Source: a virus (taxonomy: Duplodnaviria; Caudoviricetes). From it: a DNA stretch of 55,854 bases. Within the stretch, counting starts at the first letter, position 1, and each line of letters starts with the position of its first letter. Location: the IMG/VR virus record IMGVR_UViG_3300030370_000147, positions 1 to 55,854 of that record, one strand, 5' to 3'. Below the pieces are notes generated by a model. That model saw nothing but the letters and a program-made list of their open reading frames with translations. It searched no databases and was not told where the DNA came from. A program made the position numbers and the translations under genes. Shown here in pieces: positions 1 through 55,854 of the stretch.

Positions 1-19
1 ATGTACAACCAAGCTGTAG

Positions 20-802
20 ATGCTAGACACAAAAGAAACGAAAGCCATGCCCAAAAGAATCAAGACCCGCCTGCCTAAGCGTATCGCATGGTATGAAGGC
101 GAGGTTCTGCACGTCATCCGCCTCGGCAAGACGAGCAATGACAAGATCGCAGAAGACTGGATGCAAGTCCTGCAGACGTACCACTTCGACCTACGTCAGT
201 TTGCCCTCGTGCGCTCACACCTCGACGGCAAGGGCAAGCACAGTATGAAGCAGTTCTTCGACCTCGATGCGGCGAACTGCCTCGACTGCCCGCTGTCCAA
301 CAACTCTGGCAACGGCAAGTGCTACACCCACAAGCTACGGCAGTACACGGGTATGCTATCCATGCTCAAGTCCCTGTGCAATGAGGATGTCTACGAAGGC
401 ATCAATCCAATGCAACGTGCTGCCCTCATGAAGATGGCAGAGCGTGCGGACTTCATCCGCTTCGGCACATACGGTGAGCCATCCCTGCTCGACATCGGAC
501 TTGTCGGTGACATCGTGCTGTCCAAGCGCGATAAGGTGCAGTGGACGGGGTACACCCACCAGGCACGCAAGCCATGGGCACAGGCATACAAGGCATACTT
601 CATGGCCTCGGCGCACTCCGACAAAGATGCCGCATCTATCACAGGGTGGCGCTCGTTCGTATGCACCGACCCTGACGACACTTCGACAGCGGTGCAATGC
701 CCTGCCTCCAAGGAACTCAGCGTCACCAACTGCGCAAGGTGCGGGCTATGCTCAGGTATCACGGGCAAAGGAGACAAGAACGTCAAAACCCTAATCCACT
801 AA
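20..802 (+). CDS. Cys-rich putative Fe-S protein, Gp88-like/radical-SAM-related phage family
   Basis: 260 aa; CLDCPL-x7-CY, RFGTYGEP, WTGYTHQ, FMAS and C-terminal CPAS-x7-CARCGLC motifs; no canonical CxxxCxxC. Confidence 0.45.
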   Translation: MLDTKETKAMPKRIKTRLPKRIAWYEGEVLHVIRLGKTSNDKIAEDWMQVLQTYHFDLRQFALVRSHLDGKGKHSMKQFFDLDAANCLDCPLSNNSGNGKCYTHKLRQYTGMLSMLKSLCNEDVYEGINPMQRAALMKMAERADFIRFGTYGEPSLLDIGLVGDIVLSKRDKVQWTGYTHQARKPWAQAYKAYFMASAHSDKDAASITGWRSFVCTDPDDTSTAVQCPASKELSVTNCARCGLCSGITGKGDKNVKTLIH

Positions 803-805
803 CAC

Positions 806-1153
806 ATGAGAGACAAAGTCCTTAACATCCTTCGGGATGTCCGCATGATTAATAGCAAGGAGGGAACCTTGAGCACCGAAGAACTGCTCGCAGAGATTGA
901 GACCAATGCCATGGCCGCCTTGCATGGTGACAAGGTCATGATTCCAAGCAAGCTGTTTGGCAATATCACCATACCCCATAAGGTCATTGACTCCATGAGC
1001 AATGGCGACGACGACCTGTGGTTCGGCGTGAGTAAGTACATCGATATCAACATATCCTACTGTGGTGAGCCAGAGCATTGGCAGTACATCATCTACCCTG
1101 TCAAGAACGGAGAAATCGACACATCTACAGAACTTGAAGTAGGTAAGCTATGA
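806..1153 (+). CDS. hypothetical early protein
   Basis: 115-aa ORF starting 3 nt after the previous stop. Confidence 0.7.
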   Translation: MRDKVLNILRDVRMINSKEGTLSTEELLAEIETNAMAALHGDKVMIPSKLFGNITIPHKVIDSMSNGDDDLWFGVSKYIDINISYCGEPEHWQYIIYPVKNGEIDTSTELEVGKL

Positions 1154-1326
1154 ACATGAAATACTGTGTCCCCAAGCCGTATAGACTTTTATATACCAAT
1201 CATTTTGGCGTAGTTGGTGTCATATCATACGCTAATAGCGAAGCGCATTTACAACACATTTTGACTGCAATCTGCGCCCGCAAAAAATTGAACATGGATA
1301 AAGTCCAACTGCAAGAAATCAAATAG
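1150..1326 (+). CDS. small hypothetical protein (58 aa, absent from ORF track)
   Basis: ATGA overlap with previous stop; MNMKYCVPKPYRLLYTNHFG...QLQEIK*. Confidence 0.55.
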   Translation: MNMKYCVPKPYRLLYTNHFGVVGVISYANSEAHLQHILTAICARKKLNMDKVQLQEIK

Positions 1327-1364
1327 AAAAGTTATGACAGTATATATCGTCATCGCCTAACAAC

Positions 1365-1622
1365 ATGACTGAACAACAAAAGAAAGAAGCCGACATCAGG
1401 CTAGTCATAGCCTACACATGGAGCCAAATAGGCAGAGTCATAGACTTCTCCTTCTCCATGTGCGTCATCGTGGAGATGCTCGCCACCCAATTCGTGATGG
1501 ACCATCAACTGCCTGATGAAGAGTATGGCATTGGTGAAGATCGAGAGATGGATTGGGATGAACACGTAGAAAAATTCATGCTAAAAGGATTACATGACAA
1601 AGGTGTACCAGTAAACAGATAA
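1365..1622 (+). CDS. hypothetical early protein
   Basis: 85-aa ORF with A-rich leader, co-oriented with neighbours. Confidence 0.7.
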   Translation: MTEQQKKEADIRLVIAYTWSQIGRVIDFSFSMCVIVEMLATQFVMDHQLPDEEYGIGEDREMDWDEHVEKFMLKGLHDKGVPVNR

Positions 1623-1625
1623 ACC

Positions 1626-1937
1626 ATGAGTAAAGAAACTCCCCGACTCCCTAAGCTGGAGTATTTCAAACTGCGCCTAGCTCAAGCAGAAGCTAGAGGT
1701 GACAAGCGCAAGGCAAGGTATTATGAAGGCCGCATCAGTGAGATGACGGAAGAGAAGTCACGATCGCTTACCAAGCAAGAAGCAGAAGACTTGTTCCTTC
1801 GAGCCACCGCAGCAATGAACCAGCACCTGAACCTACAGAAGCTGTTGATGGTGCCGATGTCAGATGACTTGAAGCAGTGTGCTGCTGCCTTGCACGAACT
1901 CAAAGACTATTTCACCCCCCGAAGAGACAAATCATGA
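1626..1937 (+). CDS. hypothetical early protein
   Basis: 103-aa helical-looking ORF, tightly packed. Confidence 0.7.
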   Translation: MSKETPRLPKLEYFKLRLAQAEARGDKRKARYYEGRISEMTEEKSRSLTKQEAEDLFLRATAAMNQHLNLQKLLMVPMSDDLKQCAAALHELKDYFTPRRDKS

Positions 1938-2401
1938 AGAGAGGAAGAAGAACAGACCGCGTGGCTCAGGCCATTGGAGAAGCAATGACGTATGGTAATT
2001 GCATCATGACCTTTGATATGCTACACAACTTTGCATCGTCAGGATATTACTACATACCCTATGACCGAGAGGGTGAATATCTAGGCCTGCCGCCACGAGA
2101 GTCCATCTTTCAGGAAGTAGCGCAGATGCAGACACAGCTGATGCTAAAGGGTGAGCTGGAAAGTGAGTACGCCATCTTGTTTACAAGCCGCCTGGGTACA
2201 TTGCCCAACGCACTCATCAAGGACATGGATGTACGGAGTATCCGAGTGCAGCTCATACGATTCTGCTCGAAGTTTCCTTGGGAACTTGACAAACTCAAGA
2301 AAGACTACTTACGTAGTGCGGATGGTCAGGGTAACATCTATGAGTACAATGATGGAGAAATCACCACCATTGATTGGGACTACGGAGACATGCACGTGTG
2401 A
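1934..2401 (+). CDS. hypothetical early protein
   Basis: Start moved to ATG 1934 (ATGA overlap with upstream stop). Confidence 0.7.
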   Translation: MKRGRRTDRVAQAIGEAMTYGNCIMTFDMLHNFASSGYYYIPYDREGEYLGLPPRESIFQEVAQMQTQLMLKGELESEYAILFTSRLGTLPNALIKDMDVRSIRVQLIRFCSKFPWELDKLKKDYLRSADGQGNIYEYNDGEITTIDWDYGDMHV

Positions 2402-2592
2402 TGCCTTACTACATATACAACTTCGAAGAAGGCGGTTGGAACTCTAGCCAAGCTGCCAACATCCGATCTGCTCGTAAGAAAGAGAGGGAACGCTGGAAGG
2501 ACTCACCCAACCTCACCATCAAGGAAGATTCCTTCAAGAAGGTGACCTCAAAAGAGCTGTTAGAAATTTACGCAAGCACTTCACAACTATGA
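2401..2592 (+). CDS. hypothetical protein
   Basis: TGATG coupling; MPYYIYNFEEGGWNS... Confidence 0.65.
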   Translation: MPYYIYNFEEGGWNSSQAANIRSARKKERERWKDSPNLTIKEDSFKKVTSKELLEIYASTSQL

Positions 2593-2852
2593 GCTACTAC
2601 ATAACAACGAAGACAGACATGCTCAGCAAAGAGCAACGAAAACAGTACCAGCGCATCAGCGATGTACTCGAAGAGCATGAGGAATTGGTAGGTGACATCT
2701 GGGATGCACTCGACCATGACGTTACCGACACGCTGCCTGATGACGGCACGGAGATGGAGAACTTTGTCAACGACCTCAAGACATTCGTCTTCGGGTGGGT
2801 GATGGGAGAGAAGATGAACGGCATCGAGGCCAGGATACGAAAAGCGAAATGA
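2589..2852 (+). CDS. acidic hypothetical protein
   Basis: ATGA coupling at both ends. Confidence 0.7.
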   Translation: MSYYITTKTDMLSKEQRKQYQRISDVLEEHEELVGDIWDALDHDVTDTLPDDGTEMENFVNDLKTFVFGWVMGEKMNGIEARIRKAK

Positions 2853-3097
2853 GTATTTGGAAACAAGAGCGCATCGACGGAGTAGTCCGTGAGATTGAGC
2901 GCAAGAGCCTGCAAGACATTGCAATCATTATCCTTGAAGAGCGATTCGACAGGAGGGTCAAGGGGTATGAAGCCGAATGGCTCGACACCCTCGCCACGAC
3001 ACTTCGCAATGGCGACTCCTTCAACGAGGTCGAGATGTGCGACGAGATGTTCCGTACCCCGAAGAGAGAACTCACTAAACGATACAAGAACGAATGA
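2849..3097 (+). CDS. hypothetical protein
   Basis: Start moved to ATG 2849 (ATGA overlap). Confidence 0.7.
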   Translation: MSIWKQERIDGVVREIERKSLQDIAIIILEERFDRRVKGYEAEWLDTLATTLRNGDSFNEVEMCDEMFRTPKRELTKRYKNE

Positions 3098-3789
3098 GAT
3101 TACCTAATTTACATGAGACCCCTCACTACTTCATCCTACAATCGATTGGAGGGATGTACGAGGGCTACTCGGAGACCAACTGTGACCGCATCTCAGATAA
3201 GGAATCCCCTGAGCACGCAAAGGCTATGGTTGAGGACTACGTAGACCAGTGGATGCATAGCATGGTGGAGTACTACACGAACCTCGCAGAGGAGATGATG
3301 GTCCCCATGAAGGATGTCAAGTTCAAGCACACAGAATGTCCTCACAAGTTCTGGCACAAGGTTGAAGTTGACCTCGGAGACTCGGACCCGCTAGACGAGT
3401 TCCAGTCAGCTCAAACGCTCTTCATCCAGACGTATCTCGGTAAGTCTATTGACCATCAGGTCGTAGTGTATGATCAAATGAATGACATAGTAGACATGGT
3501 CTGTGCCAAACATACAGCCATGCACCTGGCTGAGGAGACCATCTCCATCGACGCGCAGCGCATCAAGGCTCGGTTGCTCGACGACAAAAGCAAGTTGCTC
3601 GACACCACCTACTACGTCAACAACCTCATCTATTGCTACGACTCCCTCGCTGAGGTAGTGCGTGACCTTGAATCATCACACCCAGTAATGCTTGACATCG
3701 ACGACAGCTGCACCCACTACTTCCCTGCGGAGAGTGTGAAGAAGATGTTCTACGGCTGGAATAACGGCAAGATCGCAACACATCACTAA
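3094..3789 (+). CDS. acidic hypothetical protein
   Basis: 231-aa ORF, ATGA coupled. Confidence 0.75.
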   Translation: MRLPNLHETPHYFILQSIGGMYEGYSETNCDRISDKESPEHAKAMVEDYVDQWMHSMVEYYTNLAEEMMVPMKDVKFKHTECPHKFWHKVEVDLGDSDPLDEFQSAQTLFIQTYLGKSIDHQVVVYDQMNDIVDMVCAKHTAMHLAEETISIDAQRIKARLLDDKSKLLDTTYYVNNLIYCYDSLAEVVRDLESSHPVMLDIDDSCTHYFPAESVKKMFYGWNNGKIATHH

Positions 3790-3796
3790 TAATAAT

Positions 3797-4087
3797 ATGG
3801 CAGGATTCCTTACCCGCACCAAACACCTTGACAAGCACGTAGCAGAGCGAGTACGCCTCCGTGCCAAAGCCATCTCCGCTGATGCCAAGAGAGGCAACAA
3901 GCATCTTCCCCCAGGCGATAGGTATGGAGACATAGACGGCCCACCTATGCGTGAGTTGGCAAGCAAGTTCTCCAAGCACGAGGACACGGAGGCCATCAGC
4001 AAGTGGCTGAGGGAGCAAGACACTGCGTTCCGAGACTATGTACCACGCATGGTCTTCCAAATTCTTAAGGACAACACCTATGAGTAA
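3797..4087 (+). CDS. hypothetical protein
   Basis: 96-aa ORF after AT-rich spacer. Confidence 0.65.
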   Translation: MAGFLTRTKHLDKHVAERVRLRAKAISADAKRGNKHLPPGDRYGDIDGPPMRELASKFSKHEDTEAISKWLREQDTAFRDYVPRMVFQILKDNTYE

Positions 4088-4418
4088 GATAAAACAGAGT
4101 GTAGGTTGCGGCCAGTGTGGCCACCCGACAGGCCCAGCAGGATGCACTGGTGCTTGCTTCAACAGCAACCTACCCGTCACCCCAATCCGTCCTGATGAGC
4201 TAACATACAGTGATGTCAGAGCAGAAGAAAAACCCGACACATCTTCTGTGTCCAAGGCACAACTTGATGATCTATGGGCTCAGGTAGAGTACATGACCGA
4301 ACAACTTAAAGACGACCCGACTAACCAAGGCTTGGCTAAGTTGCTGAGCAATACAGTTGCCACGTATAACGCAAAACTCAAACAGTATGACAGCCAAAGT
4401 AGACCCTGGACAGAATGA
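4080..4418 (+). CDS. hypothetical protein with N-terminal Cys cluster (possible Zn finger)
   Basis: Start at ATG 4080; CGQCGH-x6-CTGAC. Confidence 0.6.
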   Translation: MSKIKQSVGCGQCGHPTGPAGCTGACFNSNLPVTPIRPDELTYSDVRAEEKPDTSSVSKAQLDDLWAQVEYMTEQLKDDPTNQGLAKLLSNTVATYNAKLKQYDSQSRPWTE

Positions 4419-4692
4419 AGTAGACAAGACCGCACCCTTCTGGGCTGCGCTTGAAGATGAAAACGCGCCAACAATTATTGTAGATGGAGTGAAGATGAAG
4501 CACGCTGTGTGGAATCTACTGATCCACCTAAGAGACATGAGGATGTACTGTGGGCCCATTAGTATGAAGCCTCACAGGAATTGGAAGATCAGCACCGTCA
4601 AGAAATACTATGGTCTCAAAGGTGGCAAGCATAAAATCCATGACAGCCTTCGCCATATCTACAAGGAACTTCGTGAGAAAAACAAAAAATAA
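4387..4692 (+). CDS. basic hypothetical protein
   Basis: Likely ATG 4387; KPHRNWKISTVKKYYGLKG. Confidence 0.65.
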   Translation: MTAKVDPGQNEVDKTAPFWAALEDENAPTIIVDGVKMKHAVWNLLIHLRDMRMYCGPISMKPHRNWKISTVKKYYGLKGGKHKIHDSLRHIYKELREKNKK

Positions 4693-4725
4693 TTTGCAGG
4701 TATCGACAATTACCCTATAAGTTTG
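4693..4725 (+). promoter_or_regulatory. Bacteroidota primary-sigma promoter (-33 TTTG, -7 TAAGTTTG)
   Basis: TTTG 4693-4696, 21-nt spacer, TAAGTTTG 4718-4725; matches the established TTTG-N19-21-TAnnTTTG consensus. Confidence 0.75.
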
Positions 4726-4747
4726 CGACAAACAATTGACATGAGCG

Positions 4748-4831
4748 ATGGAAGATCTTGACTTCACAGCAATTGGATGGGCAGGAATATTTCTGTGCCT
4801 CCTTGCCCTCATGGTAATGAAATTAATATGA
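4748..4831 (+). CDS. 27-aa single-TM micropeptide (absent from ORF track)
   Basis: MEDLDFTAIGWAGIFLCLLALMVMKLI*; follows promoter, ATGA-coupled to next gene. Confidence 0.55.
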   Translation: MEDLDFTAIGWAGIFLCLLALMVMKLI

Positions 4832-5310
4832 AAGAAAAAAAGTACAAGGTGCGATTCCACCTTGCCGCTGGCCCTAACTATCAACGATGGCAAGTGCGGC
4901 ATGGTGATGACGTAAAATACTACGACCCTGAAGATGTCACTTTAGATATGTACGGGTGCCAGCTGCGTAACCAAGCTAAAACAGCAGAGGGTATTTACTT
5001 AGGTAAGAGTAAGACAGTATGTGCATGGGTGCAGTGCGATCACCTGGAGGTGAAGGCCCGCCATGAGCACACCCTACCTGACCCCAAGGGATTTGTTGCC
5101 GTCCAATACAACCCACGGAAGGCACCTCATTGGTTCAGGGATAACTACAAAAACAACGTCGATAACATGAGGTACTTGTGCCTCACAACCATAGGTCGTC
5201 TCATTGTAATACCAGATATTCATGAAGAGTGGAAGCTTCAACAAGCATCTCGAAAAACTACACAGCCAAGCGAGGTCGTGCAGAGTGAGGATCATAGCAC
5301 AAACAAGTGA
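4828..5310 (+). CDS. hypothetical phage protein
   Basis: Start moved to ATG 4828; KVRFHL...VCAWV...YNPRKAPHW. Confidence 0.7.
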   Translation: MKEKKYKVRFHLAAGPNYQRWQVRHGDDVKYYDPEDVTLDMYGCQLRNQAKTAEGIYLGKSKTVCAWVQCDHLEVKARHEHTLPDPKGFVAVQYNPRKAPHWFRDNYKNNVDNMRYLCLTTIGRLIVIPDIHEEWKLQQASRKTTQPSEVVQSEDHSTNK

Positions 5311-5317
5311 AATAAGT

Positions 5318-5824
5318 ATGTCTAAAACAGAAACCGTTATTGCAAACGTTGTTATGAACTCTGTGTGTTCAGTGTTCATGGTGTCCCCCTCGGATCTCAA
5401 GGGCTCATCACGCCACAGCAGTATCATAACCGCACGCCATGCATATGTTATGCTGCGCAGCCAACTAAGTTCCCCCACCTACACTCAAATAGGATCCGAG
5501 CTGAATGGTCGCAGTCATAGCACAGTAATATCCAGCCTTCGCAAGAGCAACGAGCTCCTTGAATCCGACAAGGTCTTTGGCTTGCAGTGCAAGACAGTCA
5601 TGGATCAGTTGGTTGACTCTGATAACGTGGTCGTCAGGAGTCTGGCACGAGCGACACAGGAGAATGGAGAGTCAGACTTAGAGAAGGCAGCGGCAGCCCG
5701 CAAGCTGATGAGAGAGTTCCTCACCACCTTCGAGGGCTTCATTCAAGGCCACTCACCTTCAGTTGTACTCAAGAAACTACATGGCATCAGAGAAGAAGCT
5801 ATTGATGCAAACCTGAATGACTAA
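5318..5824 (+). CDS. DnaA C-terminal (domain IV) HTH-like DNA-binding protein
   Basis: DLKGSSRHSSIITARH...TYTQIGSELNGRSHSTVISSLRK matches the DnaA domain IV pattern (ARQ...IG..F.GRDHTTV). Confidence 0.75.
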   Translation: MSKTETVIANVVMNSVCSVFMVSPSDLKGSSRHSSIITARHAYVMLRSQLSSPTYTQIGSELNGRSHSTVISSLRKSNELLESDKVFGLQCKTVMDQLVDSDNVVVRSLARATQENGESDLEKAAAARKLMREFLTTFEGFIQGHSPSVVLKKLHGIREEAIDANLND

Positions 5825-5845
5825 AACCCAAACCCCAAACCTAAA

Positions 5846-6241
5846 ATGAGTTTATCCCAAAAGTCTTGGACATCCCATGAATTGGCTGTTGTCCACCATC
5901 ACCTTGCTGATATCCTAGAGGAGAGTAACGGTGGTGTGTCCTCCACGTCCCCAACCCTACTCCGCTTGCACGAGATGCTCCCTGACCGCAGCTTCAGTGC
6001 AGTATCCAACAAGGTTCGTGTAGAGATGGTACGCAAAGGCTTAGTGCAGCCTAAAACAAAACAGATCGAATCGCTGAAGCAACAGCTTGAGCTAATGAAT
6101 TCAGATGAGACTCTGCCAGTACTCGTGTTGCCTGACGCTGAGAAGCAGCAGGTCAATCATGGATCCATCGTGTCGGTCCCTTTGAAAAAACTGTACGGCA
6201 AAGTAGACTATGAAACATTTATGTCCCTGATCAATGAGTGA
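5846..6241 (+). CDS. hypothetical protein, possible Myb/HTH-like N-terminus
   Basis: WTSHE...LPDRSFSAVSNK pattern. Confidence 0.6.
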   Translation: MSLSQKSWTSHELAVVHHHLADILEESNGGVSSTSPTLLRLHEMLPDRSFSAVSNKVRVEMVRKGLVQPKTKQIESLKQQLELMNSDETLPVLVLPDAEKQQVNHGSIVSVPLKKLYGKVDYETFMSLINE

Positions 6242-6887
6242 ACCTAAGAAACCACGTGCGCCACGCACGACGACCTCTGTGTATACGCGCCTCAATAAAA
6301 TTGATGTTCGCCCTCGTGTAAGAAAGAAAGGTAAAGTTGAGTACATATCCTGGGCGGACGCGTGGCACATGCTGATGACTGAGTTCCCTGACTCAACTAG
6401 GCAGGTGTACAAGGATGAATCGACAGGCCTCAACTTCTTTACCGATGGACGCACTGCCTATGTGGAGGTGGGTGTTACAGTGAAGGGGACCGAGCATGTC
6501 GTAGACCTACCTGTTATGGACTTCCGTAACAACTCTATCCCCATCGACAAGATGAACAGCTTCGACGTCAACAAGACAGTCCAACGTGCTATGGTAAAAG
6601 CCATAGCTATGCATGGGCTGGGCTTACAACTGTGGACCAAGGAGGATCTGTATGATGCGGATGACAAAGCTCCTGTGAAACAAGAAGCTGCACCTGCTGC
6701 TGCTCCTGCTAAGCATGCAGCTGTAGATACCAATGACCCAAGTGCCATTGTAGATGCGACGATCAACTACCTCAAGACTCTTCCGAACGTCACGGCTAAG
6801 GAAAAAACATCTCAGAGTATGATCAATAAGTACAAGGACAAGCTCTCTGAGCAAGACATTGAAAAGATTAAAAAGTTTGTACGATGA
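6234..6887 (+). CDS. sak: Sak-type single-strand annealing protein (DUF1071/Rad52-like)
   Basis: YISWADAW, LPVMDFRN, DVNKTVQRAMVKAIAMHGLGLQLW motifs. Confidence 0.85.
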   Translation: MSEPKKPRAPRTTTSVYTRLNKIDVRPRVRKKGKVEYISWADAWHMLMTEFPDSTRQVYKDESTGLNFFTDGRTAYVEVGVTVKGTEHVVDLPVMDFRNNSIPIDKMNSFDVNKTVQRAMVKAIAMHGLGLQLWTKEDLYDADDKAPVKQEAAPAAAPAKHAAVDTNDPSAIVDATINYLKTLPNVTAKEKTSQSMINKYKDKLSEQDIEKIKKFVR

Positions 6888-7663
6888 GCTTGAGAGAATT
6901 ATTACAAGAGAGATTCGGTAAGGGACACTTGTCGTACTCATCAATCAAGTATGCCCTCGGTGACATGCGGAAGTGGGAGATGTATATGCGTGGTGAGATG
7001 AAGAAAGAGTCTACGGCTTTGAACTTTGGATCGCTTTACGACTGTATGCTACTGACGCCTGACGAATTTGATAGTAGGTATATGATCCTGCACGAAGAGG
7101 ATGTCTTGGCTGCTTGCAGTAAGGAGACCCGTTCCAAGAGCAGGCCTACAGCAACCAAAGAGTACGGTCAGGTGGTCGCTATGCTGACAGAGGATAGTGG
7201 CAAAGAGCTTGTCAAGGCTAGTGATCACCAGGAGGCCCTGCAAATGATCGAGCGCCTAGGTAACGAGGGGTTGATAGATCAGTATCTGACAGGCGGACAG
7301 GCTCAGGTGGAGTTCAACGTTGATGTCCATGACGTACCCTTGAGAGGATTCTTAGACTATTTACATGACGATTATATCTTGGACAGCAAGACAGTCGGAA
7401 GGGAGTCATCTAAGTTTAAGTGGGATGTGCAGTCATGGAGCTATGACATCCAGGCATACATCTATATGCAGGTCTTCCCTCGTAATCAATTCCTATGGCT
7501 AATACAGGAGAAGTCAGCACCTTTCTTTCCTGCCGTAGTTACCTGTACCGAGCAGACCTTGTTCAATGGTGAGATGAAGTTTGAGGAGGCGCTTGACAAC
7601 ATCAAGACGTGGTTGTCAACAGAACCTAGTGAACAAAGAGGCCATGGACGATTCTCAGTTTGA
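6884..7663 (+). CDS. PD-(D/E)XK exonuclease, RecE/ExoVIII-like (DUF3799-type)
   Basis: LSYSSIK, ALNFGSLYD, LRGFLD, DSKT, YDIQAYIY, QEKSAPF; next to Sak. Confidence 0.8.
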   Translation: MSLRELLQERFGKGHLSYSSIKYALGDMRKWEMYMRGEMKKESTALNFGSLYDCMLLTPDEFDSRYMILHEEDVLAACSKETRSKSRPTATKEYGQVVAMLTEDSGKELVKASDHQEALQMIERLGNEGLIDQYLTGGQAQVEFNVDVHDVPLRGFLDYLHDDYILDSKTVGRESSKFKWDVQSWSYDIQAYIYMQVFPRNQFLWLIQEKSAPFFPAVVTCTEQTLFNGEMKFEEALDNIKTWLSTEPSEQRGHGRFSV

Positions 7664-7717
7664 CGTTTTGTTATACGTGATATTAATTACCTTGCTGTCA
7701 CTAAATTTTTTATAGCC

Positions 7718-8026
7718 ATGAGCGAAGAGATCAAGTCAGACAGTGTTCTGATGGGTTGGACTGACCCCCAAAAGCAAGATGAAGACGGGAGTTGCAAGTC
7801 TTGGAGAGTGAAGTTCAAAGCAGCTGAGTTGAAAGACATGCTTGAGAACTACGTCACCACTACTAATAAAGAGGGGCACGGTGGCAATGTGTATGTGACA
7901 CTCTTTGTATCTAAGTCTGGCAAGTCTTGCTGCAGAGTATGGGACCCGAACAGTGAGGGTGCCAAGGAGCAGCGAGATAAGGCTGCCTCAAAGAAGGCGT
8001 CACTGGCAGATGACCTGCCGTTCTAA
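7718..8026 (+). CDS. putative single-stranded DNA-binding protein
   Basis: Acidic C-terminal DDLPF tail; follows Sak and exonuclease. Confidence 0.65.
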   Translation: MSEEIKSDSVLMGWTDPQKQDEDGSCKSWRVKFKAAELKDMLENYVTTTNKEGHGGNVYVTLFVSKSGKSCCRVWDPNSEGAKEQRDKAASKKASLADDLPF

Positions 8027-8300
8027 AGCGACGATCTACCTCCTTGATCTGACGGTGCAGGTTAAAAAGAAACAGCACTTCAAGACCTTTAAATCATGGG
8101 CGGTGTCTTGCTTTACTGATCCCCTCGACATTATGAAATACGACAGCAAGACTGTCACTAGGTTGATGATAGAGGGTTATGGTAAGAGCAAGGTGAAGCA
8201 GCGCCTACTGAATATTAAAAGTGTCACAGTGGTAAAGGAGTTAGGGAAATCGCAGCAAACCTTGGATGACAAGAAGAGACCAGATAGTAGCAGCGACTAG
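8010..8300 (+). CDS. basic hypothetical protein
   Basis: Probable ATG 8010 overlapping the SSB end. Confidence 0.55.
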   Translation: MTCRSKATIYLLDLTVQVKKKQHFKTFKSWAVSCFTDPLDIMKYDSKTVTRLMIEGYGKSKVKQRLLNIKSVTVVKELGKSQQTLDDKKRPDSSSD

Positions 8301-8646
8301 CAAAGTTAGAGAGTTGCTCCTTGAAAAGAACGATGCTTACGGTGACAGTGCGCTGTCCCCTCTGAACATCTTTTCTTCCGCCAACGCCGAGTATGGGATA
8401 CGAAACCGTATTGACGATAAGCTTAAGCGCATAAAGAACGCTGGCTTAAATGATCATACGGAGGATACCCTACTCGACTTGGCGGGGTACATCATCCTGC
8501 TAATGATTGCACGGGATGAAGGTCACCATATTCAAGACAATATTCGAGACGAGCGACCCGAAGTATCGGGACCTGTCAGTCATACTGAACAGGATTCGGG
8601 ATGGGGCGTCTCGTATGACCGTGGAAGCGGTACGACAGGGGAATAA
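8266..8646 (+). CDS. nucleotide-modification-associated domain protein (Nmad1/DUF1599-like)
   Basis: LLEKNDAYGDS...RIDDKLKRI...EDTLLDLAGYIIL signature. Confidence 0.75.
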   Translation: MTRRDQIVAATSKVRELLLEKNDAYGDSALSPLNIFSSANAEYGIRNRIDDKLKRIKNAGLNDHTEDTLLDLAGYIILLMIARDEGHHIQDNIRDERPEVSGPVSHTEQDSGWGVSYDRGSGTTGE

Positions 8647-10423
8647 AGAGAGGAAGAAAGACCTCCCTGCGGTCCTGTTCAGTGGGACATTTGAGTCACG
8701 ATCAGACGAGAGTATACAGGACCACAATGGTCTTATCGTATTAGACTTTGATCACGTTGACGTAGAGGCGACGAAGTCTGCGCTTGCTATGGATGAGCAC
8801 ATCCAGGCATGCTGGATATCACCGTCAGGTGATGGCATAAAAGCCCTCACCAAAATAACAAACCCTGAGAGGCACCGCGATCACTTTCGTGCGCTGGTCA
8901 GGTACTTCGATGAGAGGTATGGCTTGGCTTTAGATGAGTCAGGCAAGAATGAAAGTCGGGCATGCTGGGAGAGCTATGACCCCGACATCATAATCAAGGG
9001 CAAGTGTGCCCCCTTTGGAAAGTTTGTAAGTGAGGAGGTAGCAAACGCCCCTCCTGCTGCACCGTCAGTCAGCACCACAGACTATACGAAACTGCAGATA
9101 GCTGTACGCATGATACAGAATGCTGCCGATGGTGAGAAGCACCATGTCTTAATCAAAGCAGCCACCCTCTGCGGAGGTTATGTGGCGGCAGGTAAGATCG
9201 AGGAGGACGAGGTTCACCGCATCCTATTGCGAGAGATCCTGAAGCGTAACATAAGCAGCGAAAAGAATGCCATCGATGCCATACAAGAGGGAGTAGAGTA
9301 TGGCAAGACGCGCCCCATCAGAGAGATCATTCAGGAAGAGGAGGAGCAAGTGCGACTCATGGAGGTCATGGATGGGGACATGTCATTCATCAGTAGTGAT
9401 GAAGATGACTACCACTGGATCGATGACTTCAGTGAGGGGCGTATTGAGCATGGCCTGGAGTCAGGCAATGAGACCTGGGATAAGTACTTCAGGTACAAGC
9501 GAGAGTTGACCATCATCAACGGGCATAGCAACGTAGGTAAGACCACCACTGCGCTGTACCTCATCGTGAACAGTGCAATTCGTCATGGCTGGAAGTGGTT
9601 AATCTACAGTGCTGAGAACAAGACTGCGTCCGTGAAGATGACGTTGATGCAGATGGCTGCTGATAAGCCCGTGTCCAGCATGACCTACAGCGAGAAGAAG
9701 AACAGCTACGATTGGGTCAAGAAGCATTTCTATATCGTCAGCAACACCAAGGTGTACAGCTACTTGGATATCCTCCTGTTTATGGAGAAGGTTCACCATT
9801 ACAATAAGATTGATGGTGTCTTTGTAGACCCATACAATAGCCTGCGCTTGGATCTTAGAAGATCGGAGATGCAGAACACCCACGACTATCACTACGAAGC
9901 GGCTACTGCATTCCTTACGTTCAGCACCAACAACAACATTGCGGTGTGGTTGAATATGCACGCAGTCACTGAAGCTCAACGTAGGAAAGGGGCTGATGGA
10001 TTGCCTAGCGCTCCTTATGCGGAGGACACAGAGGGCGGCGGTAAGTTTGTGAACAGGGCGGACTGCTTCCTGACCATTCACAGAAAGGTCCAGGCTCCTG
10101 ACCCGCACATTCGACAGCTGAGTGAGGTTCATGTGCGAAAAGTAAGAACGACTGAGACAGGAGGCAAGCCTACACCGCTGGCAGATCCTTTGACCTTGCT
10201 CATTAACAGTCGGCATACAGGATTTACTTCGTCTGGACTGAAGCCACTGGTTTCTAAGATCGACTTCAGCACTTTTGGTGAGCAGACCAAGATGTTAGAT
10301 AAAATGAATTGGGATATGTATCAATCGCCAATAGATAATAACGTCGATTTTCTTACTACATTGCCTGACAATGAGGAAGAAAGCAGGGGCTCGGAGGCCA
10401 AGTCGAAAGAAGAATCTAGGTAA
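8516..10423 (+). CDS. primase-helicase (BT4734/VirE-N-like primase domain + DnaB-like SF4 helicase)
   Basis: KKDLPAVLFSGTF, LDFDH, SPSGDGIK, YDPD in N-terminus; Walker A GHSNVGKT, VDPYN, KVR in C-terminus. Confidence 0.85.
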   Translation: MKVTIFKTIFETSDPKYRDLSVILNRIRDGASRMTVEAVRQGNKERKKDLPAVLFSGTFESRSDESIQDHNGLIVLDFDHVDVEATKSALAMDEHIQACWISPSGDGIKALTKITNPERHRDHFRALVRYFDERYGLALDESGKNESRACWESYDPDIIIKGKCAPFGKFVSEEVANAPPAAPSVSTTDYTKLQIAVRMIQNAADGEKHHVLIKAATLCGGYVAAGKIEEDEVHRILLREILKRNISSEKNAIDAIQEGVEYGKTRPIREIIQEEEEQVRLMEVMDGDMSFISSDEDDYHWIDDFSEGRIEHGLESGNETWDKYFRYKRELTIINGHSNVGKTTTALYLIVNSAIRHGWKWLIYSAENKTASVKMTLMQMAADKPVSSMTYSEKKNSYDWVKKHFYIVSNTKVYSYLDILLFMEKVHHYNKIDGVFVDPYNSLRLDLRRSEMQNTHDYHYEAATAFLTFSTNNNIAVWLNMHAVTEAQRRKGADGLPSAPYAEDTEGGGKFVNRADCFLTIHRKVQAPDPHIRQLSEVHVRKVRTTETGGKPTPLADPLTLLINSRHTGFTSSGLKPLVSKIDFSTFGEQTKMLDKMNWDMYQSPIDNNVDFLTTLPDNEEESRGSEAKSKEESR

Positions 10424-10823
10424 GTTTAAAAGTGGGATTGAGAAGTATTGCAATGATCAACTTCGCGCCGCTGGCCTAGCATTTGAGTACGAGGGCAAGG
10501 AGTATTTACTGGCAGAGAAGTTCAGATACCCTGGTAGATACCTGAAGATGACTGCTAAGCGCAAAGACCTTAGCGATCGCACTGACACTATACAGCTGCC
10601 TATAAGGTACACCCCTGACTTCGTTGCAAAGGATGAGAGCTGGGTCATCGAGACGAAAGGTTATGTGCATTCCCATCATGACTTCCCTATGCGATGGAAG
10701 CTTTTCCTGAAGCATCTTGTTGATAATAACAAGACGTGCGCAGTATATATTGCAAAGAATAAGTCGCAAATTGATAGTGTCATTGCAGATATAAAACGGA
10801 TGCAGGATGAAGGAACTGAGTGA
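10371..10823 (+). CDS. T7 endonuclease I-like Holliday junction resolvase
   Basis: FKSGIE, FEYE, YTPDF, IETKG motifs. Confidence 0.8.
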   Translation: MRKKAGARRPSRKKNLGKFKSGIEKYCNDQLRAAGLAFEYEGKEYLLAEKFRYPGRYLKMTAKRKDLSDRTDTIQLPIRYTPDFVAKDESWVIETKGYVHSHHDFPMRWKLFLKHLVDNNKTCAVYIAKNKSQIDSVIADIKRMQDEGTE

Positions 10824-11031
10824 GCTGTTTCGAGGGGCATGTGACAGGATTCATACAGCCACTACGGATTTGTATGAAGGCTTGCATGGGGATGACGGAC
10901 TCCCAATCACCGATAGGGAGGTGGTGGCCAGCAAGCTGACTGAGTGGAGGCAGTGGATTAATATTGAAGTGGATTTAGTTAGACAATCCATTCGAGAACA
11001 CGAGGAGTATTTTGGACAAAAACCTCAGTAG
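10807..11031 (+). CDS. hypothetical protein
   Basis: 74-aa ORF overlapping both neighbours. Confidence 0.6.
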   Translation: MKELSELFRGACDRIHTATTDLYEGLHGDDGLPITDREVVASKLTEWRQWINIEVDLVRQSIREHEEYFGQKPQ

Positions 11032-11533
11032 GATACGCAGTTGGCAGCGTGGTAATAACGCAGCGAAGAGGTACGAACGTGCCAACCCTGAAATACGAAA
11101 GTCATCACGGGGTGAAGACATCTTTATGCATGTTGATTATTGGCATGATGACTTGGGTGTGGACGTCAAAGGCAATAATCTGCCTGATGAAATTTGGGTG
11201 GAGTTTAAGAATGTCAATGGCAAGAAAGGCTGGCTGTTTGGTGAAGCCACTACGATTGCATTTGATATGCCAGAACTAGCAGGGTTTGTAGTCGTTGATC
11301 GTAAAGACCTGGCTGACTACTGCAAAGAGAACGTAGACTTTTCTGCCACTGTTCCGCGCAAAGACGCATACAAGAAGGTGTATCGACGTCATGGTAGGCA
11401 AGACATGATAACTAAGCTGTGCTTAGAGGATCTTCAAACCCTTGATAGTTATCGAGTCATGGGGTACTGTCAGACCTACACACATCCAGCAGAATATTAC
11501 ATTTGTAGTATTAGCAACGAGGACATACCTTAG
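11012..11533 (+). CDS. PD-(D/E)XK-family nuclease-like protein
   Basis: HVDYW, VDVKG, WVEFKNVNGKKGWL motifs; start codon uncertain (TTG). Confidence 0.65.
   Translation: MDKNLSRIRSWQRGNNAAKRYERANPEIRKSSRGEDIFMHVDYWHDDLGVDVKGNNLPDEIWVEFKNVNGKKGWLFGEATTIAFDMPELAGFVVVDRKDLADYCKENVDFSATVPRKDAYKKVYRRHGRQDMITKLCLEDLQTLDSYRVMGYCQTYTHPAEYYICSISNEDIP
11498..11505 (+). promoter_or_regulatory. -7 promoter box TACATTTG upstream of candidate ncRNA
   Basis: Exact TAnnTTTG match; predicted +1 near 11510. Confidence 0.55.
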
Positions 11534-11635
11534 TGTCGCCATCCAGCACACCCCTTGCCTGATCGGGGTGCGGATTATGGAGATCAGGTGATGTTAGTGG
11601 GAGGGAGCAGGCAGGGTCAAAGCCGCTCCCTCTTT
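11510..11635 (+). ncRNA. candidate pseudoknotted structured RNA of unknown class
   Basis: 5'/3' closing helix, two internal hairpins, 10-nt loop complementary to 11582-11591, terminal hairpin. Confidence 0.5.
11601..11635 (+). terminator. GC-rich hairpin terminator
   Basis: GAGGGAGC(A)GGC...GCCGCTCCCTC followed by TTT. Confidence 0.55.
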
Positions 11636-11710
11636 ACACATTATACAAAAGTTGATGCGTACATTGCTCCTCATGCGAGACAAGCGCATAGATTTGGTTG
11701 ACATTGCGAA

Positions 11711-11738
11711 GAAGAGGGGGGCAACGGCCTCCCTTTTC
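11711..11738. terminator. probable bidirectional terminator between convergent arms
   Basis: GAAGAGGGGGGC-AACG-GCCTCCCTTTTC stem with G-U pairs, at the point where the + and - gene blocks meet. Confidence 0.6.
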
Positions 11739-12045
11739 AATTGCAGTCCTTTTGCCTGAGCTCGTCCACGAGAATCTCTAGGTGTGCAATGCGCTTCTCA
11801 GCATGCGTCAGCCTTAAGTTCTGCTCCGCATCATCAGGTAGGCTGCCCATCTCTCCTCGTGGCCACTTCACCCTGAAGTCAGAGTTCAGTTCTATCTCCT
11901 GGTTGTGTCGCAACGTTTCAAGCTCCAGGTTATTCAGCGAAGACATGATGGTAAAGTATAAGGTGACTGCAGCACCTACGCCCAAGACAATTTGAATCAA
12001 CCACTTGATGTTGATCCCCATGCTGGTGTTGTCGTCGAGATTCAT
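11737..12045 (-). CDS. membrane-anchored coiled-coil protein (lysis accessory/spanin-like?)
   Basis: N-terminal TM segment then coiled coil; downstream of holin. Confidence 0.6.
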   Translation of the reverse strand: MNLDDNTSMGINIKWLIQIVLGVGAAVTLYFTIMSSLNNLELETLRHNQEIELNSDFRVKWPRGEMGSLPDDAEQNLRLTHAEKRIAHLEILVDELRQKDCN

Positions 12046-12065
12046 AATGTTAAGCGAATGTTATG

Positions 12066-12073
12066 TACCTTTG
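12066..12073 (+). promoter_or_regulatory. -7 promoter box TACCTTTG directed antisense into the holin 3' end
   Basis: Exact TAnnTTTG; ATG 4 nt downstream. Confidence 0.45.
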
Positions 12074-12077
12074 TGAG

Positions 12078-12131
12078 ATGATTGAATTTATTATCTGTGT
12101 ATTTGGCCTGGCGGTCATGGTCAACGCTTGA
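12078..12131 (+). CDS. candidate 17-aa hydrophobic leaderless micropeptide
   Basis: MIEFIICVFGLAVMVNA*; overlaps the holin stop codon. Confidence 0.35.
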   Translation: MIEFIICVFGLAVMVNA

Positions 12132-12549
12132 CTTTTTCTACTGTTCGCCCCGCGAAGTATGCTCCGAATACCGTGAGCATGAGAATCTCTAACAGGTTGA
12201 TGTAGTTTTCTGGCGGCATAAACGATGGATCAATGCCGTCCCATATAGTTAGAGTCATATAGAAAAGGGAAAGGGAAATAAGTGTAACGGGGCGGATCAG
12301 CTTCGCCAGCTTTACATCCGATTGCGCATCTGCCTTCCATCGCTCGGTGACATTCTCTTGAGCCTCTACCTCTGCGTCCATGACTGCCTGGAAGCTCTCG
12401 CTGTCCAGGGTAGGATCCTTGTCCACCAGATTCTTCACCACCCCCAGCACGCCTCGGTCGGGCAGTACATCGCCCACCACATCGAGGACAGAGGGGGCCT
12501 TTTCGCGTAGCCACTGACCAACCTTTGTTTCCTTTATTTTTTGTGGCAT
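12121..12549 (-). CDS. holin (3TM/GTA-holin-like)
   Basis: VTERWKAD..SD...K.IRP then two TM helices ending GAYFAGRTVEK. Confidence 0.8.
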   Translation of the reverse strand: MPQKIKETKVGQWLREKAPSVLDVVGDVLPDRGVLGVVKNLVDKDPTLDSESFQAVMDAEVEAQENVTERWKADAQSDVKLAKLIRPVTLISLSLFYMTLTIWDGIDPSFMPPENYINLLEILMLTVFGAYFAGRTVEKVKR

Positions 12550-15500
12550 CAGGGATCAGGCTTAAGGTATTGATCTGCATAACGAAGAAAGAGAATCATG
12601 AGTGTCTCAGTTCTAGCATCATGAGCAGCTAGTTCTTGATTGAGCTTGTAGTATTTATTGCGAGTACTGTCTGGAGAATTCCAAGTGTAGTCAAGCTCAT
12701 TAATCTGACGCTTAATGCCAGCACGTATTGTACCCATGCCTGTACGGTTCATACCACTCAGATCACGCTTCAGTGAAAATTCACCTCCACCCATCACCGA
12801 GTTGAGCTCTTGCTGTACCAAGCCTGCCATGATGTATGCTTCGTTACGATCGAATACGTCAGCGTCATCACTGAATACACGTCCGTCAACTGCATCCCTC
12901 GAAGGTTCCGTCATGCTCTCATACTTCTCCCAGTCTAGAAAGTCTGTAATCTGATTTCGCTGCGGGACCAGGCGCTCTAGTGTTTCGTAGTAGCGCTGTG
13001 CAATCTGATTGTTTGGAGCCTCCTCGTAGTAGTACCTAACAACAGGCGTGTTGTTAGCATTCAACAAGCGACTAGGTGTTTCTACGATCTGACGAATTAA
13101 TTCTGCACCGCCGCGAACCTCTTGCTCTTGATTAATATATAGGCTCTTCTCCTTGGCAGGGATATCACTCTCCTTAACATACTCACCAGTATGCATGTGT
13201 ATGTAGAACTGCTCAGCATTGATCTGCTCATTGACTGCATCCAGCTCAGCTTGCAAGGCCCCTTGCCCACTAGCAATGGTTTTTTTTGTGGAGTACCAGT
13301 TCCCTACACTGTTGAATGTCATATAGACTCCCCCCATGTATGACTGAATAGGATACCACAAGTAGTCAGGATTCATATCGACTCCTCCAGAGCGGTAGTC
13401 ATCACCCCCCGTCTTGACATTCAGCATCTGAAAAAACTCACGCACAGGCCTAGGGGCCATACGACTGCGCTCTGCGTTCGACATTTTACTGAGGTACTCT
13501 GGCTCGATAGGCATACCATTGTACATCTCGTTAGTCGCTAGGTCAACGATAGGTTGCAGGGAACTGGGTAGCACAACATCCAACATCTCTTTGGAAAGAT
13601 CAGGACTAGGTGACCGTGCTGCATCCTCAGCATAAGAGTGATCCGTAATCATCCAGGGGCTAAAGTTGTGCTTGATCCCTGTGACTATATCTCCACCTGC
13701 CTCCAACATGCTCTGCCTTCCGTTCATAGTCTCAACTAATTCACGGCCCATGTCAGTAAAGAACCCTACGGCATACGGCTTAGGGAACTTAAGCATCTCT
13801 CCATCAGTTCCAGGTAGCATAATAACGAAGTTGCGCTGAAGGGTGGTATGATCAAGCTGATCGTAGTAAGGAATCCCCGTCTCATCTACATCTCCGAAGA
13901 GCATGTTCCACTCCGTTAGGAATGCTCCAAACGCAACCCCTGCCGCTGTCATTTTCTGCATGATCTGCCTGCGGTTTTTGATTGGCTGACCATCCATATC
14001 CAGCTCAGGTTTCTTGGCTGTAACCATACGGGCAAAGTTGTCTAGTCCCTCTGCACTAGGATTAAAGAACCAGTACCACTGACCAAGTTGATCAGTCATA
14101 CTTCCCTTTCGATTAAAGTCTACGGAGAAGTCGCGACCAAATGCTGTAGCGTACTCCCTGCTTACCCCTTGATCTCGCAATGCCATATAGCTGGCAAACC
14201 TTACGCCATTCTCTGCCGTATTGTTCATGGCCTCAATCATCTTGAAGAAGTTGGCTCGATCGAAAGCGCTACGGGCTTTGTCGTACCTCTTCGAAGGGTC
14301 AGTCTCCCGATCTAGCTGCTGCTGGATCTTACGCATATCATCGAGGTGACCATAACCTGTGACAAGTCCGTCTTGCTTTGCCTCATTCCAATACTTGTGA
14401 TGCTTGCGCGATAGGTTTGGATCTTTTACACCTCTGAACAAACCAGTGGTATTGAACTCGTCTCTAGCTACAGCGTACATAGCCATAGGAATGTTCTTTG
14501 TGACGTCTGCTAAGACCGTCGAGCTGTTGAGCTGGTTGCCCTTAGCGTCAGTTAGTCCCCATCCAAACTGCTTTTGCGTGTTCACGTATGCGTTGTGATA
14601 GCCGAATACGATGTCCCTGACAGGAGCGTAGGTCACAAACAAAGGATTGTACGAGGTAAATGTCTTCCTAAACTTAGAAGTAAACTGAAAGAATGACTTA
14701 GTCATTCCCAACATAGAATTCGCTTCGCGTGGACTAGCGTTGGTTATTTCATCGACAAACCTGTGACCAGGGATAGTGACCATGTCCTCATCGCGTGCCC
14801 TTTCCACCCGATCAAACATCGGGCGGTTGCCCATTCTTCTAGATCTGGCATCCCTATACATCTGATAGCGATCACGGTTTGTCTTGGACACCTCCTTGTC
14901 TAAGAACATAATGTAATGTTCCTGGCCATCTTTAAAGCTGAGCAGCACATTAGGGGCAAGGTTACCCTTGACGTCGCGGATCGGACCGACAGGGTCATCC
15001 TTGAAGCCATACTGCATATGCTTTTCGTAGCTTTCTTTGGTGAAGGTGCGGTATGAGGAGTCAGGATATTCGTTGAAGAAATCCCAATAGCTCTGCATGA
15101 CTTTGTTCTTGGCAGCCAAGATGTAGTTACGTTCGTGCTGTTGCACCATGCGCCCGATTACGTCAGTGATCTGCCCCTCCCTACCCATGGACTCTCGGTA
15201 AGGATACCTTTCTGAAAACTGCTTAGGTACATTGGGGTAGGCTCCAGTGCTAACGGGTACACCGTCCGAATCAACCTCTGATCCATAGAGTTGGATGTAG
15301 TTTTTAAATCGGGCCTTGCCGTCAACATATGCTTGCTCACTGAGAAAGCCGCCCTCATACATGATCTCCCAATTGCTGTCAAAGTCTTTACGCAAAACTT
15401 TGTTGAGCTCCTCAAAAGAAGTAAGCAGCTCATCAGGCAGTGCCTTGAGGAACTGTGCTGCTGCTTCATCAGTAAGGCCACTACCTGACCGACTGTTGAT

Positions 15501-18353
15501 GCGATCCAATTCATCTTGCTCATCCTGCCGCAATTGCTTCTTCGACATCAAAGTCTGACGCCTCTTCTGTGTCTCCGCCTTATTGTAGATGAAGTCATTG
15601 CGCTCTGAAGCATGGACAGCTTGGAGCAGATAGCTGAGAAATCCGTCTGTGGTTCTAGGGAAATCCTTAGGCAGAAGGTCAAGCTCAGCTTCCGTAAGGC
15701 CCTTACCCCATGCTAAAATCTGATCATACATCCCACCCCTACCAACACGGGCGTCTTGATACCTCTTGAGGTAGTCCTCTGTCTGTGTGCCTAACAGCTT
15801 ATACAGCACCTCTGGGTCCATGCCTTTGTTCAACGGAGGACGTAAGCCACGCTTAGCGTCAGGCTCCTGACTCCACCTATCTAGTACCAGCCTATCTAAA
15901 GAAGCTGAGCTACTCTTAGCTTCCTCATACCACCGAGCATATGGTCGCGTGGTGAGAGGATACAGGGGCACAACCTTCTGATCCTTCTCACGAGGTACAA
16001 AGTAGAGAGATCCATCTCGCTCAGGGATACCATCTTGCAATGGCTTGAGAGGAACTTCGTTCTCTCCCCTCTCATAAAACATCTCTAGCTTATTGCGCTG
16101 GACAGTGAGCTCTTCGAACTTAACCTTGAGCACTTCGGATTCATCCTCTGTAGAGACGCGAAGCTTTCTTAGTAGATCGGTCTGCTCTAGGCTAATCACT
16201 CGAAGGGCTTCAATATCCTCAGGATTCATGTTTGCGTAGAACTCTTCATCCTGCAACAGCCTGCTAGTATTGGGCGTGTTGTATAGATCCCTCAACTGCT
16301 GCTCCATCCTCTGCTTGTAAGCAGTGCTTACATCCTCACGGAGTAACTCTTTACGAAGGATCATCTCGGTCTGATGAAACTTTAGGTTGCGACCACCCCG
16401 CCCATACGAGTCTCTAGACAGTGCAATGCCAGTCATCACACCTGCAGAGCTCATGCCACCAGCCAAAACTCCGCCTCTTACAGCAGCTTCAACGCCAACC
16501 TCCCTAAGCTCGGCCCAGGTAGCTGTCCTCCCTGCAAGCTCTTGCTCATCGGCATATTGCTGCATGGCTACGACTCCACCAATGGTCGCACCTTGAGGTA
16601 CGCTGATGCCTGAAGCGATTAGGTGGTGCTTCCACCACTGCATTCCTGCCCCTGTGACATTGTTTGGCGCAATGCTGCGCAGTCCACGAACAAAAGCCAG
16701 GCTTGTTACGCCATCAACCACGAAGTTGGTTAGAAAGACTTTGCTCAAGAAACCATTCTTGGCGTTGGGGTTAGCCTCCGTGCCCCACTCTACTTTTGAA
16801 TCAGGGTTTTCCTGCTGGAACTGCATATAGCCCTCGTAGTCAAGGACCTCTTCTGTTTTAGGGTTGGTGTATGTCTGGAAGTACGGGCTGTCTACATACC
16901 GAGCAGCCGTTGTTGCCGTATGTAAAGTCGCCCCCTCTAAAGCAGTGAGTGCTACGATCCAGGTCGGTCCAATACCCGTCATACTTAGGGCCACACCAGA
17001 TGGAACGAGGAGGCTCATGGTTGGGGCCGCCTCTAGGAATCCCCCCATTGCCTGCTCTGCTTTCTGTTGAAACTCAGCTTCAGTAATCCCCTGCTCGTAC
17101 TGTCGCGTGGTCCCCCTGGTTTCTTCGGCCCGCTTAGCATAGTCCTTTGCAAGTTGGGGATCATTTGAAAGCATAGCCCATGCAGAAAGCAGATCCATTT
17201 CCCCCGCTTCCAGCATATCGGCTACGTATCCCGTCCACTTAGGTACAGGAAACTGGAACCCGCCAGTACCATTTCGTCCATCACCACCATACATCTGCCA
17301 GCCTTCCCAACGGGCAAAAGGTACATTGCCTACAATGCCATCCTTATCCATGTCGAGCATAGTACCATACTCTTCCAGGAAGTACTGCTCAAGACCTTCG
17401 ATGTACGCGTCATCTGTTTGATACTCCGTAGGCAGCATCTTCAGGTACTGTTCGGCTAGGGAATCATACAAGGTCTTCTCCATATACTGAGAGACCTCGT
17501 ACTTCAGCTCAGCCCTAGACTTCATCTGTTTGTTAGGGAACATCATAGACTCGGCAGGAATCTCAGGCGCATCAACAGGGCGGCCTTCATTGTCCCGCCA
17601 GTACAGCATACCCTTGTAATTCTTCGCGTTGTTTTCAGCACTGCCTTCGTGGAACATACTGATGTTCATCTGCTGCAGGATATCAGGGCTTTGCATAGCC
17701 AAGTCCCCGATGGCACCGAACCCTTCAAACGCAGGGGTGTTTCCAAAGACTACCTGCTGCATGATGTCATTAACCTGTTGGCCCTGCTCTTCATTCCAAT
17801 TGAAAAGCTTTTGGCTGCGCGAAATCACATCGACCCCAGCAATCTCAGCTAGACTGTAAAAAGCCTCTGGACTTTTTAGAGCCTGCTCGTAGGCATTGAC
17901 ATCCTCAAGCGATCCCGCAATGACATCAGCCTGATTAAATTTCCGCGAATCAAACGGAGAGTCTACTAAAAGCTGATGAGCTGACTGAGCAGCATCTCTC
18001 CTTCGACCCTCGTAGTTCGGACCTTCGTAATTAAGACCAGGTACATCCTGCTCGATAGACCCTGGATCCAATGTGGAAGGAGAGTCCAAAGAAGTTGCCG
18101 CTTCTACCGAAGGAGGCGGAGAAAGTTGTGGGGTCCCCCCAACTGCGGTCTCGTCTTTTTTTTTTAAAGGATCGGACACACCGTAATCAATCTGTCCTTG
18201 ATACACTGGGTATTGCTCCTCAATAGATCGAGCTACCTCCTCATCACTCATGTTATCATAAGTACCAGGGCTTTGCTGCCTAATTTGAGCAGCAAAATCT
18301 TGGACGTTGTAGAGTGTCGATGGTCCTGTGACCCCTGTTGATTCTGTAATCAT
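12549..18353 (-). CDS. large internal virion/ejection protein with LPD38-like C-terminal domain
   Basis: 1934 aa; FSVDFNRKG, FFNPSAEGLD, RNFVIMLP, FPKPYAVGFF, QPIVDLATN motifs; last gene of the ejection cluster. Confidence 0.7.
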   Translation of the reverse strand: MITESTGVTGPSTLYNVQDFAAQIRQQSPGTYDNMSDEEVARSIEEQYPVYQGQIDYGVSDPLKKKDETAVGGTPQLSPPPSVEAATSLDSPSTLDPGSIEQDVPGLNYEGPNYEGRRRDAAQSAHQLLVDSPFDSRKFNQADVIAGSLEDVNAYEQALKSPEAFYSLAEIAGVDVISRSQKLFNWNEEQGQQVNDIMQQVVFGNTPAFEGFGAIGDLAMQSPDILQQMNISMFHEGSAENNAKNYKGMLYWRDNEGRPVDAPEIPAESMMFPNKQMKSRAELKYEVSQYMEKTLYDSLAEQYLKMLPTEYQTDDAYIEGLEQYFLEEYGTMLDMDKDGIVGNVPFARWEGWQMYGGDGRNGTGGFQFPVPKWTGYVADMLEAGEMDLLSAWAMLSNDPQLAKDYAKRAEETRGTTRQYEQGITEAEFQQKAEQAMGGFLEAAPTMSLLVPSGVALSMTGIGPTWIVALTALEGATLHTATTAARYVDSPYFQTYTNPKTEEVLDYEGYMQFQQENPDSKVEWGTEANPNAKNGFLSKVFLTNFVVDGVTSLAFVRGLRSIAPNNVTGAGMQWWKHHLIASGISVPQGATIGGVVAMQQYADEQELAGRTATWAELREVGVEAAVRGGVLAGGMSSAGVMTGIALSRDSYGRGGRNLKFHQTEMILRKELLREDVSTAYKQRMEQQLRDLYNTPNTSRLLQDEEFYANMNPEDIEALRVISLEQTDLLRKLRVSTEDESEVLKVKFEELTVQRNKLEMFYERGENEVPLKPLQDGIPERDGSLYFVPREKDQKVVPLYPLTTRPYARWYEEAKSSSASLDRLVLDRWSQEPDAKRGLRPPLNKGMDPEVLYKLLGTQTEDYLKRYQDARVGRGGMYDQILAWGKGLTEAELDLLPKDFPRTTDGFLSYLLQAVHASERNDFIYNKAETQKRRQTLMSKKQLRQDEQDELDRINSRSGSGLTDEAAAQFLKALPDELLTSFEELNKVLRKDFDSNWEIMYEGGFLSEQAYVDGKARFKNYIQLYGSEVDSDGVPVSTGAYPNVPKQFSERYPYRESMGREGQITDVIGRMVQQHERNYILAAKNKVMQSYWDFFNEYPDSSYRTFTKESYEKHMQYGFKDDPVGPIRDVKGNLAPNVLLSFKDGQEHYIMFLDKEVSKTNRDRYQMYRDARSRRMGNRPMFDRVERARDEDMVTIPGHRFVDEITNASPREANSMLGMTKSFFQFTSKFRKTFTSYNPLFVTYAPVRDIVFGYHNAYVNTQKQFGWGLTDAKGNQLNSSTVLADVTKNIPMAMYAVARDEFNTTGLFRGVKDPNLSRKHHKYWNEAKQDGLVTGYGHLDDMRKIQQQLDRETDPSKRYDKARSAFDRANFFKMIEAMNNTAENGVRFASYMALRDQGVSREYATAFGRDFSVDFNRKGSMTDQLGQWYWFFNPSAEGLDNFARMVTAKKPELDMDGQPIKNRRQIMQKMTAAGVAFGAFLTEWNMLFGDVDETGIPYYDQLDHTTLQRNFVIMLPGTDGEMLKFPKPYAVGFFTDMGRELVETMNGRQSMLEAGGDIVTGIKHNFSPWMITDHSYAEDAARSPSPDLSKEMLDVVLPSSLQPIVDLATNEMYNGMPIEPEYLSKMSNAERSRMAPRPVREFFQMLNVKTGGDDYRSGGVDMNPDYLWYPIQSYMGGVYMTFNSVGNWYSTKKTIASGQGALQAELDAVNEQINAEQFYIHMHTGEYVKESDIPAKEKSLYINQEQEVRGGAELIRQIVETPSRLLNANNTPVVRYYYEEAPNNQIAQRYYETLERLVPQRNQITDFLDWEKYESMTEPSRDAVDGRVFSDDADVFDRNEAYIMAGLVQQELNSVMGGGEFSLKRDLSGMNRTGMGTIRAGIKRQINELDYTWNSPDSTRNKYYKLNQELAAHDARTETLMILFLRYADQYLKPDP

Positions 18354-18356
18354 CCT

Positions 18357-20054
18357 TTAATTTCTACTTCCACTTCCTGGTCGTCCTTGATTTGGTGGTC
18401 GCACACCCAGTGGGTTAGGGTCTACCAAACCTAGCAACTGCTCCAAAGAACTTGGTGGGTTAGCGTTTAACAATGCCTGCTGAACGTTAGACAAAATTTG
18501 TGTTTCACTTGGTGTACGTTTGGTCTGATCCATAGAGATTGCAACAGGTGTTGTGTGACCTACAGGCTGGACCATCAAGATGTCATTGCGATCATCAATC
18601 ACTCCTATTCCTGACACCTCAATGTTGGCATACGGATTACCCCTCACCATCTGATCAATCAAGGAGACTAGAGTACCGTCGGCGGGATTGGCGGCACCTT
18701 TGGAAAAGTTTCCAGTCAACTCATTAAACTTGACATATTTTTTTTGGATCCAAAACGCAGCACCTCTAGCGAACTCAGGCTTTAAGAAGTCACCCTTTAT
18801 TGTTTGGATTCCTTGGCTGCCCAAAGATTGGATAGCCAGCATTCGAAGTTGACCAATAGGCTGCTGCCTGTTCACATCATTGTTTGACGAGAAATTCAAC
18901 ACCTCTGTGTTACTCCAGTACTGACTGGCCTGTACATCAGTCAGCTCAGAAGGGAATGCTGCTTCGTCGTAAAGGGTTTCCAAGGGTCTACCTGATCCAC
19001 TACCCTGCGGAAGTCTATAGCGGACCATGGGCTCGAAGACCTCATTCCATTCCTTCTTCAGCTCCTGCTTAATGGTGGTGGTCAGCGTTGGATAGTCCTC
19101 TTGTGCCTTGGAATCCAGGTCAAACATCTCAACCAGTACCTCTGGTGGCATCTGTGCTGCGATTTGATTGTACCTACTACTGTCAGGGTTACGCATGTCC
19201 ATCATTATGCGCTCAGATGCAGCCAACCGCCACTCGTATGATTCAGACTCACGATTGCTTGTCGCAAAATCCATAGGGTCTTGCCAGTGCCGACTCAATT
19301 TAGCAGTGAGGGCGTCCCAGTCGTATTCATTTCTACGGCCAGAGTAGCTATTTGCAATATCTAGAGCAATCTCTTCGTACTGACGGGGTGCAACACGCAT
19401 GGTGCTGGGGGTAAACCAACTCTCGTCATTGAAGTGCTGCCCCATACGCCCATCAATCTCTGTTGCACTTACTGGTTGCCCTGTCGTAGGGTCCACGTCG
19501 AAGCCCATGACACTGAACGAACCATCAGGGTTGTATACGTTGTGCGCATTTTGCAGCAACCCTTTTGTCTGGTAGTTCCATTTCTCTTGATACTCCTGCA
19601 TGCTGGCGTTCAGCCTACGGTCAGCAGGGAGTGACGACTGCATGGTGCTGTAAGCTTCAGAATTGGGGTCGATATACCCAGGGTATTCCTGAGCCTTGTC
19701 GATCATGCCCTGATTTACTTTGTACTTGTCTACAGAACTGACAAAGCTTTCATACTTCATCTTCATTGCCCCTGGAGCTACGCTTGGATCCATGCGTAAG
19801 ATCGCAGGGACCTCTTCAGTAATGAAACGATTATATGCCTCTGTGACAAAGGGCTTATAGAATGGGTGGATGTCCTGCTCAATACCTCCTAACTGAGCCA
19901 AAGTCTTAGACCGCGCATCATTTGCTGCCTTCAACGCATCGGCCTGTTGCTTTCGCCCAGCTGCATACGCCTTATTACGAGCAAGGTATGCCTGGGGGAT
20001 CATCTCCATCCCCTTAGTCAGGTCAGGTATAGCAATCTTTCCTGTATACTTCAT
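18357..20054 (-). CDS. putative internal virion (ejection) protein
   Basis: 565 aa, helical N-terminus, lies between two other ejection-type genes. Confidence 0.6.
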   Translation of the reverse strand: MKYTGKIAIPDLTKGMEMIPQAYLARNKAYAAGRKQQADALKAANDARSKTLAQLGGIEQDIHPFYKPFVTEAYNRFITEEVPAILRMDPSVAPGAMKMKYESFVSSVDKYKVNQGMIDKAQEYPGYIDPNSEAYSTMQSSLPADRRLNASMQEYQEKWNYQTKGLLQNAHNVYNPDGSFSVMGFDVDPTTGQPVSATEIDGRMGQHFNDESWFTPSTMRVAPRQYEEIALDIANSYSGRRNEYDWDALTAKLSRHWQDPMDFATSNRESESYEWRLAASERIMMDMRNPDSSRYNQIAAQMPPEVLVEMFDLDSKAQEDYPTLTTTIKQELKKEWNEVFEPMVRYRLPQGSGSGRPLETLYDEAAFPSELTDVQASQYWSNTEVLNFSSNNDVNRQQPIGQLRMLAIQSLGSQGIQTIKGDFLKPEFARGAAFWIQKKYVKFNELTGNFSKGAANPADGTLVSLIDQMVRGNPYANIEVSGIGVIDDRNDILMVQPVGHTTPVAISMDQTKRTPSETQILSNVQQALLNANPPSSLEQLLGLVDPNPLGVRPPNQGRPGSGSRN

Positions 20055-21202
20055 GCCTCTTGGAATTGCGGTAAGGAGAAGAGCATGCTCATATAGTTCA
20101 GCAGCCCCTGGGCGTCCCGTCCTTCCACAAAGTCTTCGATCTTATCTGTCTGCTCTGGGTTAAACACGATCTCCCCTCCAGTCAACTCACCTTCTTTCTG
20201 TCCGTTCTCCTCGTCGATGATTGCCTTCTTGTTGGTGTCGTGGCTAAACTCCCCTTCAGTCACACCTCCACCTTCGGCGATATAGCCACCCTTCTCCTTG
20301 CGGTAATACTGTCCTAGGCCTAATTGAGATTGATTAGTGAAGTCATCGACGTCTCCCAAGTCTTCCATGGGGTACCCACCAAATGGGGCACCATAACCAT
20401 ATTCAGGATTAGGCGCTCCAAACATCTCACCAAGGTTATAACTCTCCCCTTGCATAAAGCCTTCAGCACCACTCATGTCCACTGTGCCAGGGCGAATGTC
20501 GGCAGGGGCATTTTGAAACGCTGACTTCAACCTCATAGCGCCATAGTTTGGCGAATCCACATTGTCGCCGCCTCCGCCGCCACCGCCGCCGCCCTGACGC
20601 TGGGCTCTTGACATGGCCCGCTGATCAGGCGTACCTGAAGCAGCAATCAGTGAACTACTGAGGGTGGTGCCTGCTGCTGCAAACTGTTCCGCTGCCGCTG
20701 CCTTACTACCGAAGTAAGCGTCCATGCCCGTATTGATGCGGGCTAGGTCACGCTCCCTGGTGTCAGCGATATTGAACTCCATGCCGCGCTTAGTGTCTTC
20801 AAGAGCTTCAGCTCTCTTAGTAAGCCCCGCTTCACCCTGAAGTTTCATAAGCGCACCCTCTAGCCGAGCGTCACGCTTACCCTTCATTATGTCTTTGACC
20901 TTACCAATAGCAGCCATCTCCTCACGGGAGTCGCCGATGCCTGCCATCATCTGTGAGGCGATCTCATCTGCGTCTGCTACACCAGCTTTGGATAGCTCCT
21001 CGGCAATCTGATAGTGGGTGTCCCGTTGCTTATAGCTCTGCTGGCTAAGACCTACGTCATTAGCAATATTAGTCAGGCGGTTGATGGAGACATCATAATC
21101 TGCCTCCCCGCCAGCTGCCAAAGCTTCACCTTCTTCGCCAATCTTTTGATTCTCCTTGTACCCTAAGTACTGACCTACTGCAAATGGTATTAACTGCCAC
21201 AT
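20051..21202 (-). CDS. putative internal virion/pilot protein
   Basis: Hydrophobic N-terminus, Ala/Gln/Gly-rich coiled coil, Gly9 linker, GEFSH...ELTGGE C-terminal domain. Confidence 0.6.
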   Translation of the reverse strand: MWQLIPFAVGQYLGYKENQKIGEEGEALAAGGEADYDVSINRLTNIANDVGLSQQSYKQRDTHYQIAEELSKAGVADADEIASQMMAGIGDSREEMAAIGKVKDIMKGKRDARLEGALMKLQGEAGLTKRAEALEDTKRGMEFNIADTRERDLARINTGMDAYFGSKAAAAEQFAAAGTTLSSSLIAASGTPDQRAMSRAQRQGGGGGGGGGDNVDSPNYGAMRLKSAFQNAPADIRPGTVDMSGAEGFMQGESYNLGEMFGAPNPEYGYGAPFGGYPMEDLGDVDDFTNQSQLGLGQYYRKEKGGYIAEGGGVTEGEFSHDTNKKAIIDEENGQKEGELTGGEIVFNPEQTDKIEDFVEGRDAQGLLNYMSMLFSLPQFQEA

Positions 21203-21210
21203 TATTATTA

Positions 21211-21218
21211 CAAAAGTA
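21211..21218 (-). promoter_or_regulatory. -7 promoter box TACTTTTG
   Basis: 8 nt upstream of ATG 21202. Confidence 0.6.
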
Positions 21219-21223
21219 AATGA

Positions 21224-22159
21224 TTATTGTCTACGACGCCTTTGGTTCCTTGACCGCTGTGGCCTTGCAGCCGTTTCGCGATGGTCATAGTCTGTTGCTT
21301 CATACTCTAGGTTTAAAGCATATAACTCATAGTCAGCTGCACCCAACGTAAGAACTGCATTAACAGTATGTCCGCGTGCCTGCTCCCCATTGATATTGCC
21401 TGGAGTCACGGAGTACAGGTAAGTATTACCCACTCCAGGTAGTGTGATCTCGCCGCCAGATAGGTATATAACATTTGTACCTATACTTTCCTGATCAGCT
21501 AAAGGAGTCAAAGCCAAGCCTGTAGGGATTCCAGCGTAAGTCTGGATGGCAATGGGACTGGCGACATTAAACTGAAAGTATGTCGTCGCGGTCGAGCCAT
21601 CAGGGTTGTCCTGAATATTGGCCAAGAAATACTTTGTGTCCCCATCCTGATCGAAGTTGTATGCCAGGCCGCCATCAATGAACTGAATAGAAACTGTGTT
21701 TACACCAACGCTAAACTGATTGTCCTGCACCACACCCATCAGCTTGACATTTGCTCCTGTCAAACGAGTGTCGAATCCAACGCTGCCATAGAGTATGCCG
21801 CCCCGTTCCGTAAGTATAGAAGCAGATGGGTTGACCGCCTGGTCAGCAACAGTGCTATCGTTTACAGTTAAGACTGACAAGCCTTGTACATTATTGGTTG
21901 ACTCTAATGAAAAAGATTTATAGATCTTGTTTCTACTAGGCTTGTCATTGAATGACACTGCAATAGAACTGCCGCCAACCACCCCATAAAAGCTCGTTCG
22001 TGCAGCGCCCTCTACGTTGTGCTCCCAGATCGGCTGCCGTTCAAAAACTTGGTTGAAGCTAAAAAACAGGCGATCAATGAAAGCATAACAGTAGCTGTAA
22101 AAGCTATACCGTGTCTTCCAGAATCCCCCCTTATGGCTAAATGCTATTGTCCTAGGCAT
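21224..22159 (-). CDS. tail stabilisation protein, C-terminal part (separate gene)
   Basis: TIAFS..GFWKTRYSF, FNDKPSRNKIYKSFSLES, ARGH, ELYALN resemble the end of P22 gp10/crAss-muzzle-like proteins; TAATG coupled. Confidence 0.6.
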   Translation of the reverse strand: MPRTIAFSHKGGFWKTRYSFYSYCYAFIDRLFFSFNQVFERQPIWEHNVEGAARTSFYGVVGGSSIAVSFNDKPSRNKIYKSFSLESTNNVQGLSVLTVNDSTVADQAVNPSASILTERGGILYGSVGFDTRLTGANVKLMGVVQDNQFSVGVNTVSIQFIDGGLAYNFDQDGDTKYFLANIQDNPDGSTATTYFQFNVASPIAIQTYAGIPTGLALTPLADQESIGTNVIYLSGGEITLPGVGNTYLYSVTPGNINGEQARGHTVNAVLTLGAADYELYALNLEYEATDYDHRETAARPQRSRNQRRRRQ

Positions 22160-25100
22160 TATAATGGATTATTGTTAATAACGCTTTGCACGACGGATAA
22201 GAGTTCTTCTGTAGACAGCGGACGAGTAAGCTGGGCTCCAAAGTTCTGGAATAGCGGGATTGCAAACTGACTTATATATCCACCATCAAGTTTAGTTGAC
22301 TTTGCAATCCAATCACCATAAGGCCCAGAAAGATCTAGTGGGCCCTTTTTTACCAGAGGCAAGACCTGGCCGTTGCCGAAGACCATCTCCCAAAAGCTGA
22401 GACCAGTTTCTTCATCCACCGCGCTAAATTGTTCATAAATAGCGAAGATGTCGCCTGGATTATACTGAGTAGGCGGAGGAAAATCAAGGTGCGTAACCCC
22501 TAGATCAGAGTAATTTTCTGCAGTTGCAGCAGTATTATTGCCGTTTGGCCCATTCTGAAACCACAGGACACCAAGCATTATAGTTTGGGTAATCGATGGG
22601 CCTGAAGCAAACGGCTCTGGGTTGAGAACCGCAACCCCAGCCCTTCCAGCGAAGTAATCATCACGATACGTCTGGTAAGGGTCTGAAGAGGTAAGCATAT
22701 TGTAAGTATTCACAACCGCAGACCGTCCACCCGAATCAGAAGCTGTTCCGCCATAAAATTCTCCTGGTGTCTCATAGACGCTTAAGATGTCAAGGACATC
22801 GGTTACTCCAAAAACCCCATCAGGCGAGTTTAGAGCGCCAAGGTCAAGCGGGTTAAACAAATTTCCTAACCCTCTCACTAACTCCGAGTTTCCCCTAGTG
22901 GGAATATTCTGATTTCCTCGAATGCTGAATACATCATCCGTAGCTCCCGATTGAACAGCAACTTCTTTTACAACATCAGCTACAACCTTGATGATATAGT
23001 CTTCCGTGATCTCAGCATCGTTGCCACCACCAAGACCTAGGTTTTCCACGATAAACTGAATAGTCTCAAGACTAAAGGAACGCTGTACATCGTCAAAACC
23101 TAAGACGCCATCACCAGCAATGGTAGATACAGTTGTAGACTCAAGCTGACCAGATGTGACATCAGGTATAAACGTTGCTGCACCTGGAGCAAAGCTACTA
23201 GGAGCGTCACTTAAAGCCTGGACTTGATCAGCCAGTACATCCACCTGCCCCCGTAGCGTTGCTGCTGTGTCAACCAACTTTGCAACAGCGGAACTAATGT
23301 CGATAGAGTTTAAGTTGAGCAGTGGCGTTATGCTATCGCCGACATTACCGACTAGAGTCTTAAGCTGCGTTAGACTGTTAATCTCTGGACCACCCAAGGG
23401 GTAATCGGTTTCCTGAAAGCTGGTCAGTCCTGAAACAGCTACATCCGTTTTCAACTTAGAGACGAAGTTGATTTGAATAGGCGCCCCCGCCATCATCACC
23501 GTACTCATATAATCCTGCAGCGCTTCGTTTGCTACAACTGTAGCGTTCAACAGGACAGCAAGATTCGGCTCGGTGGCTAGTCCAGCGGCAGCCAACTGAT
23601 CTGACACATCAGCTACTGTACCGTCTATACCTGCAACGAGCTGTACAATCTGATCCTCTGCGCCTGTTTTTAGGCCTACAATTATCTCCTTTACTGTGTC
23701 TCTTAAAGCCAGGGATCGCACCTCATAGGCAATCTTTAAAGGAACGCCAGGTATATTAACATTCGGATTTACAATTAGGTTGTTGTCTAGGTAAGCTTCG
23801 TAATCATTCTGCTCAGGGATACCTGGACCGTTGTACGTAAGACCTGAAACAAAATCAATAGCTTCATTGACACTATTGATGAGACCAGCATTGGCTTTAA
23901 AATTACCGAGGTAAGCGCCCTCCCCGTTGGTCACGGTGAAGTCCCCTAAGGTTCCTGCAACTCCATCAGTAAGGACCCCCTTTGTACTTACGCTTACCCC
24001 CGTGGAGGTCGATGATGTAGCGCCTTCCCAAGATGTAAGCTCATACGGAGGGTCAAACCCATTAGGGCTGTTGCCATTAAAGTAATCTATAATACGGTCT
24101 TTATTGAAGTCTGCAACGCTGACTGTTCCAGGAGGATTCGTCGGCGGGAAAGGGTCGGCATCCGTTGGGGCCACGCCGTCTGGTGCGGTGCCACCTGTGT
24201 CAACCACCTCCTCCACCAAGTCTTCCATGGGACCACCGTAAGAATCATCCCATTCAGTAATCCCATCGCCTTCCTCATTAGGAGTAAATCCGCCATCTGG
24301 AAAGTCGCTGAGTAATTCTATGTTTGGCTGTGTATATGGTGCATAAGCGCTCTGGTTGATCACATTGGTGGTCATTACCGTTATGATGTACTCATCATTG
24401 AGGGGGTCGTAACCACTAACAACACGCACTAAATCGCCATAACCGTACTCCTCAAAAGTATCGACGAAGTATGCGTTCATACCTGCATCAGAGATGACTT
24501 CGACACCCTTTTTAGGATTGTACCGATAGACCTGCTTCTTTGTCTTGTGGGCAAAGTATACACTGTCGTCAACCTTAATGACACTCTCTCTATTGTTGTC
24601 CGCCCCTGCGCTGCTAGGCATCATCTGTTGATTGCCAACAACTTTACTGGTAGCAATTAGGCTTTCTGCTCCAAGGACATCACTAATAATCTGCCTGTTT
24701 ACAGGGAGCATGCTCACCTTGTCCTCTTGTACCACAAACAAAGAGTCGTTGTAGTTTAAGAGCGCATTGATGTTTCCAAACTCGTTGGGCAGATCTTTAA
24801 ATGGTGCTAGATAAGGATTGAATACGGTGAACCTCAAGCGACGAACACTGTAGTTGTTCTCGTCACTGAATGTGACACTTGAAAATCGGCGGACTTGGGC
24901 AGCGTCAGGCTTGTACCTTTTTACTTTACCTAATCCATTGACGTCACAGCCTGGAAAGGTGTCGTTGAAAGTGTCGGTCTCAAGATAGACACTGCGAAAC
25001 CGTGGCTGCGTGGGAAACGTATTGGCCTCTCCGAAAGCATCTACATCAGGTTGAATGATGTTTATGAAATTACCGTCTTGGTAGTCATTGATGTTAACGG

Positions 25101-28100
25101 GAACAGCCCTCCACCACACATCACCATTGGCAAACTGTATCGTTGGGGTCTGGTAGTATACACCATTAGGCCTCCGACCTATATTGTATACCTGTGAGGT
25201 CTCCTGATACACTATTTCCTCCCCTTCAGCCAAACGATTAGGGGTCACAATCTCTACTATGCACCGCCCCCGCCAAAAGTTATTTCCTTGAGGATTGTTG
25301 TTGTCGAGAATGACCGAGTCAAAGCTGAATCCACCTGCCTGTTGATTGTTCTTCAGTATTAAAAACTGACCTGTCAAGTGAACCGCATCTGAGTCGTCAG
25401 TCTCCATCAAAGGATTGGTGTCTGAATCCGACGTTAAGGTTACTTGACCCGCAATCTCAAAAATAAGATTCGAAGGATAGATCTGAGTAGTGTCGTCGGT
25501 AAAGTAGCTTATGACTCTTAGGTAATCACCTGGAGAATATGCGTAAAGATCGCTTGTGCCATCAGGATGCACCGCACCAAAGGCCTCAGAGTACGAGACA
25601 GAAGGATTGAACTGCAGGTAGTTTAAAGAGACGTAGATGTTGTTCAATGCCTCCTGCTCAGAGTCAATAGCATGATACCCACCACCAACGCTGTACTGAA
25701 TGAAATCTTGAACTGTACTGCTGCCCGCATAAACTAGCTGAACATAATGAGCCCAATCTGGAGGATCACTAAGCAATGCTATGTCCATACTAACACGCCC
25801 CTGACGACCAGTACCACCTCTCTCTGCTGGAGAATAGCCTGGTACAAAAACAGGGGGGAGTGGACGAACGTTTCCTGGTCGGCCCCTTTGATCGTAATGG
25901 ATGATACCTAAGGCGTGAGTAGCATTGGTCTTAAATGTGCGGTATGTGCCACTAACATCAGTCTCGCCTAAGAATATATCAGTTGCAATCTCTGCCCTAG
26001 GTCCTGCAGTAGAAGATTCAAAGCTGAAATTGTAAAATTCTGTTGGGTCACTTGGATCCTCATCAACCGCCCCAGCACCGCCACTATTAATGAGTTGACC
26101 ACCAATCCTTTCAAGCGTACTATTGAAACTAAATCCTTCAGGGAACAGGTCACCAATATCCTCACCTTCAATGTTTTGAGAAAACCCTGTTGCCCAGGCA
26201 GCAACGCCCCAACAGATTGCCATAGATCCATAAGGCCCTATCTCAGGGTCACTAGACATGTGAACGTGATCGGTGCCTGAAGCTCCTAATGGTGTGGCAT
26301 AATCACGGTATTCTCCTCGGTAGATAGCGGCATGGATCTCTCCGTCACACAACGAAGCACCTGCTTCAAACGGTATATTACTGTTTAGGACTGCAATATC
26401 AGTTGGGTCCAGACCCTGCTCAGTCAGATAATCTATCCTCCGTGTCGTATTGTTGACAAAGAGATCGTCACCAGGAACTGGACCCGTTAATGTACCCTCT
26501 GTACTATACAGCCAACCTAGAAGTCGTGACCGTTTAGTCAGTGGCAGCATATCATTATTATTCCCGCCTGCCATCGTCCCTAAGAAAGCAGTCTGATCCC
26601 GTGGGTCAGCATCGGAAAAACCGAACAAATTGTTTTGGGATAGGTAGGTCGGGGAGAACACACGCCACCCTTCAAACCTTAATCGCTGATCGATAGGTCC
26701 TGCACCAGCTACAGTACCAGCAGAATTAAGTACAGGCAAGCACGTACGCACATCGCAATCACTTAAACCATCAATCTCTAAGTGCATTACAAGCGCACCG
26801 TTTGGGTCGGCAGTTATTGGAGTATTCCTAAGTCTGAAACTAATACTAGCAGAGTTTACAATACAGTAGCCTATTGGAGCATTTGAAGCCCATATGGATG
26901 CATTGTTACCATACGTATTGTTTGCATTAGTACTGATAACTGGAAAGATGAGCTTGGATACTTCTAGGTGACTGCTGTTTTTAGTAGGAAGGATAGCAAA
27001 CGCTGGAGTGTCTGTATTAATGACGGCATATGTTGCGGCATAATTGTCGTAAGTTGCCTCAGGGGTTGAGCCCAATGACAATCCACCAACACCTTCGATG
27101 CCTGGAATCGCAGTTCCAGGGTCATTCAGATAATCTAGGTAGGCGTCGCTGTCAGTCGGGTCCAAAAGTCCTAAGTCAAAAGCATAGGATGGATTGACCT
27201 GTGAGTTTACCACATCCCATCCAGCGGGAGCCAGCTCTTCAGGCTGGCCACTCAAGCCATACGCTAAGATAGCACCGATTTGGGCCTCAGGGTTAGTAAT
27301 TGCCCCCTGAGACACAGCAGTAAAAGAAAAATTCAGTTGCTCTGCAGAGCCTTGCGGCCCACGAAAACGAAGGGGAGACAAACCATGATAGCCACACCTC
27401 GCCTGAGAGATGCTAGGGTTATTAAATATGCTTTGGCCTTCTGCTGTAGACCTCCACCGTAAATTACCTGTTCCAATACCAGTACCAATACCACCTACAG
27501 GTAGTGAGCCACGAGATGCATTGCTACTAGCATAGGTCTCACCAGGTAGTTGACCGTTCTGAAACGCATCATTATTAGCAAAGTCTAGGGTTTGAGCATT
27601 CGTAGCGAGTGAGTCTACACCTATAGTTTGACTAGCGTGGTAATTATTTTCTGCTTGATACGCCTCAATAGCTCCTCCAAAAGCCACACGAATTTGAGCG
27701 GTTATGTTCGTCCCTGCAGGCAGGGAATCAGGCAGTTGGGAGAGATCCATCACAAATCCCGTCGATCTGTTTGAGAAGTTAGTCCCTACACCCTCTAATG
27801 TGGTAGCTTGATTATCTAGGGGAACGACTGCTGCCCGTACAGGGATGTTGACGTTGATGAACTCGTTAGGTCGATCTTCATATACCAGCGTGATATTACC
27901 CTCTATAGGTTCCTCATCAAAACCCTCAACATAATTACCATAGAACAACCTGTTCTCAACTACTGAGACAGCCTCAGCAACTTGAGGGTGGGCATCAAAA
28001 TCCCTGTTCTGTTCTTCGTTGGTCAGTCCTGTAAGAACCTCATCGTTATAGAAGTCGTATACAATAGGGTTACCTCCAACACCAGGCCATTCTACTTCGT

Positions 28101-29031
28101 CTATTTCATACCACGCTCCAATGTTACCCTGCCTCACCAAGAGACGCACACGCTCTACCTCTTCGGAAAAGTTAGGCACCAAGTCAACAGCAGACGGAAC
28201 AACAAGTCGAATAAACATCGGGAGCTCTAGCTGCGTAGCGGTAAAGCCTTGCCGCAGATACTCCTCTGGGACAGCGATGTCAGAATAAGTTGATATAGCC
28301 GACTCTTCCCCAGTAAAATAGATGCACTGAAAAGCAAACTGTAATCCAGGAATCCGACGGAAGTTGCTTTGAGCCCGCGTGGGATCAGGTTGGAAAGTAA
28401 ACTGGATAGGGTGGATAGGGGCCTTAGTACAAGCCGTTATTAGATCCACGTCATCTACACTGTTTTCTGTATAGTTAAAACCAGTAGGGCCATAACCATT
28501 TTCTACACAGCGCAGAACGTCAAGTCTCCGAGGCTCATTCTCATTGTCCGTAAAGTATAGGATGGGACGGTAAGTATCGTTAGGGCCTGTGATATGGACT
28601 ACATCACCGACAACTCTGGCGGTAGAGCTGAATTGAAACTCACTCGTTCTATATATCGGTCTCCATGCTTGATCACCCCCAGCAAAAAATCCATAAGCAT
28701 CGTAAGCATACACCCCCATTTCACTAGGGTCCTGGGAATAGATGAACATGTAGATCACTCCTGACCTAGGATCACTAATCTTACCCAGTACCCGTCTTTC
28801 ATAGACTGGCTCAGGGGGGAATACGTCATCTAACTCAAACGTCTTAATGGCTCTTAGCTGATTACCTTTCTGAGGTTTTACTACACCTGAATCACCGCCA
28901 TCGTTTGCGCCCACCAAATTATCGAAGTCCTCTGTGACTACGACGTTTAGGGCGTCGTTCATCTCAGTTTTCTTTCGGATCCGATTGTCCTTTCCTGAAT
29001 TAAGAAGTCTGGGAAATAACTTATCGATCAT
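22159..29031 (-). CDS. tail stabilisation/nozzle protein (P22 gp10-like) with large insertions
   Basis: 2290 aa; DALNV, LYFTDNENEPRRL, NRLFYGNY, GIIHYDQRGR, FGNI, LFVVQEDKVS, ISDAGM, GYDP motifs. Confidence 0.75.
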   Translation of the reverse strand: MIDKLFPRLLNSGKDNRIRKKTEMNDALNVVVTEDFDNLVGANDGGDSGVVKPQKGNQLRAIKTFELDDVFPPEPVYERRVLGKISDPRSGVIYMFIYSQDPSEMGVYAYDAYGFFAGGDQAWRPIYRTSEFQFSSTARVVGDVVHITGPNDTYRPILYFTDNENEPRRLDVLRCVENGYGPTGFNYTENSVDDVDLITACTKAPIHPIQFTFQPDPTRAQSNFRRIPGLQFAFQCIYFTGEESAISTYSDIAVPEEYLRQGFTATQLELPMFIRLVVPSAVDLVPNFSEEVERVRLLVRQGNIGAWYEIDEVEWPGVGGNPIVYDFYNDEVLTGLTNEEQNRDFDAHPQVAEAVSVVENRLFYGNYVEGFDEEPIEGNITLVYEDRPNEFINVNIPVRAAVVPLDNQATTLEGVGTNFSNRSTGFVMDLSQLPDSLPAGTNITAQIRVAFGGAIEAYQAENNYHASQTIGVDSLATNAQTLDFANNDAFQNGQLPGETYASSNASRGSLPVGGIGTGIGTGNLRWRSTAEGQSIFNNPSISQARCGYHGLSPLRFRGPQGSAEQLNFSFTAVSQGAITNPEAQIGAILAYGLSGQPEELAPAGWDVVNSQVNPSYAFDLGLLDPTDSDAYLDYLNDPGTAIPGIEGVGGLSLGSTPEATYDNYAATYAVINTDTPAFAILPTKNSSHLEVSKLIFPVISTNANNTYGNNASIWASNAPIGYCIVNSASISFRLRNTPITADPNGALVMHLEIDGLSDCDVRTCLPVLNSAGTVAGAGPIDQRLRFEGWRVFSPTYLSQNNLFGFSDADPRDQTAFLGTMAGGNNNDMLPLTKRSRLLGWLYSTEGTLTGPVPGDDLFVNNTTRRIDYLTEQGLDPTDIAVLNSNIPFEAGASLCDGEIHAAIYRGEYRDYATPLGASGTDHVHMSSDPEIGPYGSMAICWGVAAWATGFSQNIEGEDIGDLFPEGFSFNSTLERIGGQLINSGGAGAVDEDPSDPTEFYNFSFESSTAGPRAEIATDIFLGETDVSGTYRTFKTNATHALGIIHYDQRGRPGNVRPLPPVFVPGYSPAERGGTGRQGRVSMDIALLSDPPDWAHYVQLVYAGSSTVQDFIQYSVGGGYHAIDSEQEALNNIYVSLNYLQFNPSVSYSEAFGAVHPDGTSDLYAYSPGDYLRVISYFTDDTTQIYPSNLIFEIAGQVTLTSDSDTNPLMETDDSDAVHLTGQFLILKNNQQAGGFSFDSVILDNNNPQGNNFWRGRCIVEIVTPNRLAEGEEIVYQETSQVYNIGRRPNGVYYQTPTIQFANGDVWWRAVPVNINDYQDGNFINIIQPDVDAFGEANTFPTQPRFRSVYLETDTFNDTFPGCDVNGLGKVKRYKPDAAQVRRFSSVTFSDENNYSVRRLRFTVFNPYLAPFKDLPNEFGNINALLNYNDSLFVVQEDKVSMLPVNRQIISDVLGAESLIATSKVVGNQQMMPSSAGADNNRESVIKVDDSVYFAHKTKKQVYRYNPKKGVEVISDAGMNAYFVDTFEEYGYGDLVRVVSGYDPLNDEYIITVMTTNVINQSAYAPYTQPNIELLSDFPDGGFTPNEEGDGITEWDDSYGGPMEDLVEEVVDTGGTAPDGVAPTDADPFPPTNPPGTVSVADFNKDRIIDYFNGNSPNGFDPPYELTSWEGATSSTSTGVSVSTKGVLTDGVAGTLGDFTVTNGEGAYLGNFKANAGLINSVNEAIDFVSGLTYNGPGIPEQNDYEAYLDNNLIVNPNVNIPGVPLKIAYEVRSLALRDTVKEIIVGLKTGAEDQIVQLVAGIDGTVADVSDQLAAAGLATEPNLAVLLNATVVANEALQDYMSTVMMAGAPIQINFVSKLKTDVAVSGLTSFQETDYPLGGPEINSLTQLKTLVGNVGDSITPLLNLNSIDISSAVAKLVDTAATLRGQVDVLADQVQALSDAPSSFAPGAATFIPDVTSGQLESTTVSTIAGDGVLGFDDVQRSFSLETIQFIVENLGLGGGNDAEITEDYIIKVVADVVKEVAVQSGATDDVFSIRGNQNIPTRGNSELVRGLGNLFNPLDLGALNSPDGVFGVTDVLDILSVYETPGEFYGGTASDSGGRSAVVNTYNMLTSSDPYQTYRDDYFAGRAGVAVLNPEPFASGPSITQTIMLGVLWFQNGPNGNNTAATAENYSDLGVTHLDFPPPTQYNPGDIFAIYEQFSAVDEETGLSFWEMVFGNGQVLPLVKKGPLDLSGPYGDWIAKSTKLDGGYISQFAIPLFQNFGAQLTRPLSTEELLSVVQSVINNNPL

Positions 29032-29894
29032 CAGTGCTTGGGGGACTGTCGGAAGTTCTGACGCACAGTCTTCAACGCCTCTTCTTTAGTGAAGTTGTTC
29101 ATCCGTGCCTTAGACTTACGTCGCTCATTGTAATACTCTTGCCGAGCCCGTGCCTTCTCGCCCTGAGGAATCGTTGACTTACGCTCACACAGCTTGTAGT
29201 ACATGTAGCTACGCAGAGCTTCTTCAGCATAAACATGAATCACAGGGAATGTAGAACGTGCCTCATCTGCCACATACTCAAGGACTACCTCAGATGTAGT
29301 GGAGTTAGTATCAAGTTCAATCCTATTTTGCTCCAGGTTCATGCGGTAAAAACCGCGAAGGTGGCCACCGCCTGCACCGTAGAGTCGGCCCAGTCCACCC
29401 TGGTATAGGTAGTTCTGAAACACATAGAAGTCGTGATCGTTTTCGCCACTGCTGGAACCTGCTGTGTCTGTGCCATCAGCATCTCGATTATCAATGAGGT
29501 TGGCTGGGATAGGCAGAGTACCTGCTTCACTGTCCGCTTGACTAATCACACTGTCTACCGCAGGCTCGACGACTTGACTCATGTTCAAGTGCTTGTTCTC
29601 ACCTAGCACATACACCACGCCACCTGAAACCACGCCAAGCTTTATTAAATCCACGAAGTCGTCGGGCAGGGTTACCGTATTTGTTGTAGCATCTATGGTC
29701 CTCTTTATAGATCTCACTCGACTTGTTACGTCAAAGCCAAACTCACGGATACCCCGTAGCGCGATGTTACGGATTGCAGTATCGTTGACATTACTGATGT
29801 AATCATCAGTGTCCATTGTAATAATGAAATCGTCAATCACCTGTCGGAGACTGACGTAGTTCATGGCATCCTGTGCGACGTTAGTTAATGGCAT
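29031..29894 (-). CDS. tail ring/adaptor protein
   Basis: YVSLRQVIDDF, LPDDFVD, VVLEYVAD, IHVYAEEAL; between capsid and nozzle genes. Confidence 0.65.
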   Translation of the reverse strand: MPLTNVAQDAMNYVSLRQVIDDFIITMDTDDYISNVNDTAIRNIALRGIREFGFDVTSRVRSIKRTIDATTNTVTLPDDFVDLIKLGVVSGGVVYVLGENKHLNMSQVVEPAVDSVISQADSEAGTLPIPANLIDNRDADGTDTAGSSSGENDHDFYVFQNYLYQGGLGRLYGAGGGHLRGFYRMNLEQNRIELDTNSTTSEVVLEYVADEARSTFPVIHVYAEEALRSYMYYKLCERKSTIPQGEKARARQEYYNERRKSKARMNNFTKEEALKTVRQNFRQSPKH

Positions 29895-30751
29895 TACTCA
29901 GCTTGGGTTTCCATCATTCCATATTGCATCAGCACACTGTCTCGAAGGCGGACGCCAATAAGCTGACAAATCTCCATAACAACCTCATGAATGTAATGAG
30001 GAGGAAGGTCAAAGCCCCTACTGCTGTTCAAGTTGGGGATAATAAATCCTGTCCCATCATTGACTGTATTTGCCACGAATCTTGGAGAGCTGTTTGGGAT
30101 AAGATCGCCAAGGGCATATTCCTGAGCAAAGCTCGCTCCCTCTACCACTGTGGCCAGAGTGACCGCTGCCTCAGCACGGGATTGTGGCTGCCTGTAATAC
30201 CGCAGCACCACCCCTGTAATATCTGTAGGGAAAACCTGAAACACTTCGTTCATTTCCAAGGCCACAGGGAACTGCAGTGTTGGTGTGGAGAGGTTACTGT
30301 TCAATACCCTATTAGCCTTCTCAGAATCGTAGAGTAGTTCTACGCTAGTATTAGTACCCTCTACTTGCATAGATATCAGGTGACCAAAATCCGATGGCCT
30401 TCGAAAAGTAAACGCTCCGTCAGGGTTAATCTCTACAGTAATCTCCTGTTCTGGATTGTCAGGGTCTGCGATCGTGTCTTCATATGCATCAATGTCTACC
30501 GTGATCAGACGGTTGTTGATGTAGGTAGAAAGATCTTCCTCCACCATCTTGTATGCTGACTTGTCTCTACCACCATCCCGACCAGACTTGCGTAGGGCTG
30601 TGGCAAGTTTCATTTCATTGAACATCTCATTATAGATGTTCTGTTGCGCCACCTCTGCAAATGAAGAAAAGACGTTAGGGGATATGAATCCCTTTTGATC
30701 CTTATTCGCCATATCGCGAACAATATTGTACACCCTGACGATACTGACCAT
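29894..30751 (-). CDS. tail ring/head-tail connector protein
   Basis: Start moved to ATG 30751; NKDQKGFISP, PT..FP, RYYRQP, FDLP motifs. Confidence 0.65.
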   Translation of the reverse strand: MVSIVRVYNIVRDMANKDQKGFISPNVFSSFAEVAQQNIYNEMFNEMKLATALRKSGRDGGRDKSAYKMVEEDLSTYINNRLITVDIDAYEDTIADPDNPEQEITVEINPDGAFTFRRPSDFGHLISMQVEGTNTSVELLYDSEKANRVLNSNLSTPTLQFPVALEMNEVFQVFPTDITGVVLRYYRQPQSRAEAAVTLATVVEGASFAQEYALGDLIPNSSPRFVANTVNDGTGFIIPNLNSSRGFDLPPHYIHEVVMEICQLIGVRLRDSVLMQYGMMETQAE

Positions 30752-30757
30752 AGTATA

Positions 30758-30765
30758 CAAATATA
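30758..30765 (-). promoter_or_regulatory. -7 promoter box TATATTTG
   Basis: 6 nt upstream of ATG 30751. Confidence 0.65.
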
Positions 30766-30794
30766 AAAAAGAAAAGGCCGCGCTAGGCGGCCTT
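30765..30794 (-). terminator. Rho-independent terminator
   Basis: AAGGCCGC/GCGGCCTT stem followed on the - strand by a T-rich tract. Confidence 0.75.
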
Positions 30795-30814
30795 GTCTCT
30801 TGTTTGTCAAGTAC

Positions 30815-31663
30815 TTAGGCCAGCTTCCCTAGCTTATCTTCCAGGGACCCTAATACCCCCGCTCCTTTCTCTGTCAGACAGAAGCGCGTCATCACATCAA
30901 CTGGGCTCATACCTGCGGGTACACTGACAATAACCTGGTTACTATCAAACCACCGTACTGAGTCAGTCTTCAGGGCAATAAACTGATAGTCAGCAGCCTG
31001 CTGGACGATCGAGCGAGCGCCGACCATGGGGTCATCAAAGGACTGAATGAAGTTACCAGGGTTTTTCTTGGCCACCTGTAGGAGGTTGTAACGAATGTCA
31101 CTCGTGTTAGCGTTGACGTTTACACCATGATAAATAGCAACAGCAAGGAGGTCCTCGATCGCTTTCTCCCTAACCATTTGGATAGCATCGTTCAGCAAGA
31201 ACTCCTTCTCCAACTCCTTCTTAGCTTCCTGTCTCTTATCGACCAACCGAAACAGTTTTCCGCCATTAAGATGATTGCCTGGGTGCAGCTCCAAGAACTT
31301 CTTGAGATTAGGCTTCTCCTTAGGTACAAAGATCCGACCATCCCGAAAGATTACTGCTTCTCGCCGTGCCTTGTCGCCCTGCTCATCTGTCCAGATGCTA
31401 GGCTCATTAGGGCAATAGCGGATCTCCCGTACAGTATCTTGCTCTGAATCGTATACCGTCACTCCTTTCTGAGGAAGCATAGTAACGATACCCGCACCAG
31501 AAACAATTTCGTATTCCGTGTTTCCCGTCGGCGCCTCCTTACGCTTTAAGACATTTTTCTTTTTACTGGGGGTAGCTGGGGCTGCTTCAACAGGCTTGGT
31601 TTCAGCTTTGCTCTCAGATTTTCGTGGACGACCTGGCGCCCTACGGGTAGTAGTTTCACTCAT
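30815..31663 (-). CDS. conserved morphogenesis-region protein of unknown function
   Basis: 282 aa; REIRYCPNEPSIWTDEQ, IFRDG, LKKFLELHP. Confidence 0.7.
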   Translation of the reverse strand: MSETTTRRAPGRPRKSESKAETKPVEAAPATPSKKKNVLKRKEAPTGNTEYEIVSGAGIVTMLPQKGVTVYDSEQDTVREIRYCPNEPSIWTDEQGDKARREAVIFRDGRIFVPKEKPNLKKFLELHPGNHLNGGKLFRLVDKRQEAKKELEKEFLLNDAIQMVREKAIEDLLAVAIYHGVNVNANTSDIRYNLLQVAKKNPGNFIQSFDDPMVGARSIVQQAADYQFIALKTDSVRWFDSNQVIVSVPAGMSPVDVMTRFCLTEKGAGVLGSLEDKLGKLA

Positions 31664-31682
31664 ATTAATTAAATTTCAATAA

Positions 31683-31690
31683 CAAATATA
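31683..31690 (-). promoter_or_regulatory. -7 promoter box TATATTTG
   Basis: 19 nt upstream of ATG 31663, AT-rich leader. Confidence 0.65.
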
Positions 31691-32965
31691 CTACAAAGGA
31701 TAGTAGTTGTATCTAGCGAAAAGCTCTTTCGCAATACGACTGGCCTCAGCAGCTCCAATGTCAGATTCAATCACACCGAATCTAGCCAACTCACCCTTCC
31801 AATCAGGAGAGCTTCCTGATCCTCCGAGGCGATCAATCTTCAGGTCTCCGTCAGTTCTGTGATCTGCTGAAGAAACACCTCCCACTTTTGCTGGGAGAAA
31901 CCCTACCGCCTCTCCCGTGTAGTCATGTACATAGAGATTAAACTTTGTATCACGTCTAATTACCCATACGTTACAGATCCGAGCCCCTAGAGTTCCTTTG
32001 TTAGCTGTAGTTAGGCTGTCGAGTTTGGGATCTTGAAGCCTAATTGCCTTAGTCCCAAATTTGGTATCGTTCAATTGTACCTCTGCTGGGCGCCCTACAT
32101 TGCCATCAAACTTGAAGTACATAGTGTTGTCCACCTTACCGTCACCAAAGCCTTGAGTCTGCCCAGAAGCGTCCCCGTAGATTGGATACATCTGAATGAC
32201 ACCTGCCAGCCCGTAAACCACATACATTGTAAAATCACCCTGGACAGTCAACTCGTTGCTAAAGTGCAGTGAGTCACTAGCAGTAAGCGTTACAGCATTA
32301 GTCGCTAAGTCGTTATTCCTGGCTCTACTCTGAATAGGGTTTCCTGTATCCGCATCTAAAACGTAGGTATTTCCTCCCCGCCCCGCGTTAGCCCATGTAT
32401 TCGTAGCCCCTACGTTAGCTCCTATAGACCCTGTTAAGGTCGTCTCATTGAAGTCAACAATAGGACACAGTGTATGACTCGTGAATCGGATTCCTGCGAA
32501 TTCGTTGGAGAGCGTAGATGTCACATCTGCATCGTCAGGGTTATTACTGACTAACTGTGTCGACATAACCACTGGCTGCTTGAAGACCTTAGCACTAATG
32601 GCCTGTGGTGCTGTAAGCTGCGGCTGACGAAATGTAGATGTACCTGTGACCACGTCAAACACCATCGTGTTCTTAGTGGATTTATCGTTTGCTATAAAGT
32701 CTAGCACGTCACGGATCATACTGAACTCCTCACCCTCGCTGCACCCTACGTCGATACTGGTTTTTCTCAGTGCTTCTCTTACACTACTAGTCTGCTGCTC
32801 ATAGACTCCTGCATCATTAAATACAAATGTCACTCCTCCCGAAATACCTTTAATGTGGGATATGTGGGAGGCTGGGATAGCAATGACAGACAGATTCTCC
32901 CCTGTGTTTGAAACATCCTCACTAAAAATATTGGGCGTCTCTCGGCGGAATAAGAAGAACTTCAT
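31691..32965 (-). CDS. virion accessory protein with C-terminal ConA/LamG-like domain
   Basis: GDFTMYVV, WVIRRD, IDRLGG, WKGELARFGV pattern typical of LamG-like folds. Confidence 0.6.
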   Translation of the reverse strand: MKFFLFRRETPNIFSEDVSNTGENLSVIAIPASHISHIKGISGGVTFVFNDAGVYEQQTSSVREALRKTSIDVGCSEGEEFSMIRDVLDFIANDKSTKNTMVFDVVTGTSTFRQPQLTAPQAISAKVFKQPVVMSTQLVSNNPDDADVTSTLSNEFAGIRFTSHTLCPIVDFNETTLTGSIGANVGATNTWANAGRGGNTYVLDADTGNPIQSRARNNDLATNAVTLTASDSLHFSNELTVQGDFTMYVVYGLAGVIQMYPIYGDASGQTQGFGDGKVDNTMYFKFDGNVGRPAEVQLNDTKFGTKAIRLQDPKLDSLTTANKGTLGARICNVWVIRRDTKFNLYVHDYTGEAVGFLPAKVGGVSSADHRTDGDLKIDRLGGSGSSPDWKGELARFGVIESDIGAAEASRIAKELFARYNYYPL

Positions 32966-32969
32966 ATTA

Positions 32970-32977
32970 CAAATATA
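32970..32977 (-). promoter_or_regulatory. -7 promoter box TATATTTG (leaderless geometry)
   Basis: 4 nt upstream of ATG 32965. Confidence 0.65.
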
Positions 32978-32985
32978 CCGACAAT

Positions 32986-33011
32986 AAAAAAGGCCCCCGT
33001 AGGAGCCTTTT
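32986..33011 (-). terminator. Rho-independent terminator
   Basis: AAAAAAGGC-CCCCGTAGGA-GCCTTTT inverted repeat with T tracts on both strands. Confidence 0.7.
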
Positions 33012-33032
33012 CTTCTGCAGATATTAAATATA

Positions 33033-33650
33033 TCAGGGTCCAGTAATCGTTGCAGCTTTACTTACGGTCAAGTTACTGTCGCTCGTAGGGAGTGTCAGTG
33101 TAATCTCAATCGTTGCAGCACCAGCACTGAAATCAGTGCTGTCAAAACTAATAGCATCGGTAGCGGTTGCAATGGCGCCTGTCTTAGTAGATGTTGCGCT
33201 GTCATCATTCATGCTTAAGGTAGCAGAGAATCTGCAACCAACCGTGGCGGTAGCCAAGGTAAATGTAAAGTCATCTGTTGCAGTAGCCGTGATTGCCACG
33301 TCAGTGTTCGTGATCGTAAAATCAGGAATGCGAACGCCAGGGATACTCCCCACCGTATTGATTCGATTCGGTCCGATCTTTACTGCTTGCCTGTGCTTTT
33401 GCAAGCCACTCAACGCAGAGATCAAAGACTCCGCCCCAGCCTCAGCACCACCAGAAACAGCATCGAGAACGATACGCTCTGAAGTACTAGCGTTGCTGTC
33501 TCCTGTGTTGTCAAGCTTCGTGAAGAATAGCGTGACCTTATCATTCGTAGTGTCGGCCTGAATAGCACGAATGCGACCATTAACCACCTGATAGATTTGA
33601 TCAGGTGTCAATGCTGCAGCCAACCCACTATTGGAAAAAATTGTATCCAT
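33033..33650 (-). CDS. capsid accessory/decoration protein
   Basis: Start moved to ATG 33650; Thr/Ala-rich beta C-terminus; downstream of MCP. Confidence 0.6.
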   Translation of the reverse strand: MDTIFSNSGLAAALTPDQIYQVVNGRIRAIQADTTNDKVTLFFTKLDNTGDSNASTSERIVLDAVSGGAEAGAESLISALSGLQKHRQAVKIGPNRINTVGSIPGVRIPDFTITNTDVAITATATDDFTFTLATATVGCRFSATLSMNDDSATSTKTGAIATATDAISFDSTDFSAGAATIEITLTLPTSDSNLTVSKAATITGP

Positions 33651-33671
33651 CTTGAGGCTTTGTGATGTCAA

Positions 33672-33693
33672 GGTGGGGACCGAAGCCCCCACC
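33672..33693 (-). terminator. stable cUUCGg-tetraloop hairpin (attenuator or mRNA-stabilising)
   Basis: On the - strand GGTGGGGGC-TTCG-GTCCCCACC, weak U tail; follows MCP and the small capsid gene. Confidence 0.6.
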
Positions 33694-33709
33694 CATCAAT
33701 CAGTTCGTA

Positions 33710-33982
33710 TTAATCTGCCCAAGTAGCCGCCGTGACCTCTCCGTGAACATCAAGCAGCGCAATGACTACTTGCTTTCCGAAGTTGATCTCGTCGATCAAA
33801 GCCTCAGCAATCTTGTCAGGCACGCCTGCAGCGCCACCATCAACAGTAAGACTGTCATTGGTAGGAGTGCCTGCTAGAGCCTTCACCTCCACCACAATAT
33901 CGTTGGTGGCTGTGGCGATGATGCCGATAACGTTCTCGGCAGGGAAGTAGTAACCGTCAGTGGTCTTCAAGTACTTAATCAT
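33710..33982 (-). CDS. small capsid accessory protein
   Basis: 90 aa directly downstream of MCP. Confidence 0.65.
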   Translation of the reverse strand: MIKYLKTTDGYYFPAENVIGIIATATNDIVVEVKALAGTPTNDSLTVDGGAAGVPDKIAEALIDEINFGKQVVIALLDVHGEVTAATWAD

Positions 33983-34007
33983 GAGTTCTCAGATTATATG
34001 TTAATGA

Positions 34008-35429
34008 TTAGAGTCCCTTGATGATCACGTGCTTGTTAGCAGCGCGGACACACAAAGCAATCTCAGAGCGGTAGTGGAACGTAGCCACGTCGCGACCTGC
34101 GTCACCGTTGTTGTTGTGTCCGAGGACGCCACCACCAGTAATCCAGTGCTCCATCTCACGGCTGTAACCGTTCGCCTCCTTGTAGTACATGGCCAAAGAC
34201 GGAGCGCTACCGCCCGTGCGTGGGTCAGTTACGTTCGCCAATGGGATGCATGCACCCTGAAGGTAGTTGGTCGCACCCAAGAGGGTAGGATCGTTCAGCA
34301 ACTTCCAATCGTGCTTGTGGAATGTATACCCACCACGCGTGAAGCTCTTGAAGCCAAGCTTGACAGCCATATCAGCATCGTTGTTGAACGCACCGAACTG
34401 ACCAGGAAGACCAGCAGTAACACTCGTAGCGATACCTGACGCAAGCATGTCGTCGATAGCGAGGTCTTGCTTCCGATTCAAGTACATAGCGTACTCGGCA
34501 GGAGCGCCTTGCTTATCCAGCTCAAGGATGAGGTCGTCAAACTCTGAGAAGCTGTCCATCGGGTTACCGAATGCTCCAGAGATTACGATACCGCGATCCT
34601 CAACAGCAGAGACATAACCCTCGGAACCGAGACCCATGTCTTGATCAGTGTTATAAGCTGCGTCGTTACCTGTAGAACCGTCGTTACCAGTCTGTCCGAA
34701 GAGCATCATCATCTCACGGCGATCCTCGAAGCGCTTCCGTGCCTCTTGCTCACCGTACATAAACCAGCGGTACTCACCACCACCGACGTTTACCCAACCG
34801 ATGTTCGTAGCCTGAGAACCGTTCACTTGGTAGCGGTCCTTGACAATCATGAATGGGTTCTTACGCTTAACCGCGTCAGAGTCCGTGAAGTGAGCTGGCT
34901 GCTCCGTTCCCTGACCGTACATGTTACCGAGGACGATAAACTTACGATCGGTAGCGTTGGCCGCGTCAGCAGCAGCACCATCCAAAGGCTGGATAGTAGC
35001 CTCCGTAGCAGCGGTCTGAGAAGCGTTGTTCACAGCCGTCACAATATAACGGCGACCGTTAGCGCTGTCCATAACCACATCGTTTGCACCGATCGGAATT
35101 CCGTTGGTGCCGTCAGTGGCGAAGTGCAATTGCTGTGCGTCAGGGTCAGTGGTTGCCGCATCATCCGTACTTGCAGTAAGCGTGCGGTGACGACGTCCAG
35201 CTTCCCACCAATCGACTCGGTCAGCAGTACCGCCGCTCTTGACAGCACCAGTAAGGTCGAGGAATCCAGTGATACCCTGATCGCCGTAGGTCTCTACGAG
35301 GTCGGGCATGACGAAGTCCTTCGTCGTCTTGACGAGGTTGTCAAGAGTTGTATATGTTTCGGGGGTCAGCTGAAGATTAGCTGGGGCCCCATCCAAGGCA
35401 TAGTTAGTGCCCGTTCCAATTGTTGCCAT
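34008..35429 (-). CDS. major capsid protein
   Basis: 473 aa after scaffold; W.EAGRRH, IVKDRYQVNGS, LGFKSFTRGGYTFHK, HYRSE; biased codon use. Confidence 0.85.
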   Translation of the reverse strand: MATIGTGTNYALDGAPANLQLTPETYTTLDNLVKTTKDFVMPDLVETYGDQGITGFLDLTGAVKSGGTADRVDWWEAGRRHRTLTASTDDAATTDPDAQQLHFATDGTNGIPIGANDVVMDSANGRRYIVTAVNNASQTAATEATIQPLDGAAADAANATDRKFIVLGNMYGQGTEQPAHFTDSDAVKRKNPFMIVKDRYQVNGSQATNIGWVNVGGGEYRWFMYGEQEARKRFEDRREMMMLFGQTGNDGSTGNDAAYNTDQDMGLGSEGYVSAVEDRGIVISGAFGNPMDSFSEFDDLILELDKQGAPAEYAMYLNRKQDLAIDDMLASGIATSVTAGLPGQFGAFNNDADMAVKLGFKSFTRGGYTFHKHDWKLLNDPTLLGATNYLQGACIPLANVTDPRTGGSAPSLAMYYKEANGYSREMEHWITGGGVLGHNNNGDAGRDVATFHYRSEIALCVRAANKHVIIKGL

Positions 35430-35441
35430 GTTTTCTTGGTC

Positions 35442-36611
35442 TTAGATTTTGAAGGTCATGGTTGACCGATTTTGTTGAAGAATGCTCCTGACCTGTTCGC
35501 CCAGGGGATTCGAGTTCTGTGTCCCCGAAGTATCATCGGGGGATTTTGCTTGCACGTTCGCTGCATTCTGCACTACACCTCGTTGACCGTCACTCATGCC
35601 CTGCCGATAAGCAGACTGCACGATAGTGTCGATGTTGTCAATTACAGTGCGGTGAGAGGACAACATATCGTAGTCCCAGCTTCCGTCTTCACGGACATAC
35701 GGATCAAAGAAGTTTTCGAGCTTAGCGTTTTTCTGCGCCAAGTGCTTCTTGTAATTATCATCCATCCCGAAGGTGAATGTCTTGTCGTTACCGAGATCGA
35801 ACTCGATACCTTCCATAGCGTCCAGGTTATGAACCATCTCCGAAACCCAGTTCTCATCAACCAGTGGCTCATCAGCCTGCTGAGGGACCTCTTTGGGTTT
35901 TGGGGTGGCGTAACCAGAACGCATACGATCGATACCTGATCGAGCAGTCTCGGCGTCCATCTTCAATTGAAGCTGAGCCATACGCTTCTGATCCTCCGTA
36001 GCGTCGGAACTAAAAGCATACTTACTCTTGATGAGAAGTCCCAGTTCCTCTCCGTTCAGGTTTGGATGCTCTGACGCCATATGGACACGCACCGCCGTCA
36101 TATCGTCCATCTCGGACGGGTTCAACGACTGATACCTAAACCAATCTTGCGCAGACCTACCAGTGTCCTGCATAAACTTTGAGATAACCTGCAGCCCCTC
36201 ATCGAGCTGTGGTTGCGATAAGTCATCGAATGACTGAACTTGCCTCCCCAGCTTCTCGCTGATATAGGACATTACAGCACCATCAACATCTTGTTGCGAA
36301 AACTGCCCCTGCTGTGGCTCAGGCTGAAACCTTTGCTGCTCGGCTGGGTTGTTTTGGATTGCCTCTTCCTGAGGCGCGGGCTCGACATCCTGACCTTCTG
36401 TAGGCAATGCAGCCTCTCGCTGCATACTAGCCGCCAGGTCGGCAGGGTTGTCAAAGATTTCAAACGGAGCTTTCGTCTCTGGTGCAGGGGTTTCCTGGAC
36501 CTGAGGTTCTTGTACTGGTGCCGCTGATGGGGTTTCCTGTACTGTCTCCGTTTCCGCTTGTTGTGCGGGAGCCTGCTCGATGACAGGCTCTTGTACTTGC
36601 GCTTCTTCCAT
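35442..36611 (-). CDS. capsid scaffolding protein
   Basis: Acidic Gln/Pro-rich N-terminus, helical core, AYRQG near C-terminus; immediately upstream of MCP. Confidence 0.75.
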   Translation of the reverse strand: MEEAQVQEPVIEQAPAQQAETETVQETPSAAPVQEPQVQETPAPETKAPFEIFDNPADLAASMQREAALPTEGQDVEPAPQEEAIQNNPAEQQRFQPEPQQGQFSQQDVDGAVMSYISEKLGRQVQSFDDLSQPQLDEGLQVISKFMQDTGRSAQDWFRYQSLNPSEMDDMTAVRVHMASEHPNLNGEELGLLIKSKYAFSSDATEDQKRMAQLQLKMDAETARSGIDRMRSGYATPKPKEVPQQADEPLVDENWVSEMVHNLDAMEGIEFDLGNDKTFTFGMDDNYKKHLAQKNAKLENFFDPYVREDGSWDYDMLSSHRTVIDNIDTIVQSAYRQGMSDGQRGVVQNAANVQAKSPDDTSGTQNSNPLGEQVRSILQQNRSTMTFKI

Positions 36612-36627
36612 TTAATTTAATTGTATA

Positions 36628-36888
36628 TCAATAGTATGCGATTAGTGTGGCACCAACTACCGACGTAAAGCTGCCGTACAGAGTCCCGCCAGGCTGAACT
36701 GCAATAGTCTGACCAGTGGCAACATCTTTGTAAGCAGGAGATTGATACGTCTTTATTCGACCAATCACTGTGGCGTTGACGGCAGCAGCAGTGGGGTTGT
36801 GCAAGGCGTAAGTAATGTTATCCGTGAAGGCATTGCTGCCTGACAGGATTACCATATTGGTGGGTAGGGCGTTACTTGGATGTGCCAT
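36628..36888 (-). CDS. small beta-rich virion protein
   Basis: 86 aa, TAATG coupled. Confidence 0.65.
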   Translation of the reverse strand: MAHPSNALPTNMVILSGSNAFTDNITYALHNPTAAAVNATVIGRIKTYQSPAYKDVATGQTIAVQPGGTLYGSFTSVVGATLIAYY

Positions 36889-37295
36889 TAGCTAAGTCTT
36901 ACTGCGGAGCTGTCCAATCCGAACACTCCATAATCGATGAGCTGATCCACCTTAGTCCCGTAGGCCTTCAGGCTGGTATCGTTTTGAGCAGGAAAAAAAG
37001 CAAACTCACCAGCAGCGAGTTTCATGATGACGGGATCATCAGCTGCAGTGTCTGCATAGATGTAGATGTAATCCTCCTTCTCAGTAGCGAGATTCTGAAT
37101 GAATACGTAGGCTACGTCAAGCTTATCGCTGGGCTTATTAATAACCGTGGCGTCAGCCCCTACAGAAGTACCAAGCACCTTACCCCGAATCAAACTTCCT
37201 GAGTCTGCGAGAAGGTTTGTTGAAGCACTAAGTGACAAGGGTGAACTCATCACCCCTGGGCTCTGAAGCGTAATATTCGCCCGAATGTTTGCCAT
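36888..37295 (-). CDS. small beta-rich virion protein (paralog family)
   Basis: YVFIQN...MKLAAGEFAFFP. Confidence 0.7.
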   Translation of the reverse strand: MANIRANITLQSPGVMSSPLSLSASTNLLADSGSLIRGKVLGTSVGADATVINKPSDKLDVAYVFIQNLATEKEDYIYIYADTAADDPVIMKLAAGEFAFFPAQNDTSLKAYGTKVDQLIDYGVFGLDSSAVRLS

Positions 37296-37705
37296 TAGGC
37301 TTCGAAGATCAACGCGTATTCAACCGTCAGCGTAGTAGCTACACTTGGCGTATAAAGAATGTCTGCGTTAGTACCTGTAGTGTCAGCATTCCATGGGATG
37401 AAAAGCCAGTCACCAGAGTACAGACGTCCAATCTCAGTACCTCCGATCTTCACTTGAATGTACTCCGTAGCTACCGTGCTGGTATTCTTGATGTACACCT
37501 TGTGATTCTTATCATCAGTGTAGTCAGCAGCAGCGAACAGAGTTACATCTGACGTAGCAAGAGTTGTCTTACGCCCAACACCAGTGGTCTGATCCAGACC
37601 AGTTGTTGTCCCCGCCTTCGTCAGCGTAGAAGTTGTAGACAAAGCTAGTGCGTCACCAGTCAGGTCTGAACTTGAGAGAGTTACCGTTGCAGTTGTCGTA
37701 GGCAT
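37295..37705 (-). CDS. small beta-rich virion protein (paralog family)
   Basis: VYIKN...RLYSGDWLFIPW. Confidence 0.7.
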   Translation of the reverse strand: MPTTTATVTLSSSDLTGDALALSTTSTLTKAGTTTGLDQTTGVGRKTTLATSDVTLFAAADYTDDKNHKVYIKNTSTVATEYIQVKIGGTEIGRLYSGDWLFIPWNADTTGTNADILYTPSVATTLTVEYALIFEA

Positions 37706-37726
37706 CTTACTGTTAGTATTTACCTA

Positions 37727-37734
37727 CAAATATA
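37727..37734 (-). promoter_or_regulatory. -7 promoter box TATATTTG for the head operon
   Basis: 21 nt upstream of ATG 37705. Confidence 0.65.
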
Positions 37735-37743
37735 ATACTAAAT

Positions 37744-38004
37744 CTATTTGCTCTTTTTCTTCTTGATCACCCGAAACTTCTTTGTCTTCTTGGCGACCTT
37801 CTTTGGCTGGGCAACATGTTGCTTGCCCTTCTTATTGCCAGCAGCTTTCGCCTTATTTGTTGCTGCTTTCTCTGCAGCACTCAATGACTTCCAAGCAGCG
37901 TCTGGCAAATAGCGCTTCTTACCTTTCGACTTACTGCCGTCTGAGGTACGCCATTTCTGTTTAGTCCAGGCTCGTAAGGACTCTTGTGATGCCTTCCTTG
38001 CCAT
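37744..38004 (-). CDS. very basic protein, DUF5872-like C-terminal half
   Basis: SLRAWTKQKWRT...RYLPDAAWKSLS.AEKAATN.AK. Confidence 0.7.
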   Translation of the reverse strand: MARKASQESLRAWTKQKWRTSDGSKSKGKKRYLPDAAWKSLSAAEKAATNKAKAAGNKKGKQHVAQPKKVAKKTKKFRVIKKKKSK

Positions 38005-38204
38005 CAGTCCCGATACCCTCCCCCTGCGGCTTTGTATTGCTGGGCCAACATCTGCGCTTTACGTGCTGACCACTGACCTGGCTTACCACCTTTAGATCCC
38101 GCTTTGATCTTATTGAACAACCTCTTGCGCATACCAGGCTTGGTGTAATTGCCAGCCTCATTGACACGCGACTTAGTCTTACCACCTTTCTTTAAGACCT
38201 TCAT
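38004..38204 (-). CDS. very basic protein, DUF5872-like N-terminal half
   Basis: YTKPGMRKR...GGKPGQWSARKAQMLAQQYKAAGGGY. Confidence 0.7.
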   Translation of the reverse strand: MKVLKKGGKTKSRVNEAGNYTKPGMRKRLFNKIKAGSKGGKPGQWSARKAQMLAQQYKAAGGGYRD

Positions 38205-38386
38205 CCGTGGGTCACTGTTTTAAACTTCGCTTTCTCTACAGCACCTGGGTGTGGCTTGTACCCACCCTTCATTAGGAAGTACCTACCGTTCTCCTGCATC
38301 CAGTGGTATCCAGACGGTGGGTCTACGCTCACAGTCTTAGAGCTGACCTTCAGCTTACCACCCTTGTTGTACTTGACGGTATTCAT
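38201..38386 (-). CDS. small basic protein
   Basis: KYNKGG; PPSGYHWM...LMKG.YKPH. Confidence 0.65.
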   Translation of the reverse strand: MNTVKYNKGGKLKVSSKTVSVDPPSGYHWMQENGRYFLMKGGYKPHPGAVEKAKFKTVTHG

Positions 38387-38586
38387 TGCACTTGATTCTT
38401 AGCAAGCAGCATCTTGATCTCTTGGATCTCCGTAAGTAGGGTGTCAATCTTACCCTTAAAGGCGCTGTTGTCCATCTCTAGAACTTTGACTCTAGACTTC
38501 AGCGTAGTGAACTCAGACTGAAACTTCAGCCACATTCCAATTAATGCCCCCGCAATACTTAGTAATTCAAACTGTGTCAGATCCAT
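38383..38586 (-). CDS. small TM + coiled-coil protein (holin-like?)
   Basis: Start ATG 38586; one N-terminal hydrophobic helix then heptads. Confidence 0.6.
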   Translation of the reverse strand: MDLTQFELLSIAGALIGMWLKFQSEFTTLKSRVKVLEMDNSAFKGKIDTLLTEIQEIKMLLAKNQVQ

Positions 38587-38864
38587 TACCACTTCACTTT
38601 ATTAGCCCAGTATGCTGCGCTCATCTTACCCTTCTTAATATTCCTTGCATGACGCGCCTTGAATGAAGCACGCTGCTTTGCATTCTGGTTTGTCTTGGCC
38701 CCCTGCTCTCCGAACCTGATCAGCTTCACCTTGTTCCCATCTTTAGCCAACACGATGTGTGACTTCTTCGGATGCTTAGGTGTACGCTTAGCTTTATTTA
38801 CACCAGATAAACCGTGCTTCTTGAGTAGGTTTTTTACTCGTGTTGCTGTAGGACTACTTGCCAT
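38586..38864 (-). CDS. small basic protein (DUF6321-like)
   Basis: VKLIRFGEQG...RASFKARH...SAAYWANKVKW. Confidence 0.7.
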   Translation of the reverse strand: MASSPTATRVKNLLKKHGLSGVNKAKRTPKHPKKSHIVLAKDGNKVKLIRFGEQGAKTNQNAKQRASFKARHARNIKKGKMSAAYWANKVKW

Positions 38865-38868
38865 TAGG

Positions 38869-38876
38869 CAAAGATA
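38869..38876 (-). promoter_or_regulatory. -7 promoter box TATCTTTG (leaderless geometry)
   Basis: 4 nt upstream of ATG 38864. Confidence 0.65.
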
Positions 38877-38880
38877 ATAT

Positions 38881-39135
38881 TTAAGGCTTTACACCATATT
38901 CACCTGCGACCAAAGTATAGGTGGTTTCCCCGTTAATAGGATGCACGTAAGTGAAAGTCTTATCGTCCGACAACTCAAAGCTCTCGTATGACGCGGTATA
39001 CGTTCCGTCTCCGTTGTCTACACATTCATCCAGCTCGATCTCACAATACCCAAAAGACATGTGCGGAACGTCACTGTCCAGCCAATTGGTCAAGAGGTCA
39101 TCCTCGCTATTGATTATTACCGTGTATTTAGCCAT
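38881..39135 (-). CDS. acidic protein, possible tail fibre chaperone
   Basis: Start moved to ATG 39135; follows the RCC1-like fibre gene. Confidence 0.55.
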   Translation of the reverse strand: MAKYTVIINSEDDLLTNWLDSDVPHMSFGYCEIELDECVDNGDGTYTASYESFELSDDKTFTYVHPINGETTYTLVAGEYGVKP

Positions 39136-39136
39136 A

Positions 39137-40462
39137 TCAATAAATTGCTGCAATTGCGTATCGAGTAGTGTTGCCTGTATTCGGGAATGGAATCCACACG
39201 TTTCCTGCCGCAAGGGTCTGATCAACAATAAGTGTCGCAGTCGAAATGTTACCTAAGGTTCCGTTGATGACCCCACCAAACTGGTTGTATCCCCAGAAGT
39301 AAATCTTACTACCTTTCAAAGCAGATAGGCCATAATCGCTGCTTGCTATACCCGACGGGTCCGCAGCTATCTCTTGCCAGTCAGTATCCGTTCCGATCTG
39401 AACGAAGTCGCCATTCTTAGAATCAGTAGTCAACCCATCGCCTCTTCGGACGTTCCCTTCCCCAGTGTGATATAGTTCGCCACTAGTGTTGATGAGGTGC
39501 ATGCTGTTGTTTGTCAAGGCTCCCGTTACCCAGTCTGTTTGGAAGCTACCGCTAACTTTTCCTGTCTGGGTTGGCACTTGGATGTCGGCACTGGTATTGG
39601 TTCCGAACCTTTCGTTAGAATCGTTATCTCCCCATGCGTAGACTTCACCACCTGTAATCAGGTAGCCCCCGTCATAGTTGACTCCAAAATCCGTGATTCC
39701 ACTATTGGTGAAGTTGGTATCGTCAATGGCAGTCCATGACGTAGTGTTCCCGCTGTTGGTTCCCTGACCAGTCATGTAAAGATAGTTTCTGCCCGCACTG
39801 TACAGAACGTCGCTGGTAGTCTTTGTAGCAAGGGAGTAGAATCTACTCCTCTTCACATTCTGCCAGTCAGTCGCACTACCCACCTGTGTAAATGATCCGA
39901 AGGAGTGCGTTGTATTACCAGTTCCTGCTTGACCATAGCCATTGAGACCGACGTAATACATCTTACCACTGTTGATTGCCAAAGCCCCGTCATACGAAGA
40001 GCTGACATCCGTCCACCCAGTATCTGAATCACCCACGCCAGTGACCTGAGTAAATACGTTTCCAGTGTCGTCGGTGCCCGCCATGTAGGTAGAGCTGGAA
40101 CCAATCTCCCACATCTGGCCACTACTGGTGATTCCAAAGGCGGAATACCTACCGTAGGTAATGTGGACGAAGTCTGATTTGCTCTCAGCCACACGCAGGT
40201 GAGCGCCATCCTCGTCGCAGGAGAAGTTGACTACTGGCTGTCCGCCATAAGAGTATCTAGGGTAAGACTCGGCAGTGTCGCTTGATAATATTCCTCCACT
40301 AAACCTCACTCCGCCAAACTTGATTAGTCCAGATGTCGGTACAGTTTCTATGTAGGTGCCAGTACCCGCAACGGGGTCGTAGGCCCCCCCAGAGGATACC
40401 GTCTGATCGTTGATTTTTGCAATGTTAGCCAAGTCAATTCCGTTTTTACCAGCAACTGCCAT
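39137..40462 (-). CDS. RCC1/BLIP-II-like beta-propeller receptor-binding protein
   Basis: Repeated G..Y.WG.N.YGQ.G.G and Q(V/I)G..TDW units; N-terminal IAKIN motif. Confidence 0.75.
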   Translation of the reverse strand: MAVAGKNGIDLANIAKINDQTVSSGGAYDPVAGTGTYIETVPTSGLIKFGGVRFSGGILSSDTAESYPRYSYGGQPVVNFSCDEDGAHLRVAESKSDFVHITYGRYSAFGITSSGQMWEIGSSSTYMAGTDDTGNVFTQVTGVGDSDTGWTDVSSSYDGALAINSGKMYYVGLNGYGQAGTGNTTHSFGSFTQVGSATDWQNVKRSRFYSLATKTTSDVLYSAGRNYLYMTGQGTNSGNTTSWTAIDDTNFTNSGITDFGVNYDGGYLITGGEVYAWGDNDSNERFGTNTSADIQVPTQTGKVSGSFQTDWVTGALTNNSMHLINTSGELYHTGEGNVRRGDGLTTDSKNGDFVQIGTDTDWQEIAADPSGIASSDYGLSALKGSKIYFWGYNQFGGVINGTLGNISTATLIVDQTLAAGNVWIPFPNTGNTTRYAIAAIY

Positions 40463-42294
40463 TATGATAATTCGATGTAGTCTTGCGACGGATCAATGTA
40501 GATGAGCTGAGTACTCATTGCATACCCAATCACACGAACAAACTCTCCCGTTGCTGATGGGGCAGTGGCTGATACAGTACCCTCAGCATTACTAACGTAT
40601 AGTACAGACCCCACAGCAAACGCATTGCTAAATGCCCTGAACCCACGCACAAGCAACCCGTCTGATGTAGGGCTAGTACCTAGTGCAATACCAAACAACC
40701 CAAGAGTCTTTGCCTCGGTATCGGCGTCTGTAGCGACCCACCCCGATGAAGTGAACACATAAGACTTGTTGCTTACTAATGTTCCCGTTCCAAACTTAAC
40801 GACATGGCCTTCGAAGGACTGAGCTCCATAGGCGCTGCTTCTAGTAATGACCTCCAGATACTGACCATCAAGTTCGTTTGTAGAACCTGCTGCGCCTGTG
40901 GGACCCGTGGGTCCTGTAGCGCCATCAGTACCATTGGTAACCCCTGTAACTGTCACTTGGCTAGACACAGCCTCAAAGACCATACCCAAACATCGAACTG
41001 CTGTTCCTGGTGATGTCCTGCCAATGTTCTCCACGTAGAGCTCTACATAGTCATTCTCTGTAAGGTTAAAGGTTCGAGTGAAGTTAGCTGTGTTGTCAAA
41101 AGAATTGCCAGTGTTACGCAGATAAGTGCTGCCTGCCCCTTCTACCTCAGTACCGTTGACTCTAAAGGTAAATGTAGGTTGAGCGCGTTCAATTCCTATG
41201 GTATTAAATATACCCGACGCCCTAAACGTATATAAGCCATCTTCGCTAACAGTAAACTTATTACTACCCCAAGTAATAGCGCTGCCTACTGACGTTGCTT
41301 GCGCTAGGTTTGAAACTAAGGTTGGCGAAGTGTAATTGAAATCCATTACGGAGGCACCGCCATGGAGGTACGCCGCAGGCAAGTCAACTTCAACATAATT
41401 TTGATTTAAGTCCGCAACAGCAGTTGATGCCCTTAAATCTCCTGTACTAAAACCCAGACCGTCATCAGAGGTAAAGCTAACCGTACCTGTAGAGGAATTG
41501 TAACTGCCCCCTGTAAAGCCTAGACCGTCTGCGCCATCTGATCCATTAGTACCGTTAGTGCCATCGCTACCTGCAGCGCCAGTCGGGCCAGTAGGACCCG
41601 TGGGTCCTGTAGCGCCATCAGTACCATTGGTTCCATTAGTACCTGCCGCTCCAGTTGGACCAGTCGGTCCTGTGGGTCCCGCTACAGTAGAGTCTGCACC
41701 AGCAGCACCAGCAGCACCTGTCGGACCAGTTGGACCAGTTGCGCCAGTGGCTCCTGTAGCCCCATCTGTTCCGTTTGTACCATTCGTGCCTGCCGCACCT
41801 GTCGGACCAGTGGGTCCTGTAGCCCCCTCTGTTCCGTTTGTTCCCGCTGCACCTGTAGGGCCCGTGGGGCCCGTGGGTCCAGTTACCCCGTCTACCCCCT
41901 CAGTTCCGTTAGTGCCAGCCGCTCCCGTTGGACCAGTGGGTCCCGTAGGTCCCGTAGCTCCATCCGCCCCATTAGTACCATTTGTACCAGCGGCACCCGT
42001 AGCACCTGTCGGACCCGTGGGTCCTGCGACTGTAGAATCTGCTCCAGTGGGGCCCGTTGGTCCAGTGGGACCCGTTGGGCCCGTGGCACCATCGCCTCCA
42101 AGAACACCATCCTGACCTGCAGCACCTGTTGGACCTGTAGCTCCCGTAGGACCTGTCGCTCCCTTCTCCCCTTTACTACCTCTGCCTGATACTGTAACAG
42201 CGGAATCAGAGACACCTACAACGGATACAGATGACGAAGCAGGTGCGTTGACATTAACCGACGTGCCTCCAGATACCGTAATCTCTGTTGCCAT
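40462..42294 (-). CDS. collagen-like tail fibre with C1q-like and C-terminal capsid-cement-like domains
   Basis: Long Gly-X-Thr repeats; [11 protein letters not shown]...[11 protein letters not shown] (C1q-like); C-terminal G..LYVS..G....AP...G.FVRVIGY. Confidence 0.75.
40901..41631. repeat. exact 38-bp direct repeat pair (40901-40938 and 41594-41631)
   Basis: GGACCCGTGGGTCCTGTAGCGCCATCAGTACCATTGGT occurs twice, 693 bp apart. Confidence 0.85.
41540..42180 (-). repeat. collagen (GPT/GAT/GTN) coding repeats
   Basis: Imperfect 9-nt periodic repeats. Confidence 0.9.
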
Positions 42295-42761
42295 TAGATA
42301 CTCTTTGAGACGTCTGAGTTGACTCTAAAACTGCCCTCTAGAATTGTCTTCTGTGTAGTTCCTACATTGTACTGCAGGTCATATTTATATCTCCCTGGTG
42401 CTACCTTCCGCATATCCTCAGCGGAAAGAAAGACAGTCACATTCCCACTATCATCTTTGTTGAGGAAGCTGAAATTGACTAGGCCTTTAACGCCAGATTC
42501 TGAACTACCAACGACAATGCCGTCACTGATTATAGCATCGTCAGAATCCGCCTCACCACCGCCTCCTGAAGGAACCCTGAGTACGGAAGGGCCCACAGCT
42601 TTAATGTTCTTCTTTACCTGCATCAAGAAAGTGTAATCATCAGTGACTAATGGCAAGGCGTCACCAGCAGAATCCTTAAGGGTGAGGGTGAGCTCAAAGG
42701 TATCGCCACCTCTGCAAGTAATGTCTAGCCTCTCGGCTATGTCAAGATTTACTTTAGACAT
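42294..42761 (-). CDS. BppU-N/Ig-like fibre attachment protein
   Basis: [11 protein letters not shown]...YKYDLQ...TILEGSFRV; start moved to ATG 42761. Confidence 0.6.
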
Positions 42762-45207
42762 CTTTCTGTGTAAGTATTGTATCGAGATCAAGAGACATCA
42801 TTCCAGCCGAAGGATCTCCCTGCAACTCTTCCCTAGATCCCTGGCGCTGACTAATAAGTTTGCTTTGCTCTACCGCTTGCTTTTTTACCCGTTGATCCTT
42901 ACGATCATCTTTCTGCGTTTCAATATCCTTCCTATTGGCCACCTCACCCTGCTGGGTAGCAGACTGAATCTGCATCTTCATCTGCATAATCTCTTTCTCA
43001 AACTGATGCTTGATCTTAACGAGCTCAGCATCAGCCATGGCCTTAGCCTGAATAACCTGGACGTCAGCCTGAGTCTGAGTAGCAATCTCTTGTTGACGCC
43101 CCTGCATTTTGACGGCCTCTGTTTGCTGAGCTTGCTGAGCCTGAGCCTGCTGCATCTGCATCTGCTGATCCTGCATCTTCTTCATGCGCTTTTGACGGCG
43201 CAGAATCAAAAGGCGTTCTGCTTGATTGATGTCCTTTAGACCACGGATTGCCATGACATCCTCCAGGTCTATCTCTTTCTGATTTAAAGACATCTGGATG
43301 TTCTGTTCTAAGTAAGCCTTGTCTTTATCCTCCATGTCCTTCATGACCTTCACCCCAAAGTTGTACATCGGGAGATCAGAAAAGCTACCTAGAACCCGCA
43401 TATTCGAATCACCAATAGCATCTCGATAACTCTTGTGGATGATTGTTTCCTCAGGTAAAACCTGTAGACACTTCACTACGTCCTCGCAAACCTTACGGTA
43501 CAAAACCATAGCCGCGTTCGTAATATCATAAGTCGCATTATTACTCGCCGCAATAGCCTGCTGCTGCACACCCACCAACGTATCACCCTTAGGTGTTGAA
43601 GCGTCAGCCATCTCATTAATTCCAGTAGTGTCCCGAATCATTCTGAGGTAATGATTGTACAAGGCAATCAACTCATTAATGTTCCGAATACTATTGCCGA
43701 TCTCTCGAACAGGAGGATTTTGGAAACCGCCTTCTGGATTCTTACTCCTGTAATAGAAGACACCAGTTTGCTCATAGATGTCGTGGAGATCCAGCGGCTG
43801 AAGTTCACCACTCTTACCTAACTGAACGTTCTCTAACCCCTCAATGTCAATGATCAAACCATCAGGCTTAGCTTTAGCGATAGCCTGCTGCAGCTTCAAG
43901 TGAGTTAGCTGAAGCATATCAGAGAATCCAACACAGCTGTCCACCATGGACTTTGGCATATTGGCCACCATGTTCGTTGATACCACAGAGTAAGACATTG
44001 CAGCCCTGGTGATATCGTGCATGTTCTTAGGCGTGTTGTACTGCTTGCCATAGTTGATTAGGTGCTCAGTACCCAGGACATACATTCCTTTGTAGATACA
44101 CTCAATCTCCATGCTATGGGCAGTGCGGTCGTAGACACTCCCCTTCTTCTCTTTGTATGAGAAGCCCTCATAAAAGAAGTTGGTATTACCATACTGGTTC
44201 TCCTTCTCCTCGAAGTACATGCAGTCCACGGTCTTGAACTCAAACTCCAAAACCTCGACGACATGCCCGCTAAAATTCTCGCGCTGAACACCTCCACTTG
44301 AATAGGGATGATCTGGATATTTACTGGAGCTAGAACGACGGGACTTCTTCAGCAATTCCTTGAGGTCTTTTTCAGAAATCTGATCCCCTGCAAGACGCTT
44401 CAGTTCTGACACAGTGATCTCGCGGACGTGCCCCATATACCCAACGTCCTCAAAGTTTGGGTCCTGTGTATACCCATGGACAAAGTGAACAGGGTCTACG
44501 TAGTCCAGCTTAATACCGTAGTTAGGGTCATTGCTTCTCTTCACAACCGCCATTCCACAGGAGGTCAAGTCATTCACGCACCTGCGATAAGACCCATCAG
44601 TAAAGCCATTCCACTGCAGAGTTAGTTCAGTGGCTACCTGGGCTGCAATCTCAGCGTCCGTTTTGATGTTGGATTCTAAGAAAATCTCAGCCTCCTCTTG
44701 TGTTTCGGGGATCTGTTCGCTAGGCTCATCCAACACTGGGCTGCCCATCCTCTTCTCCAAATCCATGAACATAGGTCGCATAGCAACCTTGTTCTTCATT
44801 ATGTTCTTTTGCTCATTCTTCTCACTCGATGAGAGTGGATCGACAGCCTCCAGGTTCGGATACATATTCCGACCTAAGATTTTATTGACTACGATACGGA
44901 CGAACTTGGGTAGGATAGGAACAGGAGTGTAGTCCAGGTTCATCAAAGAACCCTCTCCGTTGTTCGGATCAGATGTATTCAGCAGCTGCTTATAAATAGC
45001 TGTGTCCTGTGTGCCGTTAGCGTAATCTCTGTTACGAGCAAAGATTGACTTACGACCTCCAAAGGTAGAACTGCTATCTTGCGTATTGCCCCATTGAGAC
45101 TCAATCGCCTTAGCATATTGCAACCCATACTTTTTCGTAAGCTTCTCCTCTTGCGATGCCAGTGGATCTGGAAAACCCCCTGGATCACTTGGCTTTTTAT
45201 TGTACAT
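42754..45207 (-). CDS. portal protein
   Basis: 817 aa after TerL; PVPILPKFVRIVVN, QLTHLKLQQ, IRDTTGINE, Gln-rich C-terminal coiled coil. Confidence 0.85.
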   Translation of the reverse strand: MYNKKPSDPGGFPDPLASQEEKLTKKYGLQYAKAIESQWGNTQDSSSTFGGRKSIFARNRDYANGTQDTAIYKQLLNTSDPNNGEGSLMNLDYTPVPILPKFVRIVVNKILGRNMYPNLEAVDPLSSSEKNEQKNIMKNKVAMRPMFMDLEKRMGSPVLDEPSEQIPETQEEAEIFLESNIKTDAEIAAQVATELTLQWNGFTDGSYRRCVNDLTSCGMAVVKRSNDPNYGIKLDYVDPVHFVHGYTQDPNFEDVGYMGHVREITVSELKRLAGDQISEKDLKELLKKSRRSSSSKYPDHPYSSGGVQRENFSGHVVEVLEFEFKTVDCMYFEEKENQYGNTNFFYEGFSYKEKKGSVYDRTAHSMEIECIYKGMYVLGTEHLINYGKQYNTPKNMHDITRAAMSYSVVSTNMVANMPKSMVDSCVGFSDMLQLTHLKLQQAIAKAKPDGLIIDIEGLENVQLGKSGELQPLDLHDIYEQTGVFYYRSKNPEGGFQNPPVREIGNSIRNINELIALYNHYLRMIRDTTGINEMADASTPKGDTLVGVQQQAIAASNNATYDITNAAMVLYRKVCEDVVKCLQVLPEETIIHKSYRDAIGDSNMRVLGSFSDLPMYNFGVKVMKDMEDKDKAYLEQNIQMSLNQKEIDLEDVMAIRGLKDINQAERLLILRRQKRMKKMQDQQMQMQQAQAQQAQQTEAVKMQGRQQEIATQTQADVQVIQAKAMADAELVKIKHQFEKEIMQMKMQIQSATQQGEVANRKDIETQKDDRKDQRVKKQAVEQSKLISQRQGSREELQGDPSAGMMSLDLDTILTQKDV

Positions 45208-45229
45208 GTGGGTTATCCGTTATCACCCA

Positions 45230-45237
45230 CAAATATA
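45230..45237 (-). promoter_or_regulatory. -7 promoter box TATATTTG for portal
   Basis: 22 nt upstream of ATG 45207. Confidence 0.6.
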
Positions 45238-45243
45238 ACTAAT

Positions 45244-47367
45244 TCAACCGCGCACGTCATAGCGCCTGAAAAAGCGCTTCTCGTCAAAGTTATCTTTCTT
45301 TTTTTTCTGCTTGACTTTCTGTGCTGCTAACAGCGCAAGACCCGAACTAATAGTTAAGTCAAACTTGGTCCTGTTGTGGATGTCATAGCCAATCCAATCC
45401 TCTAAGGTTTTGTTGAAGTACATACTCCCCATCTCACCACTCTCCCTATTGACCCCTACATATCCGTGGATATACGCTTCGATAGCCTGGGCGTGAGACT
45501 GTATTACATCCGCTGAGTTTGACGGGATGCCCTTGGTCTTCACCTTTATATTGGTATTGGGTGCGATCAAATGCTTAGGCCTGTCCATCAAGTAACCATC
45601 GTACCCACGCTGCTCAAAGTACCTGGCTATACCGTACTTGTTATTCTCGATTAAGATTGGATACCCATAAAACACTGCCGCCATTAATACGTCCTCATAA
45701 AATATTGCAGCCAGTGGCGGACGGGAAGCGTACTCAAGAACAAACATATTAGCAGGTACTTCCATATTGAACTTGTTGTACAAATGCAACGCACCCTTGG
45801 ATCCTCTGCCATCCACAGTAGCATCGAGATCGTAGCTATCCACCCCCCCACAACCAAGGTGAGCGTTAGGTGCGATTCTCTTATTTTTTTCATACACCTT
45901 TAAGTTCCTTAACTCCTTCGGAGGGAGCCATGCAATATTGAATCGACCATTGACATCGGGGGTAAAGACCACCTCACTATCCTTCTTGCCCCCCGTCCAG
46001 CTCAGGCTTCCAGTGATAACGGGATTCGGATATAGGTCGTCATTGTGTTCTATCTGCTCATAGATCTGACCGATATTAAAGAGACTCGACTCTATGCTGT
46101 CACGAAATGCCTCATCCGTGGTGAAGGGGAACTGTCTTATGACTTCGTTCAACTCACTGGGGTCATCACGCATACTATCCCTCTCATTCTTAAGGAAGGT
46201 CTTAGCGCCCATATGCACCCACTCCCCATCGATACCCTGAACATTTTCTTTAGGATCCTCTACAACAGGCCTACCATAAATATCGAAGAACCCCTCTAGT
46301 GACTCATAGGCAGGAATGAATAGCCGATACAGCCCCGACCTAGTCCTCCCATTCTTGTTCCTCTCCTGAGGCGCCGAATCGTCCCATAAATCTTTGTACT
46401 CCCTTCCTCCCTTTCCCATAGGATTTACCGTGCTTCCGACCATCGCCTTGCCGACGACCTTGCGACCGACGATTAAACAAGTCCTCTGAATCCTCCAGGC
46501 TTCTCTTATGTCTGTGGGTTTTTCCCATTTCCCCGCTTCGTCTAAGTACAGCAAGTGAACTTTCTCACCGTCATAAGCATTGTTAGTTGTGTTCTTCCAG
46601 TTGATCACCGTGTTCAAGGCGTCTCCAACCAAAGCAGTTTTGTTTTTCTTGGTGATCTTTTTTGAGGGCTCACGGAAAGCCAACTCCATACGAGGGTTGG
46701 TAGTGCCATCTTGAATCGGCTTGAAGAAGAATGGATACTTACGGAACATGTTGACCACCTTCTTCATGAAGATGTTCTCTTGAGCGTCCTTACCAGTCTT
46801 GCTCTGTATGCCTATGAGCTTATCCTTAACCTGGGTTGATTCATCAACTATGACAGAAGAACAAATGTTAGTGTATCCAGATCGGCGACATTTAGTATAT
46901 AGCTGACCAATACATCTTGGGTCCGCCTCACACGCTGCCAAATGTAAGAAAATATCTCTCTGGAAATCAAGATAGTAAGGGGAGCCAACGTCCAGCTGCC
47001 CCCACTGCAACATCATGTAGTGTCTACCCGTGATGTATGTAGCATCACCTCGGTTGTAAAACCAAACACCTTCACGCCTCCGCCGAAACTCCTCTTCGAT
47101 ATATGGACGAAACTTCTCCCTGAATTCCCTCGGCATCTCCGCCCACTCATCCATAGAACGTATACGCGATAGCTCTTCGGGTATATCAGATCTCCGCCAG
47201 AACTGATCAAGCACGGGAAGATTATGGAAGAGGATGCTCCTGATCTTAGGGGTCTTGGGAAGGACAATGACAAGCCCACCGACTTCGACGTGGTCCCCCA
47301 TCGTACCGTTGGGACAAATCGAGATAGCTGGATCCTCATGGTCCTTTAATTCAATTAATGTATCCAT
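45244..47367 (-). CDS. terL: terminase large subunit
   Basis: KCRRSGYT (Walker A-like), LYLDEAGKW (Walker B), GSTVN, GVDSYD nuclease motif, ENNK, FDLTISSG. Confidence 0.9.
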   Translation of the reverse strand: MDTLIELKDHEDPAISICPNGTMGDHVEVGGLVIVLPKTPKIRSILFHNLPVLDQFWRRSDIPEELSRIRSMDEWAEMPREFREKFRPYIEEEFRRRREGVWFYNRGDATYITGRHYMMLQWGQLDVGSPYYLDFQRDIFLHLAACEADPRCIGQLYTKCRRSGYTNICSSVIVDESTQVKDKLIGIQSKTGKDAQENIFMKKVVNMFRKYPFFFKPIQDGTTNPRMELAFREPSKKITKKNKTALVGDALNTVINWKNTTNNAYDGEKVHLLYLDEAGKWEKPTDIREAWRIQRTCLIVGRKVVGKAMVGSTVNPMGKGGREYKDLWDDSAPQERNKNGRTRSGLYRLFIPAYESLEGFFDIYGRPVVEDPKENVQGIDGEWVHMGAKTFLKNERDSMRDDPSELNEVIRQFPFTTDEAFRDSIESSLFNIGQIYEQIEHNDDLYPNPVITGSLSWTGGKKDSEVVFTPDVNGRFNIAWLPPKELRNLKVYEKNKRIAPNAHLGCGGVDSYDLDATVDGRGSKGALHLYNKFNMEVPANMFVLEYASRPPLAAIFYEDVLMAAVFYGYPILIENNKYGIARYFEQRGYDGYLMDRPKHLIAPNTNIKVKTKGIPSNSADVIQSHAQAIEAYIHGYVGVNRESGEMGSMYFNKTLEDWIGYDIHNRTKFDLTISSGLALLAAQKVKQKKKKDNFDEKRFFRRYDVRG

Positions 47368-47386
47368 GTACTTCTAGCGAAGATAC

Positions 47387-48121
47387 TTAATCGTAGAAGC
47401 CTTGAATCAGCATCTGTAGTCTTGGGAAACGCGGTATGATTTGATTGGACGGAAGGTACTCTGGGTAGATCCTACGATAGGACTCGTAGTTGTGCATGTC
47501 CAAGGTGCTCTTGACATCGATGCAATCTTCTTCATCAAACTCCACATACTCAATAATATCCTTGCCCCACTTGTCTGTCATCTTGTCCAGAACCTTGCCG
47601 TCAAAGTTAAACTGCTGATCTAAATCGTAGACAGTCAGTATGTTGACAGCGTTAGTGAAACTGTATGTCAAGAAGAACTGACCTGAACTTATTAGGTAGT
47701 GACTGTGAGGCCTGAAGTGACAAGTCTTAGGGGTATCCTTATCTCTATGTAAGATGATGCAATTGCGACTTCCAAAGGTTGCGACCTTATTCTCACTGAG
47801 TTTGTTCAGCGCCTTCTCCCAGTAGCCATCACTGTGAATGTTATTGCTACCCATCCAACAGATGTAGTCTTTGTTCTCTTGTGCCGCTAACATCCAAGCA
47901 TAAGTGAACTTTCCTGAGAGAGGATCGTTAGGATGCCTTTCATGCTTCAACCCCCTGTTTTTTGCAAACCTTTCAATAACAGAAGAGGAGCCTATAGTAA
48001 TCCCCACAGCGTCAATGCCGCGCTCTTTAAACATATCAATAACGTCAGCCATATGATCTATGGCCATTCGAGTTACAGCTGGTCTACGGTGGTACACCAT
48101 AAAGAAGCAAACGCTCCTCAT
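47387..48121 (-). CDS. GT-A fold glycosyltransferase-like protein
   Basis: FMVYHRRP, N.PLSGKF, DYICWMGSNN (DxD position), NFD, IDVKS..MH.Y. Confidence 0.6.
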   Translation of the reverse strand: MRSVCFFMVYHRRPAVTRMAIDHMADVIDMFKERGIDAVGITIGSSSVIERFAKNRGLKHERHPNDPLSGKFTYAWMLAAQENKDYICWMGSNNIHSDGYWEKALNKLSENKVATFGSRNCIILHRDKDTPKTCHFRPHSHYLISSGQFFLTYSFTNAVNILTVYDLDQQFNFDGKVLDKMTDKWGKDIIEYVEFDEEDCIDVKSTLDMHNYESYRRIYPEYLPSNQIIPRFPRLQMLIQGFYD

Positions 48122-48405
48122 GACTTACTCTGTGGACGGGTCAGATCTAAATCAACTACAATCGGCGTCTTGGGTCCTAAGTACCCTCCCAATGTATTGA
48201 ACTGTAAGTGCTCGACCGCAGTCTCATAGGTCATGGCGTCTCGATTCATGCACACGTCAACCATACTCTTCCAGTCGTAAACCGCCACTGGCTCTATGCC
48301 AACCGAGATCCCCACCAGGGCATCATCAAGTCCATCCCATGTAATGCACTCCTCCTCTTCCAAAGCGTCCATGAGTCTATCCCAGTTCTTTGCTTGCCAA
48401 GTCAT
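48118..48405 (-). CDS. conserved phage hypothetical protein
   Basis: DGLDDALVG...VYD...A.E...FNTLGGYLGPKTP. Confidence 0.7.
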   Translation of the reverse strand: MTWQAKNWDRLMDALEEEECITWDGLDDALVGISVGIEPVAVYDWKSMVDVCMNRDAMTYETAVEHLQFNTLGGYLGPKTPIVVDLDLTRPQSKS

Positions 48406-48692
48406 TTTGAAAATCTTTCTGCGAAACCACCAGAGTAATCTTTACCCTCTTTCATTGTTCCACCCAATGTAAGATCTTTCATCATCTGCTCCAGCCTTTG
48501 TCTTTCAACAAGCAGCTCTTTGCAATCAATCGCCGTCTGCTTAATAGACTGAAGCTCAGCCTTTCTAGCACTGCCATTAATCTCTTTATCGACAGGCTTT
48601 TTGATCTCTTCGATCATATTGTTGATAGCTACCTCCATTGAGGCCATCAGGCGCTGGGCCGCATCAATCGCTGTGAATTTCTTTCTCGACAT
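48402..48692 (-). CDS. putative terminase small subunit
   Basis: Start moved to ATG 48692; helical, ends GFAERFSK; upstream of TerL. Confidence 0.45.
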   Translation of the reverse strand: MSRKKFTAIDAAQRLMASMEVAINNMIEEIKKPVDKEINGSARKAELQSIKQTAIDCKELLVERQRLEQMMKDLTLGGTMKEGKDYSGGFAERFSK

Positions 48693-49263
48693 ACAATAAG
48701 TCAGATGTTCGTACACGGTACATAGTACCGCCTTCGAGGTTTTTAAAGTCGTATCGATACTTGCTAGGGAAGACAACCTTATCAAGCAGGTTTAGTCCCA
48801 TCTCCTCATGATCGCTAGTTACATATGTTAAGAGCCCCCTATCAGGATTCTCAGTCTCAAAGGACACAGACTCAATGACTGCAGATTCCTCCTGTATTTC
48901 TGCCGCACATGCAGATAGTACTGACCACATAGATAGCGGTATGATCTCATCAGAACCCTGAGGTGTGTAGGCAAACGCATGACAGTTGATCATCACATCT
49001 GGATCGTAAGAGACCAAGAACTCACCCTCTCGATCACCAAAGGGCATGCCTCCATCAACCACCACTAAGTGATGAAAAAAGAGCCTGTCCCCAACGTTTA
49101 CCGGAGTGTCATACTTCTCTGGCACAGAAATCACCTCACCATGGCAGACCCGATGATCGAACTCGTTGAACTTGGTGTCCACATATATCTCCTTGTCGCC
49201 AAGGGATACCGTGTCATGTAGCCGCTTCTCAAGCTTGACTACAAAATAGTGTAGCATTTTCAT
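48664..49263 (-). CDS. tandem GroES-like co-chaperonin
   Basis: GEVISVP...VNVGDRLFFHH, and a second unit IIPL...DKVVF.SKY...GGTMYRVRTSDLL. Confidence 0.7.
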   Translation of the reverse strand: MKMLHYFVVKLEKRLHDTVSLGDKEIYVDTKFNEFDHRVCHGEVISVPEKYDTPVNVGDRLFFHHLVVVDGGMPFGDREGEFLVSYDPDVMINCHAFAYTPQGSDEIIPLSMWSVLSACAAEIQEESAVIESVSFETENPDRGLLTYVTSDHEEMGLNLLDKVVFPSKYRYDFKNLEGGTMYRVRTSDLLYVEKEIHSD

Positions 49264-49499
49264 CAGAAGTTCAAGTCAAATTCCACTAGGCATGGCAGAC
49301 CATCGACCGCCTTCCACAAGGACTGTGCGTCCCCCACAGTGATATAGATCATATACCTGCTGACACCGTAATGATGTAGGTGCGCTTCATCCAGGATAAT
49401 AGTGGAGACACTCCCGTCACCAACCCGCATGCCTACATAGTACGCCATCGCGTCCTTCGGGTTCGGACCGATTATGATTTTTCTAATTATTCCATTCAT
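49263..49499 (-). CDS. conserved hypothetical protein
   Basis: IRKIIIG.NPKDAMAYYVG; TGATG coupled at both ends. Confidence 0.7.
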   Translation of the reverse strand: MNGIIRKIIIGPNPKDAMAYYVGMRVGDGSVSTIILDEAHLHHYGVSRYMIYITVGDAQSLWKAVDGLPCLVEFDLNF

Positions 49500-49846
49500 C
49501 AATTACAAGATGGGTCAGGACCCCCTCTCGCATTCATCTCATCGATAATTTCTTTGTACCAGTTTTCACTAGCGAAATCAACATCCTCCTCTAGTGGGAA
49601 TAAGTCATCGAAGTAAGAGAACTTCAGGAAATCAAAAACCTCATCCATAAGATCCTCTGAATCAACGTCCATAGAGAATACCGCCTTGAGGATAGGCTCA
49701 TCAAACTCATCGCTTGACAAGAATCCCGTGAGCATAACATTAATGACCTCACCCTCTAAGCCATACTTCTTGACCAGCATGTCCACTATCTTGTGGACCT
49801 TCTGCATTTCGACAAGAAACATTTCCTTATTAGTTTGATCATCCAT
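49499..49846 (-). CDS. acidic hypothetical protein
   Basis: Start moved to ATG 49846 (MDDQTNKEMF); TATCTTTG box at 49893-49900 on the - strand. Confidence 0.65.
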   Translation of the reverse strand: MDDQTNKEMFLVEMQKVHKIVDMLVKKYGLEGEVINVMLTGFLSSDEFDEPILKAVFSMDVDSEDLMDEVFDFLKFSYFDDLFPLEEDVDFASENWYKEIIDEMNARGGPDPSCN

Positions 49847-50252
49847 GTCAGTATCAAATAAAAAGATCTTTAGGGAACACTCCCGATTAAAACAAAGATA
49901 CGTAAACAAAAACGACCTTAAAGACTTGAGAGCCAGGCTACTATCTTTTGAACAGAAGTACGATCTCTATCAAAAAGAAATGTTTTTTATTCTATGGGCA
50001 TATGACCTGGAGTTCTGGACCCTTAGGTACGCAAGCCAAGAGTATGGGTACGACGAAAAAAAACTAGGAGATAGGATTGTATACCCCCTCCAAAAAGAAG
50101 GGTACATCCGAAAGCAGTTTGACAAGCTAACACCCTCACAGAAACGGGAAGACCACCTGTTTAGAGAAGAGACTAAGTACAACTACAGGGTCAGGTACGC
50201 CCTCACTCAGAAGGCTAGGCTAATGGTGCAGAGGTTCTACAACAGCCTTTAG
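49845..50252 (+). CDS. winged-helix (MarR-like) transcription regulator candidate
   Basis: PLQKEGYI...RVRYALTQKAR pattern; only sizeable credible + strand gene in the late arm. Confidence 0.6.
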   Translation: MSVSNKKIFREHSRLKQRYVNKNDLKDLRARLLSFEQKYDLYQKEMFFILWAYDLEFWTLRYASQEYGYDEKKLGDRIVYPLQKEGYIRKQFDKLTPSQKREDHLFREETKYNYRVRYALTQKARLMVQRFYNSL

Positions 50253-50827
50253 GCAGCGATGTACTCGAACTTAATCTTCTTGATGTACATGACGTCACCG
50301 CTTACAGGCTCGTTGGCAGTAGGATCTTCAAACTCGAACTTGATGTAGTCATCATCACCACTAGGGTCAGATGCTTCAGTCGCAAGAATTCGGTCATATA
50401 CCAGCGTTGCTATAGTGTTTTTCGCTGGCCCCGTAGTTGCCCTATTCTGTGCTCCAATCCAAATTCTAGCTCTGCTTACAGTCCCTGTATCAGTGTTGTC
50501 ACTGGGGAAACCGTATTCTAGGGTAAGCTGGAATGTACCACCTTCCGCTGCTACTGCATAGTAATCGTCCAAGTTGCCATCTAAAGCACCCTTGTCGAGA
50601 TGAAAAATTCCATCGGATCCTGTAGCAGTAGAGGTGACCTTGAGAAAATTACTAGAGCCAGCAAAGGTGTCAGTTGACAGCGCTATAGAGCAATTGCCAC
50701 CCGTCACAGAAAAATTAAAAGCGTCGAACAGGGTGAAATTCCCGTCCTTTTCATACAACACTTTAGACGGAAGGGGTTGCGACTTTATGTAGCCTCCCGT
50801 ACTTACACCAAGGCCGAGACCCAGCAT
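50249..50827 (-). CDS. virion protein with carbohydrate-binding-like beta sandwich
   Basis: MLGLGLG N-terminus common in marine phage structural proteins; ends GDVMYIKKIKF. Confidence 0.55.
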   Translation of the reverse strand: MLGLGLGVSTGGYIKSQPLPSKVLYEKDGNFTLFDAFNFSVTGGNCSIALSTDTFAGSSNFLKVTSTATGSDGIFHLDKGALDGNLDDYYAVAAEGGTFQLTLEYGFPSDNTDTGTVSRARIWIGAQNRATTGPAKNTIATLVYDRILATEASDPSGDDDYIKFEFEDPTANEPVSGDVMYIKKIKFEYIAA

Positions 50828-50991
50828 TACTTCTTCTTGATCCGATCAGTAAAGATCATGTTTACCAGTGCATCGACGTAACCAAATACCTGGTTGTCCT
50901 TCTCCGTTGGAGTAATGTTGACAATGATCTTGATGAATACCATCAATCCAATGACCAGCTCTCCAAGGTTTTCAATAATAAAATCCCACAT
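50827..50991 (-). CDS. 54-aa membrane protein (holin-like; absent from ORF track)
   Basis: MWDFIIENLGELVIGLMVFIKIIVNITPTEKDNQVFG...; TAATG coupled; next to DUF5675 gene. Confidence 0.7.
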   Translation of the reverse strand: MWDFIIENLGELVIGLMVFIKIIVNITPTEKDNQVFGYVDALVNMIFTDRIKKK

Positions 50992-50998
50992 GTCGTAC

Positions 50999-51493
50999 TT
51001 ATTTAGGTGTATCGAAATCGGTGTACAAGATAGTAACTAGTTCCTTTCTCTCCAGAGCAGCAGCGATGTAAGGATATACGCGGAAATAAGCGCGAGTACT
51101 GTGCCCCACCCAACCATTCTTCTTTACTTGATTGTTCTCTTGTGTATCACCCAACAACAAACATCCAGAAGTATGCTCATCAGTATTACCGCAATGAATG
51201 AGAATATATTCAAAGCCAGGAACATCACGAACCCACAGCATTCCTTTATGAATCGTAGGAAATCGAGAGTCATACTTTTTGTGGAACCCACCAACCCTCC
51301 GAAAAGAAAGTTTATATTCTCCCGCTGGGATGCGTGTCTCACCAGCCACCTTCTCATCACGATGCTCGTCTTCTAGGGTATAGCATAGAAACTTTCTCGT
51401 TCCGCTGGAGATGTCGAATAGCGCACCGTTTGTCGAGTCCCACTCCGAGCTGAACCTTACGACCTCCAGCTGCATCCTTTTTAAGTTGCTCAT
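50999..51493 (-). CDS. DUF5675 family protein, putative endolysin (L,D-transpeptidase-like)
   Basis: CYTLED, TRIPAGEY, VPGFEYILIHCGN...HTSGCLLLG. Confidence 0.8.
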   Translation of the reverse strand: MSNLKRMQLEVVRFSSEWDSTNGALFDISSGTRKFLCYTLEDEHRDEKVAGETRIPAGEYKLSFRRVGGFHKKYDSRFPTIHKGMLWVRDVPGFEYILIHCGNTDEHTSGCLLLGDTQENNQVKKNGWVGHSTRAYFRVYPYIAAALERKELVTILYTDFDTPK

Positions 51494-51532
51494 ACCTCTT
51501 TAGTCTAGGGTTGTGATAAAACTTGTTGGGCA

Positions 51533-51808
51533 TTAGCAGTTAGGCTTCAGGCAAGACTCCGATGTATTCCTTCCCTTTGATCGATTCCTGCGCTTACTAA
51601 CCTTCTGCTTTAGCCTAAGCATAAGAGAGTTTCGATTTACAGTATTAGGCTTAGGCTTTTTCTCTTCTTCTTTCTCTAGAACTCCCTCTCCTTGCATCTG
51701 AGCAGAAGGCAGAAACCTGGGGTTTTGAGGCGCTACGTTCTTGCGCTTCTTCTTTTTACTCGGTTTCTTCAGGATACCCCCGTCGTTATACTTCTTCTTG
51801 CACTTCAT
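51533..51808 (-). CDS. very basic small protein
   Basis: KKYNDGG N-terminus, Lys/Arg-rich. Confidence 0.6.
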   Translation of the reverse strand: MKCKKKYNDGGILKKPSKKKKRKNVAPQNPRFLPSAQMQGEGVLEKEEEKKPKPNTVNRNSLMLRLKQKVSKRRNRSKGRNTSESCLKPNC

Positions 51809-52290
51809 TAGAGGAAAGGAGCAAACCTACCATTCGCCATACTTTGTGAGGCAAAGGCAGCAACTAGAGCCTGTAAGACCCTATTAGTCATAGCCTTCTG
51901 GTTCTGCACGGCCTGCTCATCCTCAAGACTAACACCCATACCAGGACGCGTCATCACACGCTCCCCATCGACCTGCTCGATGCCAGGAACACCGCCGACC
52001 TCTGTCCCCATAATACGTGGGGGATCGTACACAGCCTCTCGCGCCCCAAGGTCATCATTCTGCTCCCGGACTAGCTTACGTTCCAAAGCCTCCACTTGAT
52101 TGTTATAGCGCATATAAGGATTCTGCTTCAACACATTCCTAGCAAACCGCTGCTTGAAGGGATTGAAGTACTCACTCTCTGGATTGTACGCGCTGTTGGG
52201 GCGTTCATTGTACCTCTCCATGCGACCACGACGAGTCTTCTTTCCGTCTTCGGCGGTGTAATACCCGCCACCTTTGTATTTCGACCTCAT
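51808..52290 (-). CDS. hypothetical virion-associated protein
   Basis: Start moved to ATG 52290 (MRSKYKGGG; ATGA coupling). Confidence 0.65.
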   Translation of the reverse strand: MRSKYKGGGYYTAEDGKKTRRGRMERYNERPNSAYNPESEYFNPFKQRFARNVLKQNPYMRYNNQVEALERKLVREQNDDLGAREAVYDPPRIMGTEVGGVPGIEQVDGERVMTRPGMGVSLEDEQAVQNQKAMTNRVLQALVAAFASQSMANGRFAPFL

Positions 52291-52739
52291 GTTAATGCTG
52301 CAAAAACCTCCAACTGGCAAGACGCACTGTCTGCCTGAGCGAGGATGTTATCGATGTCTGTTAAGTTCCCTGCCGCAGCGCTAGAATTACCAGCTGCATT
52401 GGCATCAAGCTTACTATTAAAGAGAAGGTAGCTTTCGCCAGCATCCAATTTAATCATATACTCCTCTGTACCATCGTTCTGAATGGTGATGGCAACAAAG
52501 TTTGTCGCGTCTAGATTCGTAATGCGGAAGTAAGAAACGTTAGTCGTAAGCAGAGTACCCCCTGCTGCGTTGGCTGCCGTAGCATCCATCTGAACTACCG
52601 TCTGCGCCGAAGCCGTACCAACGTCTAAGATCCGATGGAATGTCTCAGTGATGCTAGTGACATCAATAGAAACTTCACTGCCGCGCTCCCTTCCATTAAG
52701 CTCTAGCTCTTCAGTAACTTTTACTGTTAGTGTTGCCAT
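52287..52739 (-). CDS. beta-rich virion protein (paralog family)
   Basis: YFRITNLD..NFV...IKLDAGESYLL. Confidence 0.75.
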   Translation of the reverse strand: MATLTVKVTEELELNGRERGSEVSIDVTSITETFHRILDVGTASAQTVVQMDATAANAAGGTLLTTNVSYFRITNLDATNFVAITIQNDGTEEYMIKLDAGESYLLFNSKLDANAAGNSSAAAGNLTDIDNILAQADSASCQLEVFAALT

Positions 52740-52743
52740 ACTA

Positions 52744-52751
52744 CAAATATA
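52744..52751 (-). promoter_or_regulatory. -7 promoter box TATATTTG (leaderless geometry)
   Basis: 4 nt upstream of ATG 52739. Confidence 0.65.
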
Positions 52752-52773
52752 CTCAATGTTCAGTGGTCTAAAA

Positions 52774-54087
52774 CTACTTGTACTTGGTCTCGTCTAGATA
52801 CGGGTTAGTACGACCCCCTTCAGGTGGATATCCTGCCCTTCTGGCTTTTTGCCGATCGTTGACGTACCTCTTTTCACCAGTCCCAACGAAGTTGCGACCA
52901 TAACGAACGCTTGGCCTCACGTATCCTTCTTGATTAAGATAGTTCATGAGATTTCTCATTTCCTCTCTCTCCATTGGATCATTACCACTAACGTCTTTAT
53001 TTATAATTGAAACCAGGTTTCTTACGTGGTCAGGATTGGTTTGAAAGTACTCCTCGGAAACGTAATCTTCCAGCCCCATGTCTTTACGAAGGTGATAGGG
53101 CCTGTCTTCGTAGTACTTGTTTCCCTTTTTAGTCAGAGAAGGATTTCCAGAGTCGTCATACTTCCAGAATTTTTCCCTATCCTTAGGTAGATTCCTTGTC
53201 ATTACAGCAGAGTTCTCTATAGCTGCATTTCGAGCGTCTGCATTACCCCTAGTCGCTACCCCCTGATTGTATCTATCGACAATTCCAGGAAGATCGCCTT
53301 GTGTAATCTTACCTTCTGGAATTACACCAGTCTTAATCCCCTGCAGAAGTCCTGTATTCATCATGGCCTCTAACTCATGTTCTGCATTGCCGTGGCTATA
53401 AGGGTTCTCCTCGTTGCCTCCGTAATAAATAGACCTTGCTAAGTCGTCACTCTCAGAGTCGTTTAAGCCCAAGTCTTGTGACATGACTCCAGTCGGCGGT
53501 AGTACTTTAAATACTTTTCCTGAACCGCTATATTCTTGCTCTCTCGATGCATCAAGAAGACCCTGTATCGATCCGTCAAACGGCCTATTAGTCCCGTACT
53601 TCCCTCTTCCCTCTCTGAATGGGTCCTGTATAGAATGAGTAAACTCCTCTCCAGACGCAGTGCCTCTGTCTATGCCTCTCGAAGCTTCGGGACCAAAGTA
53701 AACCTCATCTGTCCGCGTATTAAAATAAGCCCCCTCTCCATCTCTAATCGGGTCTTTTTTTATCACCCTGACCTTGTCCATCTGCTCTATTAGCTCCTCT
53801 CGTCCTCCCCTTCTAGGGTTTCTGTCTGGATCGTAAAAGGCACTGTTTGGGTTTTGAGGCCTTCTCAATTTTGAAGTGAGGTTAGGGCCATACCGAGCCA
53901 TGAAGTTATTGAACACCTCATCCTTAGTCAAGTCCAGACGGTCGTCATAGTACGGGTCTTTCTCAGCCTCTTCTCTCGTCTTTCCATACGAACCAAGAAC
54001 CTGAAGCAGGTTGTCTGCTACACCAAAATTTTCTGGAGGATCTTCATCATGCCTTCCTCCGTGTAGATACTTACTTCTGACTCTCAT
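52774..54087 (-). CDS. virion-associated protein with degenerate zincin-like (MPTase) motif
   Basis: Start ATG 54087 (MRVRSKYLHGG); GAYF...EEFTHSIQ...EHELEA. Confidence 0.6.
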   Translation of the reverse strand: MRVRSKYLHGGRHDEDPPENFGVADNLLQVLGSYGKTREEAEKDPYYDDRLDLTKDEVFNNFMARYGPNLTSKLRRPQNPNSAFYDPDRNPRRGGREELIEQMDKVRVIKKDPIRDGEGAYFNTRTDEVYFGPEASRGIDRGTASGEEFTHSIQDPFREGRGKYGTNRPFDGSIQGLLDASREQEYSGSGKVFKVLPPTGVMSQDLGLNDSESDDLARSIYYGGNEENPYSHGNAEHELEAMMNTGLLQGIKTGVIPEGKITQGDLPGIVDRYNQGVATRGNADARNAAIENSAVMTRNLPKDREKFWKYDDSGNPSLTKKGNKYYEDRPYHLRKDMGLEDYVSEEYFQTNPDHVRNLVSIINKDVSGNDPMEREEMRNLMNYLNQEGYVRPSVRYGRNFVGTGEKRYVNDRQKARRAGYPPEGGRTNPYLDETKYK

Positions 54088-54221
54088 CCTGAGCAGCTTT
54101 CGCAATCTTCTGGGGAGTCCAGGTTGCACGTGATCTCTCCACTCTTCAGCTTCTCCGCTGTCTCCTGGAGTTTCTTCTTATCAAGGAATGTCGGAGCATC
54201 CCATTCTTCTTCCTGCTTCAT
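54084..54221 (-). CDS. 45-aa protein with RNR-tail-like C-terminal Cys motif (absent from ORF track)
   Basis: MKQEEEWDAPTFLDKKKLQETAEKLKSGEITCNLDSPEDCESCSG*; ATGA-coupled at both ends. Confidence 0.75.
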   Translation of the reverse strand: MKQEEEWDAPTFLDKKKLQETAEKLKSGEITCNLDSPEDCESCSG

Positions 54222-55854
54222 TTCTTTATCACTTTAAACGGTGATCTCTTCTTGACCTTAATGCGACCGCCTTGCCTGTACCCTCGGACTTCGCCCTTGC
54301 TTTGCTGGAGAGACTTCGGTATCTTCAGCTCAAACCAAGTGTTGCCATGCTCATCCGTTACAGGTTTTAACTCATATCCCAGCTTCTTGGCAATCTTGGG
54401 TAGGCGGTCATAACTCTTCATTACTGTTTTATGACTATCGCTAACGCCGTCACCACGCCTTATTGCGTCGAGTTGCCCTTGAAGGCTGGCGATGTGAGTT
54501 AGAACAGACGCTTCTCGTCTCTTTGCCTCTGCACCGCGCCGCAGATTCTTACTCAAAGTCTCAACTTCTTCACTGAAGTTACTATAGGTGACCATTGCAC
54601 GCAGGTCTGTAACCCCGTGAAGGCTATAGATTTTATTGACCTCGTCCAACAAGTGCTTAAAGACCATGTCCTTCTCCATCATGAGACCAGGCTGCTGCAT
54701 ATACTGCTCAAGACTCACATTAGAGTTCACGTAATCGTTCGCTGCAATAGGCATATGCACAGGAACTTTATCATGCATTGAGCTTTTCCGAGCACTTCCA
54801 TAAAGCTCAGCAATGTTCATGTCTGTGGGCGTCGATCCCGCATCTTGGCCATACGTTTTCTGAGCGAAATTATCTATGTACAAATTCACGACGTCTTCGG
54901 TGGTCATCCGCATCCTGTCCAGGATACTATGGGGTGTGAAGAACCTTTGGTTAAACAGATAATTTTCAAAGCCCGTGGAGAGGCTCTCCATTGCCCCTAT
55001 ACCCTGATCAGCCCCCCTGTACTTCTGGTATGCTTGATAATCCGGATGCTCTAAGAAGGCTCCCGACAAATAATCTTCAGCTGGTAATTTTGTTACTACA
55101 AGTCTATCTTGATCGGCAGGGAGCTGATCGACTGCCCACTGAGCGTCATCTACTATACTATTGATACGGGTCTCAAGCTCCCCTGAGCCCATCTTGAACT
55201 GCTCATACATTCCCGCTAGTTCCTCACCTCGTTCAGGACTTAATCCAGAGGCATTTACAGCCATGACTTTATCCAAACTGGAGTATAACTTCCCATCGAC
55301 ACGAGGGGCAGCCTGTACATACATCTCTAGCCGAGTCCTGAATAAATTTAAATTCGCATTCGCCATGGCACGCGTTACCGAACCATTGCGCCATTGACGA
55401 GCGAACTTCATGAAGTTGTAACTATGTGCAGCTTTTTGCTGCGTCATTGATAATTCACCTCTGTATATTTTGTCATATACTCCGTCAGGATCAATAATAA
55501 AATCCGTAATCCAATCAGGCTGAATGGATTGCTTGTCCATGTAATCCTGCATTAAATCATCGCCTGTCAAGCTGGATTTGCCCTGACTTACAAGAGGTGT
55601 ATCAAACAAGAGTTGCTGAACATCTGATCCCAGAGATTCTATCTGCTGACCAAAAAGAGTAGCGTCACCATTGTCTAATGGGGTGGGGGTGTTTTCATAC
55701 TGACCAAGAGGACTGTCCAGCTGGTTCTGAGCGCGTTGATAATCCCGTTGATGTACCTGCAATCCTTGTTGTTGAGATTCAATTTGCTCTTGTACGCGTC
55801 GAGGACTGCTAGTGTAGCCCTGAATAATACCAGTAGTAACGCCAGTAGGAAAGC
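54218..55854 (-). CDS. large virion/polyvalent-type protein, 5'-truncated by window edge
   Basis: Frame stays open to the window end; C-terminal KKLGYELKPVTDEHGNTWFEL and YRQGG tail. Confidence 0.7.
   Translation of the reverse strand, partial: FPTGVTTGIIQGYTSSPRRVQEQIESQQQGLQVHQRDYQRAQNQLDSPLGQYENTPTPLDNGDATLFGQQIESLGSDVQQLLFDTPLVSQGKSSLTGDDLMQDYMDKQSIQPDWITDFIIDPDGVYDKIYRGELSMTQQKAAHSYNFMKFARQWRNGSVTRAMANANLNLFRTRLEMYVQAAPRVDGKLYSSLDKVMAVNASGLSPERGEELAGMYEQFKMGSGELETRINSIVDDAQWAVDQLPADQDRLVVTKLPAEDYLSGAFLEHPDYQAYQKYRGADQGIGAMESLSTGFENYLFNQRFFTPHSILDRMRMTTEDVVNLYIDNFAQKTYGQDAGSTPTDMNIAELYGSARKSSMHDKVPVHMPIAANDYVNSNVSLEQYMQQPGLMMEKDMVFKHLLDEVNKIYSLHGVTDLRAMVTYSNFSEEVETLSKNLRRGAEAKRREASVLTHIASLQGQLDAIRRGDGVSDSHKTVMKSYDRLPKIAKKLGYELKPVTDEHGNTWFELKIPKSLQQSKGEVRGYRQGGRIKVKKRSPFKVIKK

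Follow-up and report, generated by a model that had tools for sequence, protein, structure and literature searches.

A candidate small RNA unit with a putative pseudoknot at the early/late gene junction of a marine Bacteroidota podophage-like genome

The oop RNA of phage lambda and the sar RNA of P22 are non-coding transcripts of about 70-100 nt, each with its own promoter and an intrinsic terminator, that lie between gene blocks under opposite or different regulation and act as antisense RNAs overlapping a neighbouring gene. The type III antitoxin ToxI, which takes part in phage-host conflict, is a pseudoknotted small RNA; it is encoded by direct repeats, each about 34-36 nt long, in tandem ahead of a toxin gene. 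The phage-encoded pRNA of phi29, of about 120 nt, pairs its 5' and 3' ends in helix A and keeps its loop complementarity amid sequence drift; in pRNAs of this type two loops are complementary in trans, and the genome is small and phi29-like. Among riboswitches, the preQ1, SAM-II and fluoride classes are H-type pseudoknots. To our knowledge, few studies of phage small RNAs go beyond a handful of model phages, and next to none deal with marine Bacteroidota phages, which abound in the sea; a literature search found no paper on the topic.

We analysed a window of 55,854 bases that is the whole of an IMG/VR virus record, with an estimated completeness of 87%. Its plus-strand ORFs, the early block, extend to position 11533, and their products include a Sak-type annealing protein, an exonuclease, a primase-helicase, an endonuclease-like protein and a 173-aa ORF. 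The minus-strand ORFs, the late block, begin at 11737, with products that include a 102-aa ORF, a holin, two giant proteins (one with a crAss muzzle-like domain), a tail fibre, a portal protein and a large terminase of 707 aa. The sole sizeable non-coding gap in the window, 11534-11736 (203 nt), lies between these two convergent blocks. The large terminase is 41-48% identical to the terminases of Flavobacterium, Cellulophaga and other Bacteroidota phages (114 matching records, of which 68 are Flavobacterium and 15 Cellulophaga), and many of the late ORFs are preceded, at a distance of 6-25 nt, by a TATATTTG or TATCTTTG box. These boxes match the Bacteroidota sigma-A -7 box, TAnnTTTG, which the available text of a study of Flavobacterium psychrophilum places at -12 to -5 (PMC9723704). 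From the terminase matches and the late-ORF boxes, we therefore place the locus in a gap of a marine Bacteroidota podophage-like genome, in agreement with an earlier note, made from the sequence alone, that had put the element at an early/late junction and had guessed at a marine Flavobacteriia-type phage. Contigs from the runs X20, X7, X8 and X9 show no variants relative to the window; those from X7 (covering 11367-11965) and X8 (covering 11375-11637) are identical to it over the element, whereas X20 gave only a 157-nt contig at 11697-11853.

The end of the last early gene and the gap contain the features below; all motifs that the earlier note had listed were found where it had placed them.

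11012 to 11533, plus strand: last early-strand ORF, 173 aa, with no Pfam or PHROG family; stop codon TAG at 11531-33
11498 to 11505, plus strand: TACATTTG box, whose last four bases, TTTG at 11502-05, are a possible -33 element
11510-16 with 11592-98, plus strand: ATTAGCA and TGTTAGT, able to form a closing helix of 5 Watson-Crick and 2 G-U pairs
11522-26 with 11533-37, plus strand: GACAT/GTGTC hairpin
11526 to 11533, plus strand: TACCTTAG, a TAnnTT[A/T]G box over the stop codon; preferred -7 box, with a predicted +1 near 11538
11541-44 with 11572-75, plus strand: ATCC/GGAT, the outer part of a possible long stem
11549 to 11570, plus strand: hairpin S1, CACCCC/GGGGTG (11549-54/11565-70), with the 10-nt loop TTGCCTGATC
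11555-64 with 11582-91, plus strand: candidate pseudoknot helix S2, the loop TTGCCTGATC with GATCAGGTGA, 8 Watson-Crick and 2 G-U pairs
11592 to 11598, plus strand: spacer TGTTAGT; its GTTAGT also stands directly before the terminator in lineage L096
11599 to 11635, plus strand: T1, a GC-rich terminator-like hairpin with a main stem of 8 bp (11601-08/11625-32), then TTT
11659 to 11700, plus strand: a small second unit between T1 and T2, with a TACATTGC box, a hairpin and then a AGATTTGGTTG motif
11713 to 11737, both converging strands: T2, a strong terminator with the loop GCAACGG, stronger than T1

Our preferred reading, which we hold tentatively and judge to fall somewhat short of probable, is that the stretch from the stop-codon box to T1 is an undescribed plus-strand small RNA unit of about 100 nt with a candidate pseudoknot. 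On this reading, we infer that the host sigma-A polymerase would start near G11538, using TTTG at 11502-05 as the -33 element and TACCTTAG at 11526-33 as the -7 box, and early mRNA that reads through would end in the same sequence. The small RNA would fold into a small GC hairpin with the core 11551-54/11565-68, whose loop may pair with 11582-89(91), either as an H-type pseudoknot or as a competing hairpin of 8-10 bp, and the transcript would end at T1 (about 11636), with T2 as back-up, to give the product of about 100 nt. The element would occupy a promoter-terminator RNA slot, which sister phages fill with unrelated structured RNAs.

To compare the junction across phages we used relatives of the proteins on either side of it: IMG/VR yielded 13 for the 173-aa ORF and metagenome contigs 104 (80 kept), and 454 were found for the 102-aa ORF (80 kept). 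The stop-codon box is usually TATCTTAG or TATATTAG; it is TACCTTAG in the window and TACTTTAG in the close relative L002. We found it in 30 of 67 distinct junction contexts, and in 23 of the 25 that come from relatives with at least 59% amino acid identity, while most relatives at about 50% identity have TATCTTTA in its place. The box stands at -5, +4, +6 or +10 from the stop codon, and because these offsets vary, its conservation is independent of the reading frame. It lies about 35 nt ahead of a protein gene in L005 and L119-L124, and boxes of this type stand ahead of other small RNA-like units in L018, L019, L024, L034 and L036, where the upstream genes are unrelated. A Bacteroidota -7 box often has a -33 TTG some 20 nt further upstream. 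In the window and the homologues that we compared, TTTG or CTTG is found 20 nt upstream of the box (TTTG 11502-05 in the window); thus the TACATTTG box supplies the -33 element. The window's TACCTTAG is TAnnTTAG, one mismatch away from the Bacteroidota sigma-A -7 box TAnnTTTG, and it differs from the late-gene box TATATTTG. A box at -12 to -5, the placement given in the available text of PMC9723704, predicts +1 at G11538.

The composite pattern TTG-N19-21-TAnnTT[TA]G occurs four times in the window, which is about the chance expectation. This lends weight to a plainer explanation, namely that the gap is the untranslated 3' end of the early operon, where T1 and T2 stop transcription before the late genes and the upstream hairpins are incidental or generic stabilisers, with neither a promoter of their own nor a function in trans. 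The convergent layout and the presence of two terminator-like hairpins also fit such an operon end. We consider it rather unlikely: the stop-codon box is kept regardless of frame, it occurs also before a protein gene in other relatives, and similar units of box, RNA and terminator stand behind unrelated upstream genes.

The earlier note had drawn a different RNA, of about 125 nt, that starts at A11510 from a TACATTTG promoter and combines the closing helix, the GACAT hairpin, the long stem and the pseudoknot. All of these helices can be drawn, TACATTTG resembles the late boxes TATATTTGTAG, as TACATTTGTAGTAT resembles TATATTTGTA(G), and with the box at -12 to -5, as in the available text of PMC9723704, the start would fall at 11510. 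However, the sequence from 11498 to 11533 is coding: the C-terminus of the 173-aa ORF reads ...EYYICSISNEDIP*, and its 3' end overlaps the TACATTTG box, the ATTAGCA strand of the closing helix and the greater part of the GACAT hairpin, so that the box and the first 24 nt of the proposed RNA are codons of this ORF. The TTTGTAG of the TACATTTG region corresponds to conserved (V/I)-C-S codons of the upstream protein, while its TA is not conserved; L096 carries TACACTTG at this position. No -33 TTG is present 19-21 nt upstream of TACATTTG. The start at A11510 is not supported, and we regard the model built on it as very unlikely. A start near 11538 would leave ATTAGCA and the larger share of the GACAT hairpin outside the small RNA. 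As for these two helices, the 7-nt strands of the first can pair, but the minimum free energy (MFE) fold of 11510-11640 omits them and L096 has no partner for its kept GTTAGT; the second is present at its coordinates, but it lies mostly inside the 173-aa ORF. Neither helix has comparative support.

The complementarity between the S1 loop (11555-64) and 11582-91, with its 8 Watson-Crick and 2 G-U pairs, is as the earlier note had described it, and the Watson-Crick core of S2 is 11558-64/11582-88. A pseudoknot made of 4-6 bp in S1, two loop nucleotides, 7-8 bp in S2 and an 11-nt linker is sterically ordinary; one in which all 10 loop bases are paired while S1 is intact is not. The linker, 11571-81 (11 nt), is the fastest-changing part of the unit. 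In constrained folds, S2 is near-optimal in the window (-37.9 against -39.6 for the MFE) and is itself the MFE in L002 (-40.3, against -32.2 with S1 forced). The fold is ambiguous, because the loop could pair equally well with a second stretch: 11553-61 (CCTTGCCTG) is complementary to the T1 apex at 11608-16 (CAGGCAGGG) through 8 Watson-Crick pairs and 1 G-U pair. A nested fold that uses the loop/T1-apex pairing is about 19 kcal/mol worse. As a whole, the 131-nt fold is unremarkable against shuffles, with z = -2.0 on the plus strand and -2.6 on the minus strand.

On the minus strand the G-U pairs of S2 would become C-A mismatches, and the helix is therefore specific to the plus strand. These G-U pairs also bear on a reading of the locus at the level of DNA, in which the interleaved inverted repeats would bind a protein or belong to a replication origin: S2 depends on G-U pairs in all three of the window, L002 and L096, so its arms are not complementary as DNA. 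The position after the primase-helicase and nuclease genes, a peak of the cumulative GC skew at 10-12 kb and the presence of several inverted repeats would suit an origin, but the turn in GC skew coincides with the switch in gene strand, and no AT-rich stretches or iterons were found; a DNA element of this kind appears highly improbable to us. That the unit is non-coding and on the plus strand is supported, and small ORFs in the gap were discarded on account of indels relative to L002, which leave no conserved ORF.

We scored hairpins of at least 4 bp, with at least 3 GC pairs and a loop of 6-14 nt, by their best contiguous loop/downstream complement. The body of the unit in the window, 11534-11598 (65 nt), scores 9.0, which is matched by 0 of 300 dinucleotide shuffles, and the complement in L002 is likewise matched by 0 of 300. 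The same rule applied to the whole 55 kb finds two sites scoring at least 9 on the plus strand and three on the minus strand, and six shuffled windows give 0, 0, 0, 0, 2 and 2 such sites per strand, which puts the window near chance frequency. That equally strong loop complements arise across the window at about this frequency again speaks for an incidental hairpin in an operon end. The complement is notable only because it lies in the sole non-coding gap, directly before a terminator hairpin.

The hairpin T1, which the earlier note had called strong and terminator-like, has the GC-rich stem expected of it, with an inner stem of 3 bp (11610-12/11622-24) above the main one, and this 8+3-bp stem is kept in L002. 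However, only three U follow the stem, and a terminator scan made no call at T1. The U run after the counterpart of T1 in L096 is U6, compared with UUU in the window. T2 shows zero differences between the window and L002 and shares homology with the terminator that ends the sister phages' junction RNA. Between the two terminators, where the window and L002 are separated by two 1-nt indels, the small second unit contains the hairpin ATGCG-AGACAAG-CGCAT (11673-89), and relatives of this hairpin, together with GATTT(T)GGTT, are found in L096, L111 and L112.

The same element was found in one lineage only (L002 = L015 = L095 = L182), at 90.9% identity over 242 nt. A word-7 blastn search with 11498-11740 against 93 loci returned L002/L015 only, an exact 18-mer scan of viral contigs returned the L002 contig only, and blastn against 50,697 phage records gave no match to the element, the cultured-phage records holding nothing similar. 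Window and L002 differ at 10.6% of positions over 3.4 kb, and at 11 of 65 positions in the RNA body, which is thus more diverged than the flanking ORFs, as might be expected of an untranslated operon end. Of these changes, two are in the 5' flank (11539-40), seven in 11569-80 and two in the 11582-91 strand, with six of the 11 inside the linker 11571-81 and zero in the 28-nt block 11541-11568. Two of them, 11589 T>C (G-U to G-C) and 11591 A>G (U-A to U-G), keep the pairing of S2, although both are one-sided transitions, a kind of change that often keeps pairs by chance. In T1, 11608 C>T keeps the stem as a G-U pair and 11614 G>A at the apex turns a U-G pair of the alternative loop pairing into U-A. 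The unchanged block and the changes in S2 and T1 that preserve pairing argue against hairpins that are merely incidental.

The long stem fared less well. Three uncompensated changes in L002 (11569-70 TG>CA and 11574 A>T) break its lower and outer parts, which also counts against the 125-nt model, and of S1 only the core CCCC/GGGG (11551-54/11565-68) survives. The L002 comparison, which is with one relative only, weakly fits S2 and the S1 core.

In the lineage of L096, L097 and L003, where the ORF is 75% identical in amino acids, the element cannot be aligned to that of the window (MAFFT). Its order of parts can be compared: after the stop-codon box come CGGG, the 10-nt loop TGCTCTTGAG, CCCG, TTAT, CTTGAGAG, GGGTTAGTAT and a terminator with U6. 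Here CTTGAGAG is complementary to the loop TGCTCTTGAG over 8 bp (6 Watson-Crick and 2 G-U), a score reached by 5 of 300 shuffles. Window and L096 alike have two nucleotides between S1 and S2, an S2 that abuts the 3' strand of S1, and GTTAGT before the terminator; this layout comparison was made post hoc, and a near-palindromic word, directly repeated, accounts for part of the L096 complement. We regard the same order of hairpin, loop complement and terminator in L096 as the best support for the putative pseudoknot, and this recurrence is a point against an operon end whose hairpins have no role of their own. In L111, in L112 = L004 and in L113 = L114 the loop complement is non-significant, being matched by 47, 127 and 116 of 300 shuffles, respectively, and L112 folds as two plain hairpins. 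The pseudoknot layout is thus present in three of six distinct T1-type sequences (window, L002 and L096), or two of five lineages, and the three related units that lack it count in favour of the operon-end explanation. A search with the pattern GTTAGT-N0-2-GGGAGGGRG matched 106 viral stretches; those in which a terminator is completed are the known contig, L196 and one unrelated lineage without shared proteins.

Sister phages (L098-L110) have the same box, followed by a non-coding unit of 150-170 nt that ends at a T2-type terminator. We drew its structure by eye as hairpins P1, P1b and P2, the terminator T2, and a pseudoknot in which the P1 loop pairs with the strand that directly follows P2. 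In an alignment of five sequences, 92.1% of cells pair, against 44-63% in slid controls, and 10 pairs are changed on both sides, which is matched by 0 of 500 shuffles; we stress that the structure was derived from the same sequences that were used for this covariation test. The covariance model built on it, R1, recovers the non-seed members L098, L106, L109 and L110 with E values of 1e-6 to 1e-11. The one R1 match in the window is the T2 module at 11694-11738 (23.3 bits, E 0.003); 11534-11635 is not matched. Other relatives have different non-coding units next to the same terminator. Rfam gave no match in 17 related loci, and a tRNA-like element apparent in L016/L018 was not called by ARAGORN. 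Differing units thus stand beside a kept promoter-like box and terminator, which makes the junction a variable slot occupied by structured RNAs, and a clearly structured RNA in the same slot of sister phages is a further point against a mere operon end in the window.

From these observations, we hypothesize that the window's unit is an accessory small RNA that probably acts in trans, as a regulator or as a decoy for a protein, and not a housekeeping element; its context, that of a variable accessory cassette, makes a trans-acting role the likelier one. A lineage-restricted new phage small RNA is plausible on these comparisons, as is the undescribed structured RNA with a pseudoknot that the earlier note had proposed, while the 5' end, the closing helix and the long stem that it had added are wrong or unsupported. 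A wider hypothesis, which we consider improbable though worth stating, is that the junction of a large group of marine Bacteroidota podophages is a dedicated, fast-turnover slot in which the box and T2 are kept and the RNA is swapped or diversified. The window RNA would then be one cassette whose target in trans is a protein of the host or the phage, as with an anti-defence decoy, with the linker and the loop/partner strands under diversifying selection and the loop toggling between 11582-91 and 11608-16.

Searches for known families and for particular functions gave the following. Rfam 15 returned 0 matches in the whole window at the gathering threshold and, for 11400-11800 at E up to 10, two noise rows only, for a plant miRNA and a Brucella sRNA, whose scores of 14.1 and 12.3 bits fall below the thresholds of 79 and 218. 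This agrees with the earlier note, which could not match the element to tRNA, hammerhead, twister, HDV-like or glmS cores. ARAGORN called 0 tRNA or tmRNA genes in the window, and no tandem repeats were found in 11200-12000 at a minimum score of 30. The exact 18-mer of stem and loop, searched in bacterial genomes at one genome per species, gave no arrays and no Bacteroidota; the seven matches were single-copy, in unrelated high-GC taxa and at chance level. The lack of arrays in that exact-match search speaks against a mimic of a CRISPR repeat (an RNA anti-CRISPR). Inspection by eye led us to reject a frameshift or read-through signal as well: no slippery heptamer lies 5-9 nt upstream of S1, and S1 itself is 15 nt away from the stop codon. 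In a scan of duplex energies against 81 start regions of the phage, the best value, -42.8, lies within the -34 to -47 spanned by shuffled RNAs.

The absence of Rfam matches, tandem repeats and genome arrays speaks against the ribozyme, switch, type III antitoxin and pRNA-like readings that had been suggested for the element. As for the first two, an H-type pseudoknot directly upstream of a terminator could be a self-cleaving ribozyme or a ligand-sensing riboswitch that controls T1, and the two alternative partners of the loop, the downstream strand of S2 and the T1 apex, could give it two states. But raising the Rfam cut-off to E 10 brings up no family beyond the two noise rows, the lineages do not share the sequence in the way that ligand pockets and catalytic cores are conserved, only T2 and antisense late genes lie downstream, so that there is nothing to regulate, and the nested T1-apex fold carries the energy penalty given above. 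We give such a ribozyme or riboswitch the least credence of all the explanations considered here.

If the window unit is transcribed as predicted, then together with the better-supported junction RNA of the sister phages it would define a conserved accessory-RNA slot, and the two would be concrete candidates for RNA-based regulation or counter-defence in marine Bacteroidota phages. If it is merely a structured operon end, it is ordinary.

One comparison is with the junction RNA of the sister phages (L098-L110). Both RNAs occupy the slot after the 173-aa ORF or its homologue, with the box and the T2 module, and in both a hairpin loop can pair downstream (in the sister phages GCTATA/TATAGC, GCTATC/GATAGC and GCTACT/AGTAGC); the sister RNA, unlike the window unit, is 150-170 nt long and has two extra hairpins. 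The preQ1, SAM-II and fluoride riboswitches resemble the window unit in having a compact hairpin-loop/downstream pseudoknot, a candidate one in the unit, immediately before a terminator, but the unit has no Rfam match, no conservation across lineages and no regulated downstream gene. The 5'/3' closing helix of the earlier note recalls helix A of the phi29 pRNA; however, the proposed closing helix is not conserved, the genome is at least 55.8 kb with an ordinary large terminase and portal, Rfam gives no match, and the loop in the window pairs with an adjacent single strand 17 nt apart, which favours folding within one molecule. With ToxI the unit shares a small candidate-pseudoknot RNA followed by a terminator, but it has no tandem repeats, downstream toxin gene or Rfam match, and the next gene converges on it. 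Finally, although the unit overlaps no opposite-strand gene and its duplex scan is no better than shuffles, it resembles lambda oop and P22 sar in being, as predicted here, a non-coding RNA that would run from promoter to terminator at the junction of two gene blocks.

Two small units of the window lie close to the junction of the early and late genes: one between T1, a terminator-like hairpin, and T2, the terminator common to both strands, and one between the 102-aa gene, one of the late genes, and the holin gene, in the orientation opposite to both. A further type of small unit, adjoining the terminator, was observed in the same slot of related phage loci (L018, L019, L024, L034/L035 and L036), where the genes upstream of it are unrelated.

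Window 11659-11738, T1-T2 interval: second small unit, in the order TACATTGC, hairpin ATGCG-AGACAAG-CGCAT, AGATTTGGTTGACATTG, T2.
Window 12045-12192, plus strand: promoter-like region GTTAAGCGAATGTTATG TACCTTTG, then a tiny hydrophobic ORF (MIEFIICVFGLAVMV...).
Slot unit of L018, L019, L024, L034/L035 and L036: promoter-like box, then GTTACAC...GTG...TTCGC hairpins, then the terminator.

In the T1-T2 unit, TACATTGC is compatible with TAnnTTGY, which PMC9723704 describes as a variant promoter box. L096, L111 and L112-L114 carry a related hairpin, GATTT(T)GGTT and the same terminator. The unit looks like an sRNA of ~65 nt whose conservation is wider than that of the candidate pseudoknotted RNA. 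The motif of the plus-strand unit recurs in L106 and L111, with an 18-aa hydrophobic ORF, and in L096, where it is followed by ATG; the tiny ORF of the window may encode a small membrane peptide tied to lysis.At the same junction, the sister phages (L098-L110) carry an RNA of 150-170 nt (for example L099:2026-2186), from which the covariance model R1 was built. Its pseudoknot covaries, the P1 loop GCTAYN pairing with NRTAGC 3' of P2, and a GATTGATTGAT stretch is kept ahead of the terminator; the RNA has no match in Rfam. The 3' module of T1, GTTAGT plus stem, is found again in a phage lineage that is unrelated and has no proteins in common with the window (L228, L244, L263, L264 and L278). In these loci a TACATTTG box is followed by a non-coding region of ~200 nt, without a match in Rfam, whose 3' end, TTTTGGTTAGTGGGAGGGAG...CTCCCTCTTTT, corresponds to that module.

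The last early gene, the 173-aa ORF (window 11012-11533), falls in no Pfam or PHROG family. We hypothesize from its sequence that the product may be a nuclease, because D...(D/E)xK-like motifs (VDVKG, VEFKN) can be recognized by eye and the nearest Pfam-bearing Atlas clusters have weak links to NOV_C/PDDEXK families.

Downstream of the 102-aa ORF homologue, two further conserved elements were observed. The first, a non-coding stretch of ~230 nt in L027-L033, L036, L043 and L044, is preceded by a TAnnTTTG-like box on the strand of the 102-aa gene; a scan of three of these loci (L027, L031, L036) against Rfam gave no matches, and no tRNA was called in L027, L031, L036 or L043. The second is an element of ~85 nt in L016 and L018, which was not called by ARAGORN and had no match in Rfam. 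With its TTCGAAT T-loop-like hairpin and a terminal helix of 6-7 bp, this element looks tRNA-like.
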